Shown: piece after piece, positions 1-64,000 of the stretch
How the letters are laid out: the number at the start of each line of letters is the position of its first letter
How positions within the stretch are numbered: the first letter of the stretch is position 1
Assembly (NCBI GenBank): GCA_965637545.1
Contig: OZ281501.1
Span: 11,594,001-11,658,000 of the forward strand
DNA from: Phallusia mammillata
Taxonomy: Eukaryota
Length of the DNA stretch: 64,000 nt
Direction: 5' to 3'
Made by a program: the position numbers and the translations under genes
Notes under the pieces: model-generated
Seen by the model: the letters and a program-made list of their open reading frames with translations, nothing else
What the model was told of the DNA's origin: nothing
Databases searched by the model: none

Positions 1-4
1 TCAG

Positions 5-3000
5 GAAACCCACAGATTTCAATCCCTATAATGCGCATGTTCGGTTCAGGTGGCGAAGTGTGCGTGGACTACTTTACCCGAGACAACACAGCTATCAACG
101 GCAAACATTACGAGGAATCAAGCGGACAAGTTACCTTTGAAGACGGACAGACTGTTAAGGATATTGATATCAAACTGCTGCCATACAATCAGTACACAAA
201 AGATCTGTCTTTCGTTATTGAACTTGGCTTAGCAAGTGGAGGGGCTGAAGTTGAAGGAAACTATGAGACAGAGGTTGAGCTTCGTGCTCCTCTTGACGAA
301 AACGATCCCGGGATGCTTGGATTCGAATCCACACGGACTGTCATCTCTTCAACGCGTCTACAACAGAAGAAGAATAAACCAGTGAAAATTGAGATTCCGG
401 TTCGTCGGACGATCGGTTGTCGTGGAGCAGTTGCTGTCGATTTTTTCACTCGTGACAATACAGCAGTCTCGGGGCAGCATTACGTTGAAACACAAGGCGA
501 ATTGCCGTTTGCTGCTGGTGAAATCCGCAAAAGCATTAAAGTCGATCTATTGCCGGGTTCTCACTACAAAAAGCAATGCTCATTTACTGCCGAGCTCGGG
601 GCCGCTACCGGTGATGCTGAAGTGGGTTTGTACGAAACAGAGGTGGTTTTAAACCCGCTGAGAAGGAGATCATCTGCAAGCAGTTCCAGCAGTTCGTCAA
701 GCTCATCTAGCAGTTCATCCAGTTCGTCCGACGAAGATGTGTTTCGGTCATCGCACACAGAAATTGTGAGACGGGAGATTGGAAGTACTGCTGTGATGAC
801 TGAACATAGTGAAATAAAAACTGTTACATTCACAACTTACCAGACTCAAACAACTTACGAGACCAGCATACACCGCCATCAAGAATTCGAAGGTAAATCT
901 AATTTTTCACACACTCTGTTTTAATTGTGTTTTTGCATTATGGGTACATAAAGTTACCTTGTGTATTGCGGGTTTTGGAAGGCCTGTGTAAATTACTTAA
1001 TTGATTTTTCAACCAAAGTGAAGCTTAACACAGAAAATGGTCAACCTCTTTGAGTATGAAATGTATTAAGTAATTATAAGTAACAACACTATGTTCTAAT
1101 GTGAGCCAAATGGATAAAGTCGACTTTTTGTAGTAAATGTATTAAGACTATTGTTAAATCAAACTGTCAGATTTTAAGCTTCTCTAAATGAATTGAAATA
1201 ACAATAACTTTTTCTCTTTCACAGATGATGGAACAGCTGGTGAAATCGGATTTCCAGACGAGCATTATGAATTTGAACTTGGTGTTGGCACCGAAGCTGT
1301 GGTGCCGGTTGCTCGTACTTTTGGTCTGACCGGAGAAGTCACTGTTGATTGGTTTACTCGGGAAAACACAGCGGTTGCTGGTAGAGACTTTATTGAGTCC
1401 GAGGGGCAGATTACCTTCGCTCATGGTCAGCCTTCTGCGGAGATCAAGGTCCCGTTAGTAGATCCACGAAAAACCGCAGGCGAAAAATTCACTGATCGGA
1501 GTTTTATCGTTGAGTTGGGCGAACCTGATGGGGGCGCAACTATGGCTCGCTACGAGACTAACGTAGTGATTTATGGCCCCCAAGGTGATTCCTCGGCCAG
1601 AAAAGGTTGGTTATATCAAACAAAATTGTAAAAAAGTGCACAGAAAGAATTAGCTCACACTTTGTTTACAAAATATACACAAAGAAAATATCATAAAAAC
1701 CATCGTACCAATACTCAATAATATGCTGGCAGTTAATCATTTTAGTCACAAAGTCTTCGTTTTTTTGCAATTTTAGCGTCTGGCGAGGATTCGAGCCCAG
1801 GTGAACACTTGTAGCGCCGCTTTGCTTTGGAAAATGCAATTTTTAAAATAAAAAACATAAAAAACATTGCATTTTCGTTAATTCGATTTTGTTTCACAGG
1901 CAAACATCGAGCTTCGTCCAGTCGAAAATAACCTTTGTATTACTAACTGTGTGCTTTGTAAATAACCTAGAAAAGCTACATACTTTACTTTACCATTAAA
2001 AAAGTGTTACTGTTCGAGATTGTATCTAACAACTATTCCACTAAACCTCACTAAACTTATATGTTTACTTTCGTTTTGCTATGTGGTTTATTTTTCGTAC
2101 ACTAACTTTTTTTGTCGGTTTGTTGAATTTGTGTACTAAACAACAAAAATCACCATGCAACAACAAAAATTCCAAACGCACAATAATACCAAAATTTACA
2201 ACCAGTAAACACACGTCTAAAAAACAAAAACAGAATCACTAATGGCTTGTTGTTAAATAACGCCAAAAGTTACAAACACACCTGAAGAAGTTGACATTTT
2301 TGGTTGTTTCCACGTCGTTGCTTTCTATCTGACGAACCAGGGTCTCTTCAGTGGTAGGTTTGATCAGGAATTCTATACGTCTTTGGTCTTTGCACTGTGG
2401 CTATTTAGCCAGTTTGCATTATGCTTTTATGTCTATCTTTTAATTAGTAGTTGTTACTTTAAGTGCAAAATAGTGGTTAACAGAATAGCTATGTCTTATA
2501 CAGCACCCACAATTAACTTTCGATTTTCATCACAGCTCGTTTGGTTGCACCAAAGAATGTTTCCATTGACGTCAGTAGCGCAACGAGCTTCTCTGTCACG
2601 TGGGAACCACAGGAAGCCACAGTCCACGAGTATCTCGTAAGTATTTTTTTGTGTGTTCGCAACCAAATTTGTACTTACATAAGAGCGGGAAAATGTTGTT
2701 GGATATGTAAGTGCATATATGTATTACATGGAAGTCTGATAAGAATATTCCTGTGCGATAAACATGTGTTGCAGCAGTATGTGTCCGCAAAACTCTGTTT
2801 GTGGTGTTTCAGTTCGTGCGTGATTGTGTATTGAGCAACAAAATCCTCAACACTATAGCCAAGACAAACATCGCCTTACTTTGACTGCTGAACAATTACC
2901 AATTACGCTCCTATGTTGCTTTGGACCAGGTTTCGTACAAACGAGCAGGAGATGCAGACGAGCCACGTCGTTACACAGTTCCAGCCAACACACACAGTTT

Positions 3001-6000
3001 CGATGTCGCTGATGTTCAGCCTGAATCCGTATATGCAGTTGTCGTCTCAGCTCTAGGTGACGGAGGCCAGCAAGCCTCCAGCGCTGTTATTAGCTGCAAA
3101 ACTCCAGGCAAAGGTATTCTGTTTTTACATAAGTAATTTTTTCGTATTTTAACCCGCCATTATATTTCAGTACCGGGACCACCTAATCGTCTGGCATTCC
3201 AAGTTCTCTCCCCCACTTCACTACATTGTTCGTGGGGTGAACCAGCTGTAACGCACGGAATAATCGTCGGCTATGAAGTCGTTTACAAACCAACTGGTAA
3301 AATATACTTATAAGGTTTAATCTACCTTGTATACCAAATGTCATTGGAATGTCGAAAATATGTCAAACTCTTGCTGAACTTTGGCTGTGTAAATACGCAA
3401 TATAGATATTTTGAATCTAAATCCATAATACTGATTAGTTACAGAACTGAAAGAAAATACTTTATTCTTTTGTAATATTTTTGTACAGTTTAAGAGCGTT
3501 ATACAGATGTTAGAACTGCGAGTCTTTGCCATTTCGGAAGGTTGCTTAGAGTTTTAATCTGACTCTTTTATTGCCAGATGATAGCGAAAAACAAGAACCG
3601 CCGGTAATGATCAAAATTCCGGATGGTCATTACCGTTCCCTGCTGGTGGAGAATCTGCTTGAAGATACAACTTACATGTACAGTGTTAGGGCGCAGAACA
3701 GAGCTGGTACTGGACCACCGAGGGATGCTACTATGAAGATTGAACAAGTGGGATCCAGGCCACCATCAGGTAAAAACTAATCTTGTAATGTTACGCAATG
3801 TCCACCATGAGTAATTGAGTATGTATTACTTCGTTTCTTTTCACGTTCTGAAAATAGATGTGTATGTTAAAATGACTTTTTTGTAACTAGTATTTGTTTT
3901 CAGCCATCTTCCTGGATGAAGAGAACATGAAAGCGATACAGGAGCAGATTGCTTTGGAGGAAGCTGTAAGGAAAGCTAACAGAAGTCGAAATGTGTCCAA
4001 CGTGTCGGACGATAGTGGAACAAAGGTATAGTATTGGCTGCATGTTTTTATACCATTATATTGACTGATTTCGTTAACCATGTTTTTTTATGTTAATAGT
4101 GTAAAAAAATAACTGTTTATTTTAGATATCAACTACTGTACGCCATGTACACGAACCATCAATGGAAACGAAAACCAAAACTGCTACTAAGACTAGGGTC
4201 ACAAGGTACACATCTAATATTGCGCAAAAATGCATTACGGTTTTCAGTTAAGAATACAACCAATAAATGAACTCAACGTTAAGGTACATTCACAAAGATG
4301 GCCAGACCGATCCTGAGGTTGAGACGGTTGAATACGACGGAAGGTTATCGCAAGAGGAGCTTTCAAAGTTGGCCGAAAACAGTCAGCGTATAGAGGTAAA
4401 ATCACCACCAAAGCAGTATAGTTAAATCTTAGCAATAAAACCGAAGTTTAAAATAAAGTCAATCCACTAAACGGAAACAAAAACTAAACCACAAAAAATG
4501 TTCTTCTCACAGTGTGGATCGCCGCTTCAGGTAAACAAAACACAGTTTATGTTTGAATGTTGTTTTTCGACTTTATTTTGTATTTCGTATTTTACACTGG
4601 CATGGAAGTTTCTTATATTCGCCTTGGTGCAGTTACACATAACGGGGGACACCAGTGGTGTAAACTAACTGTGGAATGCGTTTTTTGATTATCCCGAAAA
4701 GTTAAAATGGTTTAACCTTTGTTTGTTACAAAGCATGATGCTCGGTCAGTAACAAAGAATGTTTTCAGTTTCTGTTGAACAGGTGTGACATAACTACTGG
4801 GACAAATATTTTTTAGAGAAGCGTGACTCTGTTTAGTTGTTCTGTGGTTTATTGTTGCTAACTGCGTGGTTTGCATGATATTAAAGAATACATTTTTGGA
4901 AGAGGATTGTGTGGTTTCAATGTTAACATCCTGTCTAATGTATTCAACAGTAATCATAATTGAACATATTTGTATGATACATATGCGATTCGCGCTAAAG
5001 CGCCAATAACCTCAGCCATTTTTTTAAACTTCGTGTATTTTCAACAGGTGCAAGTGATTTCATACAACACGTCCACTAGCAGCGCCACTGGGCCGGGTTA
5101 TTCGTCTCAGACGTCGACCACGAGCAAGCCACAGTCAGAAGTAGGCTACGTGAATCCTTACCCACAGGAATACATGAACACTGATGTGCGAAAGGACGTC
5201 TCACAAGACACCCAGGTGTTTACTGATGTCGAGGAAACAACCGACGGAGATGTCGATGTAAGTAAAATCACACAATCACAGAAAGAATAAAAATACATTT
5301 TTGGAGTACACATGCTCTTCTAAAGATGTAAATGTTACATTAAAAACTAAGCTTTGGCCAATATCACTACGACGTTATTTTGTGCCGGCTGTCGGGCATT
5401 AAGAAACAAAAGCGACGCATTGACCAGACCACTTCATGTGTTTATGTTAGTAATCCCGGCATTGGTAGGCTTTCAAGTTTTTAGTTTTTCAAAGATTTGG
5501 TCCATCATGAAATGCACAATTATAACTGCATACCGGCCACAGAGAGCAGCGACATCCGCTTGGAAAGAACCTCTTATATCTTGAACTAAGCAAACCGGCC
5601 AAAGTTTCCTGAACAGATCCGATAGAAGTTGTCAAAACCCTGCAATTATAAAACGACTACCGTATAGCAGGAGGCGTTATATTTGGTATGCTGGGAACTT
5701 TATTTCTCCGCGCGCCGTTACCCAACCAATAGTTACACCCGCCCACCTACTTCACACCACTGAAACCGAAGCGTTGGGTTGAATGACGCCCAAATAATTA
5801 CCCTGTTGTGGACATTTGCATCTCCTCGAGGCCGGTCAGTGACGTCTGTGGCTAGGCAATTTGGTACCGGTCTTACTGGATCACACCTTCGAAAAGCCCC
5901 ATTTAAAATACAATGCTAAAAATCGATTTGAAACAACGCCAAAGTTTACGTAATCGCGTTGTCTTGGAGGGCGTGAGATCAATTATTAGGTTTGGTGCTT

Positions 6001-8224
6001 AGATTATTACAAATTTTATCAGTTAATCTACCGGTCATGACAAATTATAATTGGACCACACAGTTAACTACACATCTGACGTTGGTACTAACTAATATTG
6101 CAAAAGTTCTTAACTGGGGGTACGTATATACCCTAGGGGTGCAAAACACCAAATAAGGGGTACGAGATAGAGTTTCCATATTAGGCTTTTCTGTCCAAAA
6201 TTATTGTTTTAGTGTGGTTTAGAATATTTCAAATAACATGCATAAAACGCAACTAAATCTGTAAAAAGGCTGTCAATTGGACTTCAGAATGTTATGTCAA
6301 TTACTATTTCAATTGACTTCCATCAGTTATTGTAGGCAACGACTATGCAGGTATTTTGCAAAAGCTTAACAGTACGACGAGCGCCCACTGAATTAATGTA
6401 ATAAAAAACTGCAATTTACCACTACAATGACGCCCTTAGTACTCCTATCCCTTAAAATGTTCTATTTTAAATTCTCACGCAGCAATTTTTCGTTTACTTA
6501 AAAGAGGCGGCCGGGCTTTGAAGAACACAGCCATAGTGTTTGCAGACGTGGCGCCAGTTCCCTGATGCAGCAAATTCGCTTTTCAATTAGTTTTTCCAGG
6601 GCACATAAACGTTAGGGTCGGCCAAAAATATTGTTCGTGTTCTACGATATTTTTTATCGATAAGCTCAGATAGTGAGTATTTCGTATCGTTCTCACTATC
6701 ACTTGCTGACAGAATGACAGGACTAGAGTAAACCGGTTTTAAAACGAGACATAGCCCATATCCGCACAAAATCCGCAACATTTTTGGTGAAATCGTATTT
6801 TGGTGCAAGTTGCCGCAAATTAAGATCGCAGATTGCAAGTTACCGCACATTAAGATCGTAAAAATTAAACAAACGGTAAAGTAAACAAGCAAAAATGTTT
6901 CGAAACATTTACTGCACTAGAAAAAAAAGTCACCAATCAACTTTGCAGTTTTACCACAAAAAAATTGTGCAGAATTCTTCGCGTAAATAATATTGTTTCT
7001 GAAATGATGACAGTGCACCAAACAGCTATCATAGCCTCTAGCAGGACTAAGAACGTCAGGCATTTAATTTCCGTTGCCAACAGATGTCTTATTACGACCA
7101 CGATTTTTGACATCCAGTAATCATTGCGATTGGCAACATTGAGCGCCAATTAAGGTCATGCATTCGCTTAAAGTTAAACTTAAGTTAACGCCTTTTCTCA
7201 ACCCTGCGACGTTTCAAAACTTGCAAATAGTTTGCAAATAAATCTTGACCAAGCCCAATATCGACTAACCGCGGACCTGGGAATTAACTGAAAGTTAAAC
7301 AGCACGTTAGTGTCGTAGATCTTAACATTAGGGAATTAGCTTTCAAAACGATCGCACTTTTTCCATCCCGAGAAATGGTAATCGTTTCCGTCGACTTCCA
7401 GTGCCGGGTACTAACAGTCCCTAAAAACAGTTTATTAACATCCCACGTTCTAAATACACACCCACGTGACATGGCGCGACGTGCTGAATTGGGTTTGGTC
7501 GTAGCAATTTGTGTGAATGCCTAATGTCAATGTCAACATAAATTGCGCATTTAGTCGTAAGTGTAAGTTACTAGGCGCATCCGCGGTTTAAGGCAACGTT
7601 TTGTGACTTGTTTACGAACGAGTCCAGTTGTACGAAACCTGACATTTATTTTGATGCTCACTTTACAATTTATTTGCATGTTGAACTTCGCAGTCCTAAT
7701 CATCCTTCAAAACATTTAAATTGTTACGAGTGGTTTGTTAAAATAAGTTTGAATTTCTATTTTCAAATCTTGACCTTTCGTGTGCTTCAAGTGGCCTATT
7801 ATAAATTGTTAGGAAATTTGTGCTGCATACCAGCAAACATCCGAGTGTTGTTTATAGTATTTAGCTATTATATCATTGTAATATCATTGGGTATTCTCCC
7901 ACTTTAAGTTGCAACAATGTTATTGACCAGCACAGTAAGATACAGTTTGATGCACAGTAAAATGAACTTTTTTTTGCAAAAACGAATATTTTTTGTCTTT
8001 ACTTAACAAAGACAATTTTGAACATTGTAACACCCTTGGATATTTAACAAATCAAACTGTTGTTGTTGAACGGAAATTGCTTGTTTTCGAAGGTTACGAC
8101 CATCACCAAGACGTACAGAACCACAACAACTGAACGTCGATTGGAAACCACTTCAGGAATGAAGTCGATCGTGCTTGCTCCAGACGGAACATCAATCGAG
8201 CAACAATACGGCGACCAGCAATGA
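5..8224 (+). CDS. ITGB4: Integrin beta-4-like protein, cytoplasmic 3' part (at least 3 Calx-beta domains, one FnIII pair, Thr-rich tail); 5' end lies outside the window
   Basis: Hand-joined GT-AG exons 5-892, 1225-1584/1605, (1777-1800), 2536-2636, 2930-3113, 3171-3296, 3578-3769, 3904-4025, 4126-4205, 4284-4395, (4513-4530), 5048-5257, 8093-8224 (TGA). The Calx-beta motif V.VD.FTR.NTA..G..Y/F.E..G...F..G occurs three times. The second FnIII (PGPPNRLAFQVLSPTSLHCSWGEP...LLVENLLEDTTYMYSVRAQNRAGTGP) closely resembles the second FnIII of vertebrate beta-4 as recalled. Calx-beta followed by FnIII is the beta-4 hallmark. The ectodomain is not visible. Confidence 0.8.
670..729 (+). repeat. Coding poly-serine tract between Calx-beta domains
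   Basis: RRRSSASSSSSSSSSSSSSSSSSDED is encoded by mixed TCN and AGY codons. Confidence 0.85.
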
Positions 8225-9780
8225 GTCGAGCAATTACTCGACAACCACTCGGCTCCGAACTAACCGCTGCAGGCAAACGCTATTGGTGATGCTCGAAAAC
8301 AAATCTGAGACTAATAACACGTGCAAGAGGCGGATCACTCGTTGGAAAAGCTAAGATGGTTTATCAGTTAAAATTGGGCCGTCGGCGTGGAGCCTTGAGT
8401 GCCCTGTTGACAACCTCATCCTCGGATTTACAAGTTACTGCTTTTATTACCACTACGTGTTCACACAAGTAGCAAGACTTCTTTGAATTGACCGCCAAAA
8501 GGGTGATGCCTGTCTTCTCGCACTTAACGCCACTTTACGTTGCCTCATTACATCACGCGCACCTTAAGCTATTAACGTACATTTCTAAGGCTCGAAAGTG
8601 ACGCTCAAACCGTGTCATCTTCAGCTATGGTACGAAGTGGGAGTCGTCCCATTCAGTCCAACATAAGATTGCCACCTTGTCACAATTAACTGCGCTCTTT
8701 CGCACGAGTGATGATCCGTAAAACACAATTGGTTCCCATTTTTGTTTGGGCCTCCCGCCTCGATTTCGTTTTGTTTAAACCAAGCCCATGGGAACTAAAT
8801 TACTTTTTTCGCTTTCAAGCAGGCAAAATATAGTACAATACGCAACTGTTCCTTATTACAATTTCCGAATATTGGCAATATATGTGTACTAATATCTACA
8901 CAAGTTTTATTCCTACATTGCTATTTTACCCGCCCCGACGTAAATGCATGTGATGTATGTGAGGATAAGATGTACATATCTTGCGTGTTTTTTAATGGTA
9001 TTCGTTGGAAGGTAGAGCCATGCTTTGAAGCACTGCCAAGGCTAACATTGTACAAACGCCAAGGCGAAAATTGTTAATCCCAATGTTTTTCTACTATCGC
9101 AGTTGTACAAAAATGTGTTGCATGAGATTTTTCGTGTGCCTGAAGAATGAAGTACTAACAACGTATTCCCTAATGCATTTATTAGAGTATTAGCGCTAAT
9201 GGATTGTTGGATTTTTGCGAAGCTTACATTACACCATGCTATAACGGTGAAAACGTGTGCAAGAAGTTGGCAGAAAATTAAATAGGTGAAAAGAAAGTCA
9301 GATACCGTTGGATCGTATTTATACTAATTTGCTATACCAGACTGACCACGTGACCAAAGGGTTTTCAGTTTAACGCTTGTCGACAAAACTTCAGTCAGTT
9401 ACTGCTCTTAAGCTTGGGTCTGCGAGAGCAAAATTCCTTACGGTTTCAACAAATATCTTTGAACACACCAAACTTCCGTTACAATGCGGTACATAGTATG
9501 TTTTACATTCCGTTTCAGGTAAAATACCATTCCTGTCACATTACATAGTTCGGTATAACGCCTTTAATAGGCCTGGCGTCCTGTGAACACTATCACATAG
9601 ACAAAAAGCGCTGATTCTGTTTTCAATGAGTCAGTTTTACAAGATCCGGTCCTTTTTTTAACAGAGTATCACCAAATAGACTTCAATTCATGCGTCTTGC
9701 GTCAAAAGCAGCAAAGATAACAGTTCAAAGGTAAAGAAATAATTGTGAGAACTACTGTAACAAAGGCAACTAAACACGTA

Positions 9781-9868
9781 GATTCCGGACGTTTAGAGAC
9801 GTTTGTTTTTTAAATTTTGCTCCGGACACAGATTTTTCTCCCAAATTCCGGACGTCTGGTAACCCTTA
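9781..9868. mobile_element. Single end of a degraded hAT-like DNA transposon
   Basis: Three TCCGGAC subterminal motifs end in TCTGGTAACCCT. No partner end or TSD was found. Confidence 0.4.
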
Positions 9869-10695
9869 ATAAGCGTGCATATAACCATGGTTTTCTGTTC
9901 TCTTCATAACTCTACCCGCAAGTGCAAGACCACTATTCAAAGCTGAGTTCAGAAAAAAAGCTAACAAAGAAGTAATGTCAGTGGTAATTTTATTGTGAAC
10001 ATTAAATTCATCTGTGCCACTTGGCATCTAACGATATGATATATTATTCGCAAAATAGAAATGTGTAATCAACACTTTGTATTGACAAAAAAACACAATG
10101 AACAACAGTGTATAAACTCTCGTCGGAATGTTTGATGTGGCCTAAGTCAACCAGTTATTAAATCGAGGCTGACAATAGCTGTAAAGGTCACACGTATTGC
10201 AACTGGGTGTTAAAGATGCTAATATCAAATTTGAGCCGAACCAATGGTTGCCGAGCAGCATTTAAGCAAATTTAATTATATTAAATCTTTTTGCAAGAAT
10301 ACAAAACTTAACAAACTATTTCAATGAACGTGGATTGTTGTGAGCCTTATGGCAGGTGCAATGAATGCTTCTCAGTATTTCGAAACATAGATAAAGACGG
10401 AAACACAGTGTGCAAATAAAGAAGATAAACAGCAGTGAACGAAAAACAAGTTACTCATTGAAAACAACCGAATACGAAATACGAGTGCGGTGAGAAATTC
10501 ATAAACATCAATTAATGCCGCGCTTTTAACGGCAAAGCTCTTCGGTCAATCTTATCTCCGATCTATTATTGCTACAACGTGCAATTAAAATATCCATTGA
10601 GAAGTGCATCGTGTGAGAATAGGTTTTTCGTCGATGACCGACCGCCGTAGGGACATGTGGGTTGGGTGGAAATAGAACTTTCGCGTTGTTGATCA

Positions 10696-12808
10696 TCATA
10701 CGTAAAACTCCACACAGCCGTTCTCCTCGCATGACTTTGCAGCTCCCTCTGAGATTCGATAATCGACACTTTCCGGGTTTGTGGTGTGGTGACCACTATA
10801 GCAGTGACCTGGAAATCAAATAGACGTATTAACATAATGGCCTATTTCCAACACCTGCTGTCTACCCCTATACTGAAAAGGTATTGGCACTCCTTTCCGC
10901 CAATTAGGTTAAAGGTCGGGTGCTATTAAAAAGTGTTCTGCGAGACTAGTGCGCCCTGGTACCCGGTTTGTAGTGAGACATGCCGCATACTTCCCGGCTG
11001 ATGGCAAGAAGCATTAAGCGAATTCCGATCGGACAGTGTTGCCAAAAACGAAAGTTTCGTAAATATTATTCGGCCATTATCACCTCCAACTTGTCATCAA
11101 CACCAAAAAGTGTCGTCGCTAGGACCATTACGGCCAATCAGACCTGTTGCGGCGGCCCGCCACTCTGTAATCAAATCGCGCACACTCCCACCTGTTAGAA
11201 GTGAGTTTGTCGATTCCTCGTAGAAATCCATTTTAAGGAGACGAAATCCGGTCTTGCAGCATTGACACTGGAAGTTTGCTCCCTCGTTATCCTGGCCCAA
11301 TTTATACACCATCGACTCGGGATGGGGCAAAAAGCACCGGCCGCGTTCATTCGGGTTATAACTCTGTAACAAGCAAATTTACAGTTTGAATATGCAACTA
11401 ATGCAAAGCTTACATAAAGTAACCTTTTGGACAATTCATTTACGGCCCTAATGTAAGTTTAAGTATAAAAATATAAAAACTTCATTTAACACACCTTGTG
11501 GCAACGGACGCAGTGTGACATAACTTGCTTCGCAACAGTGTCTGGGATTAGTACAGAAAGTGCTTTGATGCATTTCGGGTCTTTGGAATCAAGTTTTTCT
11601 CGCAAAATTCTCTTGAGCTCTTTTGCGCTGCAGCCCTCCAAGTATTCATCAATCCGAACAGCATCGTTGATGAGGGATTCGACTTTGGGTATGGGACTGC
11701 TCGAGGCATTTGATCCCACTGTGGAAACCGATGTCCGCCTATCATGGATCTTTAATGACTGAAGATCACCGATTGTTTTGGAAACTCTCGGGACAGGCAC
11801 CGGGGCTGGTACGGTGGGTTGAGGACGTTGAAGAACATGGCGATGGCCTGGATAAGTTTCCTGAGTTTCGAGCATCGGCTGGGTTGTGTTTGCAGCATAC
11901 GACTGATCACTTGGAAAACTATCTTCGTCTGCATCAAAGTCGATCTCAGTAGATATGACGTAGTCGGCCACAGCAGGGCCTTTGACTGGTGTGAAAATAC
12001 TTGAGCTGACATCTGACAAATCGCTACCACTAGTTAGTCGCTGATTTCGGGGAACTACCGGGGTAAATGCGGACTTTCGCGAACCATCACTTGAAATCAG
12101 AGGCGATGGGGTTTTGTGTTCGGTCGGGTAAACCGCAGGAACGCGAATGGGACTGACTTGTGTGCTGTGAGATTGAAAGTTGTAAGGGGAAAGTTGTTGT
12201 GGAAGGTCCTTGTGAGTCTTTGTGAGTTTTAATGTTTTCGGCTTCTTCAATATTCCTCGCTTTCCGGACTGAAACGATTCGGTCTCGCTACTATCAGCAT
12301 CGTTGTAGTTGCTAGAAGCTTTCCAATTTTTAGAGAGGTGCAAGGGGTCGTAGTATGAACCTCGGTTGTCGAATTCGTTGCCAACGTAGCAGTAGCCACT
12401 TGCGTCGTCGTCTGATTTTGTAAATGACGGTGTTGGCGAGGGGGTCATAGATACTGAGGTCATAGCAGAGCTGGGATCGACGTATTCTTGATGCTGCGGA
12501 TGATCGTACCACAAATTGTGTTGATGGGCTTCCGTAACATGTTGCATGCGTTTGCCGTGGGCGACCCGGGAGGTATAGGCGCCGTGTGGGGCCGCGTACA
12601 GATGGAAGGCTTTGTCCGATGTCATTTGCTTTAGAGGTGAATTAGTACCGTCGTCACTGGAAGTTGTGGTGGAATATCCGCTCTCACAAACGTCGTTAAA
12701 CTTCACCTTGCGTTCGCTGATCTCGACTTGCCGCAATCTTTTGTTTTTTTGATGGTTTGCGTTAAGGTGCTGAAGCATTACGTTACTGGTTTGAGATATA
12801 GACGTCAT
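10696..12808 (-). CDS. Uncharacterised ~532-aa protein: low-complexity S/T/P-rich region plus a C-terminal Cys/His (putative zinc-binding) domain
   Basis: Exons 12808-11495, 11363-11192 and 10808-10696 join in frame with GT-AG introns (1599 nt). The C-terminus reads HCVRCHKSYNPNERGRCFLPHP...FQCQCCK...GHCYSGHHTTNP...SCEENGCVEFYV*. An AG acceptor lies 2 nt before the ATG, so an additional upstream coding exon is possible. Confidence 0.85.
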
Positions 12809-13440
12809 GCCTATAAATGCTGCAAAACACAAATTGATAAAATTAAGTATTGCAAACTCAAAGCCAAAAAATGCGATTTTTACAAAAAGATTAAGCTGGA
12901 ACCTTATTTAAAATTTGCGAACGCAATAGTAGCCTACAGGATCGATACTCAAATATCTTTTGCATACTGATTCTTGCCATGCGTATCTTGGAGTTGTTGC
13001 CGTATAATTTAGAAATGATATCCCGGCGAAATAAACGTGACCAACAACGGACGCAATCCAAAATTAGGTCTGAAGTGCACTTAAGCCTACACACTGTGTC
13101 AAATGTTGTGACACAGCGTGCCACTCTCACTTGGGCGCTTGTGACTCGTACCACTTATGTGGCAACCAACTGGTTTCAAACCACGCAAAATCAATTGTCA
13201 ACAAACACTTTAGCCACACTAAAGCTGGGAATGATCTTTCTCCACTGTTACTCATGTTATACATAACTTTCACACCATTTTGAATCAAAAATGTTTATTT
13301 CCACTTCAATACCTCGCCAACATTATATTTTGCAAAGCGTTGATTCAAACGTCTGCTCTCGCGGTCAAAGAATTCTGTCTGCCACCCGCCGGGGCGTAAC
13401 AGGCCGCACGAATGAGGTTAATTCGGGATGGCGTGCGACG

Positions 13441-13448
13441 ATTTATAA
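13441..13448 (-). promoter_or_regulatory. Candidate TATA box for the minus-strand Cys/His-domain gene
   Basis: TTATAAAT on the minus strand in a locally GC-richer segment about 630 bp upstream of the acceptor at 12811. Motif evidence only. Confidence 0.3.
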
Positions 13449-16400
13449 GGCCACTCGAAATTTACTTCCTCTCGTTGCACAAGGCAGCACAACGTAGTAG
13501 TGATCACTGGGCTCTGACTCTAATGCGCAGGTTTCACTGAAGTCGCTTTAATTATGACCGGGCGAGTGCTTTGCGATCGTACCGGGATCCGCACAGCCCT
13601 CCGCATTCTCATCATAATCAACTTCATTAATAACACCATGAATAAACTGCTCGCGCCTATTTAACCGTATAATCTTGCGCCGGAACGCTCAGTAATGTTA
13701 CCACTAATCTAGTCGAGGCACGCCTATTCCGCACTTGCTGACGACTATCCTTGTTTATTGAAACGCCGACTAAGCACTTTGCATGAATTGAGTTCAGTCT
13801 CGTATATCTATGCACGTGGCGGTTATTGCCTGTATCTGTCAAAGGGCGTGTCCGACAGCGGAAACAATGTTGGAATTCTTTGTCATATTAGCTTTACAAT
13901 ATCCCCTGCAGATTATTCTGTGAAACAAGATTAACCTGGCAGTCTCCTTGGTTTATTTTGTTAGCCCGGGCGTGAAAAGTTCACCTACCTTCGGCGATAA
14001 GGCGATTATGGTTAAACGATTACGAGAACGAAAAATAATTACTTCACTGCTTGTTCAATGTGTTCCTACGTCATTGTACAGGCATTGCAACATGAGTGGC
14101 CATTAAAAAAACAGATCACAAGTTAAATTGCCACTTGCATCTTAGTGATAACAACTTCAACACGAGAGGACTCCGTGGTTTAGTAACGCATTTATTGCAA
14201 TTTAACGCATTGGTAACTCAAGATTTAGCACATAATTCTTGTGGCAAATTGCTGGTTGCTACCTTCAAAGAACTGTCCGCTGCTCAGGATGGCAAGGAAT
14301 TTCGATTTTCAACACCGTGGTCGCACCTTACACCTACTCCGGTGACAGATCTGACGCCTACAGCCGCCAATTGTGGCGACGCGCCCACCAACAAGCTGAA
14401 CCTGGCTGTCATACGAGCAAATTGACTGCGGCTCGCAAATTTGCAGAAAAGCAATCGCGAAACCTCTTTTCAACCAAATCTGCCAATTGCACCACCAAAC
14501 AACCTAGAATCGGCATCTCATTACAAGCTTCCGGCATAGTCGGTAACAAATCAAACTGTCAAGACAAACTACCACAGTTGCACTGTTGGCGAGATTTATG
14601 GCGCAGGTGCATCTTATGCTTGTGCACAGTGACGGCACGTGTTGTCTGCCTATAGCTCTTGCGCAAGTCGTATGGAGCCTCTAAGCTCTGTCGCAGCCAA
14701 GTTCATAACCTGTGTCGCAGATTAGGAAGAGCCATACACATACAAACTCTCCGCGTAGTAACCGAGATTATCCCAATGCGAGCGCACACAGCGAACCAGC
14801 GTAACGTTTTAGCTATGCTTTGCGCACAGCTTAACGAGTTGCAGGGACGCTTACGACATTTCGTGACCTCGGATTCGTCAACAACGAAAATAAGTTGGTT
14901 TTTGCATCAGCGACACTGCCGTGTTGTCGCAGCCGTGACGGTCATAACCTCGATTAGCATTTAAAATAATCTGTCCGCAACTCATCAACGCCCACTTTTG
15001 TGGTTGCATTGATTCATGGACTCACGAGTAAGAAATGGGCTATTAGCTTGCCTCTTCAGTAATCATATTAACTCTTGTGCTATGTTGATGTCCTAATTTC
15101 GAATCCAGGCACATGTTGTTTATGAGTATGCCGAAAGATAACATGTCAACGGGAGCCGATGTCCATTTCCGTTAATCAGCAACATTTCACATTTGACACT
15201 TAAGTTACCGCGTTAATTCCCACAGATTAAGCTGTGTTTGTATGCAACGTGCGCAGATGTCACTAATCTAAGGAAAAATATTTCTAATTCTGACTGCACC
15301 AATCTCGTGGCATTGCCTTGTATTTCGAGGCCAAATGAGATTAGCTGGTCAAGTCGTGAATTGTTACGTCACGCAATATGTGACCTCTTCTGCACTTCGA
15401 CGAATTTCAAAACAAAACTTTCTCACTGCGTCAGTAATTCCAATTTTGTACAGTTCCTATTTACAGACATATGTCTAACTCTAAACTACATTACGTGCTC
15501 AGATATCTGGATCAACAAATTTTACATTTAATTTACATTCTCAACAATTACAGCACCAATCTCTTAACGCATCCAACACAACACTATTCTCTAAATGTCG
15601 TACTGAGTTAACTGGTGCACTGAAACATATTGCAGCACGATAATTCCGACTTGCCTCCCCTAATCTGCGCCTGAATGAGTCTGTTGTAATAAAATGGCAC
15701 CCCGCTGAGTTGTGTATACGAGCATCGGTTTAACGAGCGACACGCCTATTGTGACGTTCCATCTGTGCCATGGTGATTCACTAATTTCGGGTTACTACTA
15801 CCAAAGCGAACCCGAAAATTGTCAAACGACTGCTTCGTAACCACTGCTGTGCAAACAGACGCGACGTAAGGGGGCTATGAACTAACATGACTCGATGTTG
15901 TTGTGTATTATCGTACTTAGGCGATAAAAGGGAAAAAAACAACTTTCTAAACCTCGATCCTTTTCTCTTTTCCCAACGCAAAAAAATTACCTGGGCGTAT
16001 ATTTCATGGTAAAATGTTTTACTTGAAGGTCTTAGATAAGCTGAGTCACGTTGTGCTACGAATCGCAAGATAATGCAAAATGATCGTCGTCTGTTAAGTT
16101 AACCGACAAAATCTGACTCTACAAATTCGACATTAGTGAACCTCGCGACACCTGCTGGGACAATTACAGCTTCTACTGCCATTGTTCTTGACCTTCGACC
16201 CTTTAACTGCCATACACGATGACAACCAAGTTGGAAGCTACCATCCACGTACTTAAACACAGTGCGCATGTTTGGCAGTGACAAGTTAAACGCTAGTGGC
16301 GACAGGCGGTAAATAAACAACGTGTCGTTCTGGCAGGATAAGTTCGCAGGAAAGTAGCCAATTGCGCAGATTGCCGTGAGCGATGTGGGCTGACCTTTCG

Positions 16401-19228
16401 CGACACCTTGCGTGTTTTTTCATTTAAAACTGGGGATTTTCGGACAGGATATACGTGGCTGCACTCATGGCGTTTGCAAAGCTTCGGACACTCTCGCACT
16501 TGCCACCGAGGCCCTCAAAACAGCTCGCCGCTGAACTAACGTAAGCCAAAGCCACTTCAAGGCAACAAATCCTCTTGAATAGAAGGTTTTCACGTCAGAA
16601 GTGTCGTTGGCTTGGACCCTTAGACCACACGCGGAAAAAGTTGTGTTGGTGCCGAACACCCTTGTAAAATCGGCAGAGACACTGTTAAAGCACGAAACAA
16701 CGTATATCTATCCGAACTAGTCTCGACAAGACCAGGCTGTGTTAACATAGGTTTTTCCTGACTTGACGAATTATTTCGTAAGAGCCTTGAACAATAGCCG
16801 ACAAACATTTCAAAACTTGAGCAACAGACAAAGAGCTTGTTTGCATTAGTCAAATGTCGTACTGGTACTGTCCAATGCAGCGCAAATAAACTGTCATGGA
16901 ACAATCGAGCATTGCAATCCATTACTCCTGCTCGTCTGTTGTTTTCTCTCAATGGTTGAATCAACGGTCTAACACTTACACCGACAATCGCAACAGAGCT
17001 TGCTGGGAAAAAGTTTGCTCCGAGAATTCGATTTCTAACAAAGTTGTTTTTTTGAAAAGTGAAGGGCCAAGTTTCACACTCAAATCACAAACAATTTAAT
17101 GTGCCAAACCAAAGCATTCACTGTATTGATGCTAGTTGTTTATGTAATAATTAAGGCTAGCCCTTCGAACTTCCGAAAGATGTTTGACAACTATACTTAT
17201 AAAACTGCGCATATCACAAGATACAGGTGGCACCTGGCATGATTCAAAATAACCAAGGTTACAAATGCGATAATAAAACTTATCAGCATGTTAACCCCCA
17301 AAAAGGTGGAATATTGTTTTGTATGCCACATTTAACCAAACATGAAAGATAAACTAAACTCGGTTTATATCGTTTGAAAGGTAGTTTTATAGTCATTTAT
17401 ATAAATCAAACAACTTAAAATGAGCTTAAAATGTTTCTTTAATAATACCAGTCTAAAACACTGTTTCTCCCCTTTCTTTTAGTTGTTTAATTCACCTATT
17501 TTTATGAACAAAACAAGTACTATCTCGGCCTGCAGCTGTAAAACACCTAGCGCTGATTTTTATTGTCGCTACGATAAGATCTGCGGCCGCCGTTTATCAA
17601 ACATTTGTCGTCATTTGTGCCCCAAGTCAATCATTAACCAAATGCTTCAGGAACTATTTGCTCAAAAACCAGCCAAGAAAATTGATGACGCGCTTCATAC
17701 ACGACCCAATTTCAGGGGAAAACGAACGCTGGAAGCCGAAATAATAAGGAAGATATAAAACTGTTCTATCGGCGCCATATCTAAATTGCCGTGGATCTGA
17801 TAATGGTGGTGTTTTCGGTTTGGCGTTTGGATGAGCAAGGTCATATTTGGTAATTGTTGATCCGTCGCGGTTTTCTCGTGCTGTCTTTGATATCGTTTCC
17901 CATAAAAGCTAACAAAGCAAACAGAGCATGTGGGGAAAGTTGCCATGAGACACAATGGCGCAATTACGATCATCGCCTGAATAAAATCTGTTTGCACAGG
18001 TTTAATGCTCACTACTCAGTTTGTCATACACCTGTGATTTTTACGATCGGATCGCAAAAACAGGAAACCTTTGACGTCAATATACCATTACTCAGCTTAT
18101 ATTAGTTGATATATTTGCATTTAGTATTTGTTTTAGTTGCATTTATGACGGTATAAAAAAAACACCGAAAAAAATGGCCCCTAACAAATTTACGCTATGC
18201 TTTCGTCGTGCTGTAAAATGGACAAAAAATAAATTACATATTGCTTAAATATAAAAGAAAACAAAGCCCTTTCACTAACCCTAGAAGTAACCTACATGTG
18301 ATTGGACATTTTTACAGCTTGTAGTAAGCGTGTTGTTTGGTTAGCGTTGATAATATAAAAGTCAAACACAAACATAATGTCCATGTGGCCCATACATGTT
18401 TTTGTCATTTGCCATCCGAAACAATTAGACGTCTAAAGTCTTCAGCAATTCCAACAGTCAAGTTGAATAGCAGCACTAAAGCATAATTGATCTTGAAATG
18501 CTTGTGTGTGGTCGAGACTCTTTATTAGGAAAAGCTTTTTATTACGGCCCGGTTGAAAATAAATCACTTACTACTACCGACAAGCACTTGACTTGTTTGC
18601 TGTTGGTCGGAAGTGTACTTCAGCTGTTTTTCTTCTAGAGCAGAAAATGTTAACAGAGCCTAAATTCTCTAAATGTTTAAATTGCCTACAGTGATTGCAA
18701 ATCTCTTTGCTTGGCACTACCCCGCCACACGCCCAACTTTTTTACCAGGGAAGAAAAACAGAAAGAAAAAAATCGGTACATTTGATTTAATTTTTCAAGC
18801 AACAAACTAATCACAAAAATTGTTCAGTGCTCATGAGTGAACATTTTAGCGAGTTAACTGGCTTAAATTTGAACAATTTTGAAAACTCGGTTTCTCAAAA
18901 ACGTAAATAAGACAATTTTTCGCTGGTATTGCCTATACTCTCAGCATTTACGATTGTTGACTTCAGTATAGAGCGCATTGCTTTGTGACTTGGATGTGTC
19001 CTGGTCACATTACACCAGCTTTAAAATGTTGTAGCACTGTGTTTTGTTTGCTCTCGCAAATTGTTCACGGCGTGGCAAGGTTGAGAAGTACTTAGCATGA
19101 GATATGTCAAGGCTCGTGTAAATACAATGATTTGTTGACAAACATTTGTTTCGTTTGGTATGAACATTCAACTTTTCGGTTGTCCTTATTTGACGGAACA
19201 CCCATCGATGAAGAACCCTGATTTAAAG

Positions 19229-19304
19229 CCGAGGTCCGCAAATACTTTTTGGCGCGATAAAAAATGGCCCTAAATTCTCGCGACCCACTATTTGCGGACC
19301 CCTG
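19229..19304. mobile_element. 76-bp miniature hAT-like inverted-repeat element
   Basis: Imperfect TIRs CCGAGGTCCGCAAATA / TATTTGCGGACCCCTG. Both flanks have the nnnTAnnn form but are not identical. Confidence 0.5.
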
Positions 19305-19567
19305 CTCTAGGGAACGCGTAAAAAATTTTGAACGCTGCCAAAAATATATTAACATCGTGAGCGGTTGGTTGGCTGCTAATAAATGTATTTGTTAATTACT
19401 GCTTGTTTGGTTGTGACTACAGAATTTGAAATTTTAGGTTGTGTAAATAGAATCACAAAGTTGTAATTTATGATTTTCAGCTTTATTGGTGTCGCTTTTA
19501 TTCTCCAGCTTAAGTTGGCCCAAAGTCGCATTGCGACATGCGACTGTCGCGACCGATAAGTACATTC

Positions 19568-20079
19568 TAGTGATGTACCGAATCGGCTAAATTTCGATTC
19601 GGCCGAAACCGAATATTCGGCGGTTTTGCCGAATAAATTCGGCCGAATCAACCGAATCATTTATGACGTCACGCAAAGTCGTACGTTACGCGTTTGACGT
19701 GAAAAAAATGTTTATCTACCAGGCAGCCAGTGCAAAATAGTTGTGTTTCGTCCTTATTTCACTTCTGTGGGGTTTAAAATTGCCTTAAGCATGATTGGCA
19801 ACCTGCCAATGAATTACTAATTTTTTTGACTACCGTGGGAAAAACGATAATGTGTTGAATAAGATAAACATTGACGCAATTTTCGTTATGTTTGGGCTTT
19901 TGAAAGATTGCGTGGACCTTAATAAGCAGAAAAGACACGTTTAACGCTTTAAATTTGTGTTCGTAAAAGATTCGGTTTCGGCCGAATCGCAACAAATTAT
20001 TCGGCCGAAACCGAATCTTTGCAAAAATGATCGATTCGGCCGAATAAATTCGGCAAACCGAATATTCGGTACATCTCTA
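19568..20079. mobile_element. hAT-type MITE (512 bp)
   Basis: TIRs TAGTGATGTACCGAAT / ATTCGGTACATCTCTA, a perfect 8-bp TSD GTACATTC (19560-19567 and 20080-20087), and many CCGAA/TTCGG subterminal repeats. Confidence 0.93.
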
Positions 20080-20464
20080 GTACATTCCTCCAAAATAAAT
20101 GGTACAAACTTCACTACAAATGTTAGGTACAACAACCAAGTAAAAACAGACATATTGTATTTTCTCTTGGGTTAACAACAGTTTACAGAAAGTTTAGAAG
20201 TAACGATTTAAAATTAATATTTAATTGATTTGCATACTAGAGTCTTACGCACTAGAAAAAGTACGACAACATTTTTATGATTACAATTTTAACAACTTTA
20301 AAATGTTTTAATAATAGCCACATTTAATTTTTAATGCAACTATTTTAAATGGTTGTGGTACCTTACATATTGTGGCAATGTTTTTGTTTTTGGGAAATTG
20401 TTTTTAGGGGACTAATTTTGAATGACCCCCAAATGACTGCGTAGTGTCGAAGTAAAAGTCTAAT

Positions 20465-21488
20465 ATGGGGTATAAGTGGGAAGACATTCCTGAGAAATAC
20501 AAACCTCACTGGTCGTAAGTATTTAAACAAATCTTTTTTACAATATGCATCGTTTATTATTCCTTTTTTACATTCAAATACACTGGTCTGGTGTAAATGT
20601 CAAATATATTTCAATTGGTTATCGGGAAATGTTTTCATTATAAATTGTTTGTCAAATAAAATCTGTTGCATCTATATAGAAAGAACATTGTTATTTTAAT
20701 TAAGAACATTTTATTCCATATATTTCGGATTTGGAAGCGATTATGTTGTCTAGTTTACCTAGTGCTTAACAATTACAGTGAAAGTTACTCATAAGAATTT
20801 TTTTAATGATGTGGATTAAGGATTAAGTTTGGTCAAGTTTTACTATAGTTGTTCTACAATATTCAAATTCATTATATTTGTTTGTTATATTGATATTTAA
20901 TTTGGTGTCAAATGTTTTTTCAGAACTTGGAAGATAGAAGGAACTCCACTAGAGGATGTTCAGAAAAAGTTAAATGCAAAAGGATTGCATAATCCATGGT
21001 TAAGAAACGAAGTTTGGATGTACAAAATGCCCCACAGACATACTTCAATTCCAAAAGTATGCTTCTCATTAGTGTTATAAAAACACGTAGCTTATATCAT
21101 TAATTAAAGGTCCGTGACCACTTTTTGGCTGGTCAACAAAGCGTGCATTTGTTGGGTGATAAACTGGAAATATCCCATTTATTTTACTGAATGTTTATTC
21201 AAAATGTTATATCACTTCAGCAAGTTCTGTTTTAAAGAAATAGGTTTCCAACCCCAAAGGTTATTGTGTATGGTTGCTTTATGTTTACTGAAGAACAGAG
21301 TGGTCCACAACAGTCTTTTGACTGGGCTGATGGTCCATGGCCTGAAATGGGTTTGAGAACCAATGGTTTATATGAAATTTTTTTTGCAGATATTCAGGAG
21401 AGGTATTGTTCCTGGTTTTGCTATCTTTCTTGGTGCACTCGGTATTGAATACTTTTTTTTGCCAAAAAGTGATGGTGGACACCATTAA
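20465..21488 (+). CDS. NDUFB3: NADH dehydrogenase (ubiquinone) 1 beta subcomplex subunit 3 (B12), 93 aa
   Basis: Exons 20465-20514, 20924-21056 and 21390-21488 give [50 protein letters not shown]...[32 protein letters not shown]. The [23 protein letters not shown] motif plus a single TM helix match NDUFB3. The gene is absent from the ORF track. Confidence 0.95.
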
Positions 21489-21841
21489 GTTTTTTTCGTA
21501 AATATATTTGTACAATGTTGGAAAAATGTTGTGTTAAAATGAATTAAAATAGTAAGTGTAGTTGAATAGTTATAGACCACTGGTTTTTTTCACTACTAAG
21601 GGCTGCATCACAGTTTCTTATTTAACCAAGGGGCACCTTGTGTTTTCATGTTTTTTTTAATAATTATTAAAGTAAAGAAATAGGATTTATCTCTTAGTAT
21701 CCCATGTACTGGGGCCTGAAGTCTTGTTTGATTCCCAACTTAAAATCCTGACTGCTTTTGGCGTCACCATGACGCATATAGCCAGTCCCACGAAATCTGT
21801 TCAAACCAGTTTTTAAAGCAAAACATGAAGAAAAAGTCCAA

Positions 21842-21900
21842 GTACGCCAGGCCAAAGGCGTAACGGCAAGGCATTTGCCAGAAAAATCTAGCCTGCGGGT
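21842..21900 (+). repeat. Dispersed repeat fragment, copy A (related to 40069-40165)
   Basis: Shares the ordered blocks GTACGCCAGGCC, AAAGGCGT, ACGGCAAGGCA and AGAAAAATCTAG(c/a)CTGCGG with the copy near 40.1 kb. Confidence 0.6.
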
Positions 21901-23274
21901 AAACCCACGACAGGAGTCTTTCCGAGACTCGCGCTCAACCAACGGAGCTGCACAGGCCCGTCCCAAGTCGAACCACAAGAACTGTTTATTGGCTAGGTTG
22001 TAGCCTACATGTCAGCTTTCTAGTAAGGGACAGCCAGTTCGACCATTAATCAGTTAAATGGCAGGTCATACCACTCTGCAACCAACTCGATAGTTTAGTT
22101 GTTTGTTATTTAACGTTGCGAAAAAAGTTTGCAGTGATGAAGAGGCTCAAGTCGGTAACTCGTCTCGCGTCAGCTTGTTTTAAGGACTTTGTTTAGGTCC
22201 CGTTTCATGAAGAACTTTTGGCTCTAGATCAGGAAAAATCAAATCGTTTTATCCACTTGTCAGAAAACCGTTAAATGACAACAAATACAAGACAATCAAG
22301 TTATGATTATTACTTCACATGCCTTCTTAATCTTTTGGCGTCAGAAAGTCACCCGCTTTAATGGATTACATGATGATACAAAACAATACAACGTATTTGG
22401 ACTACAGGTTTAATATATGCGCAAACGCTCAAGCGGAGGGAAAAATTCCGCCTGCGACTCTCTGGCCAGCAAGTTAATGCAATATGGACAGGGAATCAGA
22501 CACGCACAAAATTTTCACTTTCAAACTATGTCGCTGCAAGTCTCACCCTACCAGCATCAGGCACGAAATCTTCGATCAGCTTCACGAAAGGGGGATCGAA
22601 CAGCGGCTCTCTTTCACTTTGGTGACTGCGCTTCCTTGCATACCTACCGCAACCGGATAAATTGGGTATCTTTTTTCTTCTTTACACTCGTTTTATGCGG
22701 CGGATTCAAGCATTGTGTGATTCTATTTTGTGGACCTCAAAAAGACACATCGCTATAACGTGAACCAGAATTGCTTAGGCTTGGGTCGATTACGCCAACA
22801 GAGGATCGTTAAAAATCTAAAAATGATTGATTTATATTTTTGCCAAACCGGGTGTTGGGATCCATTCGTTTCTGCTTGCAGAAATAATCATCTTGGTTAC
22901 GTTGTTGGTTGAAGTCAGGGAGCCAATAGAAATTAATTTTAACAAATTTAAGTATATCTGTTGTAGCCATAGAGTAATGATCCATGATTTATAATTGGCC
23001 CAAGATAGACCATGAATTCGCTTCCAGGCAAAAAAATCCCAACCTTCTTTCGTTTAGAATTCCCAAGCTTTTCTTAGGACAACCACAACCAGAAGCTTCA
23101 ACTGTTCAATGCAAAAAGTCAAAAAACGCCCACCGCCTAAATGGTGGTATGGCGGGTAGGCTATTACAACAGGTAGAGTCCTAAAAACCAGGGAATGCTT
23201 CCTTCGGTAAAAAAGCGAATATTTCGCGGGACACTTGGAAATCTCTCACGGCACACAGTTTGGGAATCACTGTA

Positions 23275-23530
23275 CTAACACCATAACGCAAATGACAACC
23301 AAAAGTCGATTGGTTATATCTCCAAAAATGCTCAAGGTTAGGGCTATTAGGGTCGGGGTAAGGTATTAGCATTTAAAATTCAATAAAACTAATCCAAAAA
23401 ATTAGTTACTAATGCATTTTAAAAACTTATTTCCCAACCCAACCCATTTATAGCCGCAAAATAAACAATTCAGCTCTTTATCTTTACGCCCCCTAATCTC
23501 CCGAGGTTGTCATTTGCGTTATGGTGTTAG
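23275..23530. mobile_element. TA-flanked MITE (256 bp) with perfect 26-bp TIRs
   Basis: CTAACACCATAACGCAAATGACAACC and its exact reverse complement at 23505-23530, with TA on both sides. Internal TTAGGG-like motifs. Confidence 0.88.
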
Positions 23531-24110
23531 TAGCTCTACCATTACAACAGATACCACGTTCAAAGCCAAAATAAATGTATCCACATGTGTAGCGTCGTAC
23601 CTTCAGTGCAGAGCCTGGATAAACTGCCAGGGTGAGCAGGTTTTTTTTAAGGTTTGGTTTGGGTGACCGCTAAGTAGTTTTAAGAGACCGCAAGTGTTTC
23701 ATTTAAATACGAAAACATAGCCATATTTGCTTTTTCCCTAATTTTGGGAAACCGCTGGAGAAATTTGGACCGTTTCGGTCCCCCAAAACACCTTAAAAAA
23801 AACACTGAGGGTGAGCAACCGATTTTCGTTGGATCAAGGTTGAATGACGCGCACACTAAACGCGGTTTTCTGCAAAGAAACGCCACAAGTAAAAAATCGG
23901 AACGATTAACAGCGACAACATACGTGTGACAAACAAATGTACAGTAAGAAGCAACATACCAAACTCTGATCTGTCCAAGCTTTTCGACCACATATGCAAT
24001 CACTTGTCGACTATAAACACGGCGTTCAATGCAGCCGAGTTACTTCGTCGCACAGACACACGAGTTAATGCACTGTAATAGTTGAGGCATAATTATGCAT
24101 TCAAGTAAAG

Positions 24111-24420
24111 CAGTGGTTCTCAAACTGTGGTACGCGTACCACTGGTGGTATGGCGGAACTTTTCAGGTGGTACGCGAGTAGCTTTCCGTAATACCTAAAC
24201 CTTGTGTTCGCGGACACCAAAGGGGTCGTTCAGGGGGTTCATGGAGGCAAATATGTTTAGTATCAAAGACCTGCGATAAATTCGAGGCCAGAAACCTACA
24301 CAATTTATAAAAGGGGTCCGTGACTACAAAATGGCTGGAAGCCACTGGTTTAGGTGGTATGCGCAGCGATAGAAAAAGTTGTCAGGTGGTACGCGCTCCG
24401 TACAAGTTTGAGAATCATTG
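24111..24420. mobile_element. hAT (Charlie/Buster-like) MITE
   Basis: TIRs CAGTGGTTCTCAAACT / AGTTTGAGAATCATTG, near-perfect 8-bp TSD AAGTAAAG / AAGTCAAG, and GTGGTACGCG subterminal repeats. Confidence 0.85.
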
Positions 24421-24865
24421 AAGTCAAGCATAAACAACGCCGCTATTAGGCACACCAACTTACCGGTTTGCAACAGTATAATGCACAACACAACGTATGC
24501 AGGTCCAACTTGTATTCGCTATATTTCAAGACAACATGTCGTCAACAACTGGTACTGTAACGAGTAAATCGTAATAACACAAAATGCCCACCAGTAACTC
24601 AAATCTTTACACAGCTCAAATATATTCGTCGACAGTTTTCATATTATCAGTAAACTTCCTTATTTAAACAAAAAAAAACACTTATCATCTAGTCATGTAT
24701 TACGTGATCACTTTGATGCGGTCAGCACAGAGCAGACACTAATAAACGCAAACCATACGCACAAGGTAATTGCTCCACAATGGATTTGACGTCACAACGT
24801 CATTGTTTTGCGTTGATAACAATGTCAGGACGATATTCCCGGCACCCGTGCATAACAGCTTAGCG

Positions 24866-24921
24866 CAGTGGTTCTTAACCGGTGGGAAATTTAATGTTTT
24901 CAGAGGGAAATTGTCTGAGTC
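24866..24921. mobile_element. Left end of a hAT (Charlie/Buster-like) element, interrupted by a SINE
   Basis: CAGTGGTTCTTAACC terminus of the same type as at 24111 and 26763. The right end was not identified. Confidence 0.55.
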
Positions 24922-24936
24922 AGAAGTCACCAAACT

Positions 24937-25052
24937 GAGCAGGAACTTGGCCGAATGGTCTGGCGCGCCTGACCCATATACAGACATAAAAAAAAAATCT
25001 TGATCGGGATTCGTCCCCGGGAGTGTCCTGGGTTCGAACCCCGTGAAAAAAA
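24937..25052 (+). mobile_element. tRNA-derived SINE, copy 1
   Basis: Pol III A box TGGCCGAATGG and B box GGTTCGAACCC, an oligo-A tail, and a perfect 15-bp TSD AGAAGTCACCAAACT (24922-24936 and 25053-25067). Confidence 0.9.
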
Positions 25053-25839
25053 AGAAGTCACCAAACTCGGACCCGTCGGTTGAAATTAACCGTTGAAAGT
25101 TAGTTTAATACAATATTTTCCGCAACAACATGTAAGATTAACTTCACCTAGTTTTACAAGGCGCATAAAAATTCAAAAATCGTTTGTTACGTCACAGACA
25201 TTACTAAAAGTATCAATGACTTTGTTATTGTTCGTGAATAAATATTTGATCTGTTGATTGTGATGCAATAAATGACTAATGCAAGCACATGAGATTTTTC
25301 AAAAATCCACACGATTTTAATTTCTCACGAAATCACTATTCAAACTAAATAAGATTGCAGTATACCTTTAAGCTCCCGACCAAATCGCTTCACAAAATCA
25401 TTTCGATGAAAGAATTTTTTTTTTAAAGGTTTGTTTTGTCATGTTTAACCTAATGACGTATTTTTCAACGTAATATCGTCGTTATTGCTACTTTTCGCTT
25501 TTCAGATGAGGTTGTGGAACTTGTAAGACTGATTCTAGAAATGTATGGTTCTGGTTCGGTCTGAAGCCAGAAAAAGATTCCTCCAGTGAGAAAAATCTAG
25601 CGGGTATGGTTTTTTATTTATTTTAGGAACGCTAGACACTTTTGTTAGCATCACATTGTTTTACAAGCTTTTGACTACTTGTTGACAATAAAAATTTCTA
25701 ACATTAAGACAGATTGGTATAGCTCTTAAACAATGTCTGTAAATTAACTACGTATGTTTTATGCGCAGGTGGACTGCTTGTTGACCCTTCATACAGGTGT
25801 TGGGTAATCACTCACCCCACCGACTCACAGTATGTTGTG

Positions 25840-26649
25840 ATGCCCTCAAAAAATGTTATACTATACCAAACCGGGCGCCCGGTTCGTCAACCGTCAATGT
25901 ACTTGAATATCTTCATCAAAGCCCTGGCAAATGTGACAGTTTGTGGGGTTCTGGGCTCTGAAAAAGGGCAAGCATCAAACCAAGTACAAGATGCGAGCAA
26001 GGTTGAAAAAGTGAAAAGGAAATCGACAGTTAACGATGATGTCAAGGTGTTGAAAAAATATCCGCTAAAAAGAGGGGTAATGAAGGTTTTAGTTTCAGAG
26101 GTCGACAGTCCACCTGAAAAGAGGTCGACAGTCCACCTGAGGAGAGTAAGGTCCATGCCACAATCGATGAAAAAAAAACAGGTTGACTGTCCACTTGAGG
26201 AAGAAGAAAAACAGGTCGTCTGTCCACCTGAGGAAGAAGAAAAACAGGTCGACTGTCCACCCGAAGAAGAAGAAAAACAGGTCGACTGTCCCCCTGAGGA
26301 AGGAGAAAAACAGGTGGACTGTCCAGCCGAGGAAGAAGAAAAACAGGTCGACTGTCCACCAGAGGAAGAAGAAAAACAGGTCAACTGTCCACCCGAGGAA
26401 GTAGAAAAACAGGTCGACTGTCCACCCGAAGAAGAAGAAAAACAGGTCGACTGTCCCCATGAGGAAGAAGAAAAACAGGTCGACTGTCCACCTGAGGAAG
26501 AAGAAAAACAGGTCGAGGAAGAAGAAAAACAGGTCGACTGTCCACCTGAGGAAACTGAGGTCCATAAAATTGCAACCCATGACACCAGCAAAGCAAAGAA
26601 AAAGAGAAAAAATAAGCGACGTTGTTGTAAGTGTTGTTGTATACAATGA
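25840..26649 (+). CDS. Orphan acidic tandem-repeat protein with a polybasic + Cys-rich CaaX C-terminus; start uncertain
   Basis: The frame is open from the acceptor at 25768 to TGA at 26649, with the first in-frame ATG at 25840. It contains (VDCPPEEEEKQ)n with synonymous codon variation in this frame and ends KAKKKRKNKRRCCKCCCIQ*. A probable upstream exon lies at 25506-25603. Confidence 0.65.
   Translation: MPSKNVILYQTGRPVRQPSMYLNIFIKALANVTVCGVLGSEKGQASNQVQDASKVEKVKRKSTVNDDVKVLKKYPLKRGVMKVLVSEVDSPPEKRSTVHLRRVRSMPQSMKKKQVDCPLEEEEKQVVCPPEEEEKQVDCPPEEEEKQVDCPPEEGEKQVDCPAEEEEKQVDCPPEEEEKQVNCPPEEVEKQVDCPPEEEEKQVDCPHEEEEKQVDCPPEEEEKQVEEEEKQVDCPPEETEVHKIATHDTSKAKKKRKNKRRCCKCCCIQ
26182..26556 (+). 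repeat. 33-bp coding minisatellite (10 full units, one internally deleted unit, one partial unit)
   Basis: Consensus GTCGACTGTCCACCTGAGGAAGAAGAAAAACAG. Two diverged shorter relatives lie at 26101-26146. Confidence 0.95.
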
Positions 26650-26762
26650 AAGCATTTGCCAACATGCACACCCATCAGCAGCAGCACAAACAGTTTTGAT
26701 TACCTTTGTTTTAATCCAGTAAAACCGCAGATGGCAGCACGGCCGTACGGCATTGACTAGAG

Positions 26763-27105
26763 CAGTGGTTCTCAACCGCCGGTCCGCGTCAACGTTCCGG
26801 CCGGTCCGCCAATTATATTACAATTTTATATCTCAATTGCAAAATGCAAGATGTTGAAGGCAGAAAAATCGTGTGAAGTCAACGCTCTACTTCGCCTTGC
26901 AAAAAACTTCATTAGAAACGCGTTTAACACGTATGATATCAAACAGACAGCAGCAAACTTCTCATTAAACTGAATTTTTCGTACTGCTTTGATCTGCATA
27001 TTTTTGTCGTGATTACATTTTGGGTTGATTTTGAAAGTTCATCGGTCCGCGAAATTATTTTTGAAAGTTTACCGGTCCGCAAACTTAAAAGGTTGAGAAC
27101 CACTG
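26763..27105. mobile_element. hAT (Charlie/Buster-like) MITE (343 bp)
   Basis: Perfect 15-bp TIRs CAGTGGTTCTCAACC / GGTTGAGAACCACTG, a perfect 8-bp TSD GACTAGAG, and CCGGTCCGC subterminal repeats. Confidence 0.95.
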
Positions 27106-29222
27106 GACTAGAGTTTGCTTTCATTTGTTTTTATATTTTTGATACCTTTCTATCGTTTTATGTGTCATTTTCTGGTCTACGCGTATTAAACTATATTTTT
27201 CGTGCCGATTGTCTTCTCAATGTCGCGTTTTAATGCTTTATTTTAAGACGGGATTTCACCGTTTGGAGCTATTAGTTGTTAGGTTGTCTATTTTGAAGTG
27301 CAAACACGGCGAAATATGCGTTTCGGGTGATCCCTCGTCGAGCATCGATACAAATTGGCCCGCTTACTTGGGGACCGCTTCCCATTCAGGTAATTTTTTA
27401 AAGCAACAAACGGGCGCAATCTTGTCGGTTTCCGCTTGCGAAACGGCTCAAACAAAAGCGCATGGCCCTAGTTGCTCTATGCAACGGCTTTTGTACCTTG
27501 GACTCACCTCATACCTCCATAAGTTGGTTTCTGAAATTGAGACGCACAAATCGCGCGAAACTGCAAAATAAAGACCTGTCGTAAAATTGAGGACTACAGT
27601 ACAGATTTGTGCGTAGTAGAAAGTTGTAAATCGGCGAAAGTACAAGCCCGAAACCCGGGCCGAACACGAATCGTTTTTAAGAAGCCCGTTTAAGCCCAAA
27701 ATTTTGATTAGCAGGCCTTTATATTAAAGCCTCACGAAAGACCAAGACAACACACACAAAAAACAATTGGTCTTTAACAACTCGCTACTTATTTATTCGA
27801 AAATATACTGACATAGAGTGTAAAGTCAAGCCCGAATTGTCAATACAGATCCGACAAAATCAACAAACACAACAACAGATTTTATGGCATCAATTGGTCG
27901 TTACATGCATAGACCCGAAAATGTAGAAAGTACCTAAATTTAAACTTGGCGTGCCGGGTAGTAAAAAGCTACCGTTGAAACGGCTGGGGTTTGCCGATTT
28001 CTGTCCATACTGATATAGTCTACTGCACCGATACGTTTCATTTAACCACTGACGGTGGTATAAGTTGTCGTCGAAACAGTTGAAATCAAACTTACTTACA
28101 ATTTGAAACAATTCCTTCATATTGTCAGTTACTGGCGGCGCGCAAGTTAACGTAAAGGGTTACTGTTTCGTTTTGCCGTGTGTGTGCGCGCGTAACAATA
28201 CCTGTTTGGTACTAGTTGTCTAACAGTACGCGTTAAATACACAAATAAAAATCCGCGTCTCAAGAAAACACCATTCGATGCTACGTGGGAACGTGGGAAA
28301 TTTCATTTGCTTTAACTGTGTACCTAATATGCCAGGTTGTAACTGTGAACACGTGTGTGCGCGGTTCCCGCAATGAATAACAAGGCCCTGAGCTGACCAT
28401 TGATTTGGACATGTTCTCCTGAGTCAGCTGAGCTTCTTGAGCTATGTTATTCTTTACTCGGAAGCTTATTGTTTCTTCTGCTTCTCGTGATTCGTATTGG
28501 TCGTCTGCAGTAGCGAGTAAGTTCATTATTACGATTTTTAACGCTTGCTGCATATATAGAGCCGTATAATATACAAAAGTCCGAACGTATTGCTACTTGG
28601 CTGGCAATATATATTTCCGGTTCCATTATAAAAATAATTAAAAAAAAAAGACTATCATTCTGACAACTACCCTCAAAAGATAACCTGACAAAATAAAATC
28701 TATTTTTTAACAGTTACAGTACTAAATATGTACCTATTCGACCCACCGACCCCCTGGTCTATTTGTGACCGACATGTTTACCGTTTTGACCCCACTCGGG
28801 GTCCTGACTATTGATTTGGGAGCCCCTGGTTCAGAAATTTGTTTTCGTATGATATCTATTTAATTGTTTTGTATCACGTGTTTTAACCGGCCAATGAGGA
28901 AATCGCGAGTCTTGATTGCAGAAGCAAAATTTGGGAAAAAAAGCAAGCTGCCCACGAGTTACAATTGTTTTGCAAGGTGTTGACTGTTGACCAACTTTGT
29001 TTTAGTAACCTAATTCCAGCAGAAATTATGTATTTCCGTATCTTATAGAAATTGGATCATAGACTTGCTGTTGAAAAAAAATATAGCACGAGACTGTTGC
29101 AAATATTAATCAGTGCAGTAAAATCAAACCTTAATTGACAGGCACTTATTCAAATGGGTTAACTAGTGTTAAGGTGCTAAATTTTTGTGATATAACTGCA
29201 AAATGTCATCGCGTTCACCTAG

Positions 29223-32200
29223 TCCAAGACAGAACAGCAGCTATCCTGATCGAAGGTGAGACAAAAGTTTTGTTAAAGATTGTTGAAGTAATATCACCTA
29301 TTTTCACAAATATGCACCTCTGAAGTTTTTATGCACAAGTACATAACATAGCAGTTTTAAATTTAGAGAGTAGAGACAGAGTTTTCACAAACCAACAAGA
29401 AAGTAATGAAGATAAGCAACTCCCAGGATACCCATTGCTCTTCTAGATGTTAATGTTTGCCATATGGTTAATTTGTTTTGGGTTGAATTGACAATGTTTT
29501 AGGAATGCTAGAAAATCCATCTCTTTGAGTCCGATTCGGACAGAAAGTGGAGCCAATCTTAGAACTGCAAACTGGACAAAAATGAGGTTCCGGGCACCGG
29601 GTGAATCCAGAGGTGCATTTCAACAAAGCAACTGGAATCAACGAAACTACAACAATTACAATAATTACAGAGGAAATTTTAATCCACGTGGCAGGTAGAA
29701 AAACATATATACAACTACAATACTATTTTTAAATTTGGCAAGATGTTATGTTGATTGTGAAAAGTTGTGATAACACATCAATACAGAATTACAGTGTGAC
29801 AACTAGGGATTGACCATGGTTAGGCTTGCCATATGTCCCCGTTTAGTCCCAGATTTAAAGCTCTGTCCCGGTGTCCCGCACAGTTAGTGAAAATGTCCCT
29901 TTTCTCAGCGAAAATGTCCCGTTTGGTGAGCCACCAATTCCTAGTATATTTGATTGATGGACTGTTTTACCAATGACACTTGTGTTTCAGTTTAATGATT
30001 TTGATCTTAACAGTATTGTTACATCACAATATGATTGTGAGTTGATCACTGACAACATTTTTGGAATTATCTTTGCTTTCAGGCAGGGGTAGGTGATAGT
30101 GATGGGACGAGTACATGGTACTCGGTATTGATGGTATCGATACTCGGTATCGATATAAGTTCCGCCAGTTTACCTATATCTTTTTCGCTATCACGTGGTG
30201 ATTACATTTTTCGGCATGTGTGAGTGCACACCTGTACCCCAACCATGGCATGGCAGATAAATTAGCCAGCGATATACAACTAAGTACAACACTAGACTTA
30301 AGTACTCGGTAATAGTACTCAGTATTAAAGGTATATACATGTGGTACTCAGACTCGGTATCGGTACTGGCTTCAAAACCTGGTATCGTCCCATCACTAGT
30401 AGGTGATATGATTGCAGTTTACATGAGTATAGTCAAGTGGGGTAAAAAAAAACAATTTTTTGAAACTTTGTTGCCAAACTTTTATTTTAGGCAATAAAAG
30501 GTCAGTTTTTCTTCCCAACAAAGCTGATAGGACTACTTTTATAGTTATGTGACAAGTTTTTGATTTTACTAAAAAACAAAAAAATATTTGACAAAAACTG
30601 TTGTTCTTTTTTAACCCGAAAAAGGTACAAAAAAAACAATGTCAGGGTAAAAAAAAACAAGTGGACATTAGGACCATTTAAAAAAAAATTAAGTGGCAGT
30701 TGGAACTTCAATTCAATTATATGAACTTAATAAACCATCTTAAAGTCAAAGATAAAACAGAAATTTCATTAATAACTCTGTTACAATAAATAAGCCAAAA
30801 AAACACGAGCCACATAAAATTCTTTGTTTTCGAAATTTTGCAAACCAAACTTACAGCAGTTAGTAAACTGTTTGTAAATTAATAAAACACTTTCAAATTG
30901 TTGCTAAGACTTTCCATGGCTTTGTACCTTTATTGCACTGCATTTATTGCCTTTGATTTGGTCTTTTTTGTCATTTACCAGTCTTTTGTTGGTATGCAAC
31001 TAGGTTCACATAGAGCTCGCCCACTTGCTGACCGGTCATGTAACCTAAAACCTTATTGAAATAAAGTTTAATTTTCTACCCCAAACTGCTTGAATTACCA
31101 CATAATGATTTGATAACCTCTTTTTCTTAATTTGTAGCATTTTTCTTTAGGCCTGGATCCCAATTTGTACTTTTCGCCATGCAGGTATACTTTTTGGTAA
31201 AAATTCCTCCAAAACTGGGCCCCCAAAGCAATTTATACAACTTTGGTTTAAGTACATGTTTTATAGGCTTTCTTTTTTCTTTTCTAAACTTCCAGGTGAC
31301 AAAGAAAAATGTTTGGGCCAAAAAAATTTTTGGGGTGCCAAAAATACATAGTTTTTTATTACCCCATTCCTATAGAACCGTTTGGGGTAAAAACGAACAA
31401 CAAGATATCTGAAAAAATTAAGAAGCTAGCCAAGTGGAGTCTTTTTTGTTTAATAGGTCATAGTTATGACACAACACAGAACAAAGATCATTGACACCAA
31501 ACTTGTAATAAAAAATCTGCAGGAAAGTTTCTAAAGGTTGTTGAAGACTTTTTAACATACGAATTTTACTACTGTTGTTTCAACCTGCAGAACATTGCCT
31601 AGAAACAAAATCTGAGAATGGTTTATGGCTTATTTTTTAGGCAGAGAATAAATGCATCCTATGAAAAAGAAAGCATTTAAAAAAAATTTTTGGTTTAGCT
31701 GTGAGGGTATTGTTTTTTTTACCCCAACTTCAGCAAAAATTTTTTTTACCCCATTTGACTATATATATTCAGGATAAAAGCCCATAAGTTATGACTGTAT
31801 CTTCTGAGTTGCAAAACTAGATCTCATTTTTTTCAAATGTAAATAAATGCCTTCAGAACATTATTGTAATACCTATATATATTTTGATGCCATCTTTGCT
31901 CAAGAAAAAAAATGTAGGTTGAATAACAACAAAGTGGTTTGCACAGCTTATATTTTTTTGCAAAATATAACTAATTTTCTTTTTTCATTAAACAGGTTTA
32001 CATGGCAAGGCAAAAATACTTATAAATAAGATAAAACTATGTATACTGTGTAGTATGTAACAGAAATTAAAAACTATATATATAACAAAACTTAAAAAAA
32101 AACTATGTAACTGATGAATAGCTTTATGTTCTAATTTAGCATGGCTATTTCTGTAAACTCATGTTATACTATCAGGTGGCAAAACAGAGGCCGAGGCAAC

Positions 32201-35200
32201 TACAGAGGAAACTGGAATCAACGGGGTGGGGGATATGTTCCCAAGCGTCGCACATATTCCAGAAACTATGATTCGAGGTATTTGCATACTGTGATTATTG
32301 TTGTAGAAAAATCATTTTTATAAATACTATGCCTTATAATATAGGTCACGCTCCAGATCCTATTCGAGATCACGCTCACGGGATCGTTCATATTCTAGTG
32401 AGCGGCGCCGTTCATACTCCCGCTCACGATCACGTTCCTTATCCAAGTCTAGGTCTAGATCTCGTGATCCACCTCAAAGAGCACCGGCATATAAACTATC
32501 ACCCAAAGTTGAGGATAAACCAATTTCAAAACCAGTTGCAGCTCCTTTTTTCAGGTGAGAGTAGTGATTTGAATTACACAAGTCAAACTTATGTACTACC
32601 GCAAAACAATTCCAAAAAATGTTTTAATGTCCTTGGAAATCAGATCATGAACTTTGACATAGATATAGTCATATAAATTTGCCATTTGTTTCTTTTAACC
32701 TCATAGTCCAGTGATTATCCGGCTGAATACAATGTTTAACATCTTGCATGCTGCCAGTCACCACAGTAGTGAACTGTTTACATTTAATTAGAGCAAAACA
32801 AGCAGCCCCACAGCCACAAATATAAGTTTATGCAGCTGTGCCTTGATTTTTCCCTTTTGCAGTTGTCCATGGCTTTTATTTTGTTATGAAAATATTGGTT
32901 TTTATTCCAATATATTACATGATGGACGAGTACTGATACCATGCAGAATCGGGTATCAGTGCATATATTTTTATAGGACTAGTCCCAAAAACAATGCATG
33001 TAGTTTAAGGTTTTTATATGATGCTGTCCTTTAATTTAAGTCCTTACATAAAATTATATACCATTAGCATGCTTTAACACATCTAGAGAAACGGAAAAGT
33101 TTTCCAAAAAGACCCTGGAACCTGGAAAAGTTGGTCTAAGCAAATGGGATTCTCCAGACAAAAAGTTTGATGACGATGCACCTGCCCAAAAATCTGCTTA
33201 CCCATTTAGTGGCCAACAAACAGTTGAAAAATCTGCCTTTAAAACAAACATGGAGTTCAAAAGTTTTCCCGTAAGTAGTGTGATGAAGTCTTTGTGGCTG
33301 TTGAACAATTTGTTTCTATATTTCTTTGTGTAAAAAAAACGTTTCAGACGTATGAACAGGCAACAGCTGTTGGACAGATTGAGCAGGAGGGACATTCTGC
33401 TGCACAAGTTCAACAAATGATGGAGAAAACTGCTCTTGCCTCTGTTGCCCGCCATGAAAAGTCATTGATGAAAATTAGAAAGGCCCAAGGTAAAATGAAA
33501 AAAGTCAGCAAAAGTGATTCATCTGATGATAACTTGGATGAGAATGAAATTCTACAAATGATGAAAAGTGTAAAAAAAGCAAAGAAGAAGAAAAACAAAA
33601 ACAAGATGAGCAAAAAAATGGCGAAGGCAAAACTAAAAAAGATGAAACTGGCCACAGTTTCAAGTTCTTCTGATTCTGATGACAAGAGGTCAGTTAATAA
33701 TGCTCATACTAGTTTGTAGATGTTGGTTTGTGATTTACCATGAATGTTGTGGTTTACAGCTCAGACAATTCATCTGACTCATCCAATCAGGAGGGTGTAA
33801 AAAAGAGGGCTATGTCAGCTTCTAGAAAAAAGAAACATACCAAGGTTAAACCTGGTTCAATGTCTCCACAGCCCAAGAAAATACGGCAAAGTGATGACAC
33901 AAACCTGCTAAATGCCTACAACACTCCAGCTGAAATGAGGTTTGATTAATACACAAAACATAACTAAGGACCAAAAATGTTCTATCTTTTTATTGTTAGT
34001 TTTTCTCACTTTGTCATTTAAGAATTAAAAATATAGCTTTTTTATTGTGAGAGTGTTGGTATACCAATTATTCATGCTCACATAACCAATTGTTAAATCA
34101 ACTGCTCCAGAAAAGACATACCAGTTCAAAGCAGCACCCCATTCATGCCACAAACAATTGCCCAGGCTCCAGGAAATCAACCAGGTACTGTGTAAATAAA
34201 GTAGACATAAATAATTGATAAAACACTGTAGTAATTTGTGTTGTTGAATGTACACTTTCTTCTCTATTTACATGTATAGCATTTCAGAAATTAAGTTCAT
34301 TGTCGGTGTACATAATAGCTATAACATTTTAAAATCTTATTTTTAAATCTTATATATAATGTGTGTGTTGTGGTGTTTGTACTGCAACCATGTTATAAAA
34401 ATTAATATTAACCAAGAATCATGTGATTTCGTCGATGGATATTATAAATATGAAACATTGCAGAAACTTGCTTAATGGTCTTTTTACACCCTTAAAAACA
34501 TAGCTTATGTCTCTTTTCAAAACTTGCAGTTATAGCTGTTGGTATATATTTGTTATGTTTCTATGATTCTACTTGCACAGTCATGCTTATGGCCCCTGGT
34601 CTTGGAGACATGAGGTTTTTGGGAGCGAATGGACAGCCAATGAATCTTATTCAACTTGCTGTTCCTGGGCCTGACGGACAAATGCAGCTTATACAAATTC
34701 CATCAATGGGCGGCGATGGGCAGCAACCAATTGTGATGCTTCCACCAACAGGTTTGAATTCTATGTTGTTTATTGTTCTAATAACAGCTGTTGCATTTCT
34801 AAACAGTTTTTCTGTAAGCATAGATTAATGTATCACTGCAACTGGCATGAAACATACATACATACTTTGCATTGAAACTAGAATTTTTCTATATTTAGCA
34901 ATGCAACAACCACAGCAACCAGTGACTTCATTCCCAACAACGTCTGCTTCTTCTGTTTCACAACCTCAACCAGTTGCGCCACCAAAACCAGTGCCACCCC
35001 CTGCCCCTCCTGGCGAACCACCCACCCACAATAAAACAGCTTTTGAAAATAAATTGAATCAGTTTGATGATGGAAAACAAACAGGCCAGTTTGCAAATGA
35101 AAAGGTATTATAATGAGAAGTTTTTCACAATGTTAAACAGGAACAAATGCTTTTTTACTCAAACAGTTTTGCTTACTGGAGTTATATGTCATTATTTCTT

Positions 35201-38200
35201 GTTTTGACGTATAGTAAACCCCGCTACTTACACTTAATACATGTTGTACATAGATGCAAAAAATTAAGATGTACCTGCAGTTTTTGTTGATTGCATATAT
35301 TAAGTTTCACATTTTTTTGCTCCCAATAAAATCAGGAACTAACAGAAAAACAGAAGAGAAGGAAGGAAGTGATTCGAACACGTTTGTGGCCTCGACCTGC
35401 AACATCCACGTGGGATGAAGAAGGGGGTGAAGCACAAGAGGAAACTGGTGATTTGTTTTTTTTTAATTGCTCCTGTCAATGTTATTTGTTGCATCAAGAA
35501 ATTTCCTCTTCCTTGAAGGTTTGGCTCAACCAATTATAACTACAGCTAATTACGAAATTGTTAATAAGTTTATATCACCCTTTTACATTGTTTAAAACAG
35601 AAAATACAGAAACACCAGTTGACAATGGAAAGAGACAATCTGATTCATGGCCCAAACCTGCCACCTCATCTGCCGATGGTAACATGACTTCCTTCCCCTA
35701 TAACAGTGAATCAATAGGTAAACAATGGTTTTATGACAACAACTAATTTGGACCAATGACATCTAACTACTTTCGGTTTCAGCTTCCCATGCTAAACAGG
35801 ACACGAGCAATCGAGAAAACATTCCAGGATTTTCCCCAGATGCCAAGAACAAAACTGAGGGGCAAAAGATTCCAACATTGTCCAGAGGTTCAATGTTATC
35901 TCAACATGTTGATAATGTTAAAGGTAAATAGTTCTGTAGATACCAAAGTAAAACAATGTTGTATTTTTTTTCTTCAGTTACATAATTTTATAAACATGCT
36001 TTTGTGCAGTCTAAAAATCAATTTTGTTTTTCATTAGTCACCGGATCTGCTGTATTATGACCTGGTTGGTTTATATATTTTTTTCAATTCTTGTGATAGG
36101 CTCTGTGTATGATAGACTTTCAGGCATTGATATTGTTTGATGTATTTTTTTTATTAAGTAACCTCTTTTTTGCAGCAAGTATACCAGTGGAAATGTTTTG
36201 CTTTGTAACAATTTTCCATTTGTTGAAAATGATCTACAATTTTTCCATCAATCCCATGCAAAAAAATGCTTGTAGTTGATTGGTTGACAGCAATTGGCAG
36301 GGTTGGATTGAAATGAAAATGTCCACATACTGCAGATGTAGCAAAAAATCATGCAGATTCTATGTTAAGACTAGCACTTTCCAAATGAAAGTCTCATAGA
36401 GCATTGGATCTGTAATGTTGCTGATGTCTATTGAAAATGAAATCAAAATATATCAAACTTGAAATGTGACACTGAAAAGTGTTGCCTATTGATTGTTGTG
36501 GTTATATGCAAATGTTCTGCACTGCACAGTAAGTTTTAAGTCTTTCTGGCATGGTTTTCATTTATTGTTAAATTTATTAAATACAATGTACAATTGTGTT
36601 GTGTTCCTATCTAATTGTGCTATGTTGTGTTTTCACAGAAACCATAGATGAATTGCCACGAAAGAAACCTGAAATTGTGGAGCATGTATCGATTGGTGAA
36701 AATAGGCCGACAAGCAATGAAGGTGTTGCTTACCACCAACCCCAGCTGGTAGCTTATCCTTCTCATATCACACAACATGGTAAGGACAGAGCACACACTT
36801 TGCCTTATTAATGATGTTCTGTCTTCATCTTCGATAATGATCTGTGAAGCTAAGTTGGTCCTAAAGCACTGAACCGATTATTATGGGTTTGTTTTATGCA
36901 AAACCCTGGGGTGTGTTTCACCCATTTGATCAAGAAAGTGTACTCAAAGCTTATACAATTCACACATGTGACAGTTATGGGCTTCCTTCCTTTAGTTTTA
37001 ACGTTTTTTCTCTCTTTGTTTTCCTGAATTTCATGAACATGATAATGACGCAAAACAATATGTACAAAAAGTTTTCAAGCTGTGGTTGAAATTAATAAAA
37101 GTAATTCTTGCTTTATGTTTTTTTTTTATATAAAATGACCACACCCCATAAATACTGCTACCAATTTGCATGTACACATTGGTTTTTACTTCCAGAAATA
37201 ATCTGTCACAGCAAACTCAAAACAGGGATGATCAGTGGTTTACATTCTAACTGAGTATTAAATATGCTGACAATCATCACAGTTTCATAATGCGATGTTG
37301 AATGGGTGACTTTTAATGCAGTATTCAGAACATGGATAACCAAGCATGTTACCGATTGGAGTTCGTGCTAGTGCAAACACTTGTATTTTTATTCCACATA
37401 TATTGTACACAAATATTTTTACATCTAGCATATGAGCCTGTGTATACTGGAAATCAACCACCCATTGCTTCATCTGCTGCACCAACCCGAACTACACAGG
37501 GTGAATTTGCCAAGGGAAAGGACAGCAAATGGACAGCTGCCGCTGAAGAATTTATTCGTGATCGGTATAGACACAAAAATATACTATGAACATGTTGTAT
37601 AAAACTTACAATCAACATATGTTTAACATATTGTACTGATGAAATTATATTTTTCTCCCAATATATGCGGTGTTTAATTTTTCTGAATTTGTTGAAAACA
37701 TATTACTTCATTATGATGATTTTAAACTTTTAGTTAATTTTTAGGCAACCTCAAAAGAAAAGTAAATATGATGCTCCAGCTGAGAGCAGCTCCGAAGAGG
37801 ATTTTACAACTGCTCTTTTGACAAAGTATGAATGACTAAAGTGTGATTGATGTTTGATCCAAATTTCTGAGGTACACCTTAACTCTATTCCTATGTTTTT
37901 GTATGGTTGTAGAAAATCTAAAAAGCAGGCATATGAGGCACAAATGATGGAAATGCAGGATGATGACATGGCTTATCATGAGGAGGAGGCCAAAAAAATG
38001 AAGAAAAAGAAAAAGAGCAAAAAAGAAAGAAAAGACTCAATGGGAACTGAAGAGGCAACAAGTCCTGTTATGAAGGAGAAAAAACGCAAAAAGAAAAAGA
38101 AAAACAAGGTGAGATTTAAACCTTTGCATATTTGTCAAACTTTTCAAAAAAATTCTGTGGTTGATTAACTGAAATAAACTTATACCTTGGCATAGCAAAC

Positions 38201-41200
38201 CTAAAGATTTACTTGTTTTTTTTCTGGTCTGTGTATATCACAGGGCCACATACTACTGTAGTGTGATTCGATACAGTTGTTTCATTCTTCTGGTTTTGTG
38301 CCTTTTAAACATTTTAATTTAGTTGATCTAACTGACAAATATTGTACAGGAGAAGGACTATGAAAACAACAGTGATGCCGAATCAAAGAAATCAAGGAAA
38401 CAGGAAAAGAAAAATCAGGAAAAATCTGCTGAAGCTGAAGATGATGATCTTGTTAGGTAAACAGTTTTCCTTCATAACATTATAATTTTTAAAAATACCT
38501 TCAAAATTAAATTACTTATGATTTTTAGGCGCATACCAAGTGACTTGCCACTATCCCATATCAGAGGTTTGGTTGTGCGGCAAGAGAAAGAGGGGATTGT
38601 GTCCATATTTCATAACATTGACTTCTCTAAACTTGCACCTGAGAGTGAATTTGCAGATGAGAAGGATTCGTATGAGGATCAATTTGTGTCTTTGTTTGGT
38701 TCAACTTCAGGAGAAAGCAAACCAGCAAAAACAAGTCCACTCAATATGAGCAAAAAGGCACTGAGAAAAATTAAAGTAGCACCCAAAGGTGAAACAAACA
38801 AGAATAGCAAATGCTGGTTTAGTTTTTGCTTGGTATAATTTGTTTTGAAAAAAATCTTTGTTTTTAGCTCCAAGAAGTGTTGCCCATATGACAGAGGTCT
38901 CCTTGTCTGAAAGAATTGGTGCAATTATGGAAGCAAATAAGGCAGAGGAAAAACAGAAAAATGTGTCACAGAAGGTAAATTATTTGATTATGTTGGTTAA
39001 GGTACTTAAGATCCATTGCACTAGAAAGTATAACACACAACAACATCACTTACATTAATTGTCTAAATGAGTTTAAAATTGCAAAAAAATAACATACCAA
39101 ACAGGCCCAGGGTGACATTGCTGTGTGGTGAAAGTTACAAAATTGGTGTTTCGTAAATTATTACATCATCATAATCACATCCTGGTATATTTGACCTTGC
39201 TTCTTGAACAACGGCATGAACCCCGACCTTTGTTAATATTCCACCAGGTATCAGTGAACCTTGCCAGCTTGTCATGGGTCGACGACAAATATGAAAAACC
39301 GAAGTCACCTGTGAAGTCACGTTCATCAACTCCTGACAAACGACGTCACAGATCGCGTACGTCATCTTATGGTTCCGAATCATCACGATCCCGTTCGAGA
39401 TCAAGGTCATCGAGGTCAGGAAAGTCACTGCCCAAAGCTTACAGTGGGGGAGATCGAAGGTGTGCGATTATTCACACTGTTTGTCAATACCCGCTAGCAC
39501 TTGTGTACAAACGCGTTAATCCCAGCACAGAAATATTCATGCAAAGCAACAACAGTTAGGGTGTGTACCAACGGTAATTTTTTCAAAACCAAACGTTAGG
39601 GTTCGAAATCGCTGTCACAATGTATCGGTAACAACGTCTTTTGTTCAGGACTTGTTCTGTGCGGTTAAAATTTAAACGAAAAAACAGCAGTTTATGACCA
39701 AACTTGCTATCTTTGTGACAGTTCTACAATCAATTTTCGTATTTTACAGCTTTGAGCGTCACAGGGATCATCATGACAGCAGCAGGTCACGATCCAGGTA
39801 ACATGTTTGTTACTTTCCGATAACAAGGGTATTGTATTGCCTCGCCTCCTTAGTAAATGATTTATAAAAGAGACTTGCTGATACATCAAACAAACGGCTT
39901 TGGCGCCAAAAGTACCGTATCAAGTCACGAACAACTTGCCACGTGTTTGCTCGCCTTCACTGGCATTATGAGAAATCTTCGCTTTTTGGAGAACCGTTAA
40001 GCTAAACCCGACACGTTTTAAAGTTTTTGTTTCCAAAGTCACCATAATAAGGCCTTTTATTTGTCATAGTACGCCAGGCCCATTAAAGGCGTGATACCGA
40101 ATCAGCCGGTCCCCCAAGCATTCCTATACGGCAAGGCACAGGCTAGAAAAATCTAGACTGCGGTTGGATTCGCCTTTGATTTGTGGGTTTTTATCAGAAT
40201 AGGTTTTTGCCCAAGAGAGTTACCCAGCTTAATGTGTGCGAATATAAGTTTGTTAGTTATTACAGAAAAAATTTGAGCTACGATTCTGCTAAATCATAGT
40301 AAAGTAATACAAAAAAAGAATTTATATCTGACATTGCATATTAGGTTGCATTACTGGGAAACTCAACAACCTGGTTATTTTGATTTTATCAATATAGATC
40401 TAGGGATGGCGATCGTCGTCCATACAGGAATAACAACCGTGGTTATTTCCAACCCTACAACAACAGATACAACCAAAGATACCAACAAAGGGGAAGAGGT
40501 TAGCACTAATGCCTGACATTTGTTCTTTCATTTAGATTTGTTTTGGTTGTGAAATGGCAGTTACTGCTGTTTTGTGCTAGATAAAAGATGGAATGTTTGT
40601 ATTATGCTTGTGCTATTAAATATCACGATATAGTTCCATGCCCTATGTGGTAATTGTATCACGTTTCAGGCAATTTCGTGAATTATCGTGCAAGAGGTCG
40701 GTTTTTCCATCGAGGCTTTAACAACAACAGAGGTTACAATAATTACAATAACTACAACAACAATTACAGAGGCAGAGGATACTACAACAACAATAACAGG
40801 TAAAAGCGGTGGCATTGTTTTTGCAGTTGGGACTTCCATCACAATCGCATTTCTTACCATAGGGTTTGTTCCACGACATGCTTTAAGATGCAATGGAATC
40901 ATAAACGTAACCTGTTGTGTATTTATTTTTAGAGACCAGAATCAGTGGAGAAATAGACGCCACAGTTATCGCTCTGATGATGAGGAACGCAGAGACAGGT
41001 AATAATGTGGATCTGTTTAAGATACATATGATTATATAAATGAAACAAAGCAGCACAATGCATTTTCAAATCACGTTTAGGCGTTTTGTTTCATGCTACC
41101 ATTTGTGGGGATCATTAAAAAGTGTTATTTGTGTAGACGCCGATCTCGCAGCTATTCGATAAGCGACCGTCGCACAGGCAGTAGTGGAAGTAGTGATGAA

Positions 41201-41719
41201 GATGATCGACGCGATGCACGCCAAGACAAGCAAGAGAAAAACTCCTCGCAGGTTAGTGATGGCTTGATTTTCAAACAATGCTTTCGAAACTTAACGCTTT
41301 AACGATTTCACTTGCTTGCAGGCACAAGAAACCGAGCAGCCCTATCCAAGTGGTAAGTATACATTTCCCCCTGTTGTTTTTTACAGTTGAGTTTGACATT
41401 AGGCCAACCGTTTTTCAAGGTCTATTTTCCACGCACGTACGCCCTAATAACCACAACAAGGAATTAATCCTTACTAAGCATACTTATTAGTGAATAACAC
41501 ACGTTAATTTTTGTTTACTTTTACGGTTTTATTAGCACATACAAAAACGCTAATCATCCAACAAAGAAAAAAATATTCCTAATTTTTAATTGTGCGAACC
41601 ATAATGTTGCAGAGGAAGGTACTCAAGGAAACCAACAGATGGAAGAAAACGTTAAAGTTCGTCGAAAGTCACCAGAACAGTGGACCCATGACATGTTTGA
41701 AGAACACGAGAAGGAGTAA
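29223..41719 (+). CDS. Large multi-exon RS/RG-rich nuclear protein, BCLAF1/THRAP3-like; start codon not resolved
   Basis: More than 20 GT-AG exons, most junctions phase-checked (e.g. 29223-29255, 29503-29694, from 32176, from 32345, 38530-38788, 38868-38973, last exon 41613-41719 TAA). Motifs include SRSRSRSYSRSRSRDRSYS, RGRG/YNN-rich tracts, IVSIFHNI...FVSLF, MTEVSLSERIG and a terminal SPEQWTHDMFEE. These resemble recalled BCLAF1/THRAP3 motifs. Confidence is higher for the gene than for the family call. Confidence 0.7.
29821..29925. mobile_element. Left end of a degraded hAT-like element in an intron
   Basis: TAGGCTTGCCATATGTCCC terminus followed by repeated TGTCCC subterminal motifs. Confidence 0.5.
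30097..30398. mobile_element. hAT-type MITE (302 bp), intronic
   Basis: Perfect 14-bp TIRs TAGTGATGGGACGA / TCGTCCCATCACTA, a perfect 8-bp TSD GTAGGTGA (30089-30096 and 30399-30406), and TACTCGGTA repeats. Confidence 0.95.
30430..31761. mobile_element. Non-autonomous TA-flanked DNA transposon (~1.33 kb, Tc1/mariner-like), intronic
   Basis: TIRs TAGTCAAGTGGGGTAAAAAAA / TTTTTTTACCCCATTTGACTA (one mismatch), with TA on each side. No intact transposase ORF. Confidence 0.8.
40069..40165 (+). repeat. Dispersed repeat fragment, copy B (related to 21842-21900)
   Basis: Same ordered sequence blocks as copy A, with an internal insertion. Confidence 0.6.
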
Positions 41720-42643
41720 AGCTTCCCCAATGATCTGTGTTATTATTGGCGATTCAACTAAACGGCTTTTGTGATTTCTCGTTGCTAGAACTATGGGCCT
41801 ATGTTTGTACATATGTAAACCGCTTCGCCTTTTACTGTTTTATGAAAAGCCGCGTGCTGTTGTAATAATAAAACTGTCTATGCTGGCTTTCTTTGAGTTA
41901 ACTTCAGTTTTTTTAAGACGTGGAATATGTTGTGAAAAATATGTCCCAAAGCCACTCGGAGACATTAAAACAAGTTTCCAGAACTGGAACTGCTTAGGAA
42001 CACTGTACATGGAATGCTTACATTTTGTGGTTTTTGCTTGGGCGGAAGGTCTTTGTCAAGGGTCAGCAAGTTTACCAGACTCATCACGGTGCTAGTTTTG
42101 TCTGATTGCATTGCCTCTATTGCAGGTTGTTTGACACCATTCGACGTGACGAGGTGTCGGCCTTCAAGGGTTGTAAACTTTTTTACTCAAGTGCCACTTG
42201 GATGTTTCGTACAGTAAATGTGTACCACTTGCATCCAGGGAATAGGCTGCAGCAACTGTACCGCAGTTGGAAACCATCGTTGGCATAAAATGTAAAATGT
42301 CAGTTGTTTGTGCAATGGCAGGCTGTTACTATTTCGCAGAAATTTTTGTGACATTTAACGTGATGTCGTCAATCTGACTTGATATATAAGACAGGAGTTA
42401 CCAAGTCATACCTAACATCAACGGGGGTGGTAGTGACGAGCGGACGAAGAAAGCAACTTCTTGAGGAAAAACGCACGTAACGTTTATGCAAGTCATGCCA
42501 CGTTGGGTCTGCCGACTGTCGGCTGTCCATGTTTTGCGGTCTTCAGGACGAGACGACTTGCAGAGTGTATTATTGGAAGACATTTTTTTTCCTTTTTTTA
42601 TTTTTACAGAAAATAAGCTAGATATTTGCTGCAACCCAGAAAT

Positions 42644-45452
42644 ATGTCTGCTCCTCAACTCGGCAAGGTTTTCCCCAACTTTGAAGCTGAAAGTACTGTT
42701 GGAAAGATAGACTTTCATAAATACATTGAAGGATCGTAAGTATTTTTAAGTATTTAACTACATTGAAGCTTGCATTGTTTGGACTGTGAACTGGAGTTAA
42801 CTTGACCCAAATTTAGTTTTAAACTTAATTAACTTTACTATTTATAGATGGGCAATTTTGTTCTCTCACCCCGCTGATTACACCCCAGTGTGTACGACGG
42901 AGCTGGGCACTGCTGCAAAACTGGAACCAGAATTTAAAAAACGTGGCGTAAAAATGATTGGTCTATCAATTGATTCAGTGGAAGACCATAAAGGTTGGAT
43001 CAAGGTAAATGAGATAATAAATGGTATAACACAACAAATGCCTGCTAACAAAATCCAAAATTTGCAACCTTATCTTATTCTGTTTGTTTAAAGGACATCC
43101 AAGACCACAACAAAGAAAACATAATCTAATTCCATTTGTTTAAAGGACATTCAAGACTACAACAGTGTGAGCTGTTTTCCTTATCCATTAATTGCTGCAG
43201 ATCGTCCTCTGGTTAGTAAGTTGGGAATGTTGGACCCAGATGAGATTGGCAAAGATGGATTGGCCCTAACAGCTCGATGTGTAGGCTCTTGTTGTTTTAT
43301 TTTTGGAAATTTTGCAACCTAAAATGTAACATAAACTATATTTTTTTAAGGTTTTCATTGTTGGCCCAGACCAGAAATTGAAGCTTTCCCTTCTTTACCC
43401 AGCAACAACCGGAAGAAACTTTGAGTAAGATTTTGTAAAGAGCCTTACAATAGTTTAAAACAAGGCTAAACTAGTTTTTAAAGGTCCTTGCTGCATCATC
43501 AGTCAAAAAACTACTGCACTGATGCACTCCAAGTTCAGTGCAGTATTTTTAATTATACTAATGCAAACCTATTGTTTGTTTCAACTACTAATTCATTTGT
43601 GAGTCACATGATGGGCGAAATTGCATTAATATTTCTCGTCATATTGAAATGGTTCTAAATTTTATGTAGTAATTGTCTGTTTGCCACTAATGAAGCACTT
43701 AAAGTACAAAGTAAATACATTGGTGAGGCTGTATGTATATCTTGGTGGAACAAAAGTATGAATTAACCAAATGTTATCATAAACTTTGCCAAAGTTCTCA
43801 CCACAACATGCAAGGGAAGATTTATCTAGTTGCATTCACCTTGCATAAGTTGAAGCGCAGTTTATAACATAAAAAACAAAACTAAAATAATATTAAAGTT
43901 ATTGGTAAGCAAATGCTATATTTTGTTACTTGTGAAGGACCATTTTTGTCACAGGAGGCTTATTTCATTCACTAATTTACACTCATACATTTGTATGATT
44001 TTACATCACATTTGAAACACCCCTTCTATTTTCAGTGAGATCTTGAGAGTAATTGATTCACTGCAGTTGACTGCCAACAAGAAAGTAGCAACACCAGCAA
44101 ACTGGCAGGTAAAAAAACATTATTTAGGTTCTGTCGGTTTAGCAGTGGATGTTATGTTGTGATGTCATGCCTCCTGGCAATTTGTACACATTCCAATATT
44201 ATTTATGAGACACTGGTTAAAACCATTCTGTTTTTGCCAGAGGTTTTAGTAAAAACTTTTTATAATTGACATATTTGCCTCTAGTTAGTTGATTTTTTTG
44301 TTGTTTAATCCTCTTTTAAAATTTTATGTTCACTTAAACAAAAAATATTTTACACATAGTAGTAATGGCTTCAATAGTCTTTGAGGAAGTTAATTCAGGT
44401 TCAGCAAAGCTTATGACATTTTGTATGTTCATTGTTTGTGAGGTGTTGGCTAAAATTTAAAAAAAAAGAAGAAAAAAAGAAAAACAGAAGCTGTTTGTAC
44501 CCAACGGTTGCAAAATTGCCAGCAGCAAAATACTTTACAAATCCCCCAAAAGATCCCATGAGCAAATGCATTTGACAGCAAGTTTTACAAGTTTAATTGC
44601 CAGTTAACTAAGACATTTGGTTGGGTGATATTACAACATTTTTTGTTGCTGCCCTACTGAACGTGATGTTTACCAGACAGTCAGGCCAGGCCGTGCAGGT
44701 CGGCAATGGAAAATTCCCACTGAACGTTTTGTAATGGTTGACTGCCTGTGGTTAGGGTGTTAGTTTCAGTGCTGTTGAAACTAGTTTTGGACGGAACGCT
44801 TTATTTTTTGTTATTGCAACAAAATAGGGCAAAATAGCGTTTTTATAACCATTACTGCTATATCAAGCTTCATTTGCTGTAACGTTCGTTAGTTTTTGTC
44901 AAAAAAGAAAACAAGCTGACTTAGTTAATTAGCTAAATTGACACAATACTGCACAGCCGTCATAATTTCCTGAACCCAATGACTGGTTTTGCCTGATATC
45001 ACTGATAATGCCATGATCATTTGCCGAAACGTTTGAATAACAAAACATATCTTTATGGGTCATTATATTCACCATTAAAATGAGCAGTGATGGCTATTTA
45101 AATGTAGTGTCTCAGATGCAGCACCCAACTAATAGCCAACTTGTGTTTCATATCACCTCAACATATCCAGTACCCTGTTGTTCACTGGCATTTAGTTCAG
45201 ATGGTGTTTATTTTAATGTTTAGCTCTTATGCATACAGAAAAGTTTGTGGTCGTGCTGCGCTTTGGTGGATGCGCACAATGCAAAAGGAGCATTTTCTAA
45301 TATTACAATATCTGCTTTTTTAGTCGGGCGGAGACTGCATGATTATTCCATCAGTTTCCAATGACGAAGCGGCTCAAAAGTTTCCGGGTTTCAAGACAGC
45401 AAAAGTGCCTTCCGGAAAAGCTTACATTCGAACCACCCCCCATCCAAAATAA
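42644..45452 (+). CDS. PRDX6: Peroxiredoxin-6 (1-Cys Prx), 219 aa
   Basis: Exons 42644-42735, 42848-43004, 43146-43280, 43351-43424, 44036-44108 and 45324-45452 total 660 nt in frame. Motifs [44 protein letters not shown] and VPSGKAYIRTTPHP are diagnostic. Confidence 0.97.
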
Positions 45453-45823
45453 AAGTATTAAATGACATGGTATTTCACTAACCCTAACCTTTTTGTGTTC
45501 AATCGTGGCCTTCTAAACATGACGTTGAAAATAAATCACTAAACATTGTGTTGTGTTCTATCTGTCATGTTACCCATTCCATATTCATCACAATAAAATA
45601 TGCACCGGTACTTACTACGGGTTTTGGGCTCTTTCGTGTTTGTTTAATGTTGTTAGAAAACAGAATTATTCCCCTGAACACTGGATTTGACGCCCTGAAA
45701 TACTTGGTGGCCAATGAAGTGTGAGTATGCACACTGGAGAAGTTGCTGGGTTTTGCAAACAGTCACGCTGCGGGCCAGATAAAAATTATGAATGACGCAC
45801 GAGAGCCGGGTAGCTGATAAGCC

Positions 45824-46048
45824 CCAGTCTCTCCCAAACTGGACCCGCTAAACGATTTTGACGGGATCGCTAAGAACTCACGGCCCCTCTGTAATAATAG
45901 TTGAACTTGAATGGCGCGACTGCTAAATTATTTGTAAATATGCTACCCCAACGCGAGTGTTCTATAATCCATACGATTAAAAAAACAATTTTAGTACCGT
46001 CGGTGACAGGGTAAAATGACGTGGCGCGTCGTAGGTTGGTGACCCCTG
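45824..46048. mobile_element. Degraded hAT-like MITE
   Basis: Diverged termini CAGTCTCTCCCAAACT / AGGTTGGTGACCCCTG. No matching TSD. Confidence 0.4.
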
Positions 46049-46187
46049 GAGTAGACCGTGGTCCCCAAATATACGCACGATTTTTTTTCTTTGTAAAACG
46101 ACGATAGCCTTAACAGTAGCGACGCTAACTTGGATTAACTGTAACTTTTCGTGCAAAATTTGGGTTTTTTTTAATATTTTTTTTAGA

Positions 46188-46282
46188 TTTTTTTTCACGG
46201 GGTTCGAACCCAGGACGAATCCCGATCAGGTTTTTTTATGTCTGTATATGGGTCAGGCGTTTTTTTTTTAGACCATTCGGCC
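46188..46282 (-). mobile_element. tRNA-derived SINE, copy 2
   Basis: The reverse complement reads GGCCGAATGGTCT(A)nCGCCTGACCCATATACAGACAT(A)nCCTGATCGGGATTCGTCCTGGGTTCGAACCCCGTG(A)n, nearly identical to 24949-25052. Confidence 0.88.
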
Positions 46283-47510
46283 TTTGTTTGGGGCAAGATG
46301 AAATGTTTGCATAGCGCCGGATACCAAGCAACACATTTAAACTGAAATGCCACGCGATGGTGCTAGCGTGTGGTGAACAACTTTATTCCAAGGGCGAGAT
46401 CTTGTCTGAAACCCGAAGTGTTCCATAAACAAAATCTCTCAAGGGCCCTGATGGATGTAATGAAATGGTTGTTAAGTATGTTCGGTTTGAAAAAAGCTGC
46501 AGTAGCCTAATACGTTCGGGTAAAACAACTTTAACTTAGTTATACACTTGCATTTACAATATCTCCCATGTCAGTGCATCTCATCTGTTAATTTTCTGTC
46601 TTTTCATAGCATCGTTAGTAACGCCCTGGCTCACCCACAACCTATCCTGTTCTTGCGCTCCTTAAATTTAGTGCTTATTCCGCAATGATCTCTTGCATCT
46701 TCCTGAGTTAATGTGGGCATATATTCATCATGTATTCCTTCCCAAGTTTAGTGTTTTTGTCACTTTAGTTTAGTGCTTTGTCACATTAGCGACCTCTTTC
46801 CAAGTTTCAGCCGGGGGCCGCATACAATCTTAATTCACCCCTGTTGTGTGGGTTTAAATCAGTTGACATCCTCAGGCCTGTCGTTGAAGGGTTTTTAGTT
46901 AAATAATTTTGTTGCTGCTGAAGTTCGTGACTCTATATAAGTTACAAAATCGTATTAGCTAATATTTCATTGTAACAGTTTTGTCAAATTTTGACTAATA
47001 TCAAAAACCTATATAATCATAAACATTTACTTCTTGAACAAGCATTCTGAATGTTAAAATGTTAAGTTGGCAGAAGTATATTACCAATAATTTTTAGATG
47101 CGGAAATTTATTTGTAGCACAGTAGAGTGAAAGAAAAAAATAGGTACGCAAATCAATAATAAATACGAACAAAAACTATTTTGGTCTAATATTGTCATGT
47201 GAGCAGCTTGTGGAAATGTTTAGCGCCCTGTCACAGTACATGTAGACCTAGTTTAAACGTACACAGTGTATGAAAAGTGGCAAAGCTTTCAGCAACAAAG
47301 AAGTATGTAAAACAAAAGCTTCAGCTGAACAATGTAGGCTAGTTCATTTAGTGTTTCGGTTTTCGCCGTTTTGTGGAGTGTTAAACCGGGTACAATCAAA
47401 ACCATAATAGTTTTTTTCTTAACCCAGATTATGGCATGAACTTTATGCCCATTCTGTGTCACCAACGACGTTTCTTTTTTTCGCGGGGCAAAATAGGAAA
47501 TACGAAAGTT

Positions 47511-50500
47511 TCACATGTCTTGCGTTCGCACAATTTTTGGCTCGCAGAGTCGTTGAACAAAGGCCTCTCTGTCAGCTTGGGAAAGGTTCAATAAATTGTC
47601 ACATGGACAGGAGGATTCTAGAAGACATTGACTACGTGTTGTTACGCCAGTGCGTTTTGCAAATTGGAAACCCGATCTTTTCGACGTCGTTACAGACGTG
47701 TTGTTGTTGTTACTTGCATTGCGCATCGGTGCCATCTCTTTGGTCGGTGAGTTCAGTTTGCTCGCGGACGACGACTTGCTGCCAGGCAACAAGCCGACGA
47801 GAAGACTTTCCAGCGGACTTCTTCGACTTGCGACTTCTCTGTAAAAACTGGATCGCAGAAATCGAGGATACGAGTCGTTTTCCATGATGTGAAAGATTTT
47901 TCGTTGAGCTGATTCGAACACGTCGTTAGGCAAGGGGTCACCGCATGTCACGGACAAGGCGACTTGTCGTTGTGTAATGTGGTCGATATTTACCTGCATA
48001 ATCAAATAACGTTGTTACGCTTATGATGTAATAACAAAGTTCCCAGTATAACGCACAGTCGGTAACCATCCAAACCAAATCGTATTGCATCGTTTAAAAC
48101 AAACTAGCAATTCACAGAAATGTTTTAGCTGGTGTAGCATATACGTAGACAGTTTACGTGGGTCATTGGTATTTGTTGCGTCTATAAATAACCGTTTGCC
48201 ACAATTTAACGCATTTGATTGCACAGACAAACAAAACTGAATCTAAATGAATTGTATCTAACCCTGCACGTACGCAACGCACACTATATTTATCTCAGTG
48301 GTTTTGTGACTAATCAGCCTCGAGGTTATTCGGTGGCTAACGTGACATAACGTAAAACACTTCTGGTGCTACGTGCTATTTTGAACTGTTTTTGTTTTTA
48401 CACTCTGAACTCGGAATGCGGGGAACTATGACTGTACTGTGGAATTGACAGTCAAATGACCCCGATTTCTCAATAAACCCAACACACCAGCAGCGATCAG
48501 TCCTAACCAAATTAGGTTAACAAAACGGGAAAATTAAGAAAATTACCTGGTGGGGAGAGCGGGATGAAATGTACTGCTGGTAAATGTGCTCTCCTTCGCG
48601 AAGTCGCTGGTCAGCGGTCTTCAGTTTTTTGAATTTCTCGCAAGAGCACCAGAACTTGAGATTTTCCGAGCTGTATTCTGAGTCGAGAAAGTCGTGGAAC
48701 GCCATGCGCATTTCTGCGGGAAAGCAAATAGGTTTATACGTTGGTAGAACATCCGGTAAAATATCAAGTAGGTGGATCTCATTACGGTGTGTTGTTTCCC
48801 GGATACCCAAACTCATCTAATAATATTATCTATTTGTGACGCACGTCACTGTACGCCCACTAATTTCACACTAGTTTAGACTTGCTTTTCTTGCGAATGG
48901 ATTACTAAGCATCTTAAAATATTATAGCCATATGGCAGCATCAAAACTTACTTTTGTTATCCAGTGTGTTTAAAAGTGATGATGCCTCATTAGTGCTTGT
49001 GTTTTGTGGTCTCTTCATGATGGCTGAAGTAAAAAATGCCGAAACTGGTCTTGAACGTTTGTTTGAAGAACCAGGTGTATCAGGCCCTCCAAACGTTGAT
49101 ACGGTTTTATCGCGTCTCTGCAGAAAAATATAATGTTACCAGATTGTATTCACTTATTTGTTGGATGATCCCAACCCAAGTTGATACACAAATGTTGTTA
49201 CAATTATTATTCTTTCAACACCTGAGCTAAGGTTTCATCACGCTACGAATTATCTTACCAAAAAGCAACTTAAAGGCAAGTGTAAACTTACGGGTGAATT
49301 ATTTGTCTTCTTTTTTCGAAGTCGGACTTGGCTTGTGCCCTGTAAGTTTAAATCGCTCGGTTCCGACTTCTGTCGTTGCTTAAGGTTCGAAGTGTCGATG
49401 ACAGTTGATACGTCCGAAAGTAGAGGGGCGCTGTGTCTACTTAAGTTTTGCTTTGAGGTTCCGAGACAACTCGTATCTCTTGGAATCTGACTGTCGCTAA
49501 TCCGTTTTTGCTCAAGATCGTTTGACAAGGCTTCGTCTTTTTGACCAGCGTACCAGGTTGTGCGTCGTTGTGACAAACTGTCCTCTACGTCAAGAGTCTT
49601 TATTGTAGGAATCACTGATTTTTTTTCAACTTCTTCTACTGAAGTCAGTTTTCGATATCTACCGTGGCTACAAAAACAAAACAAACATCTGTATTTAGGT
49701 TTGCTCAATAAAAAACTATTTTGCTAAGGCTAGCGCTCCCTAAGGCAGCGGATGCGAACTGACGCGTCTGGTGCGCAACACGTCGCTATATATAACCTCG
49801 CTCTGACGTCACGAAAGCGGCAGACGGTGAAGTCGAGTGCTCGTCATGAGCTCTAGGTAACGCAACAGGCGTTTTCAACAAACACTTGCGTGCCTGGAAT
49901 GCAAATCAAGCTCATGGAAAGACGCAGCGTGACGTGCATCCCCTGTCAACTTTCTATTGTTTTTGTAAATTTGAAGCAACCGCGCAACAACGTATTGAAA
50001 GTTGCGTCATGCATTGTTGTGGCGTTTCTTCACCTAAATAACTTCGGGTTGCTGTTTCTAAGTCATCAAAACACTACTGCAAATTTACATGAAAAACATA
50101 TATCGAGGAGAATAGCCAAAATATAGAAACTGAAAACACTGTTTAAATTTGGTACATTAAACAGTTTATATAGGTATCATACGCATGAAATACGTATGGA
50201 GTTCGTATTATGATCCCAACACGTTTTCGACGCATATGTTTCCGAACTTGTTTTAAGCGTATTTCCTTATCTAGCTGGCATGTATTGGTTGTTTGGCATG
50301 GTAGCCATCCACTCAAATTTTGATTACTGGATGTTTTTCAGCCAAACGGAACACTTCCAAAGTCGATTACCCGAGGTCATTGCCTCCAACGTGGCCAAAA
50401 CACGTCACCACCAGTGGCCAACATTGCTGCAAAGCTACTGGGTCGAAGTGAGCGTAAACAACCCAATCTTGGTATTATTTAAAGACTGTTTATGATTTCA

Positions 50501-52306
50501 AGACAAGTTACAGTACGTACTGGAAAAGGGAGAAATGGAAAGAGAAACATTACAGTGCATCTAATTGCGCGGTATATGTGGCCGGATTCAAAATGCGTGT
50601 TTGGTATTTTTCAAAACGCTTGTCACAAACAGACCTCTCAAGGCGTGTGCAATGACGTGCACCTGTCACATCATTTCATTGTTTTTCTTTCGCTGCCTGT
50701 CAAACACAATGCGTCTACGTGCATGTTCATCAAAAGCATGGGCGTACACATCACACTCAAGCGTCATTGCTGTTGGTGAGAAAGCGTAGTTCCTGAAGCA
50801 AAATCCCCACTAACATGCAACATTATCCCAAAAAGAAACCAACGTGTCGTAGTTGTTGTGAAGCATTTTAAGGTTGCATGTTTTTTGAGCTTATGCTAAA
50901 TAGGCTACGTACGTTACTACGCAACCGTGCCTGTTTCGTTTACGAGCCCTTTGTTACACATGTCATTGGTAAACAAAATTGACCTAAAACGATCTTTCCT
51001 TTTTGACATTGTCAACAAAAGGTTTGATAAATGTCGTACCGATGGAATGAAATTGTGTTATTATTAGATAAAACTAAATCCGGTTGTTTCTCTAGTAGTT
51101 TAATATATTTTCAAGCAAGGAATCTGAAATTTCAGTTATTTTCAAATGTCCGCCATCATGAACAAAACCTACCCAATTTGGATTGTTTGAGCTCAAAGAA
51201 CACAGCGGCCCAATATAACCTAACGCCTGATGACGCGTTTTCAAATTTACTCGCTGGAAATTGATTAACATCGTCGGATGCCTCGCATGAACTTGTGTGG
51301 CGGCATTTAAGTGGCGCTTACTGTGCGCCAACGAGGGATCATCGAAAAATCGCCGGTTTTACACCCAATTTAACCTGAGCTCAATTCAGCTGTAGGCGAT
51401 GTGTTGTCACTAGGTTTAAAAATAAATCGAGACTGATAACGCCTCCGTGACTCAGTCCGACTTTACATCCACATCTCCTAATATAGCACAGTCTTTGCCT
51501 GTAGATATTTGTCACTGCCTTTGTCTGGCAACATCGACTGTTAACAGCGGCAAGAATTTCGGAACCTATTCACAACTTTATTAGTCAGAATATCGTTTTT
51601 CAACAGACTTCCAAACGGTCAGTTTTGGGATCCAATACGCTTGATGACTTTATTCACGTGACGTAATCGAAATTCAGTATGAAGGAAAATTTAAACACAA
51701 TACTTCGGTCAAGCTTTTACGATTTTACCACAACATTATTTTAATCAGGTATCAACATCTAATCAGGAAATGTGCAACTAATTATCTACATTAATTTTCG
51801 CATACTCTTGTAAAACATTTAACTTCTGTCTATGTCATTTTTTCGGAAGCCAATACGGCCGTGTTATAATGCATGTTACGTCAAAGACTTTTAACCGCGT
51901 TGATTCCTTCAAACATAAGGGAATTTACAGAGTTGGTCGTTGTTAAAAGCAGGAAGCGGCATTGTAAATCGTCATGTTTACATTTTTTAAACACTTAAAT
52001 CTTATTATCCCCTTCTCCGAAACAAGCCCACATCCTGTACAAAACTCGATCAACTATTCCCATGAGTGTAAATCTAAATATGTTGGGGAGTCTGAGCGGA
52101 AGGCGATTTTTGGTTTATAGGAAGGCGATTTTGGTTTTTGGTTTATGGGTTTATGCGCCCCCATTCTCAAATTTCCAGCGTTTATATGTTTGGTAACAGT
52201 TCCAACAAACGAACCTACAAGCATACCATTGTCGCGAAGGCGATTTTTGGTTTATATAAGAACTGAATTCCATCACTCTGCCATCTAAATATAAAATCCT
52301 GTTCAT
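47511..52306 (-). CDS. Regulator of G-protein signalling (RGS-domain) protein, ~427 aa
   Basis: Exons 52306-52215 (GCCATG start; this first exon is less certain), 49667-49292, 49117-48952, 48713-48547 and 47993-47511 join in frame (1284 nt). RGS box: AFHDFLDSEYSSENLKFWCSCEKFKK...VNID...FESAQRKIFHIMENDSYPRFLRS. Subfamily not assignable. Confidence 0.9.
49787..49811 (-). promoter_or_regulatory. Candidate internal promoter of the RGS gene (TATA + palindromic CRE)
   Basis: TATATATAA at 49787-49795 and TGACGTCA at 49804-49811, 120-140 bp upstream of exon 2. Confidence 0.4.
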
Positions 52307-52358
52307 GGCGATCTTGTATAAACTGCAAACCCGCAGGCGTTCAAAATGAGGCTGGTGA

Positions 52359-52366
52359 TGACGTCA
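52359..52366. promoter_or_regulatory. Palindromic CRE upstream of the putative first RGS exon
   Basis: TGACGTCA 53 bp upstream of the ATG at 52306. Confidence 0.4.
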
Positions 52367-54557
52367 CGAGATCCTCGACCAAATTTATCTGGCTTAACAT
52401 ATTTATTGTAAAAAATGTGACAGTTTGTCTTAAATTTAAAATAAAAAATATTTCGGTAACGCCGTTGGGTTAGTATGTCGTATATGAACCAGCAGACGTC
52501 AGATCTGAATGCATTAATGTACTTAAATGCACAGGTATTTAAAGTGTAGGATTTATTTTTCTGCCGAGAAGTTTTACATCTGAATATTAAAAACACGTAA
52601 CGCTTGAGAATAAGTTGTTCGGAAAGACGTCACTACATGGTTCCTTGTTTTCTGTTAAATTTAGCACAAACTCTGTTAAGTGATATGTTTTCCATGTATT
52701 AGTTTCGCACGGAATGTTGAAATGATACAAATATAACCTATTGTTTCTGACTGACAAAGACTTGTTTACTGGCCTATCATTCAGTCAGACTGTTTGTTAC
52801 CCAACACCTAGGAAAAACATTGGCTATAGTTTTTGGATACTGAGCTTGTTTATGGTGTTTTGTTGCTTGCGACCCAATTTAACCCAGCCTATGCTTGTTC
52901 CAAGACACAAGAAAGAGCTTCTAGCGATGTGTTGTTTAAGCAGGCGCTTTAAAATTAGACTTAGTTTTTCTGCCTAATATCATTGGCGTTTTTCAGACAA
53001 CTAATGATTCACAATAGCTTCTACGTCACTGCTAGTTCACGCAAGACTCAACATTGGGGAAGGGGTGTGTGTCGGGCTTCAGCTCGTCTCGCCGTTTGTT
53101 TGCACAGAAAACTCTTTTGTTCAACTACAGAACTACGTCATTGCGGCCTGGGTTTATCGTTTAGTTCGTTGTTAACAACTGCGCTATGACGAATGAAGGT
53201 AAAAATACCAAATCACGGCTAACATTGCAAACGTGATTTTCCTTTCATTAATTCTCCAGTTTGTTTGCTACCTATTTCCGTCCAAACCACCTTGTTGTTG
53301 ACAGCCGAAAATAGTAAGCGACTCTGCATTCAAAGCCGATTCTCATTTGTTGTTTATCGCATTAATAACTCCTATATTTAACATCGTGTGTTCAGTTAAT
53401 AATTCCTTTGCCAAAAGCGGAAATCAATGTTCAATTTGGTGTTGGCGCCGGAAACTACAGAAGCCCGAAACCACAGCTTTTCGTTGGGAGAAACAGGTTG
53501 GTACGTGCGCGTTAGCAGTCAGTCTAGAGCTGAAATTTTTCAAGGGTCAAAACTAATTATAGACTAATACATTTGTCAAGCGTGCACCAGCTGTGTAACG
53601 TTAATGCGTGACAAATCGCAATCGTTAGGGTGTGGACCAAATCGTGATTGGCAAACCTACGTCACGTTTAAAAGCCTTTTACTGGTTTCAATGTGTTGGG
53701 GTCGATCTGCTCCTGAACAAGCTCACAGATACCAATAAAATACGTTTGTTGACCACGATTAGAACGAAAGTGCGATATAAGTCTGTTGTTCGTCAGATTC
53801 GTTTTGTACAAAAACTGTCACGAGACCCAAAAATGCTTTGGGGCATCAAATCTTGTCAGCGTTTGGAAATCTTATTCCAATGTTTTCTTTTAGCTAAGTT
53901 TATAGCAAGAAATCCAAGTGATTTTAAATTTTTAATCAAGTGATTGCGACTCGACTTTAGACAGCGACTTATAAGCTGTCCAACGTTCGACATTTGAAAT
54001 AGTAGCAGCGGAAGTAGCTTTATGTGGGTTTGAAAGCACGTCAGCAGGAAATGAACCCAGTCAAAAATAATTGTCTGACGAGGTATATTTAAATTACACG
54101 CTTTTTGATTGATAGCAAACCCTTAACAAAGTAAAAATCGTGACAAATATTTGCTTTAAAACTAAAATATTTCCACTTAAACAGGCACTGCTTTTTTGCT
54201 GTTCTGAATGTTGCCAATGTCAGTCGCTAAATATTTATTTTTTTAAATGTGCTCTTGTGCGACACCACTCGTCAAAGCAAAACATTGCATAGGCTTTAAT
54301 GTTAAGCTGTTAAAGACAAAATCAAATATCACAACGTTTTAACTAGAAGTTCTTGAACTAATCATTTTGCTCTTGTTTACAAGTGATGACGATACATTTA
54401 TCTACAAGTTTCATTACCACATTTTTCCCCACATAGAATTTAGTTATCGACGGTTGAGAACCCTGTTTAGTACATTCACTTTAAAAAAATAGAGGGGCCT
54501 TTTACAGTCTAATTTTAACATAACACGGGAAATTTATGCATGTCGTGTCAGTGGTAA

Positions 54558-54694
54558 CAGGAAGTTGATAGATGCACAACTTCCGCTTGTCAGTCGTATA
54601 AAAAAGTACCCAACAAAGGAGACTCATGAATCAATCGAAGCGTAGCAAGCTATCACGTGTTACCGCAGAAGCTTGTGCTAACTTCCGTTACAAG
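54558..54694 (+). promoter_or_regulatory. Candidate promoter and non-coding first exon, possibly of the fucosyltransferase gene
   Basis: ETS-like CAGGAAGT and ACTTCCG sites, TATAAAAA at 54597, and a donor AAG|GTAAAT at 54694/54695. Confidence 0.35.
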
Positions 54695-57600
54695 GTAAAT
54701 CGACTTTGGTCTGAGTGATTACCATCATGTTGTTATCATACACTTCAGAGCATAAAAAAACATAAAATCCAAACAATGTATTTTATGGACTCACCTTAAT
54801 AAATTGTTTTCCATTGCGTTTAATTTTTGAACCAAGAGCGACAAACGGATGTCAAAATTGTTTTCTGCTTTTTTTACTGGTCTTTGTATATGAGTAAGCA
54901 GATTGAAATTTACATCACTTGATTACAGGAAATTCAAATACATACGACTTTCTGAAAACAAGATTGTCCGATAAAATGAATAATCTGTGCAGCTTTAGAA
55001 AATGACTAACTTTCAATACAAGGTTTGTCAGTCATAAGAAGTATATTCTTAGACCTTTTAGTCAAATAGTTCGGATTAGTCTCAACTTTATGTGCCATTT
55101 TAGTTCGTTACAATTTACTATGCATATTCGCCATTCTTATGAATAGAACAGAAAGTTTCGCCGAAACCGTGCAAACCGATTTTGTTTTTTACGCATTTGT
55201 TTAGAAACTGTTTTTACGCATATTGTTTACGAATATTCTATCTTGCGATGTCGGCCACTTTCGCCTGTTGCTTTTTGTTTTCACGGGGATTGAAAGTGAC
55301 AAAAAGGTGACACGGGTCAACAACGTACGGTAGGACGGTCAACTAAAGTTCATTCCCTTAAGTGTGGCACAAACTCGTTTGCCAGCAAAGCACCCAGCAC
55401 TATCTTTGTTACGCATTACTTCCTAGCTGTGACGTAACCGATAAAGGAAGTTACGCACTGGCAACACCAGCTGTGGGTAAAAATAACATCGATAGAGAAC
55501 TCGAAACGACTTGGTCACCAGCCTAAAGGCTATGTACATATTAGCAAATTGCATTGAACCGGTAAAAATAGACAATTCTAGACATTAGGTCAAATGAAAA
55601 ATTACTTGTTAATGGTCATGCGAAAAACTTCTTTTACTTTATTTCTGCGTTTAAAGCTTTAAAAGTTTAATCGTATCGACAAAGCTGTCAAACTGCTTTG
55701 TTTTTCTGGCCCGTAAGTTTGTGTTTTACCACTTGACAAATGTGGCACTTTAAAACTTCCTAACCTTCTACATCCGATGTATTTATTCTAACCAAACATG
55801 ACGACTTACATTTTAAATAAAAAAAATTAAAATAAAATTCTCTAAAGACAACCCAAAACTTTTTACTTAAATGCGCTATTTTTCTTTTTCTCGGTTTCTG
55901 TCTTATTCAACGTCACTAAACGCAAGCACTAAACTGCATGCTCGTGCCATTGTTGAGCACTAAAGGAAGTTTCTGATTTACGTCCGAAGCGTGCAGTGCA
56001 TTAGCAATACGATGACACACCGCCTGATCTACACATAACCTCGAATGCTAACCGCCAACATATTCGCAGTTATTTAGGTACACCTGCACTGAAAAGAAAC
56101 ACATTGATGACATAATCTCAGCATCATAAGGTTATGGCACTTACAAACAGAGTGAGTATTGCAGTGATCCTCAGTACACAGTTCGGAAGTTCATACCTTT
56201 AGGTTCGAGGCAGGAAACTGCAAAGCGTCTCACCCTACTACGTAGCTCTTCTTTGAGTCGCCAAATCATTCATAACGTGTTTAGGACATGTTGTACATTT
56301 ATTCGATCTTCATTGATCGACTTAAGCACTTTTCCTGAAATAGAAAGCAAGTGACAAACATTTCCGCCCAACACACCAGCCCATGCAGCACTTGTCTCGG
56401 TGTTCGTAGCAATCTCTTGATCAAATTTTTTACAGTGATATGGAAAAATGAACTGGGGCAATTTTTTGGTATTTATGCGTGTGTCCAAAACACTATTCTC
56501 GACAAGTGTACGTTTAAACTTGTTTGTCACCAAACAACCTTCAGCATTAAGCGGATCGTGTTAGGTGTTGGAGTATTCCTATTTGTTTGCGGCTGTCAGA
56601 AGTTTTAGCTTTGCAAAGTAGACGACAAACTTGGGTCTTATATTTGCCTCCTAACTGTTTTGTTAATACTGGAGATATACCGATATCTAATTAACATTTA
56701 TTTTAAACGTCCTTGTTTTTTAAAACAATCTTTAAAGATGACAACAAACATGCATAGTTAAAGTTTGAACACAAAAATGCTATCGAAATGACAATACTCC
56801 TTGCTATTATATTTGTTCTTCATTGTTGAAGTGTTATCTGACTGACATGTGTAATTACTTCTTCCAAGATACGTCAATCCACAATTGCCAGTTAACGTGG
56901 CGAACACGTATTTCGTTCGCATGCCATCCCAACTTATGTTTTTGTGCTTATGACCAAACAAGAGTTCCCAATTTTCGCACAAGTTTGTGTAACTCTTAGT
57001 ATGATGATTAATTATGCAGTAAGAAAAATGGGGATTGTTTTGCTGTCTTCAGTTCAAACGAGTAAAAGATTTCTGACGGCTGTGGGCTATAGAAGGAGTG
57101 TAGAGTCACGTTGCTGCAACAGCCTGGGGCGATTGTTGTTTAAACAAATGTGGATGGTTAACTGAGGGACGATAGGAACTTACTAACTGTTAAAAAGTTA
57201 GGTCATGTTGTAGTGAGAAGCAAAAATAAGGTTTCGAACCAGAAAATGAAATTAAGCTGAAACAAAGTTTAAAGTTTCACAGACTCTGTTTGTACATTTG
57301 TTGTACTGTGGAACTTTCCAGATTTTGGAGATTTGTGAACAATTAGGATAAGGCAAAAAAGATGTCTACTTTTCGAAGTTTACCAGTTGGCCTTGTTTGG
57401 TTGTATGATGTAGTTTGGTATCTTGTTTTACAGTGTGAGTAGAAGTTGTAATATTTTGTTGAGACTTATTTAAATTTACTGTAAATAGTACTTAAACTTA
57501 TTTTGCAACAAATAAAGTTTCCAGCATGTGTCACAAGGCTCAAACGGCGACCATAAATTAATAAAGCTTGGCAGACATGTGGACTTTGTATTTATGGCTT

Positions 57601-57944
57601 GGTCATTTGCCCGGAGGTGCTTAAACATTTGTGGGTTGACCGGTTTCGAATGTCGACTTCGTTCAAATGTAGCAGACACTTTTGTTTTATTTTCGTTATC
57701 TGCAAAACTGCACACTACAAACTATAATCTAAGGTAGCCACAGTTAATAGCACATGTCAGGATTTTACCTGCCAGCATTTCGCATCAAGTTTAACCTGCA
57801 AGCTTTAAGTTCGAAAAATAATATTTCTTTGTGATAGTAACTGTTTTTGTAACAACAATTTTTGTCCTAGGTAAGGAAAAATGTGACTACCGCAGTTAAC
57901 GTATTATTAAATGGAGAGGCTTACAACATGAGTCTGGTTCTAAG

Positions 57945-59782
57945 ATGGCATATGACAACTACCAAAGGCACGGATGTGCATCGAACGTTTTCATTCTAAA
58001 CCGAATAAAGAGAGTTGCAAAATTCGTAGTATGTCTTTTGACTTTGACTTACGTCTGCAAATCGGCAATGACCTTTCGGGGCCAGCAAACTCAAACCGTA
58101 TTAACACTGGATTTGAATTCCTGGGAACTGTTAAAGGAAGGGGATCATTTTGAGCTTCGACCAAATGAAGACGTTTCTCCGAAGTTCCTTTCCAATAACA
58201 AACCATTTAACGTGGCCAAACAGTCTACAAATGTAATTTTGTCAACGGCCGAGGCACCACTAAAAGCTAAAACAACGACAAACAACAATCTGCCTCCAAC
58301 AGAAGAAAATGTTTTTTTGAGAGATTTATCATATTCAGTGCTTGGCAAGGACGGAATAATACAAAAGGCAGAAGATTATCAGTATATACTGCTTGTGTGG
58401 TGGCCACCAGCATACCTTGCTAAAGACCGAAATTTTCTGGAAAGAAATTTTCAAGGGGTCTGTGGAAAATGCCGATTAACTATGGACAGACGATACCTAA
58501 ATAGAAGTGCGGTTGTGCTGTTTGACAATGTACCGACGAAAGAAAATCTCGACGATCTTCCTTTGGATATTTCGAGGTTTGAAACATAGCTTATAACGCA
58601 TTATTAGAGGACACAAACGTTTATTTTACCATTGAAAAACCAAAAATGATAAGCAGCTTGTTCTTTTATTTATTGGATATAATTTGCGTGAATATAAGTT
58701 TATGTTTTTATTAGTGACAAGCAACCTTACTGTGACGAAAACTATGCCAAAGGCATAAAACATAATTATTTTGTTATTAAACATTTCGACAGTAGATTTG
58801 TCCTTGTCGTTGGAAGAATGGCGGTCAGTCGACTAATAGCGTTTCTGTTTAAAGTTTAAACTAATATTTTCGGAGCATAAACGTTTGTTTAAATAAATAT
58901 TATAGGCTCATATAGTACTAAATTGACTAATTTTTCAGGCGTGAGGACCAGGTATACGTTTTGTGGCATCGCGAAACACCTTCAAAAACCTATCACCTTC
59001 GAAATTTTATGCGAGGAACATTTGACACCATGTTTAACTACACAATGTCATACAGACGCGATTCAGACATTGTATGGTATCTAGGCAACACCCGGTATGC
59101 TATGAAGACAATGCCGTATCATTTTCTGAACCAACCAGACAAATATATTGACAAAGCGATGAAAGCAAAGCGACAGCTAGCGGTGTGGGTTGTAAGCAAT
59201 TGCAACAACACTAGAGGCGCCGTTGCACGTAAAAACTACGTTGATAAACTAGTGGCTGCTGGACTAGAAATTGACATGTTCGGTAGATGCTTCAACAGAG
59301 CAGTGCCCAAGAAGGATTTCTACGAATTTTTGGCGCCGTACAAGTTCTACCTGGCATTTGAGAACTCGTGGCACTGCCCCGATTATTTGACCGAAAAGTT
59401 TTGGCGCAACGGGCTCATGGCTAACGTCGTTCCCGTGGTTTGGGGTCCGTCAAAGGAAGACGTAGCTGCAGTGGCACCGGAACATTCATACGTACACGCG
59501 GAAAATTTTGATTCCCCAGCGGATTTGGTGAAGTATTTGCATGCGTTGGACAATGACAATTCCCAGTACAGAAAGTTCTTCAATTGGCGACGCCGTGGTT
59601 TTGAAGAAGACAATAACCAACCGATATCCCTTATGAGGCCTGGTTATGAACCTGCCATGTGTAAATTATGCATGCAACTAAACAAAAACGGCGGTAAGCT
59701 GCCACCTAAAACGTTAAAATCTTCAATGTCGTGGATATTTGGCGACGATCCCCAATCTGCATGTTTGTTAGATACTAAATAA
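57945..59782 (+). CDS. Alpha-1,3/4-fucosyltransferase (GT10 family), 491 aa, type II membrane protein
   Basis: Exons 57945-58576 and 58939-59782 join in frame (1476 nt). There is an N-terminal hydrophobic anchor, and the motifs FNYTMSYRRDSDI, AVWVVSNC and YKFYLAFENSWHCPDYLTEKFW (the alpha-1,3-FucT motif). Confidence 0.95.
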
Positions 59783-60471
59783 AACTGATGGACGTGTTTA
59801 TCGTACGTGACAGAGCTACACATGGTATCCAGCGCAGCGACCTATTGGTTGCATCATTCAACATTTTCCGCTTGTCACAGAGGGGACTTGCTCTTTAAAC
59901 AAAGCATCCCAACTTATATGCCACATGTTTGTATATTACCACTTATATGGGTAGCACGTGATATAACATATTTGTTTTTATATTGCGTGCAGTAATATAT
60001 TCTCATTTATACTTATTCCCGTGTTTGTGCTTCTGTACATTTGTGTTTCTTTGGAAAGAAAACATTTTAGTCCGCTGCAAGTATGGACTCTGTTATGAAA
60101 AATTAGTTTAATCTTCACACAATGATCCAAACAAACAAGAATTAAGGCGGAAATTGAAACGTTCAATACTTGTCGGGGTGGCAATACTTTCACAGTGGCG
60201 ATGTTTGGTCTAAAGTTTAGTGTTGTTACTGCAAAACTAGTGTTAATTTTTTTATAAAAAGGGTATTATAAAAGCATTTTTAAACGATGTTTTTTGTTTA
60301 TGATTTTCTTGTGACGGCAGAGAGTTTTTGTCAAAAAAAGGTTTGGAACAAAACAGTTACAGCAGCTTAAATTAAGGATTCCCCTGAACGATATACAAAA
60401 TTAGAGTTGAAATTTAAAATCGCGTGCAAATTACAATGGTCGTGCTACGCATTTTACAATTGCTGCCGTTC

Positions 60472-63400
60472 TTAAGTTGGCAAATGATGACGAGAATCAA
60501 CATTTTTCTTGTAATCTTCGAACTTATCTTCACCGAGGGTCGAAGTTTCGAGTTGCGGGGCACTTTCGTTCCTCGACAACGATAACAACGGCAGCTTTAC
60601 TTCGTCGTTAGCGTTCACGTCGGCGCTGGTCGTCACTTGGTGCGTTTCCCGCTCGTTGTACACAGGAGGCTTGGTGTGCTTCCAAAATTCGACAGGCTTT
60701 TTGTCAACACCGCTGACGTTAGGGCAGCTTCTGCTCACAGTATCGATTCGGCTGCTGAGCATTGTTTCCTGATACTGCTGTTGTTTGTAGAAAACTTCTG
60801 GTCGTGAACCCATTTTTGGACTCTCCTTGACAGGCGAGGCTGGTCGTCGCGCTCCAGGTTGTAGAAACGCTGGAACCTGGAAGTTAATGCCCGAACCCGA
60901 GCCGTGGTGGGATTCCATACCACTCATGACAAGATTTGTCCGATAAACGGATTTCCTGAAAAAACATAATTTTCTTGCAAAAACATACTTTACAAATATC
61001 TAAGAAATTTGGACAAATACAAATTTATTTGAACAAACAGGCTATAAGGTAAAAAAATATTGTAAGTGTACTGATAGAAAATAATTGTACCTTACATTAT
61101 GTAAACATTATGTATGTAGTCATTACTTGTTTTCTATTTAAAAACATGTGTGTTCATATTTACAAAAAAATATTTCCTGCATGCACATCAGTCAAACCAT
61201 GAGGAGAATGTGGTATGATGAAAGCGAGGCACAAACTATTTTTACAGTTAAAATATTATGAAACAAGAACAATATTTTCAGTTTTCTTTCCCGCTTCGTC
61301 CCCACCCATTTTTCAATCACGAGCAACCACTGTATGGGATACCAAAGTTATAGCTTCCAAAGAGCTTAATCCTGCCCTGATACACGTCATAGGCAAAGGT
61401 CAGACAGAAAATCAAATTTTGTCATTTTTGTGCGTGCACAGCATCGGATATGTAAATAATTTTGACATTGGGGCACAACCTTTCGAAGGAAGATTCCTTG
61501 TTCGGGGTCTGTGGACTGTAATCGTGCTTGTGGTAAGCAGACCGGTGATGCGTGTGTCCATTGGATTTAAAAATTCGATCTCTGGCTGTCAGGGCGAGCT
61601 TTTCATCCATAAGATGGTACTTTCCGGCTCTATATCGTCTCGCTCGTCTCACGAACACACTGCATGTCCTAAAGTGATAAAAAAATGCTGTTTGGGACAG
61701 TCGTGTCAAGTCATTTTGCCGTAAAAGTGACTCTAAGTGCAAAACTAAGTATTCGAAAGCTGTAAAGTGAAAACTTAACAGAGTTTTAATTATTAACACT
61801 TCCTGGAAAAATCCCCACAATTAAAAGACGATGTTTTCTTTAAGTGAACTTATCACTGACAATGCCAAGGCTAAAATCGATAAAATCGCTGCTTCGCTGC
61901 GGTTCAGATCGGTCCACACAAAATTGGGAATATGGTATCAACGTTCACAGACGCATATACACTCTTGTGCACTTACCCACACACCATTACCATAAAAATG
62001 GCGGCGCCGAAGATCAGAGGCCCGATGAGCATCACAATAAGCAGGGACATTGGTTCGTCGGGACAGCGTAGAAGGGACATGGGCACTGACAGCACCAAGT
62101 GCATCTCGGTATTCTGTGGTGAAAAGCAAACTGTCGAATGGGAAACTCCCTGCTGCATGCACCGTTGCCGGTAGAAGTACTCCTCGGGGTCCAGTTGCAT
62201 TCCGATACTCGACGCGTTGTCAGACCGAGATTGACAGCCAGTCAGGGATTCGGCGGCTGAGTTGTCGACTTCGTAACGAATTTCACGCACATAGCAATCG
62301 CATATGACGGGATTGTTGTAGAGCCACATAGCACGGATGTTTGGTAGGGTTTGGCGGATGGCTGTCGTCCGAAATCGGTAAGCCGACGACGCGACGTTCA
62401 TTGAAGATATATTGCAATTCTAAAGAGGATAAAACCTAAATAAATACTTTTTTGAACAAAAATATATCGCCAAAACTAACAAACAATTTTCACGAAAGCA
62501 GGAATAGAATACATCAAAGTCGTTGAATACGTTTGTTTGGGCATTATTTTATGTTGATTTAATGTTGATTTAAAATGTTGATTGAGTTTTTGCCATAGTT
62601 TATGTAGACAATTTTAATCCTTGATGTACATACCAATATAATTGAATTGCATATATTGGTTTAGATTGATTATTCAACATTAGGGTGTAACTTTTTCCAA
62701 TCAGACAGCAAACCAATGACAGAAATCTATTGATTAAAACGGCATGAAGTGTATGAAATGCGATGCGCTGCCTATTTTTCAAAAACATCAATTTCAATTT
62801 AGCGATTATTGCCTTTCGGAGCACAACGCAAAAACGTCAGAACGATGCGTCGGTTGCGCCCGTGTGACGTTTGCCCCTGACACCGACTGCGATGAACAAA
62901 CATAGTAATTCGACTCAGATGATCGTGTAATTAAAATTACCGCCATAGCCGCGCTGCGTGCAATTGGCACTTTATCGATTTTTGTGCGACCCAGTCTGCC
63001 TCACCACGCTACAGTGCAGCTCGTCGGCTCTGTTGTATTTGTGTTCACTAAATCGCAACGAACCCACCACTTACTGTAAAACTAATATTTGAATCATGAA
63101 TATGCGCTGTAAAGTGTTTGTTGCGTTTCAAAATGTGACTTTTGGCCTTTTACCACAGGTTTACTGTTGCAACAATCGTGAACTTATAATGGATATGAAA
63201 AGAATAGGGTGCCACCCACGTTTCACATTTGTTCAACGCATAAAACCCATTTCGAGTAGCATGAAAGGCGGACGTGCTTATGTTGCGTGAAACGTTGGTT
63301 TTCGGATGACCTTGCGCAGTGACACTATACGCAAAAACAAATAGATCGCGCCGGCCTTCTGTTCAACGCAAAACGTTCTTTCAACAAATTAGTTTTACAG

Positions 63401-64000
63401 AGATGCCACACAGTGTTGTTAACAATATCCAAAGTTGGCATATTTAATTACCTCTATTTTTCTTAATACAACTAACGACCCTTAAAGGTTTGATTTTTGC
63501 TAAAAAAATGAGACAAATTTACAAAAACAGCAGTTAAGGAAACTGTTTTGTAATCGTTCATTTTGAGAAGGTACCGATCAGTTAACGATTCAGACGAGAC
63601 CCTCGCAACATCTTTAAATTGGTGATCGATTAATTGCAAATCGTTAATGGCAAGTTGGTTTAAAATCAAAGTAAAACTCTCTTAAAAACTTACCTGAAGA
63701 AACAAGTACTGCAGTTCGGGCAAATGCGTGAAACAATTGTCTTCGAGGGTTGTCAGGTGATAGTTGTTGCGGAGAGAAATCCAACGTATAGTTTCCAAAG
63801 GCAAATACCATTCAGCACCAAGTGATTGCGAATTTATAGAATGGGATGTAATGGGTCTTATATGCTGCACTGTTTCACCTACCGAGGGAGTCATAATATA
63901 TGGCAAGGAGGCTACATCAAGTTGCATGTCACTGTATGTATTTGGGTCGGTCAGTTTCTGGTTTGTGGAAATGGCCACAAACGTGTAATCGTTCACTGTT
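60472..64000 (-). CDS. Leucine-rich-repeat single-pass membrane protein, 3' part; 5' end lies outside the window
   Basis: Exons >64000-63694, 62419-61977, 61668-61480 and 60955-60472 join in frame. LRRs (IRWISLRNN, LQYLFLQNC, IRAMWLYNN), LRR-CT NPVICDC, TM segment LLIVMLIGPLIFGAAIFMVMVC, stop-transfer RRARRYR, and a low-complexity tail without a TIR domain. Confidence 0.88.

What the first reader, a model, noticed from the sequence alone, without database searches (positions are those of the whole stretch)
5..8224. Integrin beta-4-like tail with Calx-beta expansion and only one FnIII pair
Seen: at least three tandem Calx-beta domains, separated in part by a poly-Ser/Thr-rich linker, then two FnIII domains, then a T/E-rich tail to the stop. 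No second FnIII pair is recognisable in any exon found. Known: the vertebrate beta-4 tail has one Calx-beta and two FnIII pairs; the first pair binds plectin and the second binds BP180/BP230 in hemidesmosomes. Inference: an invertebrate-chordate beta-4 that keeps the plectin-binding half and amplifies Calx-beta, suggesting a simpler or differently regulated intermediate-filament anchoring complex.
Basis: partly seen in the sequence, partly recalled or inferred. Interest (0 to 1): 0.7.

Follow-up and report, generated by a model that had tools for sequence, protein, structure and literature searches.

The report
Giant-tailed integrin beta-4 of a tunicate
This is the last part of an integrin beta-4 gene, likely from a sea squirt, whose inside-the-cell tail is predicted to carry 23 calcium-exchanger-type (Calx-beta) domains, with 31 more on an optional block of exons, where textbooks give the human protein one; it keeps the three residues that human beta-4 uses to grip plectin, so it likely anchors the cytoskeleton at the end of a long spacer.

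Summary
The window is the 3' end of a roughly 50-kb integrin beta gene; signal peptide, vWA, EGF, beta-tail and TM exons lie 33-42 kb upstream, and the ectodomain groups with vertebrate beta-4 (SH-aLRT 99, quick tree). My model gives a 4,234-aa form with 23 cytoplasmic Calx-beta and four FnIII domains. A three-exon cassette, including one 10,305-nt exon, holds 31 more Calx-beta (54 in all; 7,909 aa if included). In 7 of 7 RNA-like runs the window's FnIII exon is joined to an exon 13.1 kb upstream, skipping the window's three Calx-beta domains; their join to the FnIII pair was never seen. The terminal pair is FnIII-1,2-like and keeps the R1225, E1242 and R1281 equivalents. No FnIII-3,4 exists: the last intron is spliced straight through in 4 of 4 runs. 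The acidic Ca2+ loop is missing in 53 of 54 repeats, so the array is likely a spacer, not a sensor. By-product: vertebrate beta-4 appears to hold a second, split Calx-beta at about residues 752-985. New variant of a known kind.

The parts
1..892 (+). 3' end of cassette exon 2, a 10,305-nt exon (G000:C8:11584588-11594892) with 29 Calx-beta domains; the last two lie here. Most of the gene (69 core exons from C8:11551928, cassette exon 1, and 9.4 kb of this exon) lies upstream of the window
   Evidence: 3' splice seen in 6 of 7 RNA-like runs; 5' acceptor predicted only
661..892 (+). Poly-Ser then Thr/Glu-rich linker at the end of the giant exon
   Evidence: Sequence
1225..1584 (+). Cassette exon 3, one Calx-beta, phase 1-1
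1585..1631 (+). Read-through into the intron, ending at TAA 1629-1631: possible alternative end of the cassette form
   Evidence: Contigs of X1, X2, X3, X13 continue here; frame
2536..3113 (+). FnIII-c (FnIII-1-like), exons 2536-2636 and 2930-3113; acceptor 2536 is joined to C8:11583432, 13.1 kb upstream
3171..3769 (+). FnIII-d (FnIII-2 orthologue), exons 3171-3296 and 3578-3769; R1225, E1242 and R1281 equivalents at codons 3188-3190, 3239-3241, 3634-3636
3904..4025 (+). Exon homologous to the first part of the vertebrate connecting segment
   Evidence: Global alignment beats 1000 of 1000 shuffles
4126..5257 (+). Low-complexity tail exons 4126-4205, 4284-4395, 4513-4530, 5048-5257
   Evidence: Joints; translation
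8093..9250 (+). Last exon: coding 8093-8224 (TGA 8222-8224) and 3' UTR to about 9250
   Evidence: (contigs end 9223-9253)

Best explanation
The locus encodes an integrin beta-4 orthologue whose cytoplasmic tail is predicted to be a chain of at least 23 Calx-beta sandwiches that likely acts as a calcium-independent spacer, holding an FnIII-1,2 module that likely binds the actin-binding domain of a plectin/dystonin/MACF-type plakin, as in a type II hemidesmosome. Shown: domain content, the exon joins inside the window, the skip over the cassette, the missing FnIII-3,4, the kept contact residues. Inferred: one transcript from ectodomain to tail (contig length, open 79-exon model, relatives); pairing with a laminin-binding alpha chain; plakin binding; a rod of roughly 100 nm (23 domains) or 240 nm (54), using a recalled 4-4.5 nm per domain. 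The optional cassette would either lengthen the spacer by 31 domains or end the protein before the docking module; which of the two is open.
For: Ectodomain, TM and Calx-beta exons are collinear on one strand and join into 4,234 aa without a stop, with 76 of 78 introns GT-AG and 2 GC-AG. Run X3 has one 13,895-nt contig with 11,619 nt up to the skip junction; the model's coding length to that point is 11,428 nt. Relatives P0003, P0147, P0128-P0130 and locus L028 run ectodomain/TM straight into Calx-beta. Tree: gene + 4 relatives + 8 vertebrate beta-4 on one side of a branch, SH-aLRT 99; the genome's other four beta loci fall outside as 1 + 3, the pattern reported for Ciona (PMC1145181). FnIII-d: 77 bits to FnIII-2, 65 to FnIII-3, 41 to FnIII-4, 13 to FnIII-1; 42 of 100 identical to FnIII-2. 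R1225, E1242, R1281, the three beta-4 salt-bridge residues with plectin (PMC4353693 figure legend), align to R, E, R. A plakin gene on C5 has CH, plectin-repeat and GAS2 hits on one strand, and its CH1 keeps the three partner residues (numbering inferred from spacing); beta-4 binds both plectin and BPAG1-n ABDs in two-hybrid tests (PMC2171291). Acidic E-F loop motif in 1 of 54 repeats against 14 of 26 and 8 of 17 in two ADGRV1 proteins. A three-domain super-repeat folds as three all-beta domains, pLDDT 87.8, matching the beta-4 Calx-beta crystal structure at TM 0.91 (target-normalised), rmsd 1.2.
Against: No binding, localisation or protein-level evidence. The 11.6 kb of the X3 contig upstream of the window was not aligned: only 30 letters of it were seen, and the match is by length. 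In X1, X2, X11 and X13 the contig starts only 2,290 nt upstream of the junction and in X5 2,057 nt, so a shorter transcript without TM is not excluded. The plakin contact residues are also present in MACF1, so they are not diagnostic, and the one ABD-bearing plakin found looks like a spectraplakin, not plectin. On raw tblastn scores vertebrate beta-4 vWA prefers the C3 locus over this one (242 vs 220, 238 vs 225, 230 vs 181), and an annelid beta chain scores 97 bits with the vWA exon, inside the beta-4 range; only the tree and the tail resolve this. The tree is the quick search, has long branches and holds no vertebrate beta-1/2/3/5/6/7/8. The extreme C-terminus shows no significant likeness to the vertebrate C-tail (378 of 1000 shuffles as good), and S1364 aligns to Asn. 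pTM of the three-domain model is 0.54, so the rod geometry is not established.
Confidence: 0.62

Rival explanations
1. The cassette is an alternative 3' end: transcripts that take the giant exon keep the intron after 1584, stop at TAA 1629-1631 and give a receptor of about 7,500 aa with 54 Calx-beta but no plakin-docking FnIII pair (or are degraded). This rivals only the reading of the cassette, not the 4,234-aa form.
For: 892->1225 is spliced in 6 of 7 RNA-like runs, but contigs run on past 1584 in X1, X2, X3 and X13 and joint 1584->2536 is in 0 of 7; intron 893-1224 has zero depth in X3, X12, X13 while 1585-2535 has patchy cover up to the next exon; AATAAA at 1847 and ATTAAA at 1995.
Against: Donor 1584 is a phase-1 GT that fits acceptor 2536 and inclusion is stop-free; contigs drop rare branches; introns 4531-5047 and 5258-8092 also have patchy cover, so unspliced precursor can explain it.
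Confidence: 0.4
2. The cassette is transcribed from its own internal start and makes a soluble Calx-beta polymer, separate from the integrin.
For: Its 5' junctions are predictions only; 24 of its 31 repeats form their own group (support 85) and lack the introns of the core repeats.
Against: Both upstream cassette exons have phase-1 acceptors that fit the core donor 104 nt away; the self-trained exon finder scores the first cassette exon highest of all; no hydrophobic signal segment in the cassette.
Confidence: 0.12
3. The array is a Ca2+ sensor or buffer, like the NCX regulatory domains, that switches the anchor on and off.
For: Closest solved folds are NCX/Calx CBD1-2; some core repeats have scattered acidic residues in the loop (mean 2.35 per 10).
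Against: The loop motif is in 1 of 23 core and 0 of 31 cassette repeats (mean 1.39 acidic per 10) against 4.2-4.8 in ADGRV1 and a bacterial-type control; vertebrate beta-4 Calx-beta also lacks it (0 of 3) and is called cation-independent in a reference title seen. Only one of the ligand loops was scored.
Confidence: 0.1
4. The giant exon is an assembly artefact that multiplied a short repeat.
For: It holds four near-copies of a 1,032-nt unit.
Against: The copies are 91-96% identical with both silent and replacement differences; most repeats are far more divergent; a DNA-like run has a 3,441-nt contig over window 1-1724 and RNA-like contigs reach 2,977 nt upstream of the window.
Confidence: 0.04

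Closest known systems
Vertebrate integrin beta-4 (ITGB4) of alpha6beta4
   Same: Ectodomain clade, juxtamembrane Cys cluster, Calx-beta then FnIII-1,2 then connecting segment, R1225/E1242/R1281 equivalents, and (found here) a split first Calx-beta.
   Different: Tail of about 3,450 aa (7,100 with cassette) against about 1,000; 23-54 Calx-beta against one recognised; two extra single FnIII domains between Calx-beta repeats; no FnIII-3,4; C-tail likeness not significant.
Ciona intestinalis Ci_beta5 (PMC1145181; passages read)
   Same: Called the beta-4 orthologue among five beta genes (1 + 3 + 1, as here); short Calx-like ORFs were noticed within 10 kb 3' of the model.
   Different: That paper could not determine the tail; the passages read give no count, FnIII content or splicing. 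Its sequence was not compared here.
Type II hemidesmosome (alpha6beta4 + plectin, no BP180/BP230; PMC4452579, passages read)
   Same: Lacks the BP antigens, whose binding domains are the ones missing here; the plectin-ABD site is kept.
   Different: Vertebrate type II uses the full tail; here the BP-binding domains are absent from the gene, and the ABD-bearing plakin found has a GAS2 hit downstream.
ADGRV1 (VLGR1) and sponge aggregation-factor Calx-beta arrays
   Same: Long tandem Calx-beta arrays.
   Different: Those are extracellular and ADGRV1 keeps the acidic loop in about half its repeats; this array lies after the only TM segment, so is cytoplasmic, and lacks the loop.

Membership tests
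Integrin beta chain | Signal peptide, PSI, vWA with MIDAS, EGF repeats, beta-tail, one TM | tested here: met
Integrin beta-4 orthologues | Ectodomain groups with vertebrate beta-4 | tested here: met
   SH-aLRT 99 in a quick tree of 32 rows without other vertebrate beta chains; vWA exon 91-110 bits to the vertebrate beta-4 rows shown against 72-83 to solved beta-1/2/3/6/7/8; tblastn alone did not separate it from the C3 locus
Integrin beta-4 orthologues | Cytoplasmic Calx-beta followed by FnIII-1,2 and connecting segment | tested here: met
Integrin beta-4 orthologues | Plectin-contact residues R1225, E1242, R1281 in FnIII-2 | tested here: met
Vertebrate-type beta-4 tail | Second pair FnIII-3,4 | tested here: not met
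Vertebrate-type beta-4 tail | Conserved C-terminal tail | tested here: inconclusive
   No better than shuffles (84 and 246 of 500; 378 of 1000)
Hemidesmosome integrin | Binds laminin with an alpha6-type chain, binds a plakin, sits in a basal plaque | not testable with these tools
   Only a candidate plakin ABD was located; alpha chains were not examined
Ca2+-binding Calx-beta (NCX CBD1 type) | Acidic E-F loop | tested here: not met
   1 of 54 repeats; loop position taken from the NCX alignment; the other ligand positions were not scored
Calx-beta fold | Beta-sandwich matching solved Calx-beta domains | tested here: met
   (predicted model of 3 of the 54 repeats)

The most novel reading that the evidence does not exclude
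A multi-Calx-beta tail is the ancestral state of integrin beta-4: tunicates stretched it into a titin-like intracellular ruler of 23 to 54 domains whose length is switched by one 10-kb exon, making a receptor of up to 7,909 aa, while vertebrates cut it to two domains (one of them split and so far unannotated in ITGB4) and added FnIII-3,4 by copying FnIII-2 to recruit BP180/BP230.
Probability: 0.4. Interest if true: 0.82.

Novelty: new variant of a known kind. Interest (0 to 1): 0.7.

Why it matters
It answers a question left open in PMC1145181 (does the tunicate beta-4 have the long tail?) and would date the plectin-type docking site before the tunicate-vertebrate split. It contradicts Table 1 of PMC11788884, which lists Calx-beta + Integrin_B_tail (ITGB4) as a domain pair of vertebrate origin. 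It gives an integrin with a cytoplasmic domain three to seven times the size of the vertebrate beta-4 tail, itself described as uniquely large, and a testable idea for what beta-4 Calx-beta domains do (spacing, not Ca2+ sensing). It also predicts a second, split Calx-beta domain in vertebrate beta-4 (about residues 752-798 plus 930-985), which would help interpret that poorly annotated region.

Tried and rejected
Search with the giant exon (1,731-5,511 aa candidates, top 7,981 scored) gave only 20-28% identical bacterial-type Calx-beta proteins and ADGRV1 among the 120 listed, no close relative; proteins above 5,511 aa were not searched, so existing long tunicate gene models are not excluded. 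The vWA 'longer' search stopped at 2,000 aa. No run is on record as RNA; seven are treated as RNA-like because they show GT-AG joints that run X10 lacks. X5 has no cover of window 1-2240; this is not counted as absence. Contig depths were not used to rank isoforms. The 5' junctions of the cassette and the upstream exon joins have no read support here and remain predictions. The automatic exon model (86 exons) had wrong frames in the EGF/TM exons and small low-scoring exons, several inside a hAT-type element; I replaced or dropped these by hand (69 core exons), including one 57-nt exon at C8:11575271 with score 11.5 that may be real. One donor (C8:11564384, GC) is uncertain. C-tail homology: not significant. 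The Atlas gave only generic Calx-beta clusters below 0.9. The downstream part of L028's contig was not obtainable. No complex was predicted, because FnIII-d is split over exons and the pair would pass by likeness to solved structures. Earlier-findings look-ups returned nothing. DOI 10.1107/S0907444909018745 is not held.
Full report
Observation. The window is G000:C8:11594001-11658000 of a 240-Mb genome. Frames at 1-921 and 1227-1583 hit Pfam Calx-beta (two and one stretches), four short exons hit fn3, and two tail exons hit nothing.

The gene. Integrin_beta exons lie at C8:11554685-11556696 on the same strand, with PSI, EGF, beta-tail and a TM exon around them. A self-trained exon finder, corrected by hand, gives 69 core exons from the start codon to C8:11583432, three cassette exons (360 + 10,305 + 360 nt, all phase 1) and ten exons in the window. 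Both chains are stop-free: 4,234 aa without the cassette, 7,909 aa with it. Upstream parts in C8 coordinates: signal peptide to first beta-tail exon 11551928-11559968; TM exon 11560485-11560682; split first Calx-beta 11560929-11562260; 20 tandem Calx-beta 11562326-11580791; FnIII-a, Calx-beta, FnIII-b, Calx-beta 11580929-11583432; cassette exon 1 11583537-11583896. A profile built from the repeats finds 55 hits, two of which are halves of one split domain: 23 Calx-beta in the core and 31 in the cassette. Order after the TM: 21 Calx-beta, FnIII-a, Calx-beta, FnIII-b, Calx-beta, [cassette], FnIII-c, FnIII-d, 232-aa tail. A phase-1 intron lies within 8 aa of the start of 19 of 23 core domains. 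The upstream exon joins are predictions; another species' locus (L028, 47-85% identity per exon) shows the same exons in the same order from vWA through TM into the split Calx-beta, and unnamed relatives P0003 and P0147 carry ectodomain, TM and 3 and 5 Calx-beta hits in one frame, both apparently partial; P0147 aligns collinearly with my residues 953-1668.

Splicing. I laid 8 of the 20 runs listed: seven RNA-like from three studies and one DNA-like. All nine introns between 2636 and 8093 are bridged by contigs; 5257->8093 is direct in 4 of 4 runs, and the micro-exon 4513-4530 is real. In 7 of 7 RNA-like runs exon 2536 has the same 5' loose end, which maps once in the 92 kb searched, to C8:11583402-11583431: the 13.1-kb cassette region is skipped. 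Run X3 holds a 13,895-nt contig with 11,619 nt up to that junction; my coding length to it is 11,428 nt, leaving 191 nt for UTR or small exons. I take this as a full-length transcript, by length only. The cassette is processed too: 892->1225 is spliced in 6 of 7 runs, but 1584->2536 is in 0 of 7, and contigs in four runs continue into the intron, where the frame stops at 1629. The DNA-like run shows no joints. Whether the cassette lengthens the tail or truncates it is therefore open.

Identity. In a quick IQ-TREE search of 32 ectodomains, the gene, four unnamed relatives and eight vertebrate beta-4 chains are one side of a branch (SH-aLRT 99); the genome's other four beta loci fall outside, one alone and three together (those four rows are partial). 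PMC1145181 (passages read) reports the same 1 + 3 + 1 pattern in Ciona, names Ci_beta5 the beta-4 orthologue, and says its tail could not be determined, though short Calx-like ORFs lay 3' of it. That pattern is my basis for calling the organism a likely ascidian. Against a simple reading, tblastn with vertebrate beta-4 vWA scores the C3 locus higher than this one in 3 of 3 queries, and the tree lacks the other vertebrate beta chains.

Which FnIII pair. Profiles of the four FnIII domains from ten vertebrate beta-4 proteins score FnIII-d at 77 (FnIII-2), 65 (FnIII-3), 41 (FnIII-4) and 13 bits (FnIII-1); FnIII-a and -c score best with FnIII-1 (31, 24), FnIII-b is not assignable. PDB searches agree for the first half-exon (32.4 bits to FnIII-2 against 23.4 and 22.1). 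The plectin complex has three salt bridges, through beta-4 R1225, E1242 and R1281 (PMC4353693, figure legend); P0172 shares that numbering and all three align to the same residues in FnIII-d. The next 46 residues align to the connecting segment better than 1000 of 1000 shuffles (8 of the 10 proteins used), though S1364 aligns to Asn. The C-terminus is not significantly like the vertebrate C-tail. No FnIII-3/4 exon was found in window 3770-14000, and the second FnIII-d exon has one match in the genome. FnIII-3,4 binds BPAG1e and BPAG2 (PMC4388270, passages), so that site is absent.

Partner. The genome has five plectin-repeat loci. One, on C5, has a CH hit upstream and a GAS2 hit downstream on the same strand; a CH1 exon is near-identical to MACF1 and plectin and the three partner residues are kept (numbering inferred from spacing). 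These family searches score only the best candidates, so a true plectin is not excluded. Beta-4 binds the plectin and BPAG1-n ABDs but not dystrophin, actinin or filamin (PMC2171291, passages).

What the repeats do. The acidic loop after strand E, placed by the NCX alignment, matches [DN]D-x(2-4)-E in 1 of 54 repeats, against 14 of 26 and 8 of 17 in two ADGRV1 proteins and 14 of 27 in a bacterial-type protein. In the giant exon domains start every 111-133 residues, with a 344-aa three-domain unit repeated four times at 91-96% nucleotide identity. One unit folds as three beta-sandwiches (pLDDT 87.8, pTM 0.54) that match NCX and beta-4 Calx-beta structures. I infer a calcium-independent spacer; its stiffness and length are not shown.

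By-product. The tunicate profile hits two separate half-domains in the membrane-proximal region of 10 of 10 vertebrate beta-4 proteins (20.9-28.9 bits; best of 1000 shuffles 8.9), and an independent profile from ADGRV1 and bacterial-type repeats does too, more weakly (9.4-16.1; best shuffle 7.1). A model of P0172 residues 752-1106 has strands at 755-798 and 930-985 around a low-confidence insert (mean pLDDT 62.8) and aligns over 218 residues, model 3-355, to the tandem NCX1 CBD12 (Z 14.8, rmsd 12.4), while its first 236 residues align alone to beta-sandwiches at Z 7-8, rmsd 2.7-3.6. Papers read in passages list one Calx-beta (PMC4452579; PMC4388270; PMC4030831).

Novelty. Nine full-text searches (listings and the passages cited) turned up no description of this tail; subscription journals and database gene models above 5,511 aa were not covered. 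PMC11788884 Table 1 (passages; supplements not read, and its filters are described there) lists Calx-beta + Integrin_B_tail as a vertebrate-origin pair, which this gene contradicts. PMC11670116 was read in passages. The gene family is known; the architecture is a new variant.

Noticed in passing
P0172 residues 752-985 and nine other vertebrate beta-4 proteins: A split Calx-beta-like domain precedes the recognised one in vertebrate beta-4.
   Followed up: yes
G000:C8:11576390-11576676: The skip-form contig starts at about the same point, 2,290 nt upstream of the junction, in X1, X2, X11 and X13 (two studies); by my model about 10 nt before the exon at 11576676. A polymorphism, a branch or an internal start could explain it.
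   Followed up: no
G000:C8:11563467 and 11564384: Two predicted GC-AG introns in the core model; the second is uncertain.
   Followed up: partly
G000:C8:11578200-11579600: Decayed hAT-type transposon inside an intron of the Calx-beta array.
   Followed up: partly
G000:C8:11542689-11548484: BEL/Pao-type LTR retrotransposon frames (385 and 1,546 codons) about 3.4 kb upstream of the start codon, and a further hAT-like element near 11538400-11540100; named from the translation by eye.
   Followed up: no
G000:C5:15359200-15469100: Spectraplakin-like gene with CH, plectin repeats and GAS2; four more plectin-repeat loci on C1, C2 and C5 without a nearby CH hit.
   Followed up: partly
P0150: A relative that groups with the beta-4-like clade on a long branch but has a low-complexity tail with no Calx-beta hit; may be loss or an unspliced translation.
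   Followed up: no
window 11489-12907 (-), 47514-48014 (-), 57900-59779 (+): Neighbours: a 473-codon frame without Pfam hit, an RGS-domain exon, and a GT10 fucosyltransferase gene.
   Followed up: partly
core Calx-beta 6, 11, 22, 23 and cassette Calx-beta 25: Several repeats carry poly-Ser or Ser/Asp-rich insertions in the same loop where the first domain is split; possible phosphorylation sites.
   Followed up: no

Follow-up and report, generated by a model that had tools for sequence, protein, structure and literature searches.

The minus-strand gene at positions 10696 to 12808 of the window (the whole 64-kb stretch of Phallusia mammillata DNA that was analysed, whose numbering is used throughout) is spliced and trans-spliced, and encodes a protein of 532 residues. 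We read this protein, with a probability of about 0.55, as a D-domain-like dimer carrying a three-zinc fold related to CHORD, a non-catalytic scaffold that would recruit the phosphatase PP1 through its N-terminal arm and dock on PDZ proteins through its C-terminus. According to this model, the helices of two chains would pair to build the scaffold, the zinc domain would hold out the tail and probably offer a binding surface, the arm of the tunicate protein would recruit PP1, and the dimer, with a PDZ tail and a PP1 arm on each chain, could gather a PDZ scaffold into clusters and bring the phosphatase there.

The three coding exons join into a single frame, the C-terminal part of which reads HCVRCH...GCVEFYV before the stop. 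The gene features, all on the minus strand, are the following:

12819..12821, minus strand: trans-splice acceptor, with its AG at 12821-12820 and the first base of the exon at 12819.
11495..12808, minus strand: coding exon 1, residues 1-438, from assembled contigs and the UniRef match.
11364..11494, minus strand: intron 1, 131 nt, GT..AG, phase 0, skipped in contigs.
11192..11363, minus strand: coding exon 2, residues 439-496, with Cys448, His452, Cys471 and Cys474, and a three-stranded sheet plus helix.
10809..11191, minus strand: intron 2, 383 nt, GT..AG, phase 1, skipped in contigs.
10696..10808, minus strand: coding exon 3, residues 496-532 and stop, with Cys498, His503, Cys522 and Cys527.
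10055..10695, minus strand: 3' untranslated region of at least this length, contigs extending to 10055 and 10064.

The product is identical to UniRef A0A6F9DII (P0001), "Uncharacterized protein LOC100183384", whose source label is Phallusia mammillata. Both exon joints are present in contigs of six of the eight runs, from four studies (P1, P2, P3 and P6), with three of four runs positive in each of two sets; one of the remaining runs covers the region unspliced, as DNA would, and the other holds just three short pieces. The contigs of the six spliced runs contain no alternative joint within the gene, which bears out the three-exon splicing assumed in an earlier, sequence-only reading of this DNA. 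They stop at 12821, and in runs X3 and X9 a loose contig end matches, in reverse complement, the ascidian spliced leader given in Table 1 of PMC1488885. The 5' end of the mRNA is thus the spliced leader, the ATG at 12808 is the first of the trans-spliced message, and the gene model is complete. No paralogue was found in the genome. Seven database proteins (P0002, P0003 and P0006-P0010) stop directly after HCVRCHK because gene callers ran into the first intron; the position of this intron is common to these relatives, and it conceals the Cys/His domain from searches.

Around the gene, a plus-strand neighbour at 4267-9222, three candidate exons of which gave no Pfam match, appears to end near 9222 in a contig of run X2, converging on the 3' end of the Cys/His gene. 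A short repeated element lies at 9548-9660, where many DNA contigs diverge and depth jumps. In an open frame at 25723-26649 on the plus strand, a 33-nt repeat that codes for an acidic Cys-Pro-Pro unit recurs about 10 times, and the frame ends with a basic run and then several Cys; it has no Pfam match, and its product may be a lipid-anchored acidic protein. An RGS-domain exon (47511-48014, minus strand) and a family 10 fucosyltransferase (57900-59782, plus strand) are ordinary neighbours.

Judged by sequence comparison, the last 160 residues are part of an unnamed family common to invertebrates and fungi. A profile built from eight close domains and run against 1.84 billion representatives retrieved 106 clusters at E <= 0.001, 71 of them at 1e-10. 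Organism names are carried by 8 of the 30 clusters checked (Owenia, Lineus, Nematostella, Sanderia, Trichoplax, Powellomyces, Ceratobasidium and Cyathus), and separate sequence searches located tunicate members in Ciona, Clavelina and Styela; none of these organism-named members comes from a vertebrate, an insect or a nematode, and the family has likely been lost in vertebrates. The suggestion of the sequence-only reading that similar domains occur in unannotated fungal and invertebrate proteins is supported. That reading had also named a confident hit to a characterised domain as what would speak against it: no Pfam family matches the 532-residue query in repeated profile searches with it and its relatives, and neither the sequence search of solved structures nor Foldseek found a solved relative. 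No relative was confirmed in the viral and prokaryote contigs searched, and no paper on the family was found in the literature searched. Among the members, the fungal-type P0084, P0092, P0102 and P0131 carry the Cys/His domain twice in tandem, as CHORDs usually do, and P0021-P0025 form a tight animal-group subfamily that has lost the helical module but retains zinc domain and tail along with an SGY[GD]S motif.

The metal-binding part of the protein opens with a short motif:

11495..11515, minus strand: opening of the Cys/His domain, residues 432-438 (HCVRCHK), with His432, Cys433, Cys436 and His437.

Ligands were compared across 77 aligned rows picked by hand, comprising 74 of the 106 clusters and three earlier hits; of the 32 clusters excluded, most are single-exon fragments, and eight are fungal-type rows of full length. 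Nearly invariant are twelve positions: His432, Cys433, Cys436, His437, Cys448, His452, Cys471, Cys474, Cys498, His503, Cys522 and Cys527. The letters of the originally described motif are as written, but Cys473 (20 of 77 rows), His497 (12 of 77) and the likewise variable His502 are not conserved ligands, and the conserved motifs are C-x2-C, in place of "C-x-C-C", and C-x2-G-x-H. The profiles of RING, PHD, FYVE, LIM and C2H2 fingers, types that the sequence-only reading had set aside on spacing, gave sub-threshold rows only (for example FYVE_2, E 0.028, in 7 of 77).

The outermost ligands vary together. His432 and His437 are kept along with both late Cys in 65 of the 73 rows that include the N-terminal part, and the other eight are devoid of both late Cys and of at least one of the two His. 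As the tree places these eight in about one group (2 changes), the joint loss is close to a single event; by eye, both His are retained and the Cys pair is absent in the first copy of P0084, a row excluded from the alignment. This covariation points to a separate His2Cys2 site linking both ends of the domain. The twelve ligands fit three tetrahedral sites, and the domain likely binds three zinc ions, presumably in a structural role. By the RAR1 CHORD assignment, site A would consist of Cys433, Cys436, Cys448 and His503, and site B of His452, Cys471, Cys474 and Cys498, while site C (His432, His437, Cys522 and Cys527) would tie the C-terminal 25 residues back to where the domain begins, with the final five pointing outward.

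C-x2-C-H, as read at the start of the domain, is the heme c motif. It could therefore be argued that the metal is iron, in an Fe-S cluster or a heme, and that the domain works in redox sensing or catalysis, for which a single weak cytochrome c row in Pfam (E 0.057) might also be cited. This is extremely improbable, since nothing points to a signal peptide or to export, the eight rows that lose His432 and/or His437 keep their other ligands, mixed Cys/His sets of four suit structural zinc, and Arg435 is the sole other invariant polar residue hinting at an active site.

The conserved unit begins about 55 residues earlier than the sequence-only reading had placed it, with a helical element ahead of the zinc domain:

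11540..11683, minus strand: three-helix module, residues 376-423, a predicted D-domain-like homodimerisation element.

Its helices (376-392, 395-407 and 411-420) are modelled with pLDDT 89-98, the module is found in 62 of 77 rows, and its best fold match is the D domain of beta-TrCP. The homodimer model scores 0.57, against 0.24 for the best control, with an interface at 379-424, a score that possibly derives from likeness to solved complexes. The conserved C-terminal unit is thus predicted, on the basis of structure models, to homodimerise through these helices. The beta-TrCP_D profile (PF12125) gave no row in the Pfam searches and, in a search of the genome, matched another locus only; the family helix profile aligned to the partial exon at that locus at shuffle level.

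The chain ends in a conserved tail:

10699..10710, minus strand: C-terminal EFYV, a class II PDZ-type tail by motif conservation, with putative PDZ binding.

All 55 animal-group rows end five residues past the last Cys, 52 of them in Val. By the ligand classes described in PMC8786283, 49 of the 55 belong to class II (hydrophobic-x-hydrophobic) and two have the class I form, so that the terminal FYV, proposed from the letters as a class II PDZ-binding motif, holds as a motif. Non-animal rows are without a fixed chain end of PDZ type. On this conservation, PDZ proteins are the likely docking partners of the free C-terminus.

The N-terminal 370 residues are rich in Ser, Thr and Pro and were modelled without structure, which agrees with their description as low-complexity; as a description of everything outside the Cys/His domain it was incomplete, given the conserved helices at 376-423 and the conserved short motifs. 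In the arm, the four tunicate-like pairs measured share 27-37% identity, and the following motifs are kept:

12698..12712, minus strand: RKVKF, a putative PP1-docking motif of RVxF type, residues 33-37, by conservation and the consensus in PMC4794898.
12668..12685, minus strand: ESGYST, residues 42-47, conserved in 12 of 14 tunicate-like rows (1.9 expected).
12344..12355, minus strand: YYDP, residues 152-155, conserved in 12 of 14 tunicate-like rows.
12245..12256, minus strand: GILK, a putative PP1-docking motif of SILK type, residues 185-188, in 12 of 14 tunicate-like rows (0.2 expected).

The SILK pattern is [GS]IL[RK]. ESGYST resembles a beta-TrCP phosphodegron, or may alternatively be part of the PP1 contact, and YYDP resembles an SH2 site and could be phosphorylated on tyrosine. 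With the RVxF patterns taken from PMC4794898, RKVKF matches the short and the five-position consensus and not the six-position one. The last five positions of the strict consensus are matched in 8 of 14 tunicate-like rows (0.3 expected) and in all six Nematostella-group rows (0.09 expected), and in none of the 24 other animal-like, 10 Sanderia-group or 7 non-animal rows; the six-position form occurs in one of 14 tunicate-like rows, which is not the Phallusia protein, and in five of six Nematostella-group rows. These frequencies suggest that the disordered arm likely recruits PP1 in tunicates, and that such docking would be a lineage add-on of tunicates and one anthozoan group, not an ancestral function of the family. 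As regards PP1 itself, the genome contains an intronless frame of 329 amino acids for a catalytic subunit (L007:1477-2466, G000:C4), with STPPase_N and Metallophos, possibly a retrocopy; two further PP1-type loci match in shorter frames.

It may also be proposed that the tail is structural and not a PDZ ligand, that the zinc domain itself provides the working surface, be it for protein, RNA or lipid, and that the N-terminal motifs serve mainly turnover, as a phosphodegron, or nuclear import, through basic clusters. The model confidence of the tail increases once the helical module is included, fungal-type members keep helices and zinc ligands without tail and motifs, the anthozoan RVxF lies within a basic run, and in Smaug the D domain and its neighbour make a peptide groove. 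We nevertheless consider this proposal fairly unlikely, because a packed strand would not need a free carboxylate at a fixed place, such as the constant chain end of the animal rows and their terminal Val provide, the two rows with a class I tail would still suit a PDZ ligand, and two distinct PP1 motifs co-occur in tunicates.

Returning to the PP1- and PDZ-docking scaffold, a wider picture can be drawn, tentatively: an ancient eukaryotic family, lost in vertebrates, in which a D-domain dimer is joined to a three-zinc CHORD relative with an added His2Cys2 site clamping the C-terminus, and which would have become a bivalent, PDZ-anchored scaffold in animals and an undescribed PP1 targeting subunit in tunicates and anthozoans. 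If this is true, a three-zinc branch is added to the small CHORD/Btk clan, the D dimerisation domain gains another carrier, and an unannotated single-copy gene of the sister group of vertebrates receives a testable role, the targeting of PP1 to a PDZ scaffold, open to testing in Ciona, Nematostella or a basidiomycete. The natural two-zinc and three-zinc forms within the family would give a direct view of the gain or loss of a metal site.

Among known systems, CHORD (PF04968; RAR1, Chp1/CHORDC1 and melusin; PDB 2XCM) matches the inner part of the domain in the succession of its eight ligands (C,C,C,H,C,C,C,H), in the C-x2-G-x-H end, the three-stranded sheet with helix and returning strand (in the model) and the nested two-zinc core predicted for the Phallusia family. 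They differ in spacing, C-x2-C-x11-C-x3-H-x18-C-x2-C-x23-C-x4-H against C-x4-C-x13-C-x2-H-x14-CC-x15-C-x4-H, the adjacent CC occurring in nine non-animal-type rows only; the Phallusia family also has four additional ligands and a 29-residue extension, carries the domain once and not in tandem in animals, and has no CS domain. The PF04968 profile gave no row for the query in any Pfam search, and the hhalign comparison of family and CHORD (probability 1.1%) falls inside the shuffle range, profile similarity being undetectable. A fold of its own, unrelated to CHORD and Btk fingers and with a convergent ligand order, is nonetheless unlikely, since the RAR1 CHORD was the only structure spanning the core in a wide fold search, albeit as a weak match, and this match and the shared ligand order argue that the core is probably related to CHORD. 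What was first described as a possibly undescribed metal-binding family is therefore an unnamed Cys/His family, but probably not an unrelated new type of zinc finger. The Btk-type finger (PF00779) gave no Pfam row, is absent from the fold-search listings, and appears as a cluster-atlas lead only, on 13% of members.

The CHORD-like ligand order and topology might further suggest a true Hsp90 co-chaperone, binding the Hsp90 N-domain like RAR1, Chp1 and melusin. This is very unlikely: the His188/Asp189 loop that touches the Hsp90-bound nucleotide (RAR1 His188 contacts ADP) is invariant in CHORDs and present in the CHORD rows of the profile comparison, but in the matching hairpin 458-467 His does not rank among the top four residues of any position, and there is only an Asp, in 45 of 77 rows; moreover, the Cys/His domain is single, Pfam searches found no CS domain, and a separate tandem-CHORD gene lies elsewhere in the same genome.

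Rex3/REXO1 also has a single CHORD-like domain (PMC12129344), accompanied by a KIX bundle and a DEDDh nuclease, whereas the Phallusia family is without a catalytic domain. Ascomycete clusters automatically named "C2H2-type domain-containing protein" carry DUF8254 (PF26782) on 12-14% of their members; the nearest clusters by language-model features are an unnamed Basidiomycota cluster (0.92) and DUF8254 clusters (0.86). PP1 interactors such as metazoan Rif1, in which RVxF precedes SILK (PMC3410773), likewise bear both motifs in a disordered arm and in the same order; in the Phallusia protein they stand about 150 residues apart, and in its family they are confined to tunicates and one anthozoan group, where PP1 would be the partner. 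Finally, the D domains of beta-TrCP, Cdc4 and Smaug/SAMD4 (PDB 2P64, 2P63 and 8OIJ) also comprise about 50 residues in three helices and form a symmetric interlaced dimer, as in the model of the Phallusia protein, but they precede an F-box or PHAT domain, whereas the Phallusia module precedes the zinc domain.
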